The position numbers and the translations under genes are program-made. This document shows positions 1-64,000 of a stretch of DNA of 64,000 nt, piece after piece (within the stretch, counting starts at the first letter, position 1; the number at the start of each line of letters is the position of its first letter). This stretch comes from Wickerhamiella versatilis (Eukaryota): assembly GCA_030867685.1 (NCBI GenBank), contig JAQOWU010000008.1:2604001-2668000 (forward strand), in the 5' to 3' direction. The notes below the pieces were generated by a model. It was not told the DNA's origin, ran no database searches, and saw nothing but the letters and a program-made list of their open reading frames with translations.

Positions 1-1
1 T

Positions 2-169
2 GCCTCATTATTTATTGCAGTGATCAGTCTACTTGGCACACTTTTTAATTTCAGGCGTTTGCAGGCGACAAGGCAGGTTTTTATGCCGGCAAAGGCGCCG
101 CGTGACCGTCTGCCACTATGGAGCTGGCTCGCCACTGCGCAAGATGGGCCCAATCCTCGAGCTAGATAA
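2..169 (+). CDS. 3' end of a probable membrane protein gene entering from the left edge (ASLFIAVISLLGTLFNFRR...GPNPRAR*)
   Basis: Frame 2 is open from base 2 to TAA at 167-169, with a hydrophobic segment. An AT-rich terminator-like gap follows, shared with the convergent gene. Confidence 0.5.
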   Translation, partial: ASLFIAVISLLGTLFNFRRLQATRQVFMPAKAPRDRLPLWSWLATAQDGPNPRAR

Positions 170-250
170 AACTGTCTAGTTTTTTTTTACTTATATTGCA
201 TTAATTAAGCGTTAATATATTATAGAAATATTAAGTGTACCACATAATGT

Positions 251-700
251 TTATGCCACATCTGATTGACCAAGTATTTCCGATGTGTCCTTTACTGAAG
301 GCACAACATAATTGAAATCAGGGATTGCAGCTTGAAGGGCAGCTGGAATTAATGCTTCTGGCGGTCTTAATTGCTTCAACACATGTACCCAGCCGTTGAC
401 GGTTTCTGTTTGAATAACTCGCCATGCGTCATTTTGATCCACAACAGATCGCAGATCTATACCAGAAGTTGCCACTATTACAATTCCTGGGTTCTCCCTA
501 AGTAGATTCGCGTAATTATTGCCATCGTCAACTTGGTCGACCACGACGACTGCATCGCGATGAAATCTGGACTTCTCAGGTCCACTCGATTGCCCTCTAG
601 CGTTTTTCCAATACCAATATGACACTACTGCCGCACTAACACCTACGACAGCTCCACAGACCGCTGTTATACGTCGCGCTCGCCCAAAATTTCGAGTCAT
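251..700 (-). CDS. PEX22: Peroxin Pex22 (membrane anchor of Pex4)
   Basis: Basic N-terminus plus a single TM (MTRNFGRARRITAVCGAVVGVSAAVVSYWYW). The motif WRVIQTETVNGWVHVLKQL resembles Pex22 KIIxCDxxxGxWSxVRxL. Start placed at ATG 700. Confidence 0.7.
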   Translation of the reverse strand: MTRNFGRARRITAVCGAVVGVSAAVVSYWYWKNARGQSSGPEKSRFHRDAVVVVDQVDDGNNYANLLRENPGIVIVATSGIDLRSVVDQNDAWRVIQTETVNGWVHVLKQLRPPEALIPAALQAAIPDFNYVVPSVKDTSEILGQSDVA

Positions 701-762
701 TAACAAGGCTAGGGTTGCAGCCAGGACGCGTCTAGGAGGATAAGAAGCGGACCAGCTATGAT

Positions 763-1581
763 ATGTGGAAGGCAACTACTGCCTATACAGAGCAGCTATG
801 CAAATTACTTAGGTCTTTAAAGCCCATGGGCACTGAGGTTTACCTTACTGTAGCTACTGAAGGACTCAAGGCCGAGGTACTTCACGGGTCTCGAATGTGC
901 TGTTCCCAAGTCTTCCTTGACGCTGATCTCTTCACAAAGTATGAGGCCCAGGAGGTAGCATTACTAAATGTGCACCTTGGTGCATTAGTTTCCTGTCTTC
1001 AAACGTTCGCCGAATGGGATTCGGAGGATGCAGTAGAACCTAGCGCTTGCTTTCTGTCGTGGGATACTGTAGGGCAATTACAGATCCATTTTGCCCAAGA
1101 ACTGATGACTTCAACCTGCCAGCTTGCGAACTTTGCTACAGAGGCTTATTACGATGGCACTGTTGAATTTGACAGTGAAAGTGTACTAGTTCAGGCAATT
1201 ATACCTGCGAGTGTTTTTACTGCAACCCTCAAGGATTTGGAATCTGTTGAAACGAAATGTCTTCGGATAAATGTCACAACAGATCCCCTACAACTTGAAT
1301 TTGAGAGTGCTGGGGACCTGGCAACTTCGAAGTTCGTACTTCCAAACGACCCAGGTGTTTTAGAAGCTCTTGTGGTTTCCGATATTGAAGAGGCAGTCAC
1401 GGGGTTTGAGTATGACTTTCGTTATATAACCAAATGTAGAGAAGCACAGAGGCTGGCTCAAAGAATCAGTTTGCGTTACGATACGAACGGAGTACTTAGT
1501 TTGCAGTTTCTTTGTCAAGTGGAAGATGCGAAGAATGTATTCATCGAATTCAGATTCTTACCATTTGCGTCAAGTGAATGA
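763..1581 (+). CDS. RAD17: 9-1-1 checkpoint clamp subunit, Rad1/Rec1/Rad17 family
   Basis: 272 aa PCNA-like pattern: EGLKAEV, FLDADLFTKY, ISLRYDTNGVLSLQF, FIEFRFLP. Confidence 0.8.
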   Translation: MWKATTAYTEQLCKLLRSLKPMGTEVYLTVATEGLKAEVLHGSRMCCSQVFLDADLFTKYEAQEVALLNVHLGALVSCLQTFAEWDSEDAVEPSACFLSWDTVGQLQIHFAQELMTSTCQLANFATEAYYDGTVEFDSESVLVQAIIPASVFTATLKDLESVETKCLRINVTTDPLQLEFESAGDLATSKFVLPNDPGVLEALVVSDIEEAVTGFEYDFRYITKCREAQRLAQRISLRYDTNGVLSLQFLCQVEDAKNVFIEFRFLPFASSE

Positions 1582-2279
1582 CTTGCTAGAGCTCCAATTT
1601 GATTGCTAATTGTCCCCAATTAGCTAGCGTAGATTGTCTCAACTGACTTAGTAAATGCGTTCGCCCTGAAAATCGAAATAAGGATGCACTATTAGAATTT
1701 AATCTTAAGTTTCTGATAATTTCCTCGAGAATAAAGAAGATATGTTCATCAAGATTCTATACATGGATAGAAAAGCGTCGCTCCTGCGCCGTATTCACTT
1801 CATTCAGGTCTCTACGTAATCAATAAACCGGGAAAGGTTTTATGAATCCAGGATGAAAATGCGGACAGAGAGACGGTGTACGACATTTTCGGTAAATCAT
1901 CACCTATCAAATATATATCAGTGGCTCAAAATACCTATTTATTCAGTGTCTACGTCGCCCATCGTGGTGAAGATATTTACGAGAAAACCCTGCAAGAAGC
2001 CTATCTATGGGGTAAGGGCTATAGATAAAGAATAATCTCGTATAGTTGCCCTGCAAGTGAAGACGACTATCTGAGAACGCAAGAGGTGGGATTTCATTGA
2101 AGAAAGGTATTAACTGATGAATTAACACATAATATACTCTTAAAAGCTCTGCTGTTATCTATTCCCTGTACCAAATGCGAGCCCTGTTTCAAAGGCTAGG
2201 GTTAATCAGCGCATCCCAAAGTATGTCATATTTGAGGAAATTTTGCCAACTTACCAAGCTAGTCTAATACATTCTTGTC

Positions 2280-4280
2280 ATGTCAGACGCAGAGAAGAAT
2301 CCTGTTGGGCGGGATGAAGCCTTCATGGCATACTCCTCTGAAGGATCAATAGAGGAGCCAACTGCGAAGCAAGGATGGTTCCGTGAATTCTGTGATGGCT
2401 TTAAGCGTGCAGAGATTGGCCATCTTGATACTGAAGGGTTGACACAGGATGAGATTAATGCAATTCTTATTTCACGATCTCCACTGAAGCGAAATTTGAA
2501 GAACCGCCATCTTCAGATGATTGCCATTGGTGGTAGTATCGGTACCGGTCTGTTCATTGGATCAGCGAACAACTATGTAGAGGGTGGTGTAGGAGCCGTG
2601 GTCATTGGATTTGCAGTCATTGGTGTTCTCCTCTTTTGCACTATGCATGCACTAGGAGAATTAGCGGTCCGCTATCCAATCAGTGGTGCATTTTCTATAT
2701 TCTCAGGACGATTCCTCGACAAATCATGGGGCTTTGCAATGGGTTGGAACTATGCTTTGCAGTGGCTCTGTACTATTCCTCTTGAATTGATTGGAGCTGC
2801 CATGGCCATAAGTTTTTGGGGCCCAGATAACAATGGTGCGGTTGCTCGGCAAAATGCAGCTGGGTGGGTAGCGTTATTCTGGAGTCTTATCATTCTTATC
2901 AATGTGTTCGGTGTCCGTGGATATGGAGAAGCTGAGTTTATTCTTAGTGCCATTAAGGTCACAGCGGTTGTGGGATTCTGTATTTTCGGTATTGTACAAG
3001 CCGCCGGTGGAACACCAGGTGTTGGTGGAAACCCAGACCATTTTGATTATTGCCAATTCCTTCCTGATCTTGCGGATGATGCATTACAAAAGCTGGGAAC
3101 TCTTTTACCAGATGGTTCCGCAAACACAAGTCAACCTTGCTATTCTTGGCCTTCGAAGTTCAATTTGTCAAACGGTACCGGTTACTACGAAAGCTACGCT
3201 CTTACCAAGTACTGGGTACACATTCAAGGCATAGGGTACAAGAATAAGTTGGACGGAAGTGCTTACATTGGTGGCAAGTATTGGCATGATCCAGGCGCAT
3301 TCTCCAATGGTGTTAAAGGTGTATTCTCTGTATTAGTCAATGCAGCATTTGCTTTCTCAGGAACTGAACTCGCGGGTCTTGCAGCTGCCGAGACAGATAA
3401 TCCCACCAGATCGTTGCCTCAGGCGGTTAAGCAGGTATTTTGGCGGGTTCTTTTGTTCTACATTGTATCGCTATGTATTATTGGATGCGTAGTACCCTAC
3501 ACTGATCCAAGGCTTGGTACAGGAAATGGTGGTACTGGGTCACCTTTTGTGATTGCCATTATGAGAGCTGGTGTGAGCGGGCTTCCAAGTGTTTTCAACG
3601 TTGTGATTCTCCTTGCTGTTCTCTCTGTTGCTAATGCGGGAGTATTCGGATGCTCGAGAACATTGGTTGCGCTTGCAACAGAGGGAATGACGCCGTTCCC
3701 TCACTTCGTGTCTTACATAGATCGTCAAGGTCGGCCATTGGTTGCTGTCTGTATCACCATGACATTTGCTCTTCTTTGCTTCCTTGTCGCGTCTAGTCAA
3801 TACTCAGAAGTGTTTGATTGGATGTTAGCATTCAGCGGTCTTGCCCAAATCTTCACATGGGGTTCGGTATGCCTTGCCCATGTAAGGTATCGCATGGGAA
3901 TGAAAAAGCAGGGCCACTCTTTAGACGAGCTTGCATGGAAGGCTGGTGCAGGTATTTGGGGCTCGGTGCTTGGCGTAATCCTCTGTTTCTTCATTCTAGG
4001 TGTCGACTGGTGGACGTCTATGTGGCCCATGGGCGAATCTGCTAGTGCAGAAAGTTTCTTCCAGGGAGGTTACTTATCTTTGCCAATAGTAATTGCTTTC
4101 TACATATTCGGCAAGATATATTACAAAGATTGGAGTCTGTTCATCCGGTCTTCCGATATGGATTTAACCTCGGGTGTCCGCGAAATGGATATGGAACAGC
4201 TCAAGCTGGACAATAAAGCAGAGCAAGAACGCATTCGCTCTAAAGGTATCTTGTACCGTGTTTATAAGTTCTGGTGCTGA
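2280..4280 (+). CDS. GAP1: Yeast amino-acid permease (YAT/APC family), Gap1-like
   Basis: LKRNLKNRHLQMIAIGGSIGTGLF, GYGEAEF, YIGGKYWHDPGAF, AAFAFSGTELAG and a C-terminal FWC motif. Confidence 0.85.
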   Translation: MSDAEKNPVGRDEAFMAYSSEGSIEEPTAKQGWFREFCDGFKRAEIGHLDTEGLTQDEINAILISRSPLKRNLKNRHLQMIAIGGSIGTGLFIGSANNYVEGGVGAVVIGFAVIGVLLFCTMHALGELAVRYPISGAFSIFSGRFLDKSWGFAMGWNYALQWLCTIPLELIGAAMAISFWGPDNNGAVARQNAAGWVALFWSLIILINVFGVRGYGEAEFILSAIKVTAVVGFCIFGIVQAAGGTPGVGGNPDHFDYCQFLPDLADDALQKLGTLLPDGSANTSQPCYSWPSKFNLSNGTGYYESYALTKYWVHIQGIGYKNKLDGSAYIGGKYWHDPGAFSNGVKGVFSVLVNAAFAFSGTELAGLAAAETDNPTRSLPQAVKQVFWRVLLFYIVSLCIIGCVVPYTDPRLGTGNGGTGSPFVIAIMRAGVSGLPSVFNVVILLAVLSVANAGVFGCSRTLVALATEGMTPFPHFVSYIDRQGRPLVAVCITMTFALLCFLVASSQYSEVFDWMLAFSGLAQIFTWGSVCLAHVRYRMGMKKQGHSLDELAWKAGAGIWGSVLGVILCFFILGVDWWTSMWPMGESASAESFFQGGYLSLPIVIAFYIFGKIYYKDWSLFIRSSDMDLTSGVREMDMEQLKLDNKAEQERIRSKGILYRVYKFWC

Positions 4281-4353
4281 CACTCAGGCGTCCAAATATT
4301 ACATTCTTAATTAGCTTATCACCATAGTAAAAGTTAGTAATCAAGTGGTACCT

Positions 4354-5976
4354 ATGAACGTGGATGATAGGAATCTTCTTTTTGAAATTGGATGCCGCAT
4401 GCCAATTAGAACAAGATTAGCTCCATACTATGGGCGCTGTAATCAACTAATTGAATGTGCTGCAACAGCTGTAACTGATCCTGGGGTTGTTATCGGCGTT
4501 CGAGCGAGCATACTTTATGGACTAGTGAAGGTTATTTTTTCCAAGGCAGAGTCTATAAGGACAACTTTCAAAAGTACGCTCAAATCTTTAGTGCATAAAT
4601 GGGTAGGTTCGATGCCTGTGGTAAAAGACGATTTTGGCAGGCCTCCTTCGAGAAAACGTCGACGCAATACCAGCGATTCAATTATGACTTCGAGTGAAGA
4701 TTCCAACCAGTCCAACCAGTCTAACTGGGAGCACAGCCAAGAGGCAATATCTGGTACCTCTCTCATACCACCATCCCCTCAACCGCATGCAATGAACCAG
4801 CTCATCCGTTTGCCGACTGAGAATTTTAGGAAAGCTCTAGTCCCAAGATGCACATCTCCAAATACAACAGGAAGATATCAAAATGAGGTAGAAGTCTTTG
4901 AGCTGCCCTGGACCCCCCGAAAGCCAGTTGAAACTGACAAGCCAGAGGCACTATTGGAGACACCACCGCCACCAGGATCCATGGATTTCTTACATGAACC
5001 GAACAGGTCTCAGGAATGTGAGGATAGTCCTAGTCCTCCTTCACCATTTGCACAGTCCAAATACTCTAAATCACATGATTCCGATGCGGGGGGAGGGTTT
5101 CACGACAATGTAAATTTACCTCAAGGACAACCCGATTCAGAAACAAGGATTAGCTCGCCCTCAGTACCAAACATGACTCAAAAAGACCGTATCACAAAAT
5201 TTCCAAAGCTGGACAAGGTCACCACAAAGTTTTTTAATAGTCACGAGCTCCAGATACATCTTCGGGCTCGCAGTCGTCGCCGCTTGCATAAACGCTCAGT
5301 CTCCGACCTTCTGATGCTCCCTGAGAGTATAACACGGCTCCAGATAGCTCGAAGAAATGAAATAAGTGGTATAGGAATAGAACAAGAAGGAATGAATGGT
5401 GATGTTGCGATGTTGGACTTTCAGGAGATACACGATGCACCTTACAGCAGAGAAGATCCAGAAGGATCAAGTAGACTTAAAATGGATGGGGATACTTCAA
5501 TTGTTTATCCTCAATCCGAAGCTATGGTGAATGACCGTAATTCTGACCCTCTTGCTTCTTTGATTGCAGCCAACGGAGGTGTGCTGCCGCCAGCGGAGCC
5601 TCAAACGCGTGGTATATCTCTCCCTGATCTCTCAGATGACTCTTTTTTTGGAAATAATCAACCAGAGGTACGAAGGAATGAAGAAATACCTGTTCTCAGC
5701 GATATTTCTATGGAACTTAGCTCACTTCCAGAAATCAATTCACCTGTGGGTACCCGGCCACAAAATCACAACCCATTTCTACGAGACGAATTATTAGACT
5801 TTAAAGAACTTGAAATTGAAGAAAATACAAGCTACTCGGAGCTGCAAAAGAACTATACAGACCGTTCAAAGGCTGATATATTGTATGGATTATTAGTGAG
5901 AGCGTCAAGAGGCAGCATAATCCTTGAACAAGAACACCCTTTTGAAGAACTTAGAATACAAAAAGTTACTTTTTAA
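4354..5976 (+). CDS. REC8: Kleisin (Rad21/Rec8 family), probably the divergent meiotic Rec8
   Basis: N-terminal VRASILYGLVKVIFSKA matches the kleisin LRxSxxLLxGVVRIYSKK. C-terminal KADILYGLLVRASRGSIILEQEHPFEELRI matches the kleisin winged helix. The middle is low complexity. Confidence 0.65.
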   Translation: MNVDDRNLLFEIGCRMPIRTRLAPYYGRCNQLIECAATAVTDPGVVIGVRASILYGLVKVIFSKAESIRTTFKSTLKSLVHKWVGSMPVVKDDFGRPPSRKRRRNTSDSIMTSSEDSNQSNQSNWEHSQEAISGTSLIPPSPQPHAMNQLIRLPTENFRKALVPRCTSPNTTGRYQNEVEVFELPWTPRKPVETDKPEALLETPPPPGSMDFLHEPNRSQECEDSPSPPSPFAQSKYSKSHDSDAGGGFHDNVNLPQGQPDSETRISSPSVPNMTQKDRITKFPKLDKVTTKFFNSHELQIHLRARSRRRLHKRSVSDLLMLPESITRLQIARRNEISGIGIEQEGMNGDVAMLDFQEIHDAPYSREDPEGSSRLKMDGDTSIVYPQSEAMVNDRNSDPLASLIAANGGVLPPAEPQTRGISLPDLSDDSFFGNNQPEVRRNEEIPVLSDISMELSSLPEINSPVGTRPQNHNPFLRDELLDFKELEIEENTSYSELQKNYTDRSKADILYGLLVRASRGSIILEQEHPFEELRIQKVTF

Positions 5977-6147
5977 GTCTCTAATTCTTTTTCTAGCTGG
6001 TTATCTTTAAGATTCAGTAGGTACTTCAAATAATTAGTAATATGGGCTTAGGGCTTTAGTATCCGAGTGCCTTTCGACTGGATCGCAGCATTCTGAATTT
6101 CTCCAGCTGAGCAGTTTAAGAACTGACGAGGAAGCCACAAGTTGAAA

Positions 6148-6591
6148 ATGTCTGACGTTGAGAACCCCCCTGTTGAGAACCAAGAAGTCGAAGTTGCTGC
6201 GGACTCTGCGGCTCCCGGAGAAATTAGCATCGAGGATGCCATTCAGGGAGCTCTCCGTAACTCTTTGATCCACTTTGGCCTTGCCCGCGGTCTTCGTGAG
6301 TCTGTTAAGGCTCTATCTTCTGGCCAGGCTCAGGTCTGTATTCTCGTGGAGTCTGTTGATGAGGCTGGTTACTTGAAGCTCATTGAGGCCCTTTGTGCTG
6401 AGCCGGAGCAGAGCGTTCCCCTTATTAAGGTGTCTGACGCCAAGGCTCTTGGCCAGTGGGCCGGACTCTGCCAGCTTGACCGTGACGGCAATGCCCGCAA
6501 GGTTGTCGGCTGCTCTTGCGTCGTTATTAAGGACTGGGGTGTTGACTCCCCTGAGCGTAATGTTCTCCTTAACTACTTCCAGTCTGAGTAA
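6148..6591 (+). CDS. RPS12: 40S ribosomal protein eS12
   Basis: [39 protein letters not shown]; strong codon bias; no intron. Confidence 0.97.
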
Positions 6592-6666
6592 AAATGTAGT
6601 AGATGTAGATATAAGTCTAATGCAACAAACTTTGCTGTGACTATGGCAGGATAAATATTTGTTTAA

Positions 6667-7494
6667 TTAGTCCGCTTCTTCAACGGCTGTCTCATCCACT
6701 TTATGGATATCTTTGCCATCGTCAAACTTTAGGTGACTCGATGACTGTGAAACAGACTCACTGTCAAACTTAACATGATTCGAAGGTCCCGTATTTTCTT
6801 CTTCTCCAATAGTGGGCAATCTAACGTCGTCAAAAGTGAGCAATGAACCCTGCACCAGCACTGTCCGGCCAGTTACCCTAAAGTGCTTCACTGTGAAACT
6901 CATTTTTCCTTCAACCGCTTGTCCATTAGAGTCGCACCAATAGCCCAGCGAACGTGTGTCTGAATCTTCCTCGTCCTGTGAAGGTATAAATTGCCAGTCT
7001 GGGGGGATATCCTCTCGCCGAATGGTGGCATTGAACGTGTTGTGTATAAGCAGTGCAATATGGCTAGGGCTTTGTACGCTAACCCATCCTTCTACTTGGT
7101 CTCCACGTACAGGAGACCAAATTAGCATATCGACCAGAACCCATGTATAGCCATACGGACTATCGTTGATAATTTTTACAAGGGCAGGTTCGCCTTTCTT
7201 AGTAGGGTTACGATGTTGACCTAGTAGACGAAGATTTGAATAACTTAGAACAACACCATTTGCCAGGCCGTAATAATTCATTATGAGCGGGTTCAGATAC
7301 TGCTGGCGAACTCCTTCCGCCGCATTCATGGCATACATAGGCGCTATAGCCGCGTACATTTTGATAGTGACGTGTTTGAAACACTCTGAAATATTGTCTT
7401 GACCAAGTGGATTAGCCTCATCACTCGAAATTATGGACTGCCTTCGCCGTTTCGCACCAGAAACCTCTTCTTCAACATTTTTCCGTTTGACCAT
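6667..7494 (-). CDS. RPA43: RNA polymerase I subunit A43
   Basis: NPLIMNYY..GVVLSYSNL, WSPVRGDQVEGWVSVQSPSHIALLIHNTFNATI, SLGYW. Confidence 0.92.
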   Translation of the reverse strand: MVKRKNVEEEVSGAKRRRQSIISSDEANPLGQDNISECFKHVTIKMYAAIAPMYAMNAAEGVRQQYLNPLIMNYYGLANGVVLSYSNLRLLGQHRNPTKKGEPALVKIINDSPYGYTWVLVDMLIWSPVRGDQVEGWVSVQSPSHIALLIHNTFNATIRREDIPPDWQFIPSQDEEDSDTRSLGYWCDSNGQAVEGKMSFTVKHFRVTGRTVLVQGSLLTFDDVRLPTIGEEENTGPSNHVKFDSESVSQSSSHLKFDDGKDIHKVDETAVEEAD

Positions 7495-7599
7495 ATTATG
7501 TAATATTTTTCGACGAGTGCTCCGGTTTGGCCAGTATCTGTTATTTTAGAGATCTTATATTGCTCAGTTACTTTATATTAAATTTTCTGATATTTTCGA

Positions 7600-8100
7600 A
7601 TTGACTGGAATGTAGATAAAATTGCTTCGTTTCGGAATCTTTTCTCCCTTCTAGGTATGCTTTGGGCCTTGAAGTCCAGATTGATAGGAAAATCTAATAC
7701 CCCTGGCCATATTGATGATATAAAGAGTAAAGTGGGAACGCCTTGTATTCACTCGTATTTCAATGGTCAATGGTAACAGTAGCATAAGGCTCTCGCCATA
7801 CGTTAGGAGTTGAGGATATGGTCCTCAAGGCTCTATTCACTGGTCTGGGTGGGTGGATTACAGTCCATACTTTACTAAAGAATAATCGGGTTCTAAGTTA
7901 AATTTGTGTATTACAGATTTTTGGCGCTTATAACTAACAAGAAAAGTTTAGCTGTTAACTGGGTCCTTTGCTGCTGAAGGATATTTCACCGTTAATCTGG
8001 ACATTTTTTTGACTTTGGTGGCAGGTGAGAGGTTGTTTGAAACACCTTGGTGCTGGAATTTGCAGAAATACTTCCAACAAGGCACTGTCAATTTTTGATA
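7600..8100 (+). ncRNA. Candidate telomerase RNA (TER/TLC1); ends approximate
   Basis: 12-bp long-range helix 7674-7685/7991-8002; C-rich candidate template 7694-7711; H-type pseudoknot 7890-7949; three-way junction 8019-8090; Sm site AATTTTTGA 8090-8098; convergent with SCO1 and near CHS2, as TLC1 is in S. cerevisiae. Confidence 0.7.
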
Positions 8101-8355
8101 GTGTATATAGTGCAACACGGGAACAGGTCAAAATTCTACAGCAGATGCAATATAGTGACCGTCCGCCAATCCAGATTGCCAGATAAAAACGTTTAGGTGC
8201 TTCTTGTTAATACGACGCTATCATCATGTCTTATTGGAAAGATATAAACCATTTTGCTTTGCACTATGGTGGTTTTATATTTACGAATAAAAGCTTATAT
8301 ACATGTTCGAGTCAATTATATACAAAGAATAAGGAATACACTTTAACGTATGTTC

Positions 8356-9294
8356 CTATGAGAATAGCTTTTGGAACCAGCTGCGATCGTCACTGCCTGT
8401 TGGTCGCCATGCATCAATATGCCCCTTGACTTTTGTGGCGGCCTCTGGTCCCGTGTAATTCCTGCCTAAGACATCAATGAAATTACCCTCAGGATCCATG
8501 AGGTAGAAGAAAATCGAGTGATCGACAAGGTAGTTGTCAGTAGGCTTGACATTTGGCGGTGTGCTGAAATAAACACGGTACTGCTTGCAAATATTTTTGA
8601 TTTGGTCATAAGTACCAGTGAGTCCAATGATATCCGGATGGAAGTCTTTTAGATATTCTTTTAGTACCTCAGGTGTATCACGCCAAGGATCACACGTGAC
8701 AAAAAGCGGTTGTAACTGCTTCTTTTCATTCGTGTTTGCCTTATTTATCACATAGGTCATGATTTCAAGCTCTTCGGGACAAATATCTGGGCATAAGGAA
8801 AACCCGAAATATATCATACTGAACTTACCCTTTAGCTCTTCATCGGTGAATTTATTGCCGTTCTGATCAACCAACTCAAAGGGACCTCCAATCTTAGGTT
8901 TTCCTACACCTTGATGTTCCCTCTCCATTCTTCGAATTTCAATTCTTCGCTTCTCACGTTTGAATAGCCATGTAAGACCACCACCTCCTACAATGAGAAT
9001 GGCAGCCCCAAGCCAGATAGAACGAGAACTTGGTGCATTGGTGCCCCTAGAGATCCGGGCCTTGGAAGACTCTGGATCTCCGAGAGCCACTCTACTCAGA
9101 GGTTTACGAGGTTTAAGAGGGTCAAACCCATGTGTTGCAGAGTTCGGATCACTAACACCACTCCTTACTTTTCCATCCTGCCCATCAGCTTGGGGCTTTG
9201 GATGATTTTTTTCAGTAAAACTTCGTATAACCTGTCCGTGTCTGGGCGCTAGCCGAGACCCTACGACCCGGCGGAGCACAGACCTAGCAATCAT
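8356..9294 (-). CDS. SCO1: Mitochondrial copper chaperone Sco1
   Basis: Presequence, a TM segment, GKPKIGGPFELVD, YFGFSLCPDICPEEL (CxxxC) and YLVDHSIFFYLMDP. Confidence 0.97.
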   Translation of the reverse strand: MIARSVLRRVVGSRLAPRHGQVIRSFTEKNHPKPQADGQDGKVRSGVSDPNSATHGFDPLKPRKPLSRVALGDPESSKARISRGTNAPSSRSIWLGAAILIVGGGGLTWLFKREKRRIEIRRMEREHQGVGKPKIGGPFELVDQNGNKFTDEELKGKFSMIYFGFSLCPDICPEELEIMTYVINKANTNEKKQLQPLFVTCDPWRDTPEVLKEYLKDFHPDIIGLTGTYDQIKNICKQYRVYFSTPPNVKPTDNYLVDHSIFFYLMDPEGNFIDVLGRNYTGPEAATKVKGHIDAWRPTGSDDRSWFQKLFS

Positions 9295-9485
9295 GACTAA
9301 TGGTTAATACGGTGAACATCTTAGGATTAAGTAGTAGGTAACGAGTTTATAGCTATAGATCTTTTAACCAAGGTATTCTCATAAATGTCTAGATACCTAC
9401 TTTGATTACATGGGCGGGAATAAATAAGATTTTAGGCTCATATATAGGGTGGACAGGCCACACCCCGCAGCTGACACACGGCGGA

Positions 9486-10043
9486 ATGAAACCTCTCACG
9501 ACATCTGCACAGCTCAAGAAAGCTGAAGAACAATTTTTGAAATTGATCCATACCAACAAAGAGCATGATTTTCTCAATAAAGTCCAGCTTACCAGCGTCG
9601 TGTTGGATGATGCATATCTAGATAATAACGATGGCCTCCCTGTAGTAGTACTACGCTTGAAAACTTCGAATGCAGCAAGAGACGAGAAAGAAAACATCCA
9701 TATTGGTGCATTAACTGCAATAATAGACTATTTCTCGACACTATCACAATTTGCTCAGCCTGATTATTGGGAGGTGACCGAATGCGATGATGAGGATCCA
9801 GTGATGCCAGAGTACTGGATACACCGGATTCCGCTGGAAGCAGGAGTATCGCGTGCGCTGAGAATCCACGTACTACAACCAATTCCTTGTGAAACAGAGT
9901 TTATTCATAAGTGTAAAATTCTCGAAAACACACAATCAACTTGCTATCTTTCAGTTCATATTTACTCGACTGATGGGAAGCTCCTCGCTACTGGTATTCA
10001 CGAAAAGGCCAAGATGCAGAGAGCAATTACCGCGAAACTTTAA
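9486..10043 (+). CDS. Hotdog-fold thioesterase (PaaI/ACOT13-like)
   Basis: NIHIGALTAIID, AGVSRALRIHVLQP and C-terminal DGKLLATGIHEK. First ATG in frame at 9486. Confidence 0.65.
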   Translation: MKPLTTSAQLKKAEEQFLKLIHTNKEHDFLNKVQLTSVVLDDAYLDNNDGLPVVVLRLKTSNAARDEKENIHIGALTAIIDYFSTLSQFAQPDYWEVTECDDEDPVMPEYWIHRIPLEAGVSRALRIHVLQPIPCETEFIHKCKILENTQSTCYLSVHIYSTDGKLLATGIHEKAKMQRAITAKL

Positions 10044-10111
10044 CTCCCTACGTTAATTGACCTAACCCAGTCAATACACTGTTGGTGATAGTGAAAGAGG
10101 GGTGGGTTGGG

Positions 10112-11287
10112 ATGGACGCCATACTTCGAAGGGTCGCCAGGAGGCAACCTATAAAGAAACCCAGGACCACTAGAGGCTGTTGGAACCGTCCCTCCCTCGA
10201 TGACTGTCCTCCCGAGGTGATTGGCCTCATTCTCATGTGGATTAGCGAGGAAAGTTTAGAGAGTCTTGTTTCTCTCATGTTAGTGTGTAAAAAAATTAAA
10301 ATGGTGGCAGATTCCTCGGCTATTTGGCAAATTGCATATTGTGCCCGCTGGAGGCCCGAGGGAGTGCCGATCCAGGACTGGAAGATGGCATTACGGGAAC
10401 GCATGCGGCTCAGGCGCAAATGGAGTCAAAATTCAGTAACTGTGAGTACTTTAGATGGTCATACAGACTCAGTTTATTGCGTCGAATTTGTGCATGGCAA
10501 GATATTCACCGTATCTCGCGATAGAACGTTACGAGTATGGAATAATGACTACCAACTCCTGTCCACCTATGAGTCGGGTCATAGTGGGTCTGTGTTGACA
10601 ATTTCAGCCGGATATGATGTTATAGCAACTGGTGGGAGTGATGGCAAGGTGATTTTGAGGTCGCTTGGTGACCTGGACATTATGTGGCAAGGTATTTTGC
10701 ACGAAAATGGTATTCTGAGCATAGCTATTGGACCTGAGCGCTGTGCTACTGCATCAAAAGATGGCTCGATAGTAGTTGTGAATACCAGGGGCTACCGTGT
10801 TCATAAAGTCATTCGTAATGCGCACATGGGTAAACCTGTGAGTAGTTTAGCATACGATCCCTCAACTAATGCACTTTATTCTGCAGGTGGTGACGGCAAA
10901 ATTTATATGTGGGATGCAGATAGAGGTATCAAGCTTTCGACTTTTAGGGGCCATAAGTCTGCTATCACCTGTCTTCGAATATGTGGCCCTGCTCTGGTTA
11001 GTGGAGCCTCTGATCACACTGTGCGAGTTTGGGACATACGGTCCAGGAAGTGCAAATATACACTTCGAGGCCACAAAAACATTGTAAGAAGTGTGGATTT
11101 ATCGGGTGGACGGATAGTCTCTGCATCTTATGATAGAGCTATCAAAGTATGGGACTATGCTAATGGAAGTTTGTTATACACTTATAACGGCTGGCATGAT
11201 GGCTGGATATACTGTGTTCGTGCCACAGCCTCCGCTATTATCAGTACATCTGTTTCAGTTAGACCTATTATATTTGATTTTTCATAG
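10112..11287 (+). CDS. F-box/WD40 protein (Pof11/FWD-1/beta-TrCP-like SCF substrate receptor)
   Basis: F-box-like LDDCPPEVIGLILMWI...VCKK...IW followed by about 7 WD repeats (GHTDSVYCVEF, GHKSAITCL...VRVWD, GHKNIVRSV...IKVWD). Confidence 0.85.
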   Translation: MDAILRRVARRQPIKKPRTTRGCWNRPSLDDCPPEVIGLILMWISEESLESLVSLMLVCKKIKMVADSSAIWQIAYCARWRPEGVPIQDWKMALRERMRLRRKWSQNSVTVSTLDGHTDSVYCVEFVHGKIFTVSRDRTLRVWNNDYQLLSTYESGHSGSVLTISAGYDVIATGGSDGKVILRSLGDLDIMWQGILHENGILSIAIGPERCATASKDGSIVVVNTRGYRVHKVIRNAHMGKPVSSLAYDPSTNALYSAGGDGKIYMWDADRGIKLSTFRGHKSAITCLRICGPALVSGASDHTVRVWDIRSRKCKYTLRGHKNIVRSVDLSGGRIVSASYDRAIKVWDYANGSLLYTYNGWHDGWIYCVRATASAIISTSVSVRPIIFDFS

Positions 11288-11303
11288 TGATATTGCATAA
11301 TGA

Positions 11304-14051
11304 TCAGCTGTAGTCGAACGTTTCATCTCCCTTCGAAAATTTAGCTCGAAGGTTTTCTGATGTATGTAGATGCGTTTTGTGGATCCATCTTACACCTCGC
11401 TGTATCAAGAAAATAGAGGAGCCAATCGAACGACAGGCAGCAAACACTGCCATCGACCAAACAACGATTTGAAGGTATACGTTATTGCCGGGTCTATCGA
11501 GGTTCCAGAATTGCGTGATCAGCATGACAAGCAATAGGTTGCAAATCATCCAAATAAGTACTACGAGTGAGCGAATGTTACGGTAGTAGTCAGTACCGCG
11601 AACCGCTGCTGAAACATTGCCGTCATGTGTGGGGATCCTTTCTCGCAGCGAGTGGAGTACATTGTCATACCCGGTATCGATATCTAGCTGATCACTGGGC
11701 AAAGAAACCTCCACCATTCCGTCACTTTTCATGACTACAGCCTCACCAAGATCTAATTTAGGCTCGTTGTCACCCTTGGTACCCCAGCTCACATCATGGG
11801 TATTACAAAATGCATATGTCTGTAGCGTGCAAACGTAAAGAGGTACCAAGAGGAAGTACTGTAATGATGAGGTCAGTACATGCCATGGATCCAACCAGAC
11901 GAAACTCATAATAGCGTACAACCCGTAGGTACTTACTAGTGAGACAACGATCGTTAGAAGTGTGCTTATTTTTGTATCGCCATCTCCTGCTACGCTGAAT
12001 GTCCGAGCAACAAAATAGAGACCGATTATAGTAGCATAGGCAATAACCACACTCATGGTAACTACAGTTGTCATAAACAATGCTCGTGCACCCTGAGGTC
12101 GATTTCCTAGTGACAAGACAAATTGCGCTGCAATAGCAAGGGTCAAAATATATTTGAAAAAGAGGAACAATACCTCACCACCGTGATGGGGAATAGTGGC
12201 ATCATTATTACCAGCCACAGATCCTGCCACAAAGTAGAAAGTAAGATAAAAGTTGGCTATGCCAAAGAATGTAAAAAGAAGCGTCATGAATTGGTAGAAA
12301 AACTCCAGATGGAAGAAAATCTTTCGAATGGTCCCATGTGCGGTGCCCCAAATCTGACGGAAATGCCATTGTGAATACAAAGCAGCAAATAGGGCTCCGT
12401 TGAGCCATCGACGACGCTGCGAGATGAATTCAGCTAGACTCTCTGGCACATCTGTTTCACCTTTTGCCGCTGGAACGTATTTCAAAACCCATTTTTCCTG
12501 GCGTTTGGCAACAAGTTCCCAACAAAGAATACGGTCTTCGGCTAGGTACATATTTTTCTCAAATATGCCAGCATTGGCATCATCATCCAGTTTTTCACCC
12601 TTAAAGTACGAGCACAAGGGTCCAGTACCGTCCGGGTTATTCTCCAGTGCGCGGTATCGATAGGCAGAAAGCGCACCGGGCAACACGCTGATATAGCCAA
12701 AAACAGATTCGAATGGCTTATCGAGAATATTCGATATCTTGTACTCGAAATTTTGTGCAGCAACCAAAGGATTGAACAGCGAAGTGCCAAACTTTCCTAT
12801 CATTGTCTTGATCTCACCACAGGCCCCAGCCACATTGGAATCCTCATCAAAGGCTTTCCAAAGGTGATATAAAGTCTGAGTGGTGGGACGTGTTCCGACA
12901 TCTAGTAGCACTGTGACATTGGGATTCAACTGAGGGCATACTGCATTGAAAAACCATCGATGGCTATTAATCTTCTTAGCATTTTTCTCCTTCATGCAGA
13001 ACATGACCTGAACCGGAACCAGATTCTTTTCGGCACCTTGGAAGCGCATATCCTCTGTAAGGCAAACTTGTGCAGTATACTCAAATAAATGGGCCCTTAC
13101 CTCTGCGCCATTCACAAAGTTTTTGGCAACACCATCCTGATATACACCTATCGCAGCCAAACAATCAAGTACACGGGGACTGACCTTGGTTCTCCCGTCT
13201 GCTATGATTGTAAGCACTACTTTCTTCCATCCATTAGGACCCCATACCTTAGAATTAGATCTTTGACAAAGGTAAGCAATATTCTTGAACACCGCATGCA
13301 ACGTCCTTGTGAACAACGCTTCATCCTCATTGTACATTGTGATACATATGCAAATCTCTGTTTGGCGATCATAGATAGCGGGTCTAATCGTGAAGCCATC
13401 CTCCGCAAAGTCATCAGGGTCAGATGTTACCGCAGAGTACCTCATATGAACAAACTCATCCGAGTCACGACGAGGCAAAAACGAATATAGCTTAGTTGGA
13501 ACAGGACAGTCGAGTACCAAATTACCCTTTACGAGTTTCACCTGTTTTCTACTGATACTTTTGTTTCGACGAGGCTGGTTCTCGAGGGGTGGTTCCATTG
13601 CCAATGTTGATGCATCATCGTCATCGTCCAGTTCCCCTTCGACTTCGGGTTCGGATTCAATATTTTTCGACACAATCAATTCATCGTTTGAAGCCAATGT
13701 CGTTGTGGATCTGTTAAAGTCTGTTTCAGGCAGAGGCCGTCGAGGGGCAGAGGGGCTAGCAAATGGATTAGGCGGCAAAGGTCGCGATCCTGTATTATTC
13801 CCTAGCTCTAGTCCACGACCAATGGCTTCATCAGCATCATCCTCTTCATCCCAGATCCGAGATCTTCGGACAGGAGAGCCGAGCGGAGAGCCGTGGGCAC
13901 TTAACCCGGCACTAAAGGTGCTACTAAATCGAGACGGCGACTGCCTAGAGGGGCTGTCAAATGGGTTTTCAGTAACAGGAGAACGCAGAGGACTTCTTCT
14001 CCCAGGCGAATATGCTGGTTTCGGCGCCTCTGGTAGTGGTCGATCAGGCAT
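11304..14051 (-). CDS. CHS2: Chitin synthase, division 1 (Chs2-like)
   Basis: [46 protein letters not shown]. First ATG at 14051. Confidence 0.9.
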
Positions 14052-14291
14052 GGCTGTCGAAAGTTTGGACAAGACTGTTTATGTTTACGTCACCAAATGT
14101 TTACTGTGGGACCGTATGCAGCTCCATAACACATATTATGTAATGTTTAATTCAAGAAGGATATGAAATATAGACCATCTCGAGTGTGAGGTATTAAGCT
14201 TTATTCATATTATACTAGACTCCTGGATATCCAATTCATTTGGAATGGCCCCCTGATTATTACAAAAAAATGTGTGTCACTATTCCTCCTC

Positions 14292-14319
14292 TATATGTAT
14301 ATATATACATATATATATA
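14292..14319. repeat. Imperfect (TA)n microsatellite
   Basis: tatatgtatatatatacatatatatata between CHS2 and ELP4. Confidence 0.7.
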
Positions 14320-14461
14320 CTTCATCCCGTAAAACACTAAATAAGAAAATAACCCATTATATTCCTTCCCAATGCTCGATGTCGTGGTTGGCGGGAGGCT
14401 GATATCTAGAGATCCATAAGCAGCACAACAGCAAGCGTAGACCAAGATTATGACGAGCTAC

Positions 14462-15457
14462 TCAGTATGCCTCTTCTTCTCCTTTTATTTCCGAGCTATC
14501 CACCGGGATGGCCCATGGATTTACTTCAAACTGAGTACGTCCCACTCTGAACGAGTACTCATGCTGCGATTTCACCATAGCACCTCGATCACTGAGATCT
14601 GCCAGACGATGGATATGCAGAAACCCTTGAACATTTTGATCTTCGAACGGTTCAAGCTCCACACATGTGTCGACGAGCAATTCAATAGCTGCGGTAACAG
14701 GGCTTGCACGCGGAGCCAGCTGTAGAGGTAGCGAGATTATGCATGTTGCCTGAAACCTACTACATGCCAACCGCAGCCGATGAAAGAAGGGGACGAGATT
14801 TTGTGGCTCATAACTCTCTGCAGGGTATAATGCAGGATGCAAAATATTAGGAATAATGACACGTTTGACACCCTTAAGATTCGAGAGAGTAGACTCTAAT
14901 TTTGCCATAATAGCCTCAAGGGATGTTCCATTAACATATCGAACCTCATTAGGGCGAGCAGATGGTACAATATTCGACCGAAAAGTAAGATCTCTGGCGT
15001 ACCGCGAATGGGAGCCACTACCAGCTTCATCTCTTCGCGACGAATTTAGTCGTTGATAACGCCAGGCAATCTTCATCTTTTCCCCATTATTTGGCATTTT
15101 GGGCTCTTCTGTAGGTTCCTGCTTGACTCCTGGAAGGACCTTCAAATATTCCGGGGATCCCACGCATAAGACAGTGGTGGGGCACTGATGTCGAGCTTCA
15201 TCTACCCCCAAAGCTGCGAATCCTTTTAATATGCTTGATGCAAAGTCAGTGGTTCCATGTTCTTCCACCAGAGTCACGCTTCCTTGCGGTAGGCCGCCGT
15301 GCTGCAGTAATTGGTCCAGTGATCTACTACTGCTGGATATACATGGTTTTGAATTGAAGAGTGATGGTCTCACGCCAAAATGTTCGGGGCCAGTTTCTTT
15401 TTTTGTAGCGACTGGAGTTCGTCCCGAGTTCAACGGTATAGACTTCCTCGTGAACAT
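14462..15457 (-). CDS. ELP4: Elongator subunit Elp4
   Basis: GVRPS, SLDQLLQHGGLPQGSVTLVEEHGTTDFASSILK, MKIAWRY, and a C-terminal F..V.PW.IP. Confidence 0.92.
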   Translation of the reverse strand: MFTRKSIPLNSGRTPVATKKETGPEHFGVRPSLFNSKPCISSSSRSLDQLLQHGGLPQGSVTLVEEHGTTDFASSILKGFAALGVDEARHQCPTTVLCVGSPEYLKVLPGVKQEPTEEPKMPNNGEKMKIAWRYQRLNSSRRDEAGSGSHSRYARDLTFRSNIVPSARPNEVRYVNGTSLEAIMAKLESTLSNLKGVKRVIIPNILHPALYPAESYEPQNLVPFFHRLRLACSRFQATCIISLPLQLAPRASPVTAAIELLVDTCVELEPFEDQNVQGFLHIHRLADLSDRGAMVKSQHEYSFRVGRTQFEVNPWAIPVDSSEIKGEEEAY

Positions 15458-15530
15458 TACTAACCTAAAAAATTATACGAAATTAGGCACCGCTGTTATT
15501 TCTAATCTCATCAACATCCACAGCACTAAT

Positions 15531-16616
15531 ATGTCGGCTGCTGCGTTGGATTCCTCGAAGCTTACAATTACTAAATGTCAAGGACGTAAGAGCTATCCTC
15601 CTAAGGAAGAGCTAGGTTTTGGCAAAGTGACTACGGATCACATCCTTACGGTCGAGTGGGATCATGTGACTGGTTGGGGCACTCCTGAAATCAAGCCATA
15701 CGCTCCTTTCCAGATGGATCCTGCCACATCTGTTCTTCATTATGCGTTTGAGTGCTTTGAAGGCCAAAAGGCGTTTTGGGATGTTGACGGAGACGTACGG
15801 ATCTTTCGGCCCGAGGAGAACATGAAGCGGCTCAATAAGAGTTGCCGTAGGATTTGCCTTCCAGAGTTTCCTGTGGAGGAAGGAGTAAAGCTTCTGAAGG
15901 AATTCGTCCGTGTTGAATCCGAAGTTATCCCCAAGGGGGAGGGGTATGCCTTGTACCTCCGTCCTACCTGTATCTCCACTAACGTGGGGCTGGGTGTAGC
16001 AAAGCCCACCAAGAGCTTACTCTACATCATTGCATCACCAGTAGGACCTGCTTTGAGTTCTAACGTTACCCTTGAGGCCACCGACTATGCCACTCGTGCG
16101 TGGCCCGGTGGCACTGGTGATAGCAAACTTGGTGGCAACTATGCTCCTTGTGTATTGCCCCAAGAGCAGGCGGCTAGTCGTGGATTCACTCAAAACCTTT
16201 GGCTATTCAACGGCTACCTTACTGAAGTAGGAATGATGAATTTGTTCTTGGTGTTTGCTAACGAAGATGGGACAAGGGAACTTACCACTGCTCCACTGGA
16301 TGGTATTATTCTGGAGGGTATAACTCGCTCGAGTATATTGGAAATTGCTCGTGAGAAGCTTGATCCAAAGAAGTGGATAATAACTGAGCGTAGGACCCAT
16401 GTTGATGAGTTATTGGAGCGTTCAAAGAAAGGTCAGCTTTTGGAGATTTTCGGAGCAGGAACAGCCGCAATTGTGAAACTTGTAGATGCAATTAGCTACC
16501 ATGGTACCACTTGTAAGGCATCAGGCTCAACAGACGAAGTAGCTCCTCAGATACGCCGCTGGATCTGGGACATTCAATATGGTGTTCAGAACCACCCATT
16601 CTGCCAAAAAATATAG
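15531..16616 (+). CDS. BAT2: Branched-chain amino acid aminotransferase with no presequence (cytosolic Bat2-type)
   Basis: FGKVTTDH, LHYAFECFEG, LYLRP, KLGGNYAP (PLP lysine), EVGMMN, ILEGITR, FGAGTAA. The upstream part of the track ORF is antisense to ELP4. Confidence 0.9.
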   Translation: MSAAALDSSKLTITKCQGRKSYPPKEELGFGKVTTDHILTVEWDHVTGWGTPEIKPYAPFQMDPATSVLHYAFECFEGQKAFWDVDGDVRIFRPEENMKRLNKSCRRICLPEFPVEEGVKLLKEFVRVESEVIPKGEGYALYLRPTCISTNVGLGVAKPTKSLLYIIASPVGPALSSNVTLEATDYATRAWPGGTGDSKLGGNYAPCVLPQEQAASRGFTQNLWLFNGYLTEVGMMNLFLVFANEDGTRELTTAPLDGIILEGITRSSILEIAREKLDPKKWIITERRTHVDELLERSKKGQLLEIFGAGTAAIVKLVDAISYHGTTCKASGSTDEVAPQIRRWIWDIQYGVQNHPFCQKI

Positions 16617-16632
16617 AATTTATTTAATGCTT

Positions 16633-17163
16633 CTAGCGTTTTACGTATATCCATTTATAAAATGAGTGGTATATTATGAATGTAAACACAGTGTTAAAAG
16701 TATCTTGAATTTCGGCCCAGATGAGTCCAAAAATAAAGAGGCTGAGGCTGAGGAATGCAGGAGAAATGCTTGAGGGTTGTTCGGGGACCTGGGATACATT
16801 TTCGTGTCGTATGTGCTTGGTTTTTTTCTGTTTTCGTGTTGTTGCGTGAACTTTTATCGCAAAACGAACACGCTTGTGCGAGCTGCTAGATTTGGATAAC
16901 ACCGGAAGTATTTCAGAGCCTTCTGTCTCTAAAATAGCGGAACCTTCGCGAATAATGCTCGGGGGTTTCAAGCTATCTGCCGTACGGCCAATACTACATG
17001 GTGGCGAATTTTCTTGACTTGAAGATTGAGAACTGAGAGGTTTTCTTTTAATAGCAAGGGTGGGATTGGGGCCATGATGCTTTAGGAGGCATGCGAACTC
17101 TCGAAACGCGCTTCTCAATGCCCCTTGGTAGACACGGGATGCGCGCTTCGACAATGCACCCAT
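16633..17163 (-). CDS. Hypothetical protein, basic and Ser-rich with a C-terminal hydrophobic segment
   Basis: The ORF fills the gap between BAT2 and the reductase. It has a KRVRF motif and C-terminal AFLSLSLFIFGLIW. No family recognised. Confidence 0.5.
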   Translation of the reverse strand: MGALSKRASRVYQGALRSAFREFACLLKHHGPNPTLAIKRKPLSSQSSSQENSPPCSIGRTADSLKPPSIIREGSAILETEGSEILPVLSKSSSSHKRVRFAIKVHATTRKQKKTKHIRHENVSQVPEQPSSISPAFLSLSLFIFGLIWAEIQDTFNTVFTFIIYHSFYKWIYVKR

Positions 17164-17401
17164 TCCGACCAAGTTACTACTTCCAGCTTATTATATTCAT
17201 ACAGGACCACTTTTGACCAATTTCCGGTTATGCAGGGTTAGGGGGTCACCATAATTTAATTAGCCTTCACATACCGCTTTTTTGTCGCGTGTTGACCATG
17301 AAATGCCACTGCTCACGCATGTTTAGACGCTTTTTTAGGATAGGATTCCGACCTATATTTTTCTTTCGCTTTAGTTACAGATTTTGCGAACATCTACTGA
17401 T

Positions 17402-18427
17402 CTAGTTTTCCCAGGGAAGCTTTCCCATGATATTACGAGCTAATTCCCGCTCAAACGGCTCATCTGGAAGCTGGTATTTACCATATTTTTCTAAGAGAGC
17501 AAACTGCTTTCCGCGAAGCATGACGTAGATTCCTTGAAGGATCGGAGTCTTCACACCACACTCCGATCCGTATCTTAGTGGATTGCCAAGAATAGTCTCG
17601 AGCTCCAAAACCTGCCCCTTTTTAATGTCAACGAGCATCGAAGGTTCATAATATGTTCCACCATCACTGTCAATCATATCCTCCTCAATGCCGTCGGGCA
17701 GCTTCTTACCGGTTTGAGCCTCGGCAATGCTACGAACTTCAGCCATCGCAGGCCTTATCATGGTGTCCATGAGACCCGAAAATACTATGCGACCCGTGTC
17801 AAGACCAGTAAGGGCACAAGTAGTATTGAGGGTAGCATTGTAGACAAGCTTACACCAACGTCGATAAGTGATGTCTGGGTGGAATATCGCCTCACTCTTA
17901 GAGGAATTGTAGACATTCACTAGCTGATGAGTTCTCTCCAGCGCCTCTGGTCGCTTATCAAGTGTTCCAAAATGGATCTTATCCGGACCTGTATGGTTTA
18001 CTTGACCTCCGTAGTTTGCTGATCCAATCATACTGACTCCCCCAATAACATATGAGTCGGGGAATTCAGCCATCAACGGTGCCTCGTTACCTATTCCGTT
18101 TTGGATTACGACAATGGAGCAGCCTGGTGTAACTAGAGGACGAATCAGGTTCTCTGTCTTTTGCAACTCAGGTATGTTCTTTGTAGTGACCACAACCAAA
18201 TCATATGGCCCCTGTTCTGCTGCCTTTTCGATTGAAGGCACTATTGCGTGGGGATGCCAGGACTCGATCTTGCCGTAGTCCACTGAATCAAAAGACCAGC
18301 CATGTTTGGTAACATGTGTGTAAATACTACGAGCTACGACAGTCACCTGGCATTGTTTTGAATCTTCCAGAGCTAGTGCGACAACGCTGCCGACTCCTCC
18401 GGATCCAATCAAGACTGCTTTCAGCAT
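17402..18427 (-). CDS. Ketopantoate reductase family protein (ApbA/PanE)
   Basis: IGSGGVG Rossmann motif, VVTTKN, IQNGIG, WCKLVYNATLN, PSMLVD, LELETILG. Confidence 0.9.
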   Translation of the reverse strand: MLKAVLIGSGGVGSVVALALEDSKQCQVTVVARSIYTHVTKHGWSFDSVDYGKIESWHPHAIVPSIEKAAEQGPYDLVVVTTKNIPELQKTENLIRPLVTPGCSIVVIQNGIGNEAPLMAEFPDSYVIGGVSMIGSANYGGQVNHTGPDKIHFGTLDKRPEALERTHQLVNVYNSSKSEAIFHPDITYRRWCKLVYNATLNTTCALTGLDTGRIVFSGLMDTMIRPAMAEVRSIAEAQTGKKLPDGIEEDMIDSDGGTYYEPSMLVDIKKGQVLELETILGNPLRYGSECGVKTPILQGIYVMLRGKQFALLEKYGKYQLPDEPFERELARNIMGKLPWEN

Positions 18428-18725
18428 AGATAACGGTGAGATTGGAGATTTGTAATCTCCAGGCGCTCTCCAACTTAGGCGAATGGCATCCGTAATCAAT
18501 AGCCGCCCAACTAATCACGCGGCTAATGAGATTTACCCTACAGTTACCCTGATTACTAAGATATGTTCGCTCGTGAGCTGTCTACTACCTAATCTGTTCA
18601 TTCCTGCTCGAAAGTCTCAATTAGGAAATTAGTCCTTCCTCTAAACTGCCCTTCTATTAGCCCTTTTGGGAATTGTGAAGGTACTTAGACCCCGTAGACT
18701 CCTTCAGAATTTTCAAACAACCCTC

Positions 18726-19592
18726 ATGGCCACGACTGTTTCAGGTAATTTGGTGGTGCCGAGCCTCGAGAGCCTCGAAGCAGAGGAAGCAGATGAGCTT
18801 CAATTGGAACAGCATAGTGGTAATACACCGTTGCTAGGCCAGTGTGACGATCCTGATTGTGAGAGCAGTGAGGGTGCTTCTTCGCCCTCGCCTTCAATGC
18901 ATACTTGTAAAACATTTGAACTTGATGAATACGATGAAAAAAAATCAAATAAACCGAATCAAGTAGCAAAGGTTCCTGCAAAACGGTTCGAGTCCCCTAT
19001 TGGTGCATCAGAGTTACCACGGCCTCAGACATACAACAAATGCAATGATAAGCGCATGAGCACAGTGAGCATGGCATCTTTTGTGGCAGTATTAGCTCCC
19101 TACATTAACAATTTCACCACTAGCACAACAAGCAATCCCCAGGATGATGCCGAACAGGCTCTGAAAAAGCTCTGCCAATCTCCTGCACCGCGAAGTACAA
19201 CGTTTCTTCAATCTAAACGCTCCAGCTGTCGTCGAAGGCTAGCAACCATTCCGACCCGAACTTCATCCAGGGCCATCAATGATTGGTCGCATTCTCTTGA
19301 CGTCACTTTCAATAGCCTCGACCATGATCTTGAGGATTCCACATACTTCCAAGTTCCTGGCTTACCAGAAGTACCATCCACTAACACAGGAAAGAGCCAC
19401 AAAGGAATATGGGACACGATTAAAAGGCATGGACACCACAAAAAAGCTGTTGCTGGTGGTGTGCCTTCAAATATCAAACAGCACACCAAGGGAAGCAAAC
19501 GCCAACGTTTCATGCGTTTTATCAGCGCCATATTCAACGGGAATCCACAAACAGAGGTGACCACACCGTCTGTAGCTCCTCCAAGGAACTAA
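18726..19592 (+). CDS. Hypothetical, largely disordered protein
   Basis: 288-aa ORF from ATG 18726, divergent from the reductase. No family recognised. Confidence 0.6.
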   Translation: MATTVSGNLVVPSLESLEAEEADELQLEQHSGNTPLLGQCDDPDCESSEGASSPSPSMHTCKTFELDEYDEKKSNKPNQVAKVPAKRFESPIGASELPRPQTYNKCNDKRMSTVSMASFVAVLAPYINNFTTSTTSNPQDDAEQALKKLCQSPAPRSTTFLQSKRSSCRRRLATIPTRTSSRAINDWSHSLDVTFNSLDHDLEDSTYFQVPGLPEVPSTNTGKSHKGIWDTIKRHGHHKKAVAGGVPSNIKQHTKGSKRQRFMRFISAIFNGNPQTEVTTPSVAPPRN

Positions 19593-20220
19593 TTACAGGG
19601 ATATCAGGCTGCGGGTCACACGGCGGCTCTCTGAGGCATATAGCATTCCAGCCGAGACTCCGAGCTACCCTTACATTTGTTGGACTATCATCTACGAAGT
19701 AGCAGCGAGATACGTCGCGACCAGCGCCGCTGTCCTGCATGGCCCGCTCAAACATTTCTGGCATTGGCTTGCAGATCATAGGAATCTTTCCATAGTCACA
19801 GAAAGTCAATCCTTCGAAAAGATCGTGGATACCCAATAGCCTAACTACCCTCCAAGCATGGTTCACATAGGCATTGGTGAAAAGCCACAGTTTTATCTTA
19901 GTACGGTCTATCTTTTCCAGGAGCGACCGCAGTGCGGGATCCGGTTTGATGATATCTTCAAGGGGCAACGCATCATCCACTTTTGCATTGTAATCAATTG
20001 CATCTACCTGATGATGTCGAACTAGACCTTCGATGGCAAGGCCATAATCGCGGTAGTAACTACGTTGAAGCCGGCTGGCTTCCTCCGGTGATAAGTTTAA
20101 TGCGGTTGTGAAATATGCCTCAATATACTCGGCCATGAGGTCAGCAACGCCCAGATTTTTCGAATATAGACAGTTATCTATATCAAAAAAGGCTACAATA
20201 CGATCATCACCGGAAGACAT
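19534..20220 (-). CDS. SDT1: HAD pyrimidine 5'-nucleotidase (Sdt1/Phm8)
   Basis: FFDIDNCLY, YGLAIEGL, LWLFTNAY, CKP, YFVDDS. Confidence 0.92.
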   Translation of the reverse strand: MSSGDDRIVAFFDIDNCLYSKNLGVADLMAEYIEAYFTTALNLSPEEASRLQRSYYRDYGLAIEGLVRHHQVDAIDYNAKVDDALPLEDIIKPDPALRSLLEKIDRTKIKLWLFTNAYVNHAWRVVRLLGIHDLFEGLTFCDYGKIPMICKPMPEMFERAMQDSGAGRDVSRCYFVDDSPTNVRVARSLGWNAICLREPPCDPQPDIPVISSLEELQTVWSPLFVDSR

Positions 20221-20882
20221 GATGAGCACAACGGTGCTACGTAACTGTCCCGGATTACTAATACTAAAGTAAGATAGCTTTGGATTTAAGTTTTATTTCT
20301 TGAAACAGCCATAATTCGTCATAATACCAGTAAATATTGATGTGACTATGAATTATTTATGGATAGTTAACCGATCGCAGGCTTTGACTATTAATCCCCT
20401 TCTCAGAGCCTAAATCTTCCTAGAATAAAACGCTATCTCTAACATCTGAACCTAATGAAACTATTGAGTTTAACAAGCATGTAGTGCCTGAACAAATTAA
20501 TAGAGTGTCATTTGTCGCAATCAGACGAAATCAAGCGTATGTCCGATATCCCATCCCGTTCCCAGAAAGATTTCCAATTTCAGAAGCTTCGTCGGTGGGG
20601 ATGTCTAAACTGTGCAGGAACACTATCAGCAATGCCTCACTGTAGATATCTCGTACACTGTTTCGGAAAATCTCGAAACACAGTGTTTTTGCACTCTCCC
20701 GAAAGCAAAGCCTCCGTTTCCAAACGCCTCACACATTGAAAGGTCATAATTCAGCATAAATATAGCTCTCAAAAAAGTTCTTAGTGCACCCGCCAGAACT
20801 AATAGTCTATTATATCTACAAATAATCGAGGTTTAGTCTGTCTCAAGTCTCCGCATTGGATGAGTCATTAGTCACTGGTTTA

Positions 20883-22142
20883 ATGAGAGGTGGGCCAATA
20901 TTGGCTTCACGCGCTTTGCATGAGCAGGCCGCTAAATTTAAGATGCTGCGGCCTACTGATAGTATTGTTTATCCACCAGACAGTGAAGTAATCAACCCTC
21001 GTCATTTCTATCAAACAGCCGTCTCACATTGGCTTCAAAGGACTCCGCGTCCTCTTTCAATTCGTCAAGTACTCTATTTCGGACGCCATCCAACACGGCA
21101 GAAGCTCGTTGCATCTGCAAATCATGCAGCCGAAGAGCTCACAATCCGCTTTGCGCATCGCATTAACATGATGCAACGATTACCTTACAGAATTATGGAA
21201 AATCCACATTTTCTAACTGTGTACGAGAAGTATATCTACAGTTTTGACATGATAAGAAAGCTTGGTCGTATTCAGACGCTTAATGATAACGAAAAATTCT
21301 GCGATACGGGAAACAAACTGTTGACGCTACATACGAGGGTTGCAGCAGACATAATTACGGGTATGCTTGAGCACATGCATTATGGCTGTGATTCTTCCGA
21401 CACTGCAATAATAAATAAACTGGTTGCAATATTATTGACGTCTCGATTGAGTCGTCGTGTGCTTGTGAAGCAGCATTTGGAGTTAACGAAAGCACTTGAG
21501 AAGGGCGAGAAGGAGGGTGCTGTTGGTGTGGTAAATCTTCATACACATGTGGTTGATACTGCAAAACGTGCTGCTATGCTTGCCCAAAGATGGCTTTCAC
21601 TGCAATATCCAGACGCAGTTATGCCAGAGGTCGTGTTTGAGGGAGATCTTGACGCTTATTTCCCATATATTCAGACTCATTTTGAATATATTATTGGTGT
21701 GATTTTGCTTAACTCTCTCGAAGCATGCCTGAGACGGAACGTTAGTGACCCAGTCGTTGTATCTATTAGTACCAAAACTGATAATGTGCTCGTTCGGATT
21801 AGCGATCACGGTGGTGGTGTACAAGATCAAGATGCTTTAGCTAACATGTGGTCTTTTGCTAAACCACTCTCGACCTTATCGATGCCCATAGACGCAGAAA
21901 TGCTAGCGGGACATGGCTTTTTCAATCTAGTATTCCCATCGGAGGATCTTGGTACAAATGCTACTATACCAGAAGACTTTGGGAGAACGAAGATGGGATT
22001 GGGATTGGCTATTGCTAGACTTTACGCTGAGTACTGGAATGGTGCAGTTGATCTTCAGAGTATAGACGGTTTTGGGTGTGACGTCCTTTTAAGACTATCA
22101 CGATTCGGCACAAACCGAGAAAATTTACGCTTTACCCTCTAA
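20883..22142 (+). CDS. Mitochondrial pyruvate/branched-chain ketoacid dehydrogenase kinase (Pkp-type)
   Basis: PLSIRQ, ELTIRFAHRI, SRLSRRVLVKQH and GHKL boxes (LNSLEA, ISDHGGG, MGLGLAIARLYAEYWNG, GFGCD). Confidence 0.88.
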   Translation: MRGGPILASRALHEQAAKFKMLRPTDSIVYPPDSEVINPRHFYQTAVSHWLQRTPRPLSIRQVLYFGRHPTRQKLVASANHAAEELTIRFAHRINMMQRLPYRIMENPHFLTVYEKYIYSFDMIRKLGRIQTLNDNEKFCDTGNKLLTLHTRVAADIITGMLEHMHYGCDSSDTAIINKLVAILLTSRLSRRVLVKQHLELTKALEKGEKEGAVGVVNLHTHVVDTAKRAAMLAQRWLSLQYPDAVMPEVVFEGDLDAYFPYIQTHFEYIIGVILLNSLEACLRRNVSDPVVVSISTKTDNVLVRISDHGGGVQDQDALANMWSFAKPLSTLSMPIDAEMLAGHGFFNLVFPSEDLGTNATIPEDFGRTKMGLGLAIARLYAEYWNGAVDLQSIDGFGCDVLLRLSRFGTNRENLRFTL

Positions 22143-22223
22143 CCAAGACTTTAAACAGGGTAGTTTTTATGAATTACATCTTATAGAAATACTAACTACT
22201 GAACTTATAGATTAGTAAAGGTC

Positions 22224-25200
22224 ATGCCACGCGGAAGTGACGCGGCGGTTGACCACCCTCCAGATGAGAATGTGGCAGTATCACCCAAATTAGCCAATAA
22301 CACAGAATCTGAGGCTCTGCCAGAGTCACAGAAGGATGGCAGCTCGACGGATAATGCCCCTCCGCGTGAGTCAGGAGATGACCCGACCGACACTGAAGAG
22401 GCAAATACTTCTGCCCCTTTAGACCATGATAGGTCCACTGAGCCTAGTAACGAGAAAGAATCTTGTCCCCCCGACAATGGGTCAAATCCAGATACTGGGG
22501 CTGAGTCGCAGGATGTACAACCTCAGGACGGAGAGGAGCCAGTTGAAGAGCCTGAAAAGGTCACCGAAAAAAGCGAGGGAGATAAGGATGAGGCTGAAAA
22601 AGCTAACGGTGAGAGCCTTCCCAATGAGCAGTCTTCTATAGTTTTGGAATCTGATGGGAATGATACCAATGGCCGGAGGTCAAGGTCAGTGAGCGCCCGC
22701 CGTAGTCGTCGTCGAAACTCTATAGCACTCTCTCGTGGGAGTTTGGACGGTGGTAGTAATGTAATGAAACCAGGGAAAGTACATATATTGAATGCAATGC
22801 AACGTATTTTGGCCTCAAAGGATGCAAAACGAACACCAGTCCTAGCTCAAACAGCACAGCGTGCTGTTGAACAGTTTGAGAATAACACAGAAGAACTTCC
22901 ACCTGCATATTTAGTCCTTGAACCTCTAAGGATCGTCTGTACTCAGGGTACGCATACTGACCTTAAGGTGACAGCACTGGAGTGTATTGCTCAACTTTTC
23001 TCCTTTTCATACCTGAACGAGGACACTGACGATGAGGAAGCTCTGCTCAAAAGTGGTGCTGTACCACTTCTTACTCAAGCTGTAGATATGGTATGTGACG
23101 TGTATGATGCGGATGCTACTGATGCTCGGATAGAATTGCACATTGTTAGGGCGCTCCATGCGGCTTTATGCAATGAAGAGCTCCCAATACATGGGCCTTT
23201 GATGCTAAAAGCCGTAAGACAAATCTACAACGTGTTTGTCATATCCAGGTCTAAGTCCAATCAGACAATTGCACAGGTCGCACTAACACAAGCAAGTGGT
23301 GCGATATTTGGGAGAATCAAAACCCGACTTCGAACTAGTTCTAACACTCAACTGGCTGAGACGTCATCTGAGAGTAACATTACAACTGACGAACCACTTA
23401 CACTGAGTCAAATCCAGAATGCCCCTCACGGTTCCATAGAAGAAGATGAGGAAGCCATCACAGATCAAACTGAGCACGAGAGAGAAGTACAAGATGCATT
23501 CCTTCTCTTCAGGACACTATGCAAGCTCAGCGAGAAAACAGATGTTGCTGTGAATGAAGTAAAGAGTCATGGTATGCGCTCCAAGTTATTCAGTCTCCAT
23601 TTACTGCACCTTACGCTTAAAACGCATATCAGTGTGTTCTCTGCCAAAAATCTTATCGTTCGTTTCCGTAACCGCGGTGTACGGTTTGCGTACGCGATAA
23701 AGGATTATCTCTGTTCTACGTTATCCCACAATGCGACATCCATCAGCCCTGCGATATTCGAGATTTCAGCGGAAATATTCTGGCTTGTCTTGAGTAATTT
23801 GCGTAGCGAGTTTAAACGTGAAATCGAGGTGTTCTTCAAAGAGGTTTACTTTACAATCATGGAGATGCGCACTGCTAGCCCACACCAAAAACAATTCTTC
23901 TTGGTTCTGGTAGCGCGTATCTGCAATGATCCCCGTGCTCTCGTCGAACTCTATCTCAATTATGACTGTGACCCGCAAGCGTCGAATGTCTTTGAAAATC
24001 TCATTGGCCTGGTGGTTCGCCTGGCAGTAATGCCGATACCACAGCTTTCAGCACAACAAATTGATGCCTGGGAAATAGACAGAAATAAAAATATCTCTGT
24101 CTACAATCTCAGTCAACCTCCTTCGGCAGCTATGGACCAGCTATTGATAACTGGTGGACGACCTCAGGAGAACCGTGACTATCCATTTGAGTATGCCATG
24201 AGGATTTCCGCCCTTGAGGCCTTGGTCGGGGTTCTGCGCTCATTGCTTTTATGGTCGCAGAGAGGATCGTTAGAAGCTCAACAGCCTAAAATAGAATTAT
24301 CTGTGCCTGAAAAACCAGATGATGATAATTCATCAGACCAAGACAACCCAGGTCAGTTTGAAACTCGAAAGTCGAACAAAAAAGCACTCGATAATGCAAT
24401 TGCTGAGTTCAATTTCAAGCCGAGCCGTGGTGTAGATATTATGCTAACATCGGGTTTAATCTCTGAACGGAGCCCAAAAGAAGTTGCGCGGATTCTTCTT
24501 ACGACAGATGGATTTGACAAAAAGAAAATCGGTGAATTTTTAGGGGGCAGAGATGACTTTGAACGACAAGCAATGCACCATTTTGTCGGCGCGATGGACT
24601 TCGGTAACCTAACTTTTGTTCAAGCCTTACGCCAATGTCTACAGCGTTTCCGCCTTCCTGGTGAAGGTCAGGTTGTTGATAGATATATGTTGGAGTTTGC
24701 CACGAAATTCCATCAAGATAACCCTACTGTTTTCACCAATGCAACAACTCCTTATGTGTTGGCCTACTCTGTGGTTATGTTGAATACCGAACTGCATAGC
24801 CCTTCCATTGGATCTCGGAAGCGTATGTCCCTTGAAGATTTCATCGCAAATAATCAAGGCATTAATGATGGGCTAAGCTTGCCAGATCAATTTTTACGTG
24901 AAATTTATGACGAAATCGCCAACGCTGAAATTGTAATTGAGAGCGAGCACCAAGATGCTGCTATAAAGCAGCAGCCTGAGCCTGTATCTTCGGGTAGCTG
25001 GCTTCGTGGTAGCAGTGGGACCCATGAAGCTTACTTGCAAGCATCTGAGATTATAGTAACAAAGACAGCGCAACTGTTTAAATCGCTCGATCGTCAGCAT
25101 GAAGAGATTTATTATAATGCTTCGCATATTGAACATGTTCGTCCTATGTTTGAGGTGGCCTGGATGTCGATGCTTGCTGGTTTGAGCCGTGGATATCAAG

Positions 25201-27440
25201 CCCCTCAAAGTGAAGCTGAGGTAGATTTGGCGCTTGAAGGAATGGGTCTGGCACTCCGTATTGCTTGTCATTTTGACATAGAGCTTGCTCGGGTTAGCTT
25301 TATACAAACGCTAGTGAAATTTGCGAGCTTGCCGCATGTAACGCAACTTCAGCAAAAGAATATTGCAGCTGTCAAAATTCTTTTACGTGTTGTGCTGACC
25401 GAGGGAGAAATGCTGAAAGATTCCTGGTACGATGTTCTTCTTGTTGTCAGTCAGCTTGAACGTGTCCAATTAATAGTGCAGGGTGTTGACCCTGCCCTTA
25501 TTCCAGATATATCAACCTTATGGCTCAATTCCTCTGTGCCAGATGTGGGTTATGTTCCTGGTGATGTTGTCGAAGCTGTCACGTCTCGCGAATTGGTCGT
25601 TGCCTGTGACCAGCTACTCACCCAGACTGCTAAACTATCACCATTGGCCATGGTTGATTTCGTGAAGGCCTTGGCACGAGTTGCTATGGAAGAAATAGAG
25701 GTTTCACAAGGAGCACCGGAACCTCGCACGTCAGCCTTGCAAAAGATGGTTGATGTCGCACACTACAACATGGCACGAATCCGTATGGAGTGGCGGCAAA
25801 TATGGAAGGAGATGGGTGAGAAATTCAACGCTATATTAACTCATTCCAATGAGAGAGTAGTGGCATTTGCTCTTGACTCGCTCCGACAGCTTTCATTGCG
25901 CTTTTTGGATCTTGAGGAGTTGCCTCATTTCAAGTTCCAAAAAGATTTTCTCGAAAGTTTCCAGTATGTCATAAATTACAATCAATCTTCTAGAATAAAG
26001 GCACTTGCACTAGAGTGTCTTCGGCAGATGATTGTTACCAAAGGTAGTCAACTTCGATCCGGTTGGACTGCCATATTCGCAACAATTGAAATAGCTGCTC
26101 AGCAGCCTCATTCAGATGTGATTGAACTTGGATTCAGTGTAATCGATCTCATTTATAGAGACTACATTGACTATATCGTCAGTAATGAAGTCTTCGCCGA
26201 AATGCTTGATGCAATTTGTGTCCTAGCCTCACAAGCAGTGTCACCTAAGGTAGCCCTACACTCAGTGGAGATACTGCATCATTTATGTACACCAGAAAAA
26301 CCAGTAACGCTTTGGCATCTGGTCTTTCGTAGAATGCATCGCGTGATAATGGAGGGTCAAGATCTAGAGGTTCGTGAGAGGTGTCTCCGCAACCTGTTCA
26401 CTGTTATGACAGAGCAAGGTGGGCGCTTTGAGCGTGTTGACTGGGATCGCATATTTAGAGAAGATCTCTTCCCAATGTTTGCAGTACTCAGGGAGCCTTC
26501 ACCTGACAATGATGATCTTAGTCTCTGGTTGAGTTCTACTCTTATCCAAGCATTGCGTTCAATAGTGAGTCTCTTCGCTTCATATTTTGCAATGCTCGAA
26601 CATGAGCTTGACCACTTTTTCCTTGAATTGTTGAAGACCTGTATTTGCCAGGAGAATGATGCCGTGTCACGAGTAGGTAACGAATGCCTACAAGAGCTTA
26701 TCAAAACCAATACAACACGTTTCACAACAGAACACTGGCATATTATAACTACGAAGCTAGTGGAACTTTTCAAGGAAACCTTAGCTACGGAGCTCATGGA
26801 TCAAGAGATTCTTGAACACCCGAAGCCAGAAGCGTTCAGAAGTACTATAGCTAAGACAATACAATCACTTCTGATCACGGACACCGTTCGTGAACTCATT
26901 CATGTACCTGAAATATTTGCAAATATTCCTGTGCCGGATATATTACGGCTAACTACCCGTCTACGCATTTCTTATTCATTCGCACGAGATTTTAATCGAG
27001 ATCATGCACTCCGTGTGGAGTTGTATCATCGAGGAGTGGTGCCCCAGACCCCAAATTTGTTGCTTCAGGAGAAAAAGACATCCCAGGCATATATTTCGGT
27101 AAGCATGCGTCTTTTCCGAGAGAAATCTCGATTTGAAAATGATCCCCAGGCGCGCACGGACATTGCGGATGAGCTTATACCCATTTGCAAGCAGATCGTG
27201 AACGATTATAATTCTTTAAGTCCCTCGGATCATCGTTATGTAAAAATGCTCACTCCATTGGTGGAAAGTGTGCTATCGCATTTTTGTGCGTTTGCTGATG
27301 ACGATTTTAGTGATCATATTGGTGAACTTTATCTGGAGGTGATTGAAATTCTAAACAAGGATATGACCAAAGAACTGCGCGAGTGTGTCCAAAAAGTACT
27401 TCGTAGGGTCGCTGATGTACAACTTATCAACAACAAGTAA
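22224..27440 (+). CDS. SEC7: Large Arf GEF Sec7
   Basis: HUS box LYLNYDCD, Sec7 domain FRLPGEGQVVDR and LAYSVVMLNTELH, HDS motifs YNMARIRMEW and LDSLRQLS. Confidence 0.97.
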   Translation: MPRGSDAAVDHPPDENVAVSPKLANNTESEALPESQKDGSSTDNAPPRESGDDPTDTEEANTSAPLDHDRSTEPSNEKESCPPDNGSNPDTGAESQDVQPQDGEEPVEEPEKVTEKSEGDKDEAEKANGESLPNEQSSIVLESDGNDTNGRRSRSVSARRSRRRNSIALSRGSLDGGSNVMKPGKVHILNAMQRILASKDAKRTPVLAQTAQRAVEQFENNTEELPPAYLVLEPLRIVCTQGTHTDLKVTALECIAQLFSFSYLNEDTDDEEALLKSGAVPLLTQAVDMVCDVYDADATDARIELHIVRALHAALCNEELPIHGPLMLKAVRQIYNVFVISRSKSNQTIAQVALTQASGAIFGRIKTRLRTSSNTQLAETSSESNITTDEPLTLSQIQNAPHGSIEEDEEAITDQTEHEREVQDAFLLFRTLCKLSEKTDVAVNEVKSHGMRSKLFSLHLLHLTLKTHISVFSAKNLIVRFRNRGVRFAYAIKDYLCSTLSHNATSISPAIFEISAEIFWLVLSNLRSEFKREIEVFFKEVYFTIMEMRTASPHQKQFFLVLVARICNDPRALVELYLNYDCDPQASNVFENLIGLVVRLAVMPIPQLSAQQIDAWEIDRNKNISVYNLSQPPSAAMDQLLITGGRPQENRDYPFEYAMRISALEALVGVLRSLLLWSQRGSLEAQQPKIELSVPEKPDDDNSSDQDNPGQFETRKSNKKALDNAIAEFNFKPSRGVDIMLTSGLISERSPKEVARILLTTDGFDKKKIGEFLGGRDDFERQAMHHFVGAMDFGNLTFVQALRQCLQRFRLPGEGQVVDRYMLEFATKFHQDNPTVFTNATTPYVLAYSVVMLNTELHSPSIGSRKRMSLEDFIANNQGINDGLSLPDQFLREIYDEIANAEIVIESEHQDAAIKQQPEPVSSGSWLRGSSGTHEAYLQASEIIVTKTAQLFKSLDRQHEEIYYNASHIEHVRPMFEVAWMSMLAGLSRGYQAPQSEAEVDLALEGMGLALRIACHFDIELARVSFIQTLVKFASLPHVTQLQQKNIAAVKILLRVVLTEGEMLKDSWYDVLLVVSQLERVQLIVQGVDPALIPDISTLWLNSSVPDVGYVPGDVVEAVTSRELVVACDQLLTQTAKLSPLAMVDFVKALARVAMEEIEVSQGAPEPRTSALQKMVDVAHYNMARIRMEWRQIWKEMGEKFNAILTHSNERVVAFALDSLRQLSLRFLDLEELPHFKFQKDFLESFQYVINYNQSSRIKALALECLRQMIVTKGSQLRSGWTAIFATIEIAAQQPHSDVIELGFSVIDLIYRDYIDYIVSNEVFAEMLDAICVLASQAVSPKVALHSVEILHHLCTPEKPVTLWHLVFRRMHRVIMEGQDLEVRERCLRNLFTVMTEQGGRFERVDWDRIFREDLFPMFAVLREPSPDNDDLSLWLSSTLIQALRSIVSLFASYFAMLEHELDHFFLELLKTCICQENDAVSRVGNECLQELIKTNTTRFTTEHWHIITTKLVELFKETLATELMDQEILEHPKPEAFRSTIAKTIQSLLITDTVRELIHVPEIFANIPVPDILRLTTRLRISYSFARDFNRDHALRVELYHRGVVPQTPNLLLQEKKTSQAYISVSMRLFREKSRFENDPQARTDIADELIPICKQIVNDYNSLSPSDHRYVKMLTPLVESVLSHFCAFADDDFSDHIGELYLEVIEILNKDMTKELRECVQKVLRRVADVQLINNK

Positions 27441-27644
27441 TTAACGGGGATTATGCTCTAATGCCGGTTTCTTTCTTTTTTTTGGACTGAAAGTAATGCA
27501 AGGGTAGAACAGACATTAAATTTATATAGTCATAATTACCTCTCACCGGAAAGAGGAACAAAAAACTATATCATTCTACTGATATATAGCAATTTTTTGC
27601 TACAATTTAAATCCTGGGTAAGACAACGAATTGATTATGTAACC

Positions 27645-29351
27645 ATGCTCACCCGCATTCTTACCTTCTTGGCAGTTTATCAAGTTGTAATTGCAGGTTT
27701 CTACTCGGGTACTGGTGTTCTTGAGTTGACCTCGAAAAATTTTAAAAAAGAGGTTTTGCATAATGGGAATGTTTCTGTCGTAGAATTCTATGCGCCATGG
27801 TGCCCACATTGCAAGAATATGGTATCACAATACGCCAAATCAGCTAAGAGTTTGAGAGGTATAGCTCGGGTAGGTGCTGTAGATTGTGATGACCCACAAA
27901 ACAAAAAACTTTGTGCTACTTACCAAGTACAGGGATTCCCCACGATCAAAGTATTTCAACCGTCCAAATTGACAGATGTAGATTTCAAGGATGTCAACGA
28001 AGGAAAGCCAGTTCCGAAGCGCCGGCCACGTATATGGGATTACCAGGGACCTCGGGAATATAAAGCCATAAATAGTTTCGCGGTGTCTAAATTACGAAAC
28101 TATGCTGCCACTTTGAATTCTGAGAAGACTATCCCCTGGATGAAAAAGAACAAAGTACCACGGGTAGTAATGATGCCAGGACAAAAGTATAAGTCTAAGT
28201 CGGTGGCACCACTATTCAAAGTTCTTAGCCGAGAGTACTTTGGGAAGATTCGCTTCGGTTACTTACCTCGCCGCGCGGATGGTGCTTGGAGTTTGTTAGG
28301 TCTGAAGGCACCTGATGAGAGCCAACTTGTCTATATGTCAGACGATAGAGAACCACTTGTTTATAAGGGTGCTATGAAGAAGAAGCATATCAAAAAATTT
28401 ATTGACGAACAATACAACTTTGAAATGTCACGCCGAGCACGAAATGGAGACCAGGCGTCTGCTGATAGGGATGAAGCAGCCAATGGGCTCGAGTTTATTG
28501 TTGAGGACAAGCAAGAACCGGAAATGGAGCACATGAAGGAACGCAGAAAAGAAATTGACCAGGAAGCGGAGTATATACTAGAGGCACGCAGAGAAGCACT
28601 TGAACGGATAGGAGAAGACCCGTCCAAAATAGTTCCTTCTAAATTGTCATCAGTTCTAGTAGAGCCATTACCCGAGTCGACGTCTACTGATGATGGATCA
28701 ATTTTTATTCCGGATTTTGACGATGAGGAAGATGAGAGTGTCGATAGTACGGAGGAGATAGATTTCCCAGATGGCGATGCAATCCTCGATGAAATTGAAG
28801 ATGATTTGTTACCTGAGGATATTGTAGTTGAGGGTGAAAACACAGCACCTCAGACTACAAAATCCGAGCCCAAGGTAGGTAATGCACCCAAGCCTACGCC
28901 AGAAATAGTGATACGGGAAAATGGTCTCGAGTCTATGGATGAAATTATCAAGCATTGTCTTCGTCAGAGTGGAAGAAGTTGCGTGTTGCTTGCGACCTAT
29001 CCTGATCGCAAAAATGATGATATCTTTACCGTACAGCAATCAATCCAGTACTTGCCCAGAGAAGTTCGGAACAAAGTTATATTTCACTACACTATGCCCC
29101 ATACCAAAGACATTGAAACATTCCTGAAGTCACATGGTCTCGATGACCCCAGCCAGCAGTCCCCGGGTATTCTATACTTTGCCCCAGCGAAACGAAAATT
29201 TTCGACGTTTGACGCAGATTTCACTGCGATTGACTTAGCAAAATTTACTGTTGCTGGTTACGACCGGAGATTAGAGTGGCAACCATATCCTAAAAAGTAT
29301 GTTTATTGGGTGACAGAGGAAGAAGCTCTAATGCTTAAAGATGAGCTTTAA
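27645..29351 (+). CDS. MPD1: ER protein disulfide isomerase, Mpd1/PrpA-like
   Basis: Signal peptide, EFYAPWCPHCK, AVDCD..NKKLC..Y.VQGFPTIK and C-terminal KDEL. Syntenic with RRP36 and RDL2. Confidence 0.85.
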   Translation: MLTRILTFLAVYQVVIAGFYSGTGVLELTSKNFKKEVLHNGNVSVVEFYAPWCPHCKNMVSQYAKSAKSLRGIARVGAVDCDDPQNKKLCATYQVQGFPTIKVFQPSKLTDVDFKDVNEGKPVPKRRPRIWDYQGPREYKAINSFAVSKLRNYAATLNSEKTIPWMKKNKVPRVVMMPGQKYKSKSVAPLFKVLSREYFGKIRFGYLPRRADGAWSLLGLKAPDESQLVYMSDDREPLVYKGAMKKKHIKKFIDEQYNFEMSRRARNGDQASADRDEAANGLEFIVEDKQEPEMEHMKERRKEIDQEAEYILEARREALERIGEDPSKIVPSKLSSVLVEPLPESTSTDDGSIFIPDFDDEEDESVDSTEEIDFPDGDAILDEIEDDLLPEDIVVEGENTAPQTTKSEPKVGNAPKPTPEIVIRENGLESMDEIIKHCLRQSGRSCVLLATYPDRKNDDIFTVQQSIQYLPREVRNKVIFHYTMPHTKDIETFLKSHGLDDPSQQSPGILYFAPAKRKFSTFDADFTAIDLAKFTVAGYDRRLEWQPYPKKYVYWVTEEEALMLKDEL

Positions 29352-29467
29352 TAAATTAAAAATGCATCTACCCAAAGTAACTCCTAAGAGCATATCGCGC
29401 TATTCAAAGCCGCCAGTTGTCTAGCGCAAATCGATCTTGGGGGACTCATGTTGTGGTTTTTTTTTCC

Positions 29468-29752
29468 TCAGCCAAAAGCCACAACATTACAATAAGATAT
29501 ATTAAGAACGCCATCAATGGCATATGATTCGTGCAAAACAGCAATTTCAGCATCTAGCGATGGTGCAAAGGAAGAATTGATATAGCAAAATAGAGGCTGC
29601 TCCGCAGCTACACCTATTTGACGCCGTAAGTAATTTACTAAAGTTCCAAATTTGTTTTCACAGGACACATTGAAAGCTGGTGTGCGTAGTCTTTTCGTGT
29701 TGCCAACCGGTCGAAAGCGTACGGTAACTTTCGGGGGAGTCACATCACTCAT
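29468..29752 (-). CDS. ATG12: Ubiquitin-like autophagy protein Atg12
   Basis: KVTVRFRPVG, FCYINSSFAP and C-terminal YCNVVAFG. Confidence 0.93.
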   Translation of the reverse strand: MSDVTPPKVTVRFRPVGNTKRLRTPAFNVSCENKFGTLVNYLRRQIGVAAEQPLFCYINSSFAPSLDAEIAVLHESYAIDGVLNISYCNVVAFG

Positions 29753-29804
29753 GCCTAAATAGTTGGTGACGTAATCATTCAATTGTCCAAGTCTCGAGGA
29801 TTTC

Positions 29805-30095
29805 ATGATCACCAAGTACTTGCAGGCGGTGAATGTCCGTATGCCTGCTTATGGGAAGGCAGCAAAGTTGTCACGGGTCTTTCTTGCACAAATCCCACCT
29901 CGGAGACGTGGTGAAATCCTTCTTAACCTGAAAGTACTCCAGGAAAACGATTCTGCGAAGCCTGAGATCAGTGTCAAGTACAAGGACGGTACTCAAATCG
30001 AGGCAGATACATCTGCTATCAGCATGCGTGAAATGACAGAACTTTTTGATAGGTACAGCAGAAAACTACAAATTAACGAGTCACTAAATGAATAG
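29805..30095 (+). CDS. MRPL44: Mitochondrial ribosomal protein mL53
   Basis: MITKY...GKAAKLSRVFLAQIPP...KP.I.V.YKD...FDRYSRKL. Confidence 0.9.
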   Translation: MITKYLQAVNVRMPAYGKAAKLSRVFLAQIPPRRRGEILLNLKVLQENDSAKPEISVKYKDGTQIEADTSAISMREMTELFDRYSRKLQINESLNE

Positions 30096-30125
30096 ATCGA
30101 CTATTGTTTATATAATCATAGAAAA

Positions 30126-30611
30126 ATGAAACCACCAAGTGAACAGTCTTCGAAAAAGAGAGTTTCAGTGGTACGAGACATCCCTGGCCTGAAGTCTCGT
30201 GGAAACTTGTATCAAGATCCAAGATTTGATGCAGCATTGGGCAAAGCGGATTTGGCTAAGACTCGTGCCAACTATTCGTTTCTTGACGATCAACGGAAAA
30301 GGGAGCTCGACGAGCTCAAGGCACAACTGAAAAAATGCCGTGATACCTCAGAGCGTGAAGTTCTTGCCAAAGCGATCCAGTCACAGCAAAGCCGGCTAGA
30401 AACCATGCATAAACGGGATATTGAACTAAAAGTTATGGCCCGTGTAGGATCGAAAAAGATCAGTCGCGCCAAGAAGCGGGAAATGGTACTAGCTGAGCAA
30501 TTCAAGTCTCTGAAGTCTCGAGACAGGGCAAAGGTAATTGAAAAGCGCCTGCAGAAGACGGCTCAGAAAGAAAAGAAAAACCTACCCAATCGCCGCCCAC
30601 AAAACCAGTAA
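30126..30611 (+). CDS. RRP36: rRNA biogenesis protein Rrp36 (short form)
   Basis: PSEQSSKKRVSVVRDIPGL, YQDPRFD, NYSFLDD.R. Confidence 0.9.
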   Translation: MKPPSEQSSKKRVSVVRDIPGLKSRGNLYQDPRFDAALGKADLAKTRANYSFLDDQRKRELDELKAQLKKCRDTSEREVLAKAIQSQQSRLETMHKRDIELKVMARVGSKKISRAKKREMVLAEQFKSLKSRDRAKVIEKRLQKTAQKEKKNLPNRRPQNQ

Positions 30612-30672
30612 AAGTTTATTTATTATAATTATGATAGGTTTGTATCTAAGCACCAATTACATTGGGTCCTTA

Positions 30673-31191
30673 TTAGTGTGTTTTGTGTTCTGGAGTCTCC
30701 TTTTTCTCTTCGGTATGAGCAAGCCAATCAGCGTATGATCCCTTGTAGTTCAGCCGATTCTTGTACCCATATGCGGAAGCGAGTTGCTCTGCAGCAGAAC
30801 TCCGTACACCACCTTGGCAGTAAAACAGAACAGGCTTGTTGGTAGGAGGCTTTGCCACTTCAAAAGTGTCTTCGAACTCAGTGGGTTCCAACCCCAGTGC
30901 ACCGGGGCTTGATTTGAAAGGAATGTTGACAGCACCTGGAATATGGCCCTCAGCAAACTCTTCTGGTTCTCTCACGTCAACAATTGTAACATCTCCAGGT
31001 GTTTTTGCCCACTTAGAGACATCATCATAGCCTACTATCCGGGCAGGCACATCACTCAGTTCAACATATGAACGACGGGAAACCATTGGGCCAACACGGC
31101 ACCCAAGCATTGGTACGCGACTCGGTGCACGCAATGGGCTCAGCAGCAGGCTTGGCCGTGTTCTTGTCTGGAATACCACTCGACGAAGCAT
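30673..31191 (-). CDS. RDL2: Mitochondrial single-domain rhodanese
   Basis: Arg-rich presequence, VDVREPEEF..GHIPGAVNIP, FYCQGGVRS, NYKGSYADW. Confidence 0.88.
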   Translation of the reverse strand: MLRRVVFQTRTRPSLLLSPLRAPSRVPMLGCRVGPMVSRRSYVELSDVPARIVGYDDVSKWAKTPGDVTIVDVREPEEFAEGHIPGAVNIPFKSSPGALGLEPTEFEDTFEVAKPPTNKPVLFYCQGGVRSSAAEQLASAYGYKNRLNYKGSYADWLAHTEEKKETPEHKTH

Positions 31192-31608
31192 TCTTTCCTT
31201 TCACACTTAGTAAGGCAGATCTAAACATAAATATAGCCTAGCAAGCTGAGCACGGAGCTTCGCCGGAAAGATTTCAGGTTGCGTTTGCAACATACTCTTT
31301 CCCAAAATAACAATCCGTAAATTTGTGTGACTACCTTATAAAATATTGGCAAGATCATATCAGGAACCGACCTAAAATTCAGATACTTGTAGTTACGAAA
31401 ATGTGAGCCCTATTTCACTCACAATATCACATTCAAATTATTTGATTGGACTTAGAATTCGCATTTGACATTAGCGAGTAGTCCACCCGCATATTAGCGA
31501 TCTAGACCGGCAAGATGTCAACGCTCAGTCACGTGCCGTGAGCAAGCCTTAGATAAGCATTTCTTCCAAAGTTGTTGGTGAGTTTCGCGGTGGCAAAAAG
31601 CACTTAGC

Positions 31609-33543
31609 ATGAATGCCCTGGATCGAACTTGTGCTATCATTAGGGAGTCAGCAAAGACTTCGCTGGATACGGGGGATTTTATTTCGTACAGCACAGTTTT
31701 GGACCTAAATATCGGTGACCCCTCAAGGTTTTCCGAAGATGAAGCTCTCTCAATCTTGCAGTGTCTTCTGTCTACACTTGAATCAAACAATATGCTGGTT
31801 TACAAGGTGGGTTGGGACCTGCCTGAGATACTCATGCGTTACATCCAGCACTTTAATATGAATGAAGAGCATGTGTTGATAGGCGATACTGTGTTGAAGG
31901 TAGTGATGAGGACTTTGACAATACTATGCGAACGGGGGAATCCCAGAGAACTCTTCTTGAAGAGTTGTGAACTTATGGTTGGTCTGGAGTCTGATTACCC
32001 CCCTGTTCTGGAAAATGAATCGTTGAGTAAACGAGAGGATGGGTTGCCAAAAGAAGCTGAACTGAAAGAGGATCAGGAGCCAGCGGCAGAAGAGGAGCCA
32101 ATGCAGTGTGATGAAGGCATTCCGCAGGCTCCATTTTCGGAGAAAGTCGTCGATGCTCGACACGAGAATGTCAAGTTCTGTCTTTTATTTGAAATAATGT
32201 CTTATTCACTACAAAGAATACCCACACACTATCCTTCCCGTTTTCTTCTAATTGCTGCAAGTTCTATGCTTACGGTAGCCTCTACGCACTCTGATATTCT
32301 CTCAGTATCCACTTGCATGCGAAGAATGTTTTTGCTAGCCCGAGACTTCTCGATGGATATTCAGGATGATACAGAGCAGGAAGAACTTGCGCAAACTCGA
32401 AAATACCTTGTTAATTTCCTTACACATGCGGTCGATGAGAGCCTGAGGTGCTTTGGAGTGAAATGGGCTCAGAGACTGTATTATCAAATGGCTAATCGGA
32501 AAGCTCTTGCCCCAATTGAGGACCGTGAGACATCATACAGGGCTAGTGAGTATACTAGGCGTATGACTGACGTTATTGAGCGCTCATCCCAGCTTGCTAT
32601 GGCCTACGATTTTGATTTTGAAAAAGAACTTGAGAATGCAATCCATCCTAGAGTATCCAATTCGAGCCACCCCTTGAGCCCACCCACTGATGCCATGGAG
32701 GGCTCTGAACGGATTCCATTTGATACACCTATGGGAACTCCCTTATCAAGTGTGGACGATGGGGCTACAGGAGCAAACACACAGGAAGATATTTCCGTTA
32801 GGCTGGAAAAGCCCTCACCAGTTGGAGTTTTGATGATGTATACCCAACTTCATTTCGATGGATCGCGACATAAAAGCGCGCCTGAGTTATCTTATGCCAT
32901 CTATACACACCTCCGACTTATGCCCAGTCCCAGCTCTCATGCTGGCCTAAGAGACGCGCTCATGTATTGGTCGTTGTGGGTGTCAGGATTTGTTAATGAG
33001 GAATCAGTAGCTCACTGTTCCCCAGCGCTTCTGAGTGACTACCTCATTTTCCTTCAAATGCTTGCCGCCACTACGTCCTCGAAGATAGAGCGGCTTTTCT
33101 TGTTCTCAGTCGTTGCCAAATATATCAGGTGTCAGGATAAGCAGGTGTCTTTCGACTTTCTAATGCGAGTGCTGAATTGTTGTCCTTATTGTAGTGTACA
33201 AAATGCCACAGTGCAGATGTTAAAAATGCTTGTTATTGGAAAAACTCGTTGTGACGAACAAATATCTGGTCGTCGGGAATCATGTGTGGGATCGGGATCT
33301 CTGCTATCTTTGACTCCAGAGCAGCAGCGTCAGGTAGCATTGCGTGCGGAGAGTAGTATTGATCACTTGCTACAGACCTATAATCAATTGACGCCGCTTT
33401 TAATTTCATGGTTTAATCTGTTGACTGTGGTTCCTCTGGATAGAACGGTGGTTGATCGAATCTGTACTAAGCTTGAAAATCGTGGAGGTGATATTCTCAC
33501 CCCAGCGGCAGCATCTATCCGGAGTGCGAGGCTCCTCTTTTAG
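31609..33543 (+). CDS. YBP1: Yap1-binding protein Ybp1 (glomulin/ALF4 family)
   Basis: VGWDLP, GNPRELFLKSCEL, RIPTHYPSRFL. Lies between ATG12 and HPC2, as in S. cerevisiae. Confidence 0.85.
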   Translation: MNALDRTCAIIRESAKTSLDTGDFISYSTVLDLNIGDPSRFSEDEALSILQCLLSTLESNNMLVYKVGWDLPEILMRYIQHFNMNEEHVLIGDTVLKVVMRTLTILCERGNPRELFLKSCELMVGLESDYPPVLENESLSKREDGLPKEAELKEDQEPAAEEEPMQCDEGIPQAPFSEKVVDARHENVKFCLLFEIMSYSLQRIPTHYPSRFLLIAASSMLTVASTHSDILSVSTCMRRMFLLARDFSMDIQDDTEQEELAQTRKYLVNFLTHAVDESLRCFGVKWAQRLYYQMANRKALAPIEDRETSYRASEYTRRMTDVIERSSQLAMAYDFDFEKELENAIHPRVSNSSHPLSPPTDAMEGSERIPFDTPMGTPLSSVDDGATGANTQEDISVRLEKPSPVGVLMMYTQLHFDGSRHKSAPELSYAIYTHLRLMPSPSSHAGLRDALMYWSLWVSGFVNEESVAHCSPALLSDYLIFLQMLAATTSSKIERLFLFSVVAKYIRCQDKQVSFDFLMRVLNCCPYCSVQNATVQMLKMLVIGKTRCDEQISGRRESCVGSGSLLSLTPEQQRQVALRAESSIDHLLQTYNQLTPLLISWFNLLTVVPLDRTVVDRICTKLENRGGDILTPAAASIRSARLLF

Positions 33544-33682
33544 AGTATTTATTATAATGACAATTACAATTTGTTCATCAATGTTATATAGCCGACTTCT
33601 AACATGACCTACAATTAAATTATACGCTACTTCATATTCACCATTACGTATGGTTGGTTGGCTCGACCGTTTGATCATGAAA

Positions 33683-34714
33683 TTAATTCGGTCGCGACGC
33701 AAGAATCTCTTCTAGACTAGGCGCCTTCCGCTGGGGCGCTGGAGCGGCAGCTGGCGGGACAACTGGTGGAGAATTCGTAGCATTTTCTGATGGTTGTTTC
33801 TCTTCACCTTGAGACTCCTTATTTTCCTGGTCCGCCTTTGCAGACTCGTTATCACCTGTGGAATTGGCTTGTGATGTTTCAGCGGTGGCCGCTGATGTAG
33901 ATGTAGGTTTTTCTGCTTTCTTTTGCCGACCTCTTTTTGGTTTCTCGGTATCACTTTTTGCAGGCCGCGTATTCTTAGCAGGTTTGACCGCTTCGCCGGT
34001 AGATGCGCTAGCATTTTCGTCGCCTGGATTAGCAGCAGGTTGACCGTCTGATTGTTGCTCAGTCGCAGAGACGTTTTCATCCTCTCCATTTACAGACTCA
34101 GATCCTGCTGGTGTTGGTGTCGTTGCCTTTTTCTTCTTTCTAGGAGTGGAGGGTTTCTTGTCACCATCATTGTTAGGCTTGCGCTTCTTCGGAGCACCAT
34201 TCTTAGTATCTGTAGCTTTTCTCTTTCCTGTTTTTGTTGCTTTCTCCGTAGAAGCTCCCTCCTTAGGACCAATTGTACCTCGAAATACAAAGAATCCTTC
34301 TTGAATAGGCTGTGAGTTGCTTTCCCAAGGGATCTCTTCATCTTGGTCCAGGAATGGGTCATTCAAATCATATCTTCCTACAGCAACGCGCTTTTTCCTT
34401 GTTGTATTTGAACTTGATTCTTTTGCCGGTGCCGCTTTTGATGTTTCTTTGCCTGATGATTCCTTACCTTCCTCTTTTCCTGCCTGATCCTTATTCTCGT
34501 CAAGAGCTTCGTTCTTGTCGGAGCTGACATTTGGCTCATCGCCATCATCGTCATCCGAATCCTCGTCGTCGCCACCAGAGTCATCTTCCTCCGCCAGTAG
34601 ATCCTCTAACGTTGGCCCGCCTAGAACGTCATACTGCCGCTCAACGAGGCCTGCAAAGTCGACTTGCATGTGCGGCTGGAATTCAAGATCCAATACTATG
34701 CTCGTACCACTCAT
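33683..34714 (-). CDS. HPC2: HIR complex subunit Hpc2
   Basis: HRD/HUN motif VGRYDLNDPFLDQDEE...EGFFVFRG. The rest is low complexity. Confidence 0.82.
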   Translation of the reverse strand: MSGTSIVLDLEFQPHMQVDFAGLVERQYDVLGGPTLEDLLAEEDDSGGDDEDSDDDDGDEPNVSSDKNEALDENKDQAGKEEGKESSGKETSKAAPAKESSSNTTRKKRVAVGRYDLNDPFLDQDEEIPWESNSQPIQEGFFVFRGTIGPKEGASTEKATKTGKRKATDTKNGAPKKRKPNNDGDKKPSTPRKKKKATTPTPAGSESVNGEDENVSATEQQSDGQPAANPGDENASASTGEAVKPAKNTRPAKSDTEKPKRGRQKKAEKPTSTSAATAETSQANSTGDNESAKADQENKESQGEEKQPSENATNSPPVVPPAAAPAPQRKAPSLEEILASRPN

Positions 34715-35036
34715 AGTAGAAAAACGACGCGCGCACGGCGTGAAAAAGAGTCGAGTAACTCAGGTACCAGCCAGCTTAGCAGCCAAGCTTACTTATGTGG
34801 TGGGTGGGACCGGTCCGTAAGTTGATTCATTTACCAATTACAAAGGCAACGAATGGACTTCGCAGGGTGCACGGCCCTCGTTGCATCTCCCATATTTCGG
34901 TAAAGTGGATTTTCTTGTTCCTTTTTGCTAACGTTAGTTTACTACATGATTATCTTTATGATATTAAAATACGTGAACAGAAAGTAAGAAGAATATAATA
35001 GTCTATTGACATTAAAGTCTATATAAGCATCAGACG

Positions 35037-36575
35037 TCATTTCATTTTGAGCCAATTCCACTTATCATCATCAGCTGCGGATACTGAACTAGATGTCGAG
35101 TGGGCATGCATTGTCAGGGGTGCATCATGTCGTGGGGATTTCATATCCCATGCATTCACACCTGGGCTTACCCACTCATCGGGGCTCGAAACATAAGGTG
35201 AAATAGATGATTGCGAAGGAGTTGTCGCGGCCTGCGCGTTTAACTCTTCCTGAGCTGGTCGGCCGGGTGCCAATGGTGTCTGCTGAGAGGGTGCTTTATG
35301 AAGGGAGCCATTGTTCTGACTCAAGCTCGGCTTCTGCGCCTGGCCTTGGCTCTGCGCTTGACTGTCTTGAGGAGTATCCTGGCCCTGGGCTTGTTTGTTA
35401 TTACGCTTTGATCTGTTCCGTTTCTTAATGACATCGGTCTTCAACCGCATGGGCCGAGTTTCACCATGTAACTTTAGGAACAGGCCACACGCATTGCATA
35501 GTGGTTCACCCTCGGGATTGCGGCGCCATAATGGTGTCTTTCGTGTGTGGCAATTTGTGCATTGCAAGGATTGGGCGTCACCGGAGACGGACGCCCGTTT
35601 GGCCGCTGTTGGCGTTGCAGCTCTCCCCAAATCGGCCACCGAGCCCGCTCGAGAGTGAGGTCTGCTGCCTGCAGATTTCGCTATGCCTGCCTGGGCCGAC
35701 GGACGGCGACTCCTGACAATATCTATTGGCCGAGCATTTAGGCCTGAAAAACTAGAAACACTCTCGCTTCTCGGAAATGGAGCACTGGAGGAGGGGCTCA
35801 TAGGCCTGTCACTATAGCTTGAATAATTAGAATTCAGGAATGCCTCGTCCACTGGAGTCATAGCATTCGCGTTCACGATGAAATTGGATTCAAAGCTGCC
35901 AGGCAATGTCGGGGTGCCCAAAATCTCGGGGTCCAGTATGCCACTGTTATGGCTGGTCGCCGACATAGCGGTCGCCGAAACAGGAGCACTCTGTGGATGT
36001 GGAATGTCACTGTTGGACAACATTTCCGACAAACCCGACTTCGGAGTATTTGGCGCCCACATTTGGGAGGGGGCTATTGAAGTGGTAGCCCAGTTCTCTG
36101 AAAGCTGATATGGATGCTGGGCCAACTGTGCCGACAGTATACTTCGCCTAGGCTCGTTTGCCGTGGATTGGCCAAACACACTCTCAGGAGCAACACCCCC
36201 GGCATCTCGGGCAATAGCGGGATGGCCTGGTCCATTAGCGAAACCTGGAAAGCGGTGCTCATCGGACTTTGCACTGGCTGGCAGACCTCCGAATTGGACC
36301 GTCGGCTTCTTCTCGTAGCGTGATGCATGAAATCCCGGCGTGACTTGTGGCGATCCATGCTTTGCCGATGGAGCATCGCCAACCCGCGTTATATCGTCGA
36401 ATTCAGCCAGTGGATCAGTTATAAAATCGGTTATAAAGTCTTGGGCGTGCGCTACCCCACCGTTAGAGGCGTTGCTTTGGCCATCCATCAAACGGTGTTC
36501 ACCTGCTGAGAGATGTGGATCGCCAATTCCCACGTATGCATCACCAAATATATCCCGCGAAAATTGATCCTGCAT
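35037..36575 (-). CDS. GAT1: Nitrogen-regulatory GATA factor (Gat1/AreA type)
   Basis: [46 protein letters not shown] and an AreA/Gat1-type C-terminal WNWLKM. The start is uncertain; the first ATG is at 36575. Confidence 0.85.
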
Positions 36576-37495
36576 AAACAATACGGACCTATGCAACTTA
36601 TCAACCCGGAAGTCACCGCTCAGCTACGTATCGACTGAGGAAAAGAGAAGTGGTGATTAGAAATTTGTCCTACCTAACCCTGTGGGTAGCGATCGTTTGG
36701 AACAAGGGTTGGGACGGAATCCCGCTTTGAAAATTAAACCCATTATTAATCAAGATGATCTCCAGTTAGAACTCACGAATTAGGAAGCCATTGCGACGTA
36801 AGCATATTTTCGAGGGCGGTTATGCCAAGCATATGTTAGGTTTTGCCCAACGTAGAGTGCGAATTATTGGAAAAAAAAATATCCGAAGGCATTAGATTTT
36901 AACGTTTTATATAGTAGCATCACTGGTTTTGAAACAAATCAAAGATCCAGAAATTCATTACATCAGTGGTGTGTCATAAAGCACCCATGTTACAAGTAGT
37001 AAGTAAATCAAGCGCTCAGTTGGTGGGGTAGATGTGGGAGGTCGATCTTATGCGGGCGAGCAGTCAAGAAAAGGGGTATAAAAATGATGAATACGTAAGA
37101 AGTGTTAATTACCTTGAAGTTGTAAATCCTCCTGAAAGCCAATGCAAGTGAAGTAAGCAAATTGGTCTAGGTACCGCGTGGCGTTGGGGCTACAATTATT
37201 AGACAGAGGCGCATCCATTTCGTCCCCTTGCCACATCTGTCTTATTGCCTTGATAGCTCCAAATTGATACGTTGTGTCCCCGTCCAGCCCTTACCGGTTA
37301 ATGTGAAGCAAAAGGTTATACCATGCAACGGTGGGGCGATCTTCTAGCGTAGGGTTGTGCAATCGACCCCCTAACCCAATGCATGGCCATGGACACCGAC
37401 TAAGTGCATAACTAATGGGCCGCAATTGATTCCAGCACCGAGAGCCCATCCTCCATTTTGTGCCTAAAGGGTGGGGTTCTTTCCCCAAAGAAAGT

Positions 37496-38995
37496 ATGCT
37501 ATTTACACGCTTTGTCAGCAAATTATCCAGAAGACATTTTGCCAACTTCAGTACTTTTGTGAAAAAGATGCCAGACCTCCAAGACGTTTTCAAGCAGGTA
37601 GATACACTCAAACCTCAATTCATAAAGAGACTCGGCGATGCGGTGGCAATCCCCTCTGTATCTGCAGAGGCAGCTAAACGGAAAGACGTTGTCCGCATGG
37701 GTGAGTTTATTTACTCCCAGCTTAAAGACCTAGGTGCTTCTGACGTCGAGCTGAGGTCACTGGGCAAGCAGCCTGATGACCCCTCCCTTGACTTACCCCC
37801 TATTGTGATAGGTCGCTACGGTACAGACCCTGCCAAAAAGACCGTACTGGTCTATGGTCACTATGATGTCCAGCCCGCCCTTGTGGAGGATGGTTGGAAT
37901 ACCGACCCATTCAAGCTCACGGAGTCGGGTGGGGTACTCTACGGTCGTGGTGCCACCGATGACAAGGGTCCGGTAATGGGCTGGCTCAACGTACTGCAGG
38001 TGCACCAAGATCTTGGCCGTGAGTTGCCCGTGAACCTTGTTTTCTGCTTTGAGGGAATGGAGGAGTCTGGCTCGGTCGGTCTCGATGAGTTTGTTGCGCA
38101 GGAGGCTTCTGGCTTCTATAAGGATGTGGATGCTGTTTGCATTTCAGATAATTACTGGCTCGGTACTGATTATCCTGTTGTCACATATGGCGTGCGTGGC
38201 GTTCAGTACTACGAGATAACCGTCAAGGGACCTGCCGCTGATCTTCATTCTGGCCTCTTTGGCGGGCTTGTTCATGAACCAATGACGGACTTGGTCCAGA
38301 TAATGGCTCAGCTTGTCACTCCCGCTGGTGAGATTCTTATCCCAGGGGTGAAGGAAATGGTTGCACCGCTCACAAAATCTGAAGAAAAGCTTTACGATGA
38401 CATTCACTTTGATATTGCGGGTCTCGAGGCCAATATTGGGTCTAAAACTGTAATCCAGCCCACAATTCAAGAGGCCCTTCAGGCGCGATGGAGATATCCC
38501 TCGCTATCCCTACATGGCATTGAGGGCGCATTCTACGAAAAAGGTGCAAAGACTGTCATTCCCGCACAGGTTTCGGGCAAATTTTCGATTCGTACCGTTC
38601 CAGATATCGATGCTGCCAAACTCGACCAGTGCGTGTTCGACTACGTGAAAGACGTATTTAAAAAACTGAATTCCAAGAACACAATGAACGTATCACTTGT
38701 TCATGGTGGTGACTATTGGGTGGCTGATCCCTCGAACTGGAATTATCGCGCTGCCGCAAAGGCAACAAAGGCAGTTTGGGGTCTCGACCCAGACTTCACT
38801 CGTGAAGGTGGTAGTATTCCCATCACACTGAGCTTTCAGGAGTTGTTGAAGACAAGTGTTGTTCTGCTGCCGTTGGGTCGCGGTGACGATGGTGCGCATT
38901 CCACTAATGAGAAGTTCGACATTTCCAATTATGTAGAGGGCACCAAGACGCTTGCTGCCTACCTATATTATCTGGCGGAAGAAAAAAAGGATTAA
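37496..38995 (+). CDS. DUG1: Cys-Gly metallodipeptidase (M20A/CNDP2)
   Basis: YGHYDVQPA, GRGATDDKGP, FEGMEESGS, DLHSG, REGGSIP, DDGAHS. A second in-frame ATG is at 37568. Confidence 0.96.
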   Translation: MLFTRFVSKLSRRHFANFSTFVKKMPDLQDVFKQVDTLKPQFIKRLGDAVAIPSVSAEAAKRKDVVRMGEFIYSQLKDLGASDVELRSLGKQPDDPSLDLPPIVIGRYGTDPAKKTVLVYGHYDVQPALVEDGWNTDPFKLTESGGVLYGRGATDDKGPVMGWLNVLQVHQDLGRELPVNLVFCFEGMEESGSVGLDEFVAQEASGFYKDVDAVCISDNYWLGTDYPVVTYGVRGVQYYEITVKGPAADLHSGLFGGLVHEPMTDLVQIMAQLVTPAGEILIPGVKEMVAPLTKSEEKLYDDIHFDIAGLEANIGSKTVIQPTIQEALQARWRYPSLSLHGIEGAFYEKGAKTVIPAQVSGKFSIRTVPDIDAAKLDQCVFDYVKDVFKKLNSKNTMNVSLVHGGDYWVADPSNWNYRAAAKATKAVWGLDPDFTREGGSIPITLSFQELLKTSVVLLPLGRGDDGAHSTNEKFDISNYVEGTKTLAAYLYYLAEEKKD

Positions 38996-39046
38996 AATTT
39001 AGGGATTAATGGAGCGTTTGTGGCTGGATGCTAGCTAATAATCTGC

Positions 39047-39067
39047 ATATATATATATATATATATA
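39047..39067. repeat. (AT)n microsatellite in the convergent DUG1/SND2 terminator gap
   Basis: About 10 AT units. Confidence 0.75.
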
Positions 39068-39134
39068 CATGTTTATGTATGTGATTTAGTAGGTTTCAAA
39101 CGAACTTGAAGTTATTCTATTTTCGTACCATTAA

Positions 39135-39638
39135 TTATTCTGCAGAGTTATGTTGGCCGTATCTACGACTTAGCTTCTGTTGTCTTTTGCTGAGTTGTGG
39201 TTCGGCCTTGTTTTCCTCGGGCTCCGGGCCCGAAAAAAGCTGCTTTCCACTTTTTATAAGTCCCCATACCTTATAACCGGCAAAAACAGGGGCACTTAGG
39301 TATAGGTACCACGCCTTTGGGCCTATTAGCACGGAAAAAATATCACATATCCACGTCAGGTATATCACGTCGAAGAGATATTCTGTCAAACCACCTTGAT
39401 TGGCATCTTGGCCGGGTCTATCCAGCTGACGTCCTGAATAGGTTGGTCTACATGTCTTCTCAAGTATATATTCCGTCAATATGGCAGGCGATGAAAGTAC
39501 CAAGAAACGTAGCAGAGGCCGTTGGAAAAGCCAGTTCAAACACAATGTCACGCTAAATATCACTATAGAAGTCAAATGAAGCTGCTTTAACGCTTCCGCA
39601 TTTGCCTGGGCCAACTTTTTGGCGGCCGCGTTCGCCAT
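39135..39638 (-). CDS. SND2: SRP-independent targeting protein Snd2 (TMEM208/DUF788)
   Basis: MANAAAKKLA..N, GQDANQGGLTEYLFDVIY, WYLYL..P, SKRQQKL. The upstream part of the track ORF overlaps SDH2 in another frame. Confidence 0.9.
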   Translation of the reverse strand: MANAAAKKLAQANAEALKQLHLTSIVIFSVTLCLNWLFQRPLLRFLVLSSPAILTEYILEKTCRPTYSGRQLDRPGQDANQGGLTEYLFDVIYLTWICDIFSVLIGPKAWYLYLSAPVFAGYKVWGLIKSGKQLFSGPEPEENKAEPQLSKRQQKLSRRYGQHNSAE

Positions 39639-39679
39639 GAGAATAATACGTAATAGGTTACTATGCTCTAGGTCTACGT

Positions 39680-40447
39680 CTACGAAAATGCCATACTCTT
39701 CTTGATATTTGCAATAGCACGACCCGGGTTGAGGCCCTTGGGGCATGTGCGGGTGCAGTTCATAATAGTGTGGCAACGATAAAGTGACATTGAGTTTTGA
39801 AGTTGTTCGCGGCGCTCATCACCGGCCTCATCTCGAGAATCTATCATCCAGCGGAATGCCTGCATGAGAACTGCAGGTCCCAAATACTCTTGCTGATTCC
39901 ACCAGTAAGATGGGCAAGAGGTCGAGCAGCATGCACACAAAATGCACTCGTACAATCCGTCAAGCTTGGCGCGGTCCTCAATGCTTTGACGGATTTCAAG
40001 GCCATCGGAAGGATAGTCCTTGCGCTGTAGGTAAGGCTTAATTGACCGGTACTGCTGGTAAAATAGAGTCAGATCAGGTACCAAGTCACGCACAACGTAC
40101 ATATGAGGCAGTGGGTACAGTTTAGTTGGCTTGGATGTATCACGGTTAATACGGGTTAGGCAGGCCAACGAATTTCCACCATTAATGTTCATTGCACACG
40201 AGCCACAGATACCTTCACGGCACGATCTTCGAAAAGTCAAGGTCGGATCCTGCTCATTTTTTATCTTAATGATAGCATCCAGGACCATGGGACCGCAGTC
40301 ATCCAGGTCCACCTTATACTCCTTAATTTCAGGCTTCTTCTCTGGAGTATCAGGATTCCAACGGTAAATATTAAAAGATTTCATCGACGCGAAACGCACA
40401 TTCGGTCTGGCGAACAGGTTCAGCCGAGTAGCTACAGAACGAATCAT
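39680..40447 (-). CDS. SDH2: Succinate dehydrogenase iron-sulfur subunit
   Basis: [41 protein letters not shown]. Confidence 0.99.
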
Positions 40448-40505
40448 ACTCGAAATGAAGGTGGTAGAGGAACCTTGCTTACGTATGGTATGAGATGGTT
40501 TTGGT

Positions 40506-40525
40506 AACGGCGGCCATCTGATTGG
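40506..40525 (-). promoter_or_regulatory. CCAAT box with a bipartite CBC/HapX-type extension upstream of SDH2
   Basis: The minus strand reads CCAAT-cagatggccgcc-GTT (CSAAT-N12-RWT), 60-80 bp upstream of an Fe-S respiratory gene. Confidence 0.55.
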
Positions 40526-40824
40526 CTAATCCTCATCTCCGGTTTCGCTTCGAAGCACTACCAGATTCCCTTTGAATGGAAGATTACCCCCATAATGAGA
40601 GCAGTTGAGGCATATTAGCTATCTCGGCTGGACTATTATTGTGGATACTTTTGTCAAAAGAAGAAATAGTTGTTGTAATTGCTATATTCCACTCAGCTAA
40701 ATAAATATAATAATATAATTAATTATTACGTTTTTATACTATTTAGTTAGTGTTTTCTGTTTCTCAATTTCTCTAATAACCCCATCGCTCAACTTTTCGC
40801 GGTCGAGAAAACATTTGCTCACTT

Positions 40825-42573
40825 ATGTCAGTTGAACGGGCGGTCGAACTTCTGTCGCCGGACAGCGAGCCTAACTATCGTAGTATTGCGATTTATGTTG
40901 TACATAACGTCGATCGTGAAGCCCTTGCGTGCTCAAATGACCCTTTAAAGCACAAGTTAAAGGTTCGTGTATCGGCTCTTTTAAAATCCACAGGGCAAAA
41001 GCGGGCTTTCGGATGTGTGATTGCACGAAAAATGCTTGAAAATGATTGGTCTGTGGTAAACTCACACGGCAAATCCTGGCTCTTGCTGGCACTTCACATT
41101 TTAGAGCTTCCAGATGAGGTATGCTGGTTGCCGGCGATCCGATTGATCACAACGTTGTTCAGGCGAATCCACGGAAAGCCTGAATTTTCTAGAGATATGG
41201 GCGGCTCTAAAGTTACGGATTTTGCCAAGAAGCTTGTGCTCCTGGGCGACAAAGGATTTGACGTTGCAGAACCAATAACGGGTCTTCTGGAGCTATATCC
41301 TAGCCAGTGCAGACCCTCTTTATCAGCTTTTAAAAGCATTTTTAAGAAATGTATTTTAATGAGGCCAAAAGTCAGTGCTAAAGGCCTCGCTGCCGCTGCA
41401 TGTGCCGAAAAGGCATCTATCCCCGTTTGGAATCAGGAACTGAATGAGATTTTGAGAGATATCACGAACAAATGTAAGGGAAGTGATCCTAGCTTTATTC
41501 CAAATGGTATTGAGGAACAGCAATGGATCGCTCTTTTTGCCTTGGTAGAAAACTATGTTCGATTTAGCCCTACCAAGATTCCTTCTTCCCCCATCGTCGA
41601 TGCAACTTTAACGACGCTGGAAACGTTTAGTCCTATTGCATGCATCCCTGCAATGAATTTTATGGTTTCGACCATGGGAGTTATTCCGTGGGAACATGTA
41701 TCTTTGGATCGCACTTTGCAATCTGTATATGAGTGTGCAAAAATGTCATATGAAGCAGCAACATCTGCAATTGAGGTCTACACGGCGTTCATGGCGGACT
41801 CTCTGTCGTGGATACCCTCAAAGTACTATAAGCTTGTTTCACGGTTGGTGAGTCGGGGATTTGAAATAATGGAAACCTACCGTGACCCTCTTGGTGTGAA
41901 TGGGCTTGCTGATTTCGTTAAGTCCCCGAAAGATTTTTATGAGGATGCTGACTCGAATTTCGAAAAAACCCTTACTCGTTTCTTTGAAACGGTGATTCTT
42001 AGTGGCTGCGACCTTCCTATAAAACTGCGGTTTAAGATGGACCAATTGCTTCTGGCTCGAGAATGCCTAGAATTGAGAACGGCTGTATTGTATCCTGAAA
42101 AATTCAGTGTGCTGCCTATGGCTGTTTCTAGAGGCTGTCTAAAAGGTTACGAAAGCTTGGTGCACCCTAGATTTCCTCCGCTGCCCACGGCTCCTTATGA
42201 TATCGGTACAGTAGATGCTGAGAATAATGTTACAGAAACTGCTGATATTCCAAAAGACGAGACTGCAGCATCATCTCTTGAAGCATCTGGTCAGGAAGCA
42301 CCTGAGGTTCCTGAAACTGAGGGACCGCAATCCCCACAGCCATCGGTTCAACAAGAAAACGAAGCAAAGGAGCAGGAACTACCTTATGTAGCGCCATTTC
42401 AGCCTTCAGAACCGATATCTCGTGTTGAGAAGATTGAGGTCGCGGATATTGAAACGAAAAAATATGAGCCCGAGCCTAAAAGGCAAAAAACAGAAGAGCT
42501 TGAGGAAGCGGATGATGATAATGATGATGATATTGTAATTCCTACAATAAATGTTGATGACGATAGTGAGTAA
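40825..42573 (+). CDS. RIX1: Rixosome subunit Rix1 (PELP1)
   Basis: HGKSWL, GKPEFSRD, LVHPRFPPL and an acidic tail ending IPTINVDDDSE. Confidence 0.85.
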   Translation: MSVERAVELLSPDSEPNYRSIAIYVVHNVDREALACSNDPLKHKLKVRVSALLKSTGQKRAFGCVIARKMLENDWSVVNSHGKSWLLLALHILELPDEVCWLPAIRLITTLFRRIHGKPEFSRDMGGSKVTDFAKKLVLLGDKGFDVAEPITGLLELYPSQCRPSLSAFKSIFKKCILMRPKVSAKGLAAAACAEKASIPVWNQELNEILRDITNKCKGSDPSFIPNGIEEQQWIALFALVENYVRFSPTKIPSSPIVDATLTTLETFSPIACIPAMNFMVSTMGVIPWEHVSLDRTLQSVYECAKMSYEAATSAIEVYTAFMADSLSWIPSKYYKLVSRLVSRGFEIMETYRDPLGVNGLADFVKSPKDFYEDADSNFEKTLTRFFETVILSGCDLPIKLRFKMDQLLLARECLELRTAVLYPEKFSVLPMAVSRGCLKGYESLVHPRFPPLPTAPYDIGTVDAENNVTETADIPKDETAASSLEASGQEAPEVPETEGPQSPQPSVQQENEAKEQELPYVAPFQPSEPISRVEKIEVADIETKKYEPEPKRQKTEELEEADDDNDDDIVIPTINVDDDSE

Positions 42574-42753
42574 TTTACGACTTATTGACTGTAATCTCAT
42601 CACACGCAAAAAGACAATTTAATGTAATGTTTAGAACAGTAAAGATTAGCTCTAATTCAAATTCACGGATATTTGGTTGATTCTATAGAGTATTCGAGAA
42701 AATATAGTACGATACAACCCTTTCTATTTGATTCAGTTGTCGGTTAGTCACAT

Positions 42754-44571
42754 ATGCCAGCGAGGGTGTTCTGCCCCAAGCGGGTAGATGCTCGAGAGAG
42801 AATAGTGGTAGGATGGTATAATACAGGCGAAACTTATGTTGCAGTGGCTGCACTACCTTACATACCGTTACCTATCGCTGAACGTCTCTTGGAGAGAGAT
42901 CTTCTTTTCTCGGCATCGCGTGAAGCTCGTGAATTGTATAATCGCGCAGGAGGACAAAGACTTAGAGTCTTAGCTAGTCCCAAAAAGGAGGATGGCTGCC
43001 CACTTCACTTTGGTGAGGATGGTAAAGTTACTTGCCGTGGTTCTGCGGCTCAGATGATATACTATAATCCGCCGAATACAATTTGGATGCAATATTTATC
43101 TTTGGACCCCATCCAAATATACTCTGAGAATCAGAAGCCTTCCGAACTCCTTGTTAATGTTTCAATGCACGGTACCACACCTTGCAGTGATAACCTCCAC
43201 CAATGCTTGGCTCAAATCAATTGTAGTCAAGAATTAAGTACACTATTACAAGATAATGCAGCAGAAATTTTCCCAGAAGCTATGAAAAGATTGCAACGAC
43301 GCCGGACCAGTATCAGTAATTCCGCGATGATGCTTGAAGAGAAGCTTGGGCTTCGTGCGACAATGCTACGTTGTCTCGTTGCTGTCGTTGTAGCATTTCG
43401 TATTCTGTGTGATGCTACAATTCATATACTAGAATTCGAGGTTGCTGGCGTTACTCTCAAGGAAGTAAGTGCTACGGCCCAACAGGTAGATTTGAGACTA
43501 AGGCGCATGTGCCACATTCCTGATCAATATTTGCTCATACGCAGGCGTCGTGAGCAATACTGGCCAATATCTGATGCCAATGTTGAGTATATCCGGCTAT
43601 ATAACAACTTGTGGCTAGCTGTCAATGACACGATACTCGGTGTTTATCTTGGAGCTGTTATAAGAGACCACCAGAAGATGATGGCAATGGGGATTTTGTG
43701 GTTGACACAAGAATGTTTTGGCTCTAATTACCGAAGAATGGTTCTTTGGCTTATGTCGTGGCCTGCAGGATTCAAATTAAATAACGAATTGGCATTCTTT
43801 TTTGGGGAAGTTCTTGTTTGGATTATAGAGGCGTGGAAGCATATCACGCTATCAATTGATCCTGTTGTAGCTAATTCATGGACTGTGATAGCCTATGCCG
43901 GATATGGTGGTATCACGTTGCAACTGTGTCTCGTCTATGACGTGCTACGCCTTCTGACTTTCCATGTATTTTGCTTCTACCAATCTGGTGCACGGGTGTA
44001 TAGAAATCTTGTAACACTCTTGGTTGCTCTGTTTCGGGTATTCAGAGGGAAAAAATTTAACCCTTTGCGTAATCGTGTTGATTCCGGTGACTTCGATCTC
44101 AATCAACTACTTTTTGGCACTATTTTGTTCACCGTGGGACTCTTTCTTCTTCCCACGGTTGGTGCATTCTATATTGCATTTACGCTCTCGCGTCTTGGAT
44201 TAGTAGCTCTGTACTCCTTGTTCGAGCTTGCCTTGGCTTTTTTGAACTATTTCCCCCTGTTTCCCTTATTACTGCGAATAAAGAGCCCTGGTCGAGTTCC
44301 GGGTGGAATTCGTTTCAAATTGTTACAAGACAGATCGTCATTGCTATTGTGCACAAACCCGATTGGCGTAAAACAGCTGTTTTCGCAATACTCAATTATA
44401 GCTGATTGGTTTGCATCTCATTATTTCTCTCCACGCGTCTTGCTAGGTCTTTTTACCGGAGATTTAGTCCCGATAAAGAGGGCGAAACTCTATAGTTTAC
44501 TGTATTCAATGCTACCTGACCAGCCGAGTCCTGTTCCTGAATTATGGGAGGCGTTATTAGGGGCAATCTAA
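42754..44571 (+). CDS. GPI1: GPI-GlcNAc transferase subunit Gpi1 (PIG-Q)
   Basis: QQVDLRL, YNNLWLAVND, WLMSWPAGFKLNNEL, FRGKKFNPLRNRVDS, QLLFGTILFT. Confidence 0.95.
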   Translation: MPARVFCPKRVDARERIVVGWYNTGETYVAVAALPYIPLPIAERLLERDLLFSASREARELYNRAGGQRLRVLASPKKEDGCPLHFGEDGKVTCRGSAAQMIYYNPPNTIWMQYLSLDPIQIYSENQKPSELLVNVSMHGTTPCSDNLHQCLAQINCSQELSTLLQDNAAEIFPEAMKRLQRRRTSISNSAMMLEEKLGLRATMLRCLVAVVVAFRILCDATIHILEFEVAGVTLKEVSATAQQVDLRLRRMCHIPDQYLLIRRRREQYWPISDANVEYIRLYNNLWLAVNDTILGVYLGAVIRDHQKMMAMGILWLTQECFGSNYRRMVLWLMSWPAGFKLNNELAFFFGEVLVWIIEAWKHITLSIDPVVANSWTVIAYAGYGGITLQLCLVYDVLRLLTFHVFCFYQSGARVYRNLVTLLVALFRVFRGKKFNPLRNRVDSGDFDLNQLLFGTILFTVGLFLLPTVGAFYIAFTLSRLGLVALYSLFELALAFLNYFPLFPLLLRIKSPGRVPGGIRFKLLQDRSSLLLCTNPIGVKQLFSQYSIIADWFASHYFSPRVLLGLFTGDLVPIKRAKLYSLLYSMLPDQPSPVPELWEALLGAI

Positions 44572-44576
44572 TTTAT

Positions 44577-44843
44577 TCATAAGTCGTCAACATTTATATC
44601 ACTAATGCCACTATCAGTTTCTGAACAAGAAGAGTCGAATTCTTCTAAATTATGATTTTTTTGACCAGAAGGTGGCTTTCCTTCAGGATTGAGAGTCGGG
44701 TGCCAGAAAATGCTATCGCAACCTTTCTTCTGATTTCTTTGGAGTCGCTGTATGCGCTCCAATTTTCGTAGGTGGCGTTTGTCTGACTCAATAAGTTTAT
44801 TTGCCCGTTCCAACTCCTGTAACCTGTGGATCTCACTTTCCAT
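44577..44843 (-). CDS. Small protein resembling a truncated Wbp11/Saf1 splicing factor
   Basis: Coiled coil EIHRLQELE..KL...DKRHLRKLE followed by SIFWHPTLNPEGKPP, which resembles Wbp11 S[IV]YYHPTLNPxGxPP. Confidence 0.55.
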   Translation of the reverse strand: MESEIHRLQELERANKLIESDKRHLRKLERIQRLQRNQKKGCDSIFWHPTLNPEGKPPSGQKNHNLEEFDSSCSETDSGISDINVDDL

Positions 44844-44880
44844 TACAGGATCAAATTTTGATTATATAATAATTTAAAAA

Positions 44881-45435
44881 ATGGAGGATGAACTGAACGG
44901 ACTGCTTGACTTGGCAAAAGCAAACATGTCGGGCAATGAGCTTGAAAAAGCTGATGCGGTATCCCTTGCTCGGAGTATACCGAAATTAAAAAGCTCTCTC
45001 GGTAGATTGGAACCGCCGAGAAAGGATGAGGATGTTTCTGGTTTGAAGCCTGTGCCCGTACCGAAGAATCGTATGCCCAAAAAGGCTGATACTGCTGGAG
45101 GAAAGTGGTTTGATATGTCTCGCCCTGAATTGACCCCTGAGCTAAAGAGGGACTTGCAACTTTTGCGTATGCGTCACGTATTGGACCCGAAACGATTCTA
45201 CAAACAAGAAAAAGCACCCCTCCCCAAATATTTTGCTATGGGTACCATTAAGGAAGATCCCTCGGAATTTTATAGCTCAAGGCTTTCTCGTAAAGAGAGA
45301 AAAAGTACGCTGGCGGAAGAAATTTTGGGTTCATCACGAGCCGATTATTACCGTTCGAAGTATAAGCAGATTCAGAATCAAAAGCAGAGCGGTCGAAAGA
45401 AGTACCAGAAAAAGATGCGCAATATGCGTGCTTAG
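44881..45435 (+). CDS. FCF2: rRNA-processing protein Fcf2
   Basis: DTAGGKWFDM, ELKRDLQLLRMRHVLDPKRFYK, PKYFAMGTI, EFYSSRL. Confidence 0.95.
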   Translation: MEDELNGLLDLAKANMSGNELEKADAVSLARSIPKLKSSLGRLEPPRKDEDVSGLKPVPVPKNRMPKKADTAGGKWFDMSRPELTPELKRDLQLLRMRHVLDPKRFYKQEKAPLPKYFAMGTIKEDPSEFYSSRLSRKERKSTLAEEILGSSRADYYRSKYKQIQNQKQSGRKKYQKKMRNMRA

Positions 45436-45575
45436 GATGTTTTTTTTTCTCTGTTGTATTTATTATCAGGTTTATATTAGCTTACGTCAAATCGTACAAG
45501 AACTATTTGACATTAAATTACATTAACTTTGGTATGTCTTTTTCAATTCATTACTCAATAATCTAGCATCATGCT

Positions 45576-46088
45576 TCAATTTATAGGCTGACCACTCATT
45601 AATTTAATGGACTTCTCCAACGGCCATCCGCCGGTCGGTTTGCTCGGCGGTAGCGGTTCCGCAGGTTCTCCCAGCCGCATGCGATTCCGAGCTTCTGAGA
45701 AAGCCCACTCACAAAATTCATCGTCAGCCTCTGGATTAATTTCTGAACCCGCTGTAATACCTTGAGATATCGAGTCATCTACCTCTGGCATATTTTTCTT
45801 GCGTAACAGTGTTGAAAGAAGATGCGATTGAGTCCTTGCCGGGAACAGTGGAGTTGGATACGTTACTGTATGCTGTAAAGTACTGGAAAATCCTTGAAAT
45901 GAGCTGAGAAGCGTTTCAAGCTGGACAAGAACCACAGTAAACTGTTTCTGAAGAGAAGGCCACGCTGGTAGCTCTGCTGCCTGCACTCGTGCTTGCAGAG
46001 TCATGAGGGACATAACAAGCTGTGAGAGTCTTACCCGCAAGGCATCCAGTACCACAACGGGCACACCAGTATAATCCGGCTTGTCCAT
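45576..46088 (-). CDS. MED8: Mediator subunit Med8
   Basis: LDALRVRLSQL, LPAWPSLQKQF, TVTYP..FP, LLSTLLRKK..PEV. Confidence 0.92.
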   Translation of the reverse strand: MDKPDYTGVPVVVLDALRVRLSQLVMSLMTLQARVQAAELPAWPSLQKQFTVVLVQLETLLSSFQGFSSTLQHTVTYPTPLFPARTQSHLLSTLLRKKNMPEVDDSISQGITAGSEINPEADDEFCEWAFSEARNRMRLGEPAEPLPPSKPTGGWPLEKSIKLMSGQPIN

Positions 46089-46178
46089 AGCTCGATGATG
46101 TAACCACACATTGTTCGCTCTGATTTCCAGCCTATTAAGTCTCTAACTTAGAAAGCTATGTACAATTTATTCGCATCA

Positions 46179-49061
46179 TTACGAATTTCCTTCAAATGTC
46201 TTTTTTATCCGCAAGTAGTGCTTAAGCTCTTCAGCACTTACTGATGGTATTAATTCAGTCTGTGCTTTTGTAAAGTCCGCAGCAGTTACTTCCACAAGTG
46301 TATCATCTTGGGTGGCAACATTCTGAAACCATCCTCGAACCGAAGTTTGTTCCTCCGGGTGAGCCTTATTGTAATTGTATATTTTCTGGTCCACTTCAGA
46401 AGCAACACGAGTCATTGCATTGAGCATTGCATCACTGCTCATAGCATAAAAATCTGCACCAGTATAAGTAAAAGGACAGTTCTCTGATAATTCTTTAAGG
46501 TCAACATCTTTCGACAACCTAAATTTGCGAGTTAGAGCTTCCAAGATTCGTCTTTGTTTTTCGTGAGTATCTGATACTCCAAGGTAGAGCATTTTATCGA
46601 AACGTCCCGGTCTCAACAAAGCCTCATCCAATAAGTCTGGACGATTCGTGGCACTAATAACGAAAACGCCTTCGCCGCCACCGTTTGACATCCCATCCAA
46701 CTCAGCCAACAGTTGCGAGACAATTCGATCCATTACACCTCCAGAGTCCCCTTGATTGCCACGTTTTGGCGCCACAGAGTCCAATTCATCAAAGAAGACT
46801 ACACAAGGTTTAGCCTCCCGTGCTCGCTGGAATACGCGGCGCACATTTGCCTCAGATTCACCGATGTACATGTTTAGAAGCTCTGGGCCCTTGACACTGA
46901 AAAAGTTAAGAGAAAATGTTGTAGCAATCGCTTTCGCCAATAATGTCTTTCCTGTTCCCGGGGGTCCGTAGAAAAGAATTCCGCTGCGCTTCTTGAGCCC
47001 GCTTGCGAATAATTCTGGGTGTTTTAATGGCATATCAATGGTATCAAGAATCTCACCTTTCACCATGTCAAGTCCACCAACGTCTTCCCAACTAACATTA
47101 GGAATCTTTGGTGCACCCATTGCATCACTATTTTTGGATCGAGCTTCGCTTACCGCTACATCCGCATCACTTCTCGTGATATAAACTACACCCCTCTGGC
47201 ATATGACTGACTCCCGTGTAGAGCGATCAAGCGCACTTTGGCTTGCCTTGCGCACAATGGACACTAAATCAGGCGGGCTCAAGCCAGCTGATTGAAGAGA
47301 CAACGAAGAGACAGATGCCGTACGACCAAGCTCTACGTTGGGACATCGTTGAATCAAACCTGAAAGAATGGCTCTGCGCTGGGCCTCGGAAGGCACTTCG
47401 ACATCTATCTCAAACTTGAATCGATTGCGCACACTGTCGGGTAGCTTTTCTGGATCTGATCCCAGAGTAGCAGCTAAAACGAGTCCAGGCTTCGAAATAT
47501 ATTCATCCAATATCTCAACAAGGCCATTAACTGCCGGGGTATCTCTACCATCCAGCTCATTCCGGCGAGCTAATATTTCCAAATGTAATATAGACACCAG
47601 ACAATGGCCAATATTTGCTGCACGTTCCAGCAATGCTTTCAGTGCACCAAGGCTCTTTGCGTCAGAATCATCGACTATCGAGTAGGAGTCGATTGTCAAC
47701 TCATGAAGGCCTACCTCAGCTGCTGTAGATCTAAGGGCAGCGGCTTTACCCGCTCCACGCTTTGAACTTGTCAATAATATTGTTGTATTGATTGCTAGAC
47801 CTTTAGGACTGAAGGAAGCCTTTAATAGTTCTCGAAGCTTGTTCACATGATCAAATTCATTACCAATGACGATTGGGGGGTCTGCAAGAGCGTAATATTC
47901 AGGCCACTTCAGTCGCATAGGTGGTGAAGAAGTACGGGCAACACCTGATTGCATCATACGGGTATGCGTTGGGCTGAAGACATACAAAAGCTCATCTTTG
48001 GGCAATCCGGTCACCTGGAACCAAGCCATAGCATCCGGTTCTCCTGTCATTGGTGGTACTTCACCTTCTGGCGCACCAAAAAAAGAGCGAGCCATCAAAC
48101 TATCGACAGGAATTCCTAAGATGTCACCATTCTTGACTAGCCGCGTGCTTTTCTTGAAATATTCACGGAGCCCCAGCAGGAATGAAGCTTGGAAGGTCCG
48201 GTCTAGTGTTACGGGGCTTGCAACACGGCTTATATTGATATTTTGGGCCTCTTGCAAAACTTCTGAGGTATCTGAGAGCCGCTGTATTTCTACTTTTTCT
48301 GGAGAACCAAGATTATGCACTAATAGCGGCGGCAAATATAGAGAGCCTGCCACTGTATTCGGTTCTGGATATAAATAAACATGTATTGGCCGACCATTTG
48401 CAAGTATCCAGTCACCACTGAATACACCTAATCGAGCAAGCTGGTCAGCTCTGAGGAAGCCAACATTATCCAAATCCTCCATGGGGCCTGGTGGCGGCGT
48501 AATGCATTGAGCAGGAATTCTTTGCGAGAGGGGCTCAACTTTTGTTTCAATCATATTTGTCTCTGGGTGCAAGAACTCATTGACACTGAACAAGGGGAGA
48601 TCGTTTTCATCTTCTATTAGAGTGGTGTTTTTCTGATGAACCACCGAAACTGTTATGTCCTCGGCTCGTATCAGGCCCTGACGAAATGGTTCACATGCAC
48701 GGACTCGGCATTTGAGGTTCTCGAGAAATTCTCCTTCCCGTACCAATCTAGGTAACTGTCCAGGCAAATCATTGACCTCCTTGAGATTCTCGTATGTGGG
48801 GGATGGTGCTTCAAGTATAATGTGTTCAAGGTGAAATGGTACGATACTCTGAAATTCACAAGAAATTGGCTGCGTAATGCCTAAGTCTGGCCCAATCATC
48901 ACATTAGCACCTTGAATCTTCTCAGAAACATCAACAGCAAACAGTGTCCAAGGTAATTCTGGCAAGTATCCCGGCGGTGTCCTGATGGCTACATATTCTG
49001 TATCAACCATGTTTGGCGCTAGGCGCGCCATGCCAGGAGGAACGTCCCCCACAACTAGCAT
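46179..49061 (-). CDS. PEX6: Peroxisomal AAA ATPase Pex6
   Basis: Degenerate D1, then GAPKIPNVSWEDVGG, GPPGTGKT, VKGPELLNMYIGESEANVR, FFDELDS, RPGRFD. The start is placed at ATG 49061 and is uncertain. Confidence 0.96.
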   Translation of the reverse strand: MLVVGDVPPGMARLAPNMVDTEYVAIRTPPGYLPELPWTLFAVDVSEKIQGANVMIGPDLGITQPISCEFQSIVPFHLEHIILEAPSPTYENLKEVNDLPGQLPRLVREGEFLENLKCRVRACEPFRQGLIRAEDITVSVVHQKNTTLIEDENDLPLFSVNEFLHPETNMIETKVEPLSQRIPAQCITPPPGPMEDLDNVGFLRADQLARLGVFSGDWILANGRPIHVYLYPEPNTVAGSLYLPPLLVHNLGSPEKVEIQRLSDTSEVLQEAQNINISRVASPVTLDRTFQASFLLGLREYFKKSTRLVKNGDILGIPVDSLMARSFFGAPEGEVPPMTGEPDAMAWFQVTGLPKDELLYVFSPTHTRMMQSGVARTSSPPMRLKWPEYYALADPPIVIGNEFDHVNKLRELLKASFSPKGLAINTTILLTSSKRGAGKAAALRSTAAEVGLHELTIDSYSIVDDSDAKSLGALKALLERAANIGHCLVSILHLEILARRNELDGRDTPAVNGLVEILDEYISKPGLVLAATLGSDPEKLPDSVRNRFKFEIDVEVPSEAQRRAILSGLIQRCPNVELGRTASVSSLSLQSAGLSPPDLVSIVRKASQSALDRSTRESVICQRGVVYITRSDADVAVSEARSKNSDAMGAPKIPNVSWEDVGGLDMVKGEILDTIDMPLKHPELFASGLKKRSGILFYGPPGTGKTLLAKAIATTFSLNFFSVKGPELLNMYIGESEANVRRVFQRAREAKPCVVFFDELDSVAPKRGNQGDSGGVMDRIVSQLLAELDGMSNGGGEGVFVISATNRPDLLDEALLRPGRFDKMLYLGVSDTHEKQRRILEALTRKFRLSKDVDLKELSENCPFTYTGADFYAMSSDAMLNAMTRVASEVDQKIYNYNKAHPEEQTSVRGWFQNVATQDDTLVEVTAADFTKAQTELIPSVSAEELKHYLRIKKTFEGNS

Positions 49062-49324
49062 GAGTAACGTGACGTCAGCCAGATCAAAAGCACTTACCAA
49101 AAAAGTATCATAATTCCTAGATAATTTAATTTGCAATGTTATAGATATATCATCCAGTTTCAATGCAAATTTAACAAGATGCTGAGATTGGGTTCGTTGG
49201 TTTCTACCATGGTGGCAGCACGTGTGTATATATATGTACATAATTGTGTCACCTGAAAAGCTTCAGCTATTAACTTACAACTCTCAAGTAGTTAAAATAA
49301 AGAGGTGTTAAATTTTTACACAGT

Positions 49325-49798
49325 TCACTCTTGTTTTGCCTTTGTAAGTCTACTCTGTATGCGGCTCCAGAAGTCCACCAGAAGAATAAATGGAACTACA
49401 AAAGTGGGAAGATATATCATCACCAGGTTAATTCGTTGGTCTAATGTGAGAGGGAGTAAGGCACATTCTACCAGACAAGCCAAGGTGGTTGTGGAAGCTT
49501 CAACGGCATAAACTAATATAGCAGGCCATATCCTTGTGCGGCCCGCCGTGAGGTCTAAAGCAGCCCAAATAAAAAAGGGTGTTTGGAGCAGAAGCTCGAC
49601 CCAAACAAAAGCCTGCAGCCAGATCGGTTTCGTCTGGACAAGCAGGTCAGAGTTTTGACGTACATGGAACTCAAGCAGTTGACGTTGCACTTGAGATAAA
49701 AATCTGTCTGGAAGCACTATAGCACTGTCTATAAGCCACGTGATAAACACATGGAATACGAAATACCAGACGTAAAGCCGATCTCTTGTGAAGGGCAT
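49325..49798 (-). CDS. EMA19: EXPERA-domain ER membrane protein (Ema19/TMEM97)
   Basis: YFVFHVFIT.LID, D.L, W...F...E...Q.PF, four TMs and a KxKxx ER-retrieval tail. Confidence 0.85.
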   Translation of the reverse strand: MPFTRDRLYVWYFVFHVFITWLIDSAIVLPDRFLSQVQRQLLEFHVRQNSDLLVQTKPIWLQAFVWVELLLQTPFFIWAALDLTAGRTRIWPAILVYAVEASTTTLACLVECALLPLTLDQRINLVMIYLPTFVVPFILLVDFWSRIQSRLTKAKQE

Positions 49799-49801
49799 TG
49801 G

Positions 49802-50143
49802 TCAGCGTAACCGCTCTCTTACAACGAGTCTAGCTTCATTAATCTTTAGTGCCATGTAGGTCGATCCACCACGATCTGGATGGTTAGATAGCATAATACG
49901 TCGGTGGTTACTTGTCAGTTGGTCTCGTGTTGGTGCAGGTGGCAGATCCAATATCTGGAGTGCCTCGCCGTAAGTCATACGCGGCTCAAATCCGCCTTCC
50001 AAAAAAGGAGCAGAAGTATGACACCCTCCCACAATACCGAAAGCACTTGGGGGCATGGCAATAAGACGCTGTCGCGCACGCCAGGCGGCCCTGCCCACTG
50101 CAATGGCGGAGGCTGCTGCAATGGTCACCAATACCGGTATCAT
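49802..50143 (-). CDS. MDJ2: Mitochondrial inner-membrane J protein (Mdj2/Pam18 family)
   Basis: GGFEPRMT..EALQIL, HRRIMLSNHPDRGGSTYMALKINEA. Lies between PEX6 and PFA3, as MDJ2 does in S. cerevisiae. Confidence 0.8.
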   Translation of the reverse strand: MIPVLVTIAAASAIAVGRAAWRARQRLIAMPPSAFGIVGGCHTSAPFLEGGFEPRMTYGEALQILDLPPAPTRDQLTSNHRRIMLSNHPDRGGSTYMALKINEARLVVRERLR

Positions 50144-50431
50144 GTCATCAGTCTGTAGACAATTGATGCAACAGGTCCAGTTTTTTAATGCGGATAATAT
50201 CCAGCGACCAGTACGATAACGTTGGATAATTTAAGGCCTGCTCTTCAATTGCAGGGTCTACACGCTCTATACTAATTTATAATGTGGCTCGAGGAGGCTA
50301 ATCGATTTTGACTTTTTCAACCAGACGTTTTTACATATAAATGCATTTTGTCATAGAGGAATAAATATATAATGTGTATAAAAAAATGTCAAAGACGACC
50401 TTGTGTTGTCCAAGCGGGAAGAAAAAGCATT

Positions 50432-51400
50432 CTATCCGGATGAAGTTCTCATTCTCTCCAGTACCTCCTGCTTGCGACGATGCATTGCCAGTTCGCTCTG
50501 CGCTCTCTCCTCTGCCCTCGCAATAACATCAGCATTGTGAGGGTATTCGAGTCCAGTTATTCCGGATGATGCAGCCGGTATTGGCAGTATCCACTCTTTC
50601 CATGTATTTCCCATGATCTGGCATATGTTTTGTCGAGTTCCGACATCCCACATATTTCCAAGAGTTTTGGTAGTCGGTGGAGCACGGTAGCGGAAATTTG
50701 AGCTCGCTAACGAAGTGCGAATAGCTTTACTCTCCATATGCTCCAACGTAGTACGGTTAGACGCCAAAAGCCAAAAAGTGTACCCGAAAAAGGCCCCAAC
50801 AGCCAAGCCCATGACGATGGCCACTATAAGATAAATGAGATAATTCATGACTGGTGGAACATCTGGATCACCATTAAGGTAACTCCTCAGCCACAGTATC
50901 CCTGATACATCTGCTGTACCACATAGAAGGGTCGTATACACAAGACATTGAATAAAGTATTTTTGGTTGTGCAGACCAAGGCAGCATGTGAACCAAGGGC
51001 AATGATGATCCATTCTCAGTGTGCATTTTCCACATTTCCGGCAATGATGTGCTCTATCCGGCTTCCAACGTGCGCATTTGTTGCAAAAGCGGTAGCTACC
51101 ATTATCCTTTGCCTCAAGTGAGCCTGCAATACAGTCTGGTACACCTGTCTCCTCATCACCTAAGAGTTCAGGAAAGTCAGAGGTATATCCAGGGGATACA
51201 ATCCACACATTATTATAGGATACCCACGCGCATATACCGGTAAATACACCGGCCATCCCTAGGAACTCCCCCAATATACCACCTACCGAATAGCTAACCG
51301 CCAAGTGCGTCAAGACACCCCATATAAGTAATGCGTTCACAGCTACTCGTGGGAACCAGGTGAATATCCCGAAAAACCCAGCAAGACACCGATCTAGCAT
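50432..51400 (-). CDS. PFA3: DHHC palmitoyltransferase Pfa3
   Basis: FCNKCARWKPDRAHHC..C..C.LRMDHHCPW, N.TTLE, N.WDVG...N..QIMG..W.EW.LP. Confidence 0.9.
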   Translation of the reverse strand: MLDRCLAGFFGIFTWFPRVAVNALLIWGVLTHLAVSYSVGGILGEFLGMAGVFTGICAWVSYNNVWIVSPGYTSDFPELLGDEETGVPDCIAGSLEAKDNGSYRFCNKCARWKPDRAHHCRKCGKCTLRMDHHCPWFTCCLGLHNQKYFIQCLVYTTLLCGTADVSGILWLRSYLNGDPDVPPVMNYLIYLIVAIVMGLAVGAFFGYTFWLLASNRTTLEHMESKAIRTSLASSNFRYRAPPTTKTLGNMWDVGTRQNICQIMGNTWKEWILPIPAASSGITGLEYPHNADVIARAEERAQSELAMHRRKQEVLERMRTSSG

Positions 51401-51472
51401 CACTATAATTAGGTAAGAGGAAGCAGGCCTAATTCCCCTGCTTGGACACCCGTACTTAATCTATATAATCAT

Positions 51473-51739
51473 TTAATTCGAGCCATAGGTGGCCTGTAGT
51501 TCCTTAACCAGAGCCACATATTTCTGCTCTGCTTCTTCTTGGGATAGACCCTTGTTATCCTCCCATGCCTGCCACTTCATCTTAGCCTCGAAGGCGAAGA
51601 CACCAGGCTTCTCTGAAGTATTGTCTCCAACGGTGGCTTGCTTGTAAAGGCCATAAAGCTTGAGCAATTCACCGGAGTTTGGCTTTGTGGGCAACTTTTG
51701 CACTGCTTCCGCAGCTTCAGTGAACTCTTGAGATGGCAT
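51473..51739 (-). CDS. ACB1: Acyl-CoA-binding protein
   Basis: LLKLYGLYKQATVGDN..KPG.F....K.KW.AW. Confidence 0.97.
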   Translation of the reverse strand: MPSQEFTEAAEAVQKLPTKPNSGELLKLYGLYKQATVGDNTSEKPGVFAFEAKMKWQAWEDNKGLSQEEAEQKYVALVKELQATYGSN

Positions 51740-51877
51740 GATGTGGTAGGAAAGTGCGTTGGGGGTAAATGTGGGTGGACCTAACCCTCGATTGTTTTTC
51801 GGGCAATCAGCCGACTGGGGAAAAATTAAGCATTGAGAATAAACATTATATACAGAATAATCGCTTTGAAAAAAAAA

Positions 51878-52972
51878 TCATTGGTTGGTTTCTTCCTTTT
51901 CAACTGGTACAGATTGCAGACGTTCACTGCTCGCAGCGGCACCATACTGCTCAAGCTCAACCTCATCCAAAATGTCATAAATAATATCTTCGGCAATATG
52001 CTCATCAAACCGTTTGAATAGAGGTTGTCCCGGGTGATCAGTTTTTCTAAAATTAGGACCAAAATTAAATCGTGCCTGGCCTCCTTCAAATACCGAGATA
52101 GTCGGGAAATAACCACATTCTCCATCATCGCATGGTGATATCTTGTGGCCAGGATCGAATTGCGACCAGGGTGGCAGGAAATTGCGTAAATTGGAGGCAA
52201 GTCTCCCCTGAAAATTCCCGTTTTTATATATATCGATGAAACTCCCGTCTATAACCTCTTCCTGAGTAGGGGGTATCAATTTTCCAGGAAGCAGTAATTC
52301 ACGCATGGCTTTAGGCTGCTTATAATCAATAACTTCGTAATAAATGCGATCCTTAAACTTTATAGGATATCTGTTGCGCACTGTAGGCTTAGAGCCCTGC
52401 GGAGGTATGAACAGATGAAATCCTATCACATCGCCAGAGCCAAATGGCTCCATGAATGGCTTAGGACGCCCACCATGCAATGCGCTTCCACGTAAATTCT
52501 GGACTCCATAACTGTAGACATCAGCACCAACAGGCCCTTCACAGCTCATTTCCCGTCGTGAGATACCCACCCGTACAGCTGCAGTATCCTCCTCCGAGTC
52601 CAGCGAGGCATGAACCACGTCCACCTCCCAGTACCAACTACCACTACTCATAAAAACATTAGCCCGTGCACTGACATAACCAGTTGTTGTGGTCACTGCA
52701 TCATCACTATCCCTAATAAGAGCCTTGGGACTACGATCCAATTCATTCAGGCCTGCACGGTACGGTGGGGGCTCACAGCGTTGGTATAATACGCATGGAA
52801 GCTGAGGATAGGCTTTGCATGGAATATAACGAAAGCCTTTCCGATAACGAGGATGGTCCTCCGTATGTTTAAATTCCGCCCTGGAATCAGCCTCTGCTCG
52901 TCTTAACTTGTCAGGAACAAGCTCGAGATCCGCCTCACCAGGGAATGGTGGTAGCACCGCCGAGTTTGTCAT
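51878..52972 (-). CDS. BRE2: COMPASS subunit Bre2/Ash2 (SPRY domain)
   Basis: RKGFRY.PC, SARAN, VRVGISRRE....PVG.D.YSYG, GDVIGF, GYFPTIS.F.GG..RFNFGP and a Sdc1-binding helix at the C-terminus. Confidence 0.88.
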   Translation of the reverse strand: MTNSAVLPPFPGEADLELVPDKLRRAEADSRAEFKHTEDHPRYRKGFRYIPCKAYPQLPCVLYQRCEPPPYRAGLNELDRSPKALIRDSDDAVTTTTGYVSARANVFMSSGSWYWEVDVVHASLDSEEDTAAVRVGISRREMSCEGPVGADVYSYGVQNLRGSALHGGRPKPFMEPFGSGDVIGFHLFIPPQGSKPTVRNRYPIKFKDRIYYEVIDYKQPKAMRELLLPGKLIPPTQEEVIDGSFIDIYKNGNFQGRLASNLRNFLPPWSQFDPGHKISPCDDGECGYFPTISVFEGGQARFNFGPNFRKTDHPGQPLFKRFDEHIAEDIIYDILDEVELEQYGAAASSERLQSVPVEKEETNQ

Positions 52973-52985
52973 CCGACGTGGGCGA

Positions 52986-55688
52986 ATGGGCGGATCCGGG
53001 GAAAGTGATGATGAACTAAATTTCCTTGAGTTTCAGTTGAGCAATGGTCTTGAAAATCAGTCGTCAGTTGTTTTGCGTCAATTTAGTAGAGACGAAGATG
53101 GCAAGGGAGATGTTGAAGCTGAGCCACGAACTACAGACGCGGAAGAGCCAAATGATACAATTCAAAGAACCATGTCGCCTACTAGCCCTGAAAATAAGGT
53201 CGACAGAGAACAAAAGCCTGTTTCCCACTACCATCAGAACTCTCTTGGAGACGTTGAGTCTGATGACGTCGACAAAAAGAGTGATGTTACTGGTGATGAT
53301 GAATGGGAACCGATGCCTACGGTCGGCTCACATGAGGTATACGATGATAAGAACAATCTTTTGCAGAGCTGTGTGTCTTTTGATAATTCCACAGGCGATC
53401 TGACTTCAAAGGGGTATACCCGTGTCACTAACAATGACGAAGTGGCATCGATTAACTCACTAGATGACAAGACTGATTTTCTCTTTGAAAATCAAGACCC
53501 TGATGATCTTGAGACGAAAACACAGATTCAGACAACGAAAACTATGTTGACACCGGCTCAACGTATTGCATATGTTGGTCTGTGTCGCGTTGTAATGAAC
53601 GAAATGGCTGAGGGTACAAGACGGTATGGCGCCTTTTCTGTAGCAATTGAAAGTATGCAAAAGTGGGGCTCCAGACTCTGCCTTAGACTCTATGATCACA
53701 TGGATTTAAATAATGACGAACAGCTCATGATTGAACAATTGCCGTCCCATGGGGTCGAAGCCGGAGATCTTTCACCTGCATTGATGATTGCGCAAACAGT
53801 CAACTCCCAGAATTTAATAGAACAGCAAAATCTCGATACAAATACTCTTGACGCATCAGACCTTCATGCTGAGAGCACCACGGTGCCTGATACTGTGGAT
53901 ATCGATGTACGCTGGACGGTTATGTGTGATTTATTCTTAATTCTCTTAAGTGAAGGTTTCTATGACTCCAGATCGCGTACCCTCCTAGAGTTAGTTGGAT
54001 CAAAATTCGGTATCAGCACTGCAGATGTCTCTCAGTTTGAAAGAAAAGCTACGGATGCCATGCAACTAGAAGAAGCAGCGATACAAGACTGGGCAGATAA
54101 AGACATTGTGGAGGCTAGAAGAATTGCCGCTCGTCGCCGTCGCTACGCTTATATTGGTTTAGCTACAATTGGTGGTGGGCTGGTCATAGGTCTGACAAGT
54201 GGTCTGTTGGCCCCCTTTTTAGGAACAGGCCTTGCTGCTGGTCTGGGTACGATAGGAATATCTGGAACTTCGAGTTTTTTGGCTGGAACAGGTGGTGCTG
54301 CTCTCATAACGACCACGGGCACGGCGATTGGTGCTGGAGTTGGAAGCCGTAGTATGGCCCGTCGGACAGGACATGTACGTACGTTTGAACTTCGTCCAAT
54401 TTTTAATATGAATCGTCTCAATATCATAATCACTGTATCTGGGTGGATGACTGGTAAGGATGATGATGTACGACTACCGTTTTCAACCATTGATCCACTA
54501 ATGGGTGATGTTTTATCAGTGCTCTGGGAGCCTGAAATGATGCGCTCACTGGGTCAGACAATTAACATTCTTGCAACAGAAGCGCTTGGCACAGGTGTTC
54601 AGCAAATTCTGGGTGCCACTATACTTAGCTCTTTGATGGCCTCATTAACGCTACCTTTATGGTTATCAAAGTTAAGTTACCTTGTAGACAATCCATGGAG
54701 CGTCAGTCTGGATAGGGCATGGTCTGCAGGTAAAATAATGGCTGATGTGATTCGCCAGAAGAATCTGGGAGGAAGACCTGTTACTCTGGTCGGGTTTAGT
54801 TTGGGTGCTAGAGTAATATACTCATGTTTGCATGAACTCGCCAGAAAACAAGCTTTTGGCCTAGTCCAGGACGTATTTATCTTTGGTGCTCCAGTTTTTT
54901 ACTCCAAGAAAAGATTTGCTAATATACGCTCGGTAGTATCTGGCCGATTCGTGAACGGATATTCAAACAGGGATTGGATTTTAGCTTTCCTATTTCCAGC
55001 TAATCGCAGTTATGGTGTTATCTTAGGGCTCAATCCAGTTCCTGATGAGGAATTCAATGTGGAAAATATTGATGTTACTGATGAGGTTGATGGACATATG
55101 AGTTACCGTAATAAGATGCCCAAACTACTTCGTAAATGTGGGTGGAGCGTGATGAGCGATGAATTCACAGAAATAGAGGACCCAGATCCAGATAAGTTGA
55201 GGGAAAAGCAACGCAGGTTGCTTTCAGAATTAAGGGAGGCAGATACGAGCAAGAGAAGAGGTATTTTCGGAGGCTGGACCCCTTCATGGCTTAAAACGGC
55301 TTCAAAGAAACGCAATAGCGAGGCAAATATAGACGAGCCGCAGCAGTCACCCGAGGAAGACAATAATGAAGAATATCTGTTTGACATTGAAGCCATTCGA
55401 TCGGAGTTTCAAACTATAAAGAATCAAAAGCCAGAAATGTTTTTTGATGCTGATGAAACTGTGAAGGAAATTGGTCCCCCACCTTCCTACAGCGCTTCGC
55501 AGGAATTGCCACCAGAGCTGGCAGGTGACTTAGAGCCCCCTAGCATGCCCGTGACAAGAGAGCAGGAGCCTAGTTCACATGAGCCTATTCTCGATGCACC
55601 TGAGGTTAAGAGAGCCAGTCATAGCCAAAAACAAGTGACTTTGCCGAAGGCTAGTTCCGTGACAATGAGCTTCGACGATTATGACTGA
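52986..55688 (+). CDS. MIL1: Mil1/TMCO4 (DUF726) lipase-like protein
   Basis: QRIAYVGL, DVRWTVMCDLFL, YDSRSR, VDNPW.VSLDRA, RPVTLVGFSLGARVI, GHMSYR. Confidence 0.92.
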   Translation: MGGSGESDDELNFLEFQLSNGLENQSSVVLRQFSRDEDGKGDVEAEPRTTDAEEPNDTIQRTMSPTSPENKVDREQKPVSHYHQNSLGDVESDDVDKKSDVTGDDEWEPMPTVGSHEVYDDKNNLLQSCVSFDNSTGDLTSKGYTRVTNNDEVASINSLDDKTDFLFENQDPDDLETKTQIQTTKTMLTPAQRIAYVGLCRVVMNEMAEGTRRYGAFSVAIESMQKWGSRLCLRLYDHMDLNNDEQLMIEQLPSHGVEAGDLSPALMIAQTVNSQNLIEQQNLDTNTLDASDLHAESTTVPDTVDIDVRWTVMCDLFLILLSEGFYDSRSRTLLELVGSKFGISTADVSQFERKATDAMQLEEAAIQDWADKDIVEARRIAARRRRYAYIGLATIGGGLVIGLTSGLLAPFLGTGLAAGLGTIGISGTSSFLAGTGGAALITTTGTAIGAGVGSRSMARRTGHVRTFELRPIFNMNRLNIIITVSGWMTGKDDDVRLPFSTIDPLMGDVLSVLWEPEMMRSLGQTINILATEALGTGVQQILGATILSSLMASLTLPLWLSKLSYLVDNPWSVSLDRAWSAGKIMADVIRQKNLGGRPVTLVGFSLGARVIYSCLHELARKQAFGLVQDVFIFGAPVFYSKKRFANIRSVVSGRFVNGYSNRDWILAFLFPANRSYGVILGLNPVPDEEFNVENIDVTDEVDGHMSYRNKMPKLLRKCGWSVMSDEFTEIEDPDPDKLREKQRRLLSELREADTSKRRGIFGGWTPSWLKTASKKRNSEANIDEPQQSPEEDNNEEYLFDIEAIRSEFQTIKNQKPEMFFDADETVKEIGPPPSYSASQELPPELAGDLEPPSMPVTREQEPSSHEPILDAPEVKRASHSQKQVTLPKASSVTMSFDDYD

Positions 55689-55796
55689 AACAATCGCAAT
55701 TTATTTAAAACACTATTTTTTTTTCATCGATAAGAAAATCTACATAGGTGATAAATGATAAAATAACAATATGACTAAATAAGTAATCAATCTTCT

Positions 55797-56780
55797 ATGG
55801 GATTGGGTCTCGGTGATTTGCCTGCCCGGACGCGCCCCATTCTGGCTGCCCTACCGCAAGGACTACGGACACTGAAGTGGCGTAGCCCACCTCGTAACAT
55901 ATTTATTGCCAAAAAAGATTTAGATAGTGGTGTTCTTGACAAGACAAGATCGTTTGCTCAGCATCTGCATAAGAATTATGATGTCAATATACTTGCCGAG
56001 GAACATGTGAGTCGCGAATTAGGTATGAGAGAAGTGAGAGGTGTAGAGCCGTCAGTTTTACGCGAGTATTCGGATTTGATAGTGACCATTGGGGGAGATG
56101 GTACCATCCTGCGTGCGGCTGCTCTGTTTAAACAAGTGAAAAATGAAATACCACCCGTTCTCAATATTTCCATGGGTACATTGGGTTTTTTGCTCCCCTT
56201 TAATTTCTCTGATGCCCCTGAGGCTTTTTCAAAGGTCTATAATAGCCAGAGTATAGTGATGGAGCGATCACGACTTGCTATCCGGCTCCCAAAAGGTGGC
56301 ACAGAGGTCCATGCGATAAATGACCTTACAATCCATCGTGGTTCTTCACCGCACCTTGCTCAGTTAGATATTGCGGTTAATGGTCAACATGTCACAACGG
56401 CTATTGCAGATGGCGTCACAGTTTCCACTCCTACAGGATCAACGGCATACTCTTTAAGCAGTGGTGGGTCAATTGTGCATCCAGGCGTGCGCTGTGTATT
56501 ACTGACTCCCATATGTCCTCGCTCACTTTCGTTCAGGCCTCTGATTTTTCCTGAGACATCCGAGATTTCGATATCAGTTAATGCACAAGCCCGTGACTCT
56601 TCCCGGATATCTATTGACGGAAGCGAAGGCCCATACTTGGGCCGAGGAGATAATATTGTGGTGAGTGCTCATTCTAATGAAGGACTATGGTGTGTAGCAC
56701 GGGAATCCGAGACACGTGACTGGGTTTGCCATCTCAATGACCTCTTAGGATTCAACTCAAAATTTGGGGTTTCCCACTGA
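55797..56780 (+). CDS. POS5: NADH kinase, Pos5-type
   Basis: L.W..P..NIFIAKK, TIGGDGTIL, MGTLGFLLPF, HAIND, ADG...STPTGSTAYSLSSGGSIVHP, PICPRSLSFRPL, LLGFNSKF. Confidence 0.9.
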   Translation: MGLGLGDLPARTRPILAALPQGLRTLKWRSPPRNIFIAKKDLDSGVLDKTRSFAQHLHKNYDVNILAEEHVSRELGMREVRGVEPSVLREYSDLIVTIGGDGTILRAAALFKQVKNEIPPVLNISMGTLGFLLPFNFSDAPEAFSKVYNSQSIVMERSRLAIRLPKGGTEVHAINDLTIHRGSSPHLAQLDIAVNGQHVTTAIADGVTVSTPTGSTAYSLSSGGSIVHPGVRCVLLTPICPRSLSFRPLIFPETSEISISVNAQARDSSRISIDGSEGPYLGRGDNIVVSAHSNEGLWCVARESETRDWVCHLNDLLGFNSKFGVSH

Positions 56781-56816
56781 CGATATTAATTTAGATTACG
56801 TTACGTATTGTATTTT

Positions 56817-58127
56817 TTATTCTAAGTTCATTGGCTCTTCGTATTCATTTGATGCTACTATACGCGCATCACGCTCAGCCTGGGTCCCGCCCGAGGCTTC
56901 TTTCGCCTGGTTAGAATCATCTTCAGGGACTGATTCATCTTGAAACGTACTTCTAGGCACCTGCTGCATCTGAACTGAGGGTGCTGCTTTCGTAGGTGCT
57001 AAATTACGAAGCACCTGTGTAACTACTTGATTGAGATACTCTGGTGTATTTGCATTGAGCATATTTGAGGCAGGGACTTCAAGCTTGTAATTCGGGCCAT
57101 AATAATCATAGTAATCATTATACGGTATCTCAACTGGGAGCTGCTGTCCAGCACAGATAGCCGTCTCATAAGCCCATGTACGAGCAACATTTCGCATGGT
57201 ATACCCCCCTCCTCCTAAAACTAGGGTAGGTAGGTTGAAGCGCTTAACAAATTCAATACACTTTGCGTGTCCCATCATAGAAAGGTTGAAGGAGCCAAGC
57301 CGGTCACCACTGAGAGAGTCGGCCCCACTCTGTAGGACAATGGCACCAGGCTGGTACCACTCAATAATTTTGGAAACAATAGGCTGAAACACTTGTTGAT
57401 AGGAATCATCATCAATTCCATCCTTAAGAGGAACATTTACAGCATAGTGCTCACCCTTATCCACCCCTATATCTCGAATATCACCTGTTCCTGGAAAATA
57501 TTGCCCAAACTTATGGAAGCTGCAAGTAAGCACGCGATCAGTCGAATAGAATGCTTCCTCCACTCCATCTCCATGGTGAATATCCAAATCAATGTACAAA
57601 ACCCTCTGGTGAAATCGCAAAAGCTCAATAATGCCAAGGCATACGTCATTCACATAGCAAAATCCCGAAGCCTCTTTTCGCTTGGCACTGTGCATCCCAC
57701 CAGCCCAATTAATAGCTATATCACACTTTCCTCGATTTAAACGAGCTGCTCCTTCCATAGAGCCACCTCCACTTATTCCGCAGTATTCGAAAAGACCATC
57801 AAATACGGGACAATCATCACCAACATGAAACTTCCCCAGAGCATCAGTATATTGGTCCACATTATCAGGGGTCACACGACTCAAGAAGTCTACGTATTCG
57901 TCTGTGTGAAACTGGCTCATTTCTTGCTTTGTTGCCGGTTTCGCTCTATAGATCTCCATGTGCTTGTGTAGGCCATAGTTCATAATGAGGGCATGAGCCA
58001 TCCGAACTCTATGTGGTTTCATTGGGTGGCCTGCCCCATAAGAATAATTTCCGATGTCCGCGTCATAGAAATACGCGACGCGCTTTTTATCCGCCGGCCG
58101 GAGATTAAGGTTGTCGTCCCCTGCCAT
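56817..58127 (-). CDS. RPD3: Class I histone deacetylase Rpd3, with a His-to-Ser change in the HH motif
   Basis: [55 protein letters not shown]. Syntenic with PEX6, MDJ2 and PFA3. Confidence 0.93.
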
Positions 58128-58156
58128 GTGGTGGCTGATGTAATCTGACTTTGAGG

Positions 58157-59191
58157 ATGCCTCGGTCAAAAGACTCTATTCAAAAGCAGCCTGATGTAAA
58201 TTTGAAGGTCGAGAAAGAGCAGAGTCACTGGTTTGAGCTTGCCATATGTATTTCAGGCATTTATGTGAGCTTTTTGACTTGGGCAATATTACAAGAGCGT
58301 GTATCCACGACACCATATGGTGAGGATGCTCGAGTTTTTCGCGCGTCGCATTGTATTATGGCTATACAAAGTACCTTAGCATGCATTACTGGTCTTTTAT
58401 TCCTGACCTGGAAACGGAAAAGTGGTAACTCACGAGCGCAATACCCCTTAATACCAAATTGGGCTGTGGCCCGGGGTTATATCATAGTAGCTGGGGCTCA
58501 AGCGTTATCAAACCCATTCCAGTATGGAAGCCTACGCTATGTAGATTACCTGACCCTCCTACTTGCCAAGTCTTGCAAATTAGTTCCTGTTATGCTTGTG
58601 CATGTCGTTCTATATCGCAAGCGCTTTCCTAGCTACAAGTATGTCGTGGTTGCTCTTATCACCGCCGGAGTTTCGCTCTTCAGTATATACCATCCGTCTG
58701 AAAAGTCTAAGTCCTCGGGCGCGGACGAGCACTGGTGGTGGGGTCTTGGTTTATTGGGTATTAATTTAGTGCTTGATGGCATTTACAATACTACACAGGA
58801 TGAGCTATTCTCCAAACATAAAGTAATCAGCGGTCCACATATGATGGTGGTTCTGAACGCACTTACTATGACTATTAGTCTCATTGCTCTCGTTTCTACG
58901 TCTGCGCAGTATAATGAGGTTTTATGGTTCGCAAAACACCACCCCATTTTATATAGAGATATTTTACTCTTTGGATTGTGTGGAGCATTGGGACAAATAT
59001 TTATATTCATCACACTGGAGTACTTTGGATCACTTGTGCTGGTTACAACCACCGTAACTCGAAAAATGGCCAGCATGTTGCTCAGTGTCGCTATCTTCGG
59101 CCATCACCTATCATCTATGCAGTGGGTAGGTGTAAGCCTTGTGTTTGGTGGAATTGCTGGTGAGGCCATTTGGAAGCGTCTTAGGTCCTAG
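58157..59191 (+). CDS. HUT1: UDP-galactose transporter homolog (Hut1/SLC35B1)
   Basis: [51 protein letters not shown]. Confidence 0.95.
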
Positions 59192-59290
59192 ATCCGCTTT
59201 CTATGGTAGCACTGTAAGTTGACTTGTGCGTCCGAAGTCATTCTCTATCTATGTGGGACCGCTTAGTAATTATCATTTCGAGAGCGCACA

Positions 59291-59467
59291 ATGGATGATC
59301 TCAATTGGCTTGCAAGGGAGCTGGCACTTTTGAAGCTTGAAGTGGAAAAAGTTGAGGATCCAGCGCAGCTTGTGGGTCAAGTTGGTCACCTTCAAACCCG
59401 AATTGCCGTTGCCAGATTGTACACAGAATTCCTTCGGGCAAATCAAATCGCACGCCATAGAGCATAG
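59291..59467 (+). CDS. Small 58-aa helical protein absent from the ORF track
   Basis: cacaATGg start context; MDDLNWLARELALLKLEVEKVEDPAQLVGQVGHLQTRIAVARLYTEFLRANQIARHRA*; fills the HUT1-FRS1 gap. Confidence 0.55.
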   Translation: MDDLNWLARELALLKLEVEKVEDPAQLVGQVGHLQTRIAVARLYTEFLRANQIARHRA

Positions 59468-59489
59468 TTACTTTATATAACTAGGATCA

Positions 59490-61229
59490 TTACAAAAATA
59501 CTCGAGCATCCAACTCAAATGCTGAGCAAACGAAAGGAATTTCAAAGTTTGACAGCACCTCGGGGTGCAAGACGCCAAGATAACCTATCCTTTGAGTTTT
59601 ACCATCGCGTCGCAAAAATATATGTGCACCACGCCCTGGGAAAAACTGTGGAATCTCACTCTCCTTTGCCTCTTCAAGCCAATACCCACGTTCTCCGCCT
59701 CGTTCATGCTTAAAGCGCATCATAGCCATCAAACGATCCAGCAAGCCATGTACAATTTCGAATCCTGACGTCTTACCTGCAAATACTGCCGCAAAATGAC
59801 GTTCGTTATGTGTCATACGCTCCTGAGTAACGTCCTTAACCACTATGTCACCACATTCGAATACCTTCATCGGTAGGCTGTGTTCCCGATTTTCTCTTAT
59901 CGTCTTGAGTATACCAGGGATAAGTGTAGTACGCACAACCTGGTACTCGTGAGTCTTAGGGTTTGCAAGCTCAACCGCGAGTCCGTCGTCGCTGCGGCGT
60001 AACCAATTATAATTTTCATCGAACGAACTCAACGTTAGAGGCATGACTTCGGCCCAGCCTGCTTGTGCAGCTTCCTCACGCGCAATATCCGCAACTTGAT
60101 TTATTAGGAGTGGTTGACCAATTGTGGAACTTCCAGGGAAGGTACGCTTAAGATTGTTAAATCCATAGGCAACGCCAGCATCTTCCATAATATCACATTG
60201 ATGCAAAATATCAGGCCGAGTAACTGGTATGCCAACTTCTAACACTTTATCCGAGATTGGTTCAGCTTCGAGTGTCATCTTGGTCAATAGTTCACAATAT
60301 TCCTTAGCCGTCTTGCCAAGTCCCAAAACAGAATTCAGGTAGTCTACCTCTGCTGGCATATGCCGGAGATCCAAATTAGGGAGATATTTCGAACGCCCGT
60401 CTGCATATTTAACCCGCACAGCCTCAACTGTGTAAGGTTCCTCTGCATACTCCGAGAACATGGTGACCATTTGATTGAGAACAATGTCTAGCTTTGTCTC
60501 GTCAGTTCCAGTAAGATCAAAGAATATGTCTGTGGTATCCAATGTGATCTTTGTGAAGTCTGAGTTGATCAAAGGAGGCAAAGAGAGCACTGTATCCTTG
60601 GAGTCTACGAACACTGGTAGTACCGGTGACGATTCGATGAGCGGTACAAACTTCGAAAGATTGCGGTCACTTTTGTAAAATTCTAGAACCTCTGAGCCCG
60701 TCATTTCCTTCGACTGGTTTAAGGGGGCAAACTTGACATCCTCCGGCTTGAGTCCTCGGTAGCGTAAATTTCCTGTCACTTTAGACAAGTCATGTGTACC
60801 TATTGCGACCAGTGACCTGTTTCGGCAAATATTCGAATGCAGTTTGTCCTGCAACGAAATGAAGCTCTCGTACCTGCGAGGTGTGAACTTGACACCACGA
60901 ATAACTGCCGCTGCTGCGTAGGGTCTTATTTGGCTTACTTCTGGCTCGATAGTAAGTTCAAGAGGCTTCTCGGGCACCTTTACCTTGTACTTTGGTGGCT
61001 TGATACGGCCCAAGAATACTGCCAAGCTACGGGCAAGCCCCTCTGCACACAGCATATCATACCGGTTGGCAGGTATTTCAATCTTAACCGTGGGTCGCTC
61101 GTGGCCGTCATCGACCCACTCATCCAACTCGATGCCATACTCAAAACATAGCTCGTCTAGCTCCTGTTCACTGTATTCCTTGCCAAGCGCATCGAAAAGA
61201 TCCGCGCGATCTAGCGAAATCGTAGGCAT
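59490..61229 (-). CDS. FRS1: Cytosolic phenylalanyl-tRNA synthetase beta subunit
   Basis: MPTI, LCFEYGIELD, IPANRYDMLC.EG, LQDKLH.NICRNR.LVAIGTHD, RPDILH.CDI.ED, G.LHPEVL.NF. Confidence 0.97.
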   Translation of the reverse strand: MPTISLDRADLFDALGKEYSEQELDELCFEYGIELDEWVDDGHERPTVKIEIPANRYDMLCAEGLARSLAVFLGRIKPPKYKVKVPEKPLELTIEPEVSQIRPYAAAAVIRGVKFTPRRYESFISLQDKLHSNICRNRSLVAIGTHDLSKVTGNLRYRGLKPEDVKFAPLNQSKEMTGSEVLEFYKSDRNLSKFVPLIESSPVLPVFVDSKDTVLSLPPLINSDFTKITLDTTDIFFDLTGTDETKLDIVLNQMVTMFSEYAEEPYTVEAVRVKYADGRSKYLPNLDLRHMPAEVDYLNSVLGLGKTAKEYCELLTKMTLEAEPISDKVLEVGIPVTRPDILHQCDIMEDAGVAYGFNNLKRTFPGSSTIGQPLLINQVADIAREEAAQAGWAEVMPLTLSSFDENYNWLRRSDDGLAVELANPKTHEYQVVRTTLIPGILKTIRENREHSLPMKVFECGDIVVKDVTQERMTHNERHFAAVFAGKTSGFEIVHGLLDRLMAMMRFKHERGGERGYWLEEAKESEIPQFFPGRGAHIFLRRDGKTQRIGYLGVLHPEVLSNFEIPFVCSAFELDARVFL

Positions 61230-61572
61230 GATGACAAACTGAAAGTTGAGTCGGGGTCCGTGGATACCGCTAAACCGCACATGTTAGTTACTAGTGAACA
61301 CTTTAATTACATCTTAACTGACATGAATATGATGTTTGTTGGATTTCGGAATACCATCAGCTAGTATGGGATGACTTATCTAAAATTGTCTATCATTGAC
61401 CCATTAGCCGTCTGTATGAAGATATTTTAGCTGCTATTTTACCGATATTCCAAGCTTTTTTCATTCATTGTAGTTAAATTACATAGTCCAACCAGTCTCA
61501 GGTATTCACTCCCTTCCACCATCCCGTCACATATAATAAGTAATCGCTGACTTTTCGGTCATCTTCAAGCCA

Positions 61573-62190
61573 ATGAGACGTACGTTGATTCTGCGGAACG
61601 TACACAAGGCGGCAGAAAAGTTCGCTAGCATAGACCGAACTGCGGGTAATGCGGTCCATGAGGCATATGCTGGTGTAGAGGAAGCCAACTATCCGCCGCC
61701 GGAGGAGACGAAAACTACGGCTGAACGTATAGCTGCGACACCTGAGCTGGCGGATGTCTATTTGAGTGCAAACACGTCTTTGGGTAAAGAGGAAATATTG
61801 ATTAAACCGACCAAGGGGCTGCCCACTGGTCTCACAGACCTTCAGTCCCACCCTTCCCCCAAGCAAAGCTTGCTTAAGGTGTATGACCACACACTTGCGT
61901 TCGTAGGCGAGAAGTTTCCCCCGACTAGTGTGTATCGTACCACTGTTGAGAACATGACGAAAGCCCGCAAGGCCATTGTAGAGTCCACTAATGATACTGA
62001 TGCTATTGAGCAGCAAGTCGGCTCGGGTCTTGTTGAGGAGATTCTAGTACAGGCGGCTGACGAATTTCGCTTAGCGGAGGATCTTGCGGAGCATAAAGTG
62101 TGGGAAAGTCTTGAGGAAGAACCCCTTCCTGATCAATGGATAGGACATGCAGTGAAGGACCAGCCGGAATACCCGGGTCAAGGTATATAG
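61573..62190 (+). CDS. Complex I accessory subunit NDUFA5/NUFM (B13)
   Basis: PTGLT.L..HP.P...L...Y, P..SVYR...E..T..R, G.GLVEE...QA..E, K.WE.LEE.P..DQW. Confidence 0.9.
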   Translation: MRRTLILRNVHKAAEKFASIDRTAGNAVHEAYAGVEEANYPPPEETKTTAERIAATPELADVYLSANTSLGKEEILIKPTKGLPTGLTDLQSHPSPKQSLLKVYDHTLAFVGEKFPPTSVYRTTVENMTKARKAIVESTNDTDAIEQQVGSGLVEEILVQAADEFRLAEDLAEHKVWESLEEEPLPDQWIGHAVKDQPEYPGQGI

Positions 62191-62479
62191 GTATTTAGAT
62201 CTCTTATTTTGTGTATTTACGTGGCAAGTGTGTTTCAAGTTTCACTGTTTGATCTCCTCGTGTCTCTTATCAAGTGACTTATGCAATTTACATACATATG
62301 ATACTCAGATAATGTTTACAGGCATATATTGCTAAATTTGACATTATATGTATAAGCCATCGTATCAAACCAAATTAAAAGAAATACAAAGAAGGACAGT
62401 CTCCCACATCTATTTAACCACTGTTAAGGGTGAATATAAAGAAGCACAAAGAAGCTACCAAATAATAATCTATAGAACA

Positions 62480-63088
62480 TTAGCAACACGAACTCGACGA
62501 ATCCTTGCTAGAACCAACAGCAACGCTGGACTTTGATTGCGACGGGGGAGCGTTCACGTACATATTGTCCTTTATATGTCGGGCCAGAGTTAGGAATGCA
62601 TCGTCCACTGAGGCAGCAGTTTTTGCTGAAGTCTCTATAAACGGAACACCCAATTCATCTGCAAGTGTCTTGCCCTGATCATAAGAAACCACACGCTTAT
62701 CCTCCATATCACACTTGTTACCCACTAGAATAACTTCAACATTATCACGAGCATGCTCCTGAATGTTCGCGTGCCATGTACGAATGTCGGCAAAGCTTTG
62801 CTCGTCAGTGACATCATAAACCAACAAAAAGCCCATTGCAGAGCGATAGTAGGCAGTTGTAATCGTCTTGAAGCGCTCCTGCCCCGCAGTATCCCATACC
62901 TGGAACTTAGCCGTTTTGCCATCAAGGTCCACGGTACGCAGCTTGAAGTCAATGCCGATTGTTGAGATGAAGCTAGGGGTGAATTCATCTTGGCAAAACC
63001 GCAACAGAAGACAAGATTTTCCAACCCCCGAATTTCCAATCAAAAGCACCTTAATGAGCAGGTCGTACGTTTTGCTCGTCGAAGACAT
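62480..63088 (-). CDS. SEC4: Rab8/Sec4-family GTPase
   Basis: GNSGVGKS, effector region [29 protein letters not shown] and C-terminal CC. Confidence 0.88.
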
Positions 63089-63304
63089 GTGGACGAAATT
63101 CCGATTACTACGCAAGGAGTATCATCTGGCGGGTTTACCATCGCCCAGCCTGAAATGAACAGGTTAGCCTACGTTATAGTGGATCAGAAATTTAATCGAA
63201 TAAGTGAAAATTAGATTAGAGGAAGCAAAGTACAGGGAATTTCTAACTATGCCAACCTTGATAACTTTCTTATCCAATCTGGCGAGGTGGACGTCTGACC
63301 AAGC

Positions 63305-64000
63305 ATGTCGTCGGGCGAGGATGACCTCTTCGGCAGCGTGAGCGATACAGGAGATTCGCCAGAAGCCACTGAAGTGACAGAGACCGCTCCCGAAAGACCC
63401 CTGAATCGGGAACGTCTTGTATTGCCTAGACTGGGGTGGGGCCACCAGCTCAAGACGGTGTATTCGGCCAGGGTTCCTGCTTTCTTACGCCTGGAGCCAG
63501 GTCCTTTTGATGCAAACAAGATCATAGAGACGCACCGCACAGAGGAAGATTTTCTACTAGAGGAGGGGACTTTACGTTGGAAATACGCACGGGATGCTAC
63601 GACAGGACAAATTACCAAGGTAGCAAATTCTCGGATTGTGGAGTGGGATGATGGCACACGTACCCTACAATTAGGGGATGAGCAGTTTGAGATCCGTACC
63701 CAGGCACCATATGATACGACGTTTGTATGTGCTTCACAGAATGACCGAGGTGTATACCAAACAGAGGCCCTGGTGGACGAGACACTAACACTACTTCCTA
63801 CCTCAACATCAAGTGCCACACATAGGAAACTTGCGGAAGTGATGGCGCGGCGTCGGATTTCATCCCGTCAGAAGGTTGGCAATGTCTTCACCACAGAGGA
63901 CCCAGAGAAGGTCCAGCGGGAAGTCGAGCGCGTTGAGTCACAGAAAGAAAAAGCTCGTCGGAAACTCGCAGCACAACGTGATGAGGTAGTATCGTATACC
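63305..64000 (+). CDS. LEO1: Paf1 complex subunit Leo1, running off the right edge
   Basis: MSSGEDDLFG, RVPAFL.LEP.PFD, TLRWKY, ANSRIVEWDDGT.TLQLGDE.F, PTSTSSATH.KL, EDPE. Confidence 0.92.
   Translation, partial: MSSGEDDLFGSVSDTGDSPEATEVTETAPERPLNRERLVLPRLGWGHQLKTVYSARVPAFLRLEPGPFDANKIIETHRTEEDFLLEEGTLRWKYARDATTGQITKVANSRIVEWDDGTRTLQLGDEQFEIRTQAPYDTTFVCASQNDRGVYQTEALVDETLTLLPTSTSSATHRKLAEVMARRRISSRQKVGNVFTTEDPEKVQREVERVESQKEKARRKLAAQRDEVVSYT

Follow-up and report, generated by a model that had tools for sequence, protein, structure and literature searches.

A serine at the catalytic histidine position of one of two Rpd3 paralogs in Wickerhamiella versatilis, probably retained as a pseudo-deacetylase subunit of Sin3 complexes

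What can a yeast do with an Rpd3 deacetylase whose active site holds a serine where Saccharomyces cerevisiae Rpd3 has His151, the general acid/base that corresponds to HDAC1 H141 and HDAC8 H143? The case arises in a 64,000-nucleotide stretch of compact DNA from Wickerhamiella versatilis, a yeast of food fermentations (contig JAQOWU010000008.1, hereafter the window), in which an original prediction, made from the sequence alone, had read a syntenic Rpd3 with the second His of the HH dyad replaced by a Ser codon, AGT at 57689-57687. The codon is where it was said to be, in a minus-strand open-reading frame (58127-56817) that encodes a 436-aa Rpd3 (P0001, hereafter the Ser copy; Table 1), and in the standard code at least two base changes separate AGT from any His codon. 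Alignment to the solved Rpd3 chain places Ser147 at His151 of S. cerevisiae Rpd3 (offset +4), in agreement with the predicted equivalence, and the zinc ligands and tyrosine described as intact are present (D182, H184, D270 and Y309). Of the features that mark an active class I deacetylase, the Ser copy therefore has the zinc ligands and the Tyr but lacks the His-His dyad, which reads His146-Ser147.

Table 1. Features of the window discussed in the text (window positions; residues numbered as in the Ser copy)
Feature	Position	Strand	Basis or remark
DHHC palmitoyltransferase gene, presumably PFA3-like; synteny marker, 5.4 kb off	50432..51400	-	Pfam; homolog directly beside RPD3 in L010-L012
SPRY-domain gene, which we take to be Bre2/Ash2 of COMPASS; 3.8 kb from RPD3	51878-52972		
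NAD kinase gene, presumably POS5-like; synteny marker	55797..56780	+	Pfam; homolog beside RPD3 in L010 and L012
RPD3 paralog, His151->Ser, 436 aa, P0001, intronless ORF	56817..58127	-	RNA reads of run X23 over the gene
Y309 of GGGGY, kept; presumably the catalytic tyrosine (from class I HDAC structures)	57201..57203	-	sequence
D270, kept; presumably the third zinc ligand (from class I HDAC structures)	57318..57320	-	sequence
D180, D182, H184 and D187, all kept; taken to be charge-relay aspartates and two zinc ligands (from class I HDAC structures)	57567..57590	-	sequence
Arg150, Lys in 127/127 background sequences; corresponds to Clr6 Lys141	57678..57680	-	alignment offset
AGT, Ser147 at the place of Rpd3 His151	57687..57689	-	alignment, reads, same Ser in P0002
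Met145 (Leu in 127/127 background sequences) and His146 (first His of the dyad, kept)	57690..57695	-	
UAA-family transporter gene, presumably HUT1-like; synteny marker	58157..59191	+	Pfam; homolog near RPD3 in L010 and L012

The protein matches PF00850 (Hist_deacetyl) at E=1e-84, its best PDB match is S. cerevisiae Rpd3 (E=4.8e-214), and it falls among the Rpd3 proteins of the Wickerhamiella/Starmerella clade, not with Hos2; judged by its sequence, the Ser copy is an Rpd3 by descent. Further changes near the active site are L149M, K154R, Y211F and E213Q (S. cerevisiae numbering), which we take to fall together in catalytic or rim loops, and rim charges are altered at E213Q, K230E and R239K/N.

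The substitution is real and the gene is expressed. We mapped four read runs out of 24 listed, with variant letters listed from a 5% threshold, and all four cover 57687-57689 without an alternative letter; no indels occur in the Ser copy among these runs, and the RNA run X23 has a mean depth of ~124 in the bin of the Ser codon. Run X7 is possibly the source of the window DNA and X15 is near-identical (2 differences), X23 and X17 are more independent witnesses, each with SNPs of its own. Sequencing error at the Ser codon, which the original prediction had thought unlikely, is ruled out by the agreement of 4/4 runs, and RNA editing back to His is ruled out by run X23, whose RNA shows no other letter.

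The serine is shared by a relative. Among the best 120 of 7090 homologs, 119 carry LHH and one, P0002, carries MHSAKRKE, as P0001 does; it comes from another lineage, is 90% identical to P0001 and is found on 2 Logan contigs. A motif-centred search (best 120 of 3029 matches) returned P0002 as its only Ser carrier and 93 new sequences that were all LHH, and a metagenome scan for further Ser types gave three loci, all HH-type outgroups, so that two Ser-type sequences (P0001 and P0002) are known among the matches listed. The named species that come nearest in these listings, Wickerhamiella sorbophila (71.5%) and Starmerella bacillaris (67.5%), put the yeast in the Wickerhamiella/Starmerella clade. 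We also surveyed 150 representatives of 50% clusters, 131 of which span the motif: 123/131 have HH and 8/131 do not, the eight comprising one misaligned segment, four sequences without the first His and three without the second. These three are Raphanus HDA7, one degenerate sequence and a putative HDAC1 of the protist Streblomastix strix (KAA6386228.1, P0317; 50% identical, uncharacterised), which has Asn for the second His but resembles the Ser copy, by convergence, in its Met before the dyad and its kept zinc ligands and Tyr. A Met directly before the dyad is found in all three sequences without the second His (P0317, P0331 and P0374) and in the window (57693-57695), and in 10/128 HH motifs among the representatives. 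In the literature on Starmerella/Wickerhamiella histone deacetylases we found no report of a Ser-type Rpd3 copy, most subscription papers lying outside the search.

A profile search of the genome returned five Hist_deacetyl matches, which we take to be Hda1, Hos2, Hos3 and two Rpd3; a Hos1-like gene was not found among the five, the assignment being made by reading of the sequences. The second RPD3 lies on contig C7 (L003:1165-2484, protein P0122), has an intact HH and shares 62.8% identity with the Ser copy. That the sole RPD3 has gone dead is ruled out by this paralog; the organism has therefore not lost Rpd3 catalysis, and the substitution is the less surprising for it. Of the proposal that the window holds a subfunctionalised copy with an active paralog elsewhere, the part that stands does so at the level of sequence, with the HH-type RPD3 on C7. 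Fourfold sites between the paralogs are saturated (15/90 identical), and the Ser copy has therefore survived a long time. Close to its active site the intact paralog has diverged too (P39A, C110N, D114E/G115N/L116M, C120F and A157P), and its specificity or inhibitor sensitivity may, from these residues, be different from that of canonical Rpd3. At residue 95, the place of S. cerevisiae Arg99, both Ser-type proteins have Asp and the intact paralogs Ser/Gly; Arg99, a basic residue, has been described as the vertex turned towards the nucleosome in Rpd3S (PMC11006229).

The neighbourhoods of the two copies bear on which of them moved. Three metagenome loci (L010-L012) from more distant yeasts, encoding two distinct proteins, have DHHC and NAD kinase genes next to RPD3 and, in 2/3, the UAA transporter close by, and the window has nearby homologs of all three neighbours; the claim of a syntenic Rpd3 is thus borne out against outgroup yeasts. 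Around the C7 copy, 17 ORFs over ~19 kb gave no match to the window or to L010-L012 except RPD3 itself and an antisense ORF inside it. The window copy shares its neighbours with the outgroups and the C7 copy shares none, which points to the copy at the ancestral locus as the one that lost the histidine, and to the relocated C7 copy as the one that kept it. Whole-genome or block duplication finds no support, the C7 neighbourhood being without matches and Sin3, Rxt2, Rxt3 and MRG being found once each. In a maximum-likelihood tree of 23 sequences hand-picked from 273, the intact copy is sister to Starmerella (UFBoot 95) and the Ser copy branches off basally within the clade, on a weakly supported node; on the same set a lineage-specific duplication is not rejected by AU tests (p 0.28 and 0.16, from 5000 replicates, a number flagged as too few).

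Among the mapped runs the Ser-copy coding sequence has 11 variant positions, two of which were dropped (56927, seen in 3/50 reads, and 57424, a partial variant with loose ends from the HOS2 gene L002), and among the retained fixed strain SNPs 8/9 are synonymous (p=8e-4 under a null of transitions only, 4e-5 under the other null). Between the two Ser-type proteins, P0001 and P0002, 7/242 conserved and 34/191 variable columns differ, the differences avoiding the conserved columns (Fisher p=2e-7), and between the intact P0122 and P0106 the counts are 6/242 and 28/191; on the assumption, built into the comparison, that one sister species is the source of both P0002 and P0106, the Ser copy appears to be as constrained as the catalytic copy. 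Among the 242 conserved columns, which were defined on 127 background sequences that are not independent, 18 are changed in the Ser copy only, 18 in the intact copy only and 4 in both. The stems of the two copies in the tree are of similar length (0.39 and 0.41), whilst the terminal branch of the window copy is 0.125 vs. 0.032 in its sister. A pseudo-deacetylase, understood as a deacetylase that has lost a catalytic residue and is expressed and under purifying selection, describes the Ser copy in each respect.

How much activity the serine would leave can be gauged from mutants of the same histidine. In S. cerevisiae, rpd3-H151A is described as abolishing activity with complex integrity kept (PMC2699518), KDAC8 H143 is needed for turnover whilst substrate binding is only slightly impaired in H143A (PMC13718912), and HDAC11 H143A has ~0.3% activity left on a myristoyl substrate (10.1101/212043). 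By analogy the Ser copy would be at most weakly active, bearing in mind that the published mutants are His to Ala, not His to Ser, and that the Ser copy still has His146 and every other catalytic residue. The suggestion of an altered acyl specificity, which the original prediction had also offered, finds little support, as long-chain deacylation by HDAC11 also needs the equivalent His (10.1101/212043).

The surfaces and partners of a Sin3 complex are in place. The Sin3 contacts K41/R280/R316 of Rpd3 (PMC10709384) correspond to K37/R276/R312 of the Ser copy and are kept, and the change of K154 to Arg, at the place of a Sin3 contact in Clr6 (Lys141; PMC10115800), is conservative; a usable list of Rpd3 interface residues was not found in the accessible portions of PMC11006229, PMC10542350 and PMC10432269. 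Profile searches, whose counts are lower bounds, found at least one match each for Sin3, Rxt2 and MRG (Eaf3), one Rxt3 gene, two members of the Sds3 family, two ING matches, one of them closest to Pho23, and one two-PHD gene that matches Cph2/Rco1; there are four CAF1C_H4-bd matches in the genome. The Ser copy thus combines kept Sin3-contact residues with the presence of partner genes, as would be expected of a subunit of Rpd3L or Rpd3S. Rpd3L contains two Rpd3, one of which is occluded by Leu80 of Rxt2 (PMC10224958). This plug residue aligns to Leu54 of the Rxt2 of this genome (L007:1102-1971), in an alignment that is significant against S. pombe Rxt2 and not significant against S. cerevisiae alone, and F147/F202/L268 of Clr6, which receive the plug (PMC10115800), are kept as F156/F211/L277 in the Ser copy and equally in the intact paralog. 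Just upstream of the plug, Leu38 replaces the Arg of the NRG motif of S. cerevisiae and S. pombe Rxt2, possibly a co-evolved change. A complex prediction with both paralogs and Rxt2 residues 25-84, run without alignments, returned a score of 0.00 and no verdict.

We consider the scaffold pseudo-deacetylase of the original prediction the best of its options: the Ser copy probably serves in Sin3 complexes as a pseudo-deacetylase subunit, and its paralog would do the catalysis. RPD3 would have duplicated in a lineage of the Wickerhamiella/Starmerella clade and the two copies would have split the ancestral jobs, the relocated C7 copy retaining catalysis and the ancestral-locus copy losing the general acid/base His whilst keeping the fold, the zinc site, the lysine tunnel and the Sin3-binding surface. 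Selection would hold the Ser copy as a pseudo-deacetylase subunit that aids complex assembly, and it probably still grips acetyl-lysine or the Rxt2 plug without turnover. Non-catalytic repressive roles of Rpd3 are on record (PMC3866184).

The same residues can be read in other ways. The Ser copy could still be an enzyme, slow or retuned, with His146 or a water held by Ser147 as acid/base and with other acyl groups or activated substrates as possible targets, Met145 and the rim changes reshaping the pocket. This would fit the retention of the zinc ligands, His146, both relay aspartates and Tyr309 in both species, as well as the clustering of L149M, K154R, Y211F and E213Q in catalytic or rim loops. 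The kept residues, however, also serve folding and ligand binding, so that catalysis is not required to account for them, and with the equivalent His mutant of HDAC11 down to the residual activity given above (10.1101/212043) and rpd3-H151A resembling the deletion in assays (PMC2699518), we hold a working enzyme to be unlikely. It is quite unlikely, too, that the Ser copy has no fixed seat and acts as an acetyl-lysine trap or dosage damper, entering either lobe of Rpd3L or Rpd3S at random or binding acetylated targets, and so shielding marks or lowering total deacetylase output. The single Sin3 match would favour such random entry, since lobe choice cannot then depend on two different Sin3 proteins, as it does in S. 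pombe; the residues of the tunnel are kept, and KDAC8 H143A has been proposed to sequester acetylated substrate (PMC13718912); yet some rim charges are changed, and the equal numbers of conserved-column changes (18 and 18) and the similar stems fit divided roles better than a poison subunit.

A redundant duplicate that is decaying into a pseudogene, or an artefact of assembly or sequencing, would be compatible with the intact paralog, with the longer terminal branch of the window copy and with C271S and C283S, which occur in the window copy alone. Against it stand the identical codon in 4/4 runs, the absence of indels, the RNA coverage, the synonymous nature of 8/9 SNPs, the 90% identity to P0002 with differences off the conserved columns and the long survival implied by fourfold saturation between the paralogs; it is largely refuted and very improbable.

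Within the preferred reading of a pseudo-deacetylase subunit, the most economical seat for the Ser copy would be lobe II of Rpd3L, in which Rxt2 plugs the Rpd3; the second Rpd3 seat of this complex is thus blocked by nature, and this would supply a mechanism for a dead copy. We therefore raise, as a tentative proposal that could well be wrong, that the paralogs divide the seats of Rpd3L, the intact copy taking the open lobe (and Rpd3S) and the Ser copy sitting permanently in the Rxt2-plugged one. In S. cerevisiae, nucleosomes are reported to unlock the distal Rpd3 site, which then contributes to activity (PMC13183676), so that the second seat there is not purely structural. The reason for a second, blocked deacetylase copy has been called unclear (PMC10224958, PMC13183676, PMC10115800). 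If the proposal holds, this yeast would be a natural experiment indicating that the second seat of Rpd3L can be purely structural, and a homodimer would have become a heterodimer of catalyst and scaffold, the birth of a pseudoenzyme in a core chromatin enzyme. Tagging cannot tell two identical Rpd3 apart, whilst distinguishable paralogs let the seats be separated genetically and, with one paralog lacking the catalytic His, would let catalytic and scaffold roles be separated in the same way. The scope is narrow, with two known sequences.

Several known systems resemble this one in part. S. cerevisiae Rpd3 with the engineered H151A (PDB 7YI0/8GA8; PMC2699518) is of the same family and length, has lost the same His and likewise keeps the zinc site and the Sin3-contact residues, but the Ser copy is natural, fixed in at least two lineages, carries Ser rather than Ala and coexists with an intact paralog. 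HDA7 of Arabidopsis, a class I HDAC of Brassicaceae proven to be naturally inactive and unable to bind zinc (PMC10920125), is like the Ser copy a lineage-restricted class I HDAC duplicate, kept though inactive (for the Ser copy, probably so), and Raphanus HDA7 also lacks the second His, reading MHR. In contrast, HDA7 has lost the XDXH zinc ligands (PMC10920125), whereas the Ser copy keeps DIHH, all zinc ligands and the Tyr, and so, though not of its type, it may by analogy work like HDA7; it would be a natural, zinc-intact class I pseudo-HDAC of the substrate-trap type, unlike HDA7. RPD3 is also duplicated in the yeast Candida albicans, where Rpd3 and Rpd31 partition between Rpd3L and Rpd3S (PMC5111407). 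Those paralogs are near-identical apart from a tail at the C-terminus and are described as having kept one and the same activity (PMC5111407), unlike the pair described here, which is 63% identical with one member lacking a catalytic residue. In S. pombe SIN3L, Pst1 and Pst3 divide the open and blocked lobes, a precedent for partition of paralogs, but in that complex it is Sin3 that has two copies, with a single Clr6 working in either lobe (PMC10115800), whereas the present genome has two Rpd3 deacetylases and a single Sin3 match.

RPD3 and the UAA transporter gene are divergently oriented, with just 29 bp between their start codons (58128-58156). RNA read ends accumulate at 58116-58120 and at 58160-58161, slightly inside the respective open-reading frames, which suggests very short 5' leaders or a library effect.
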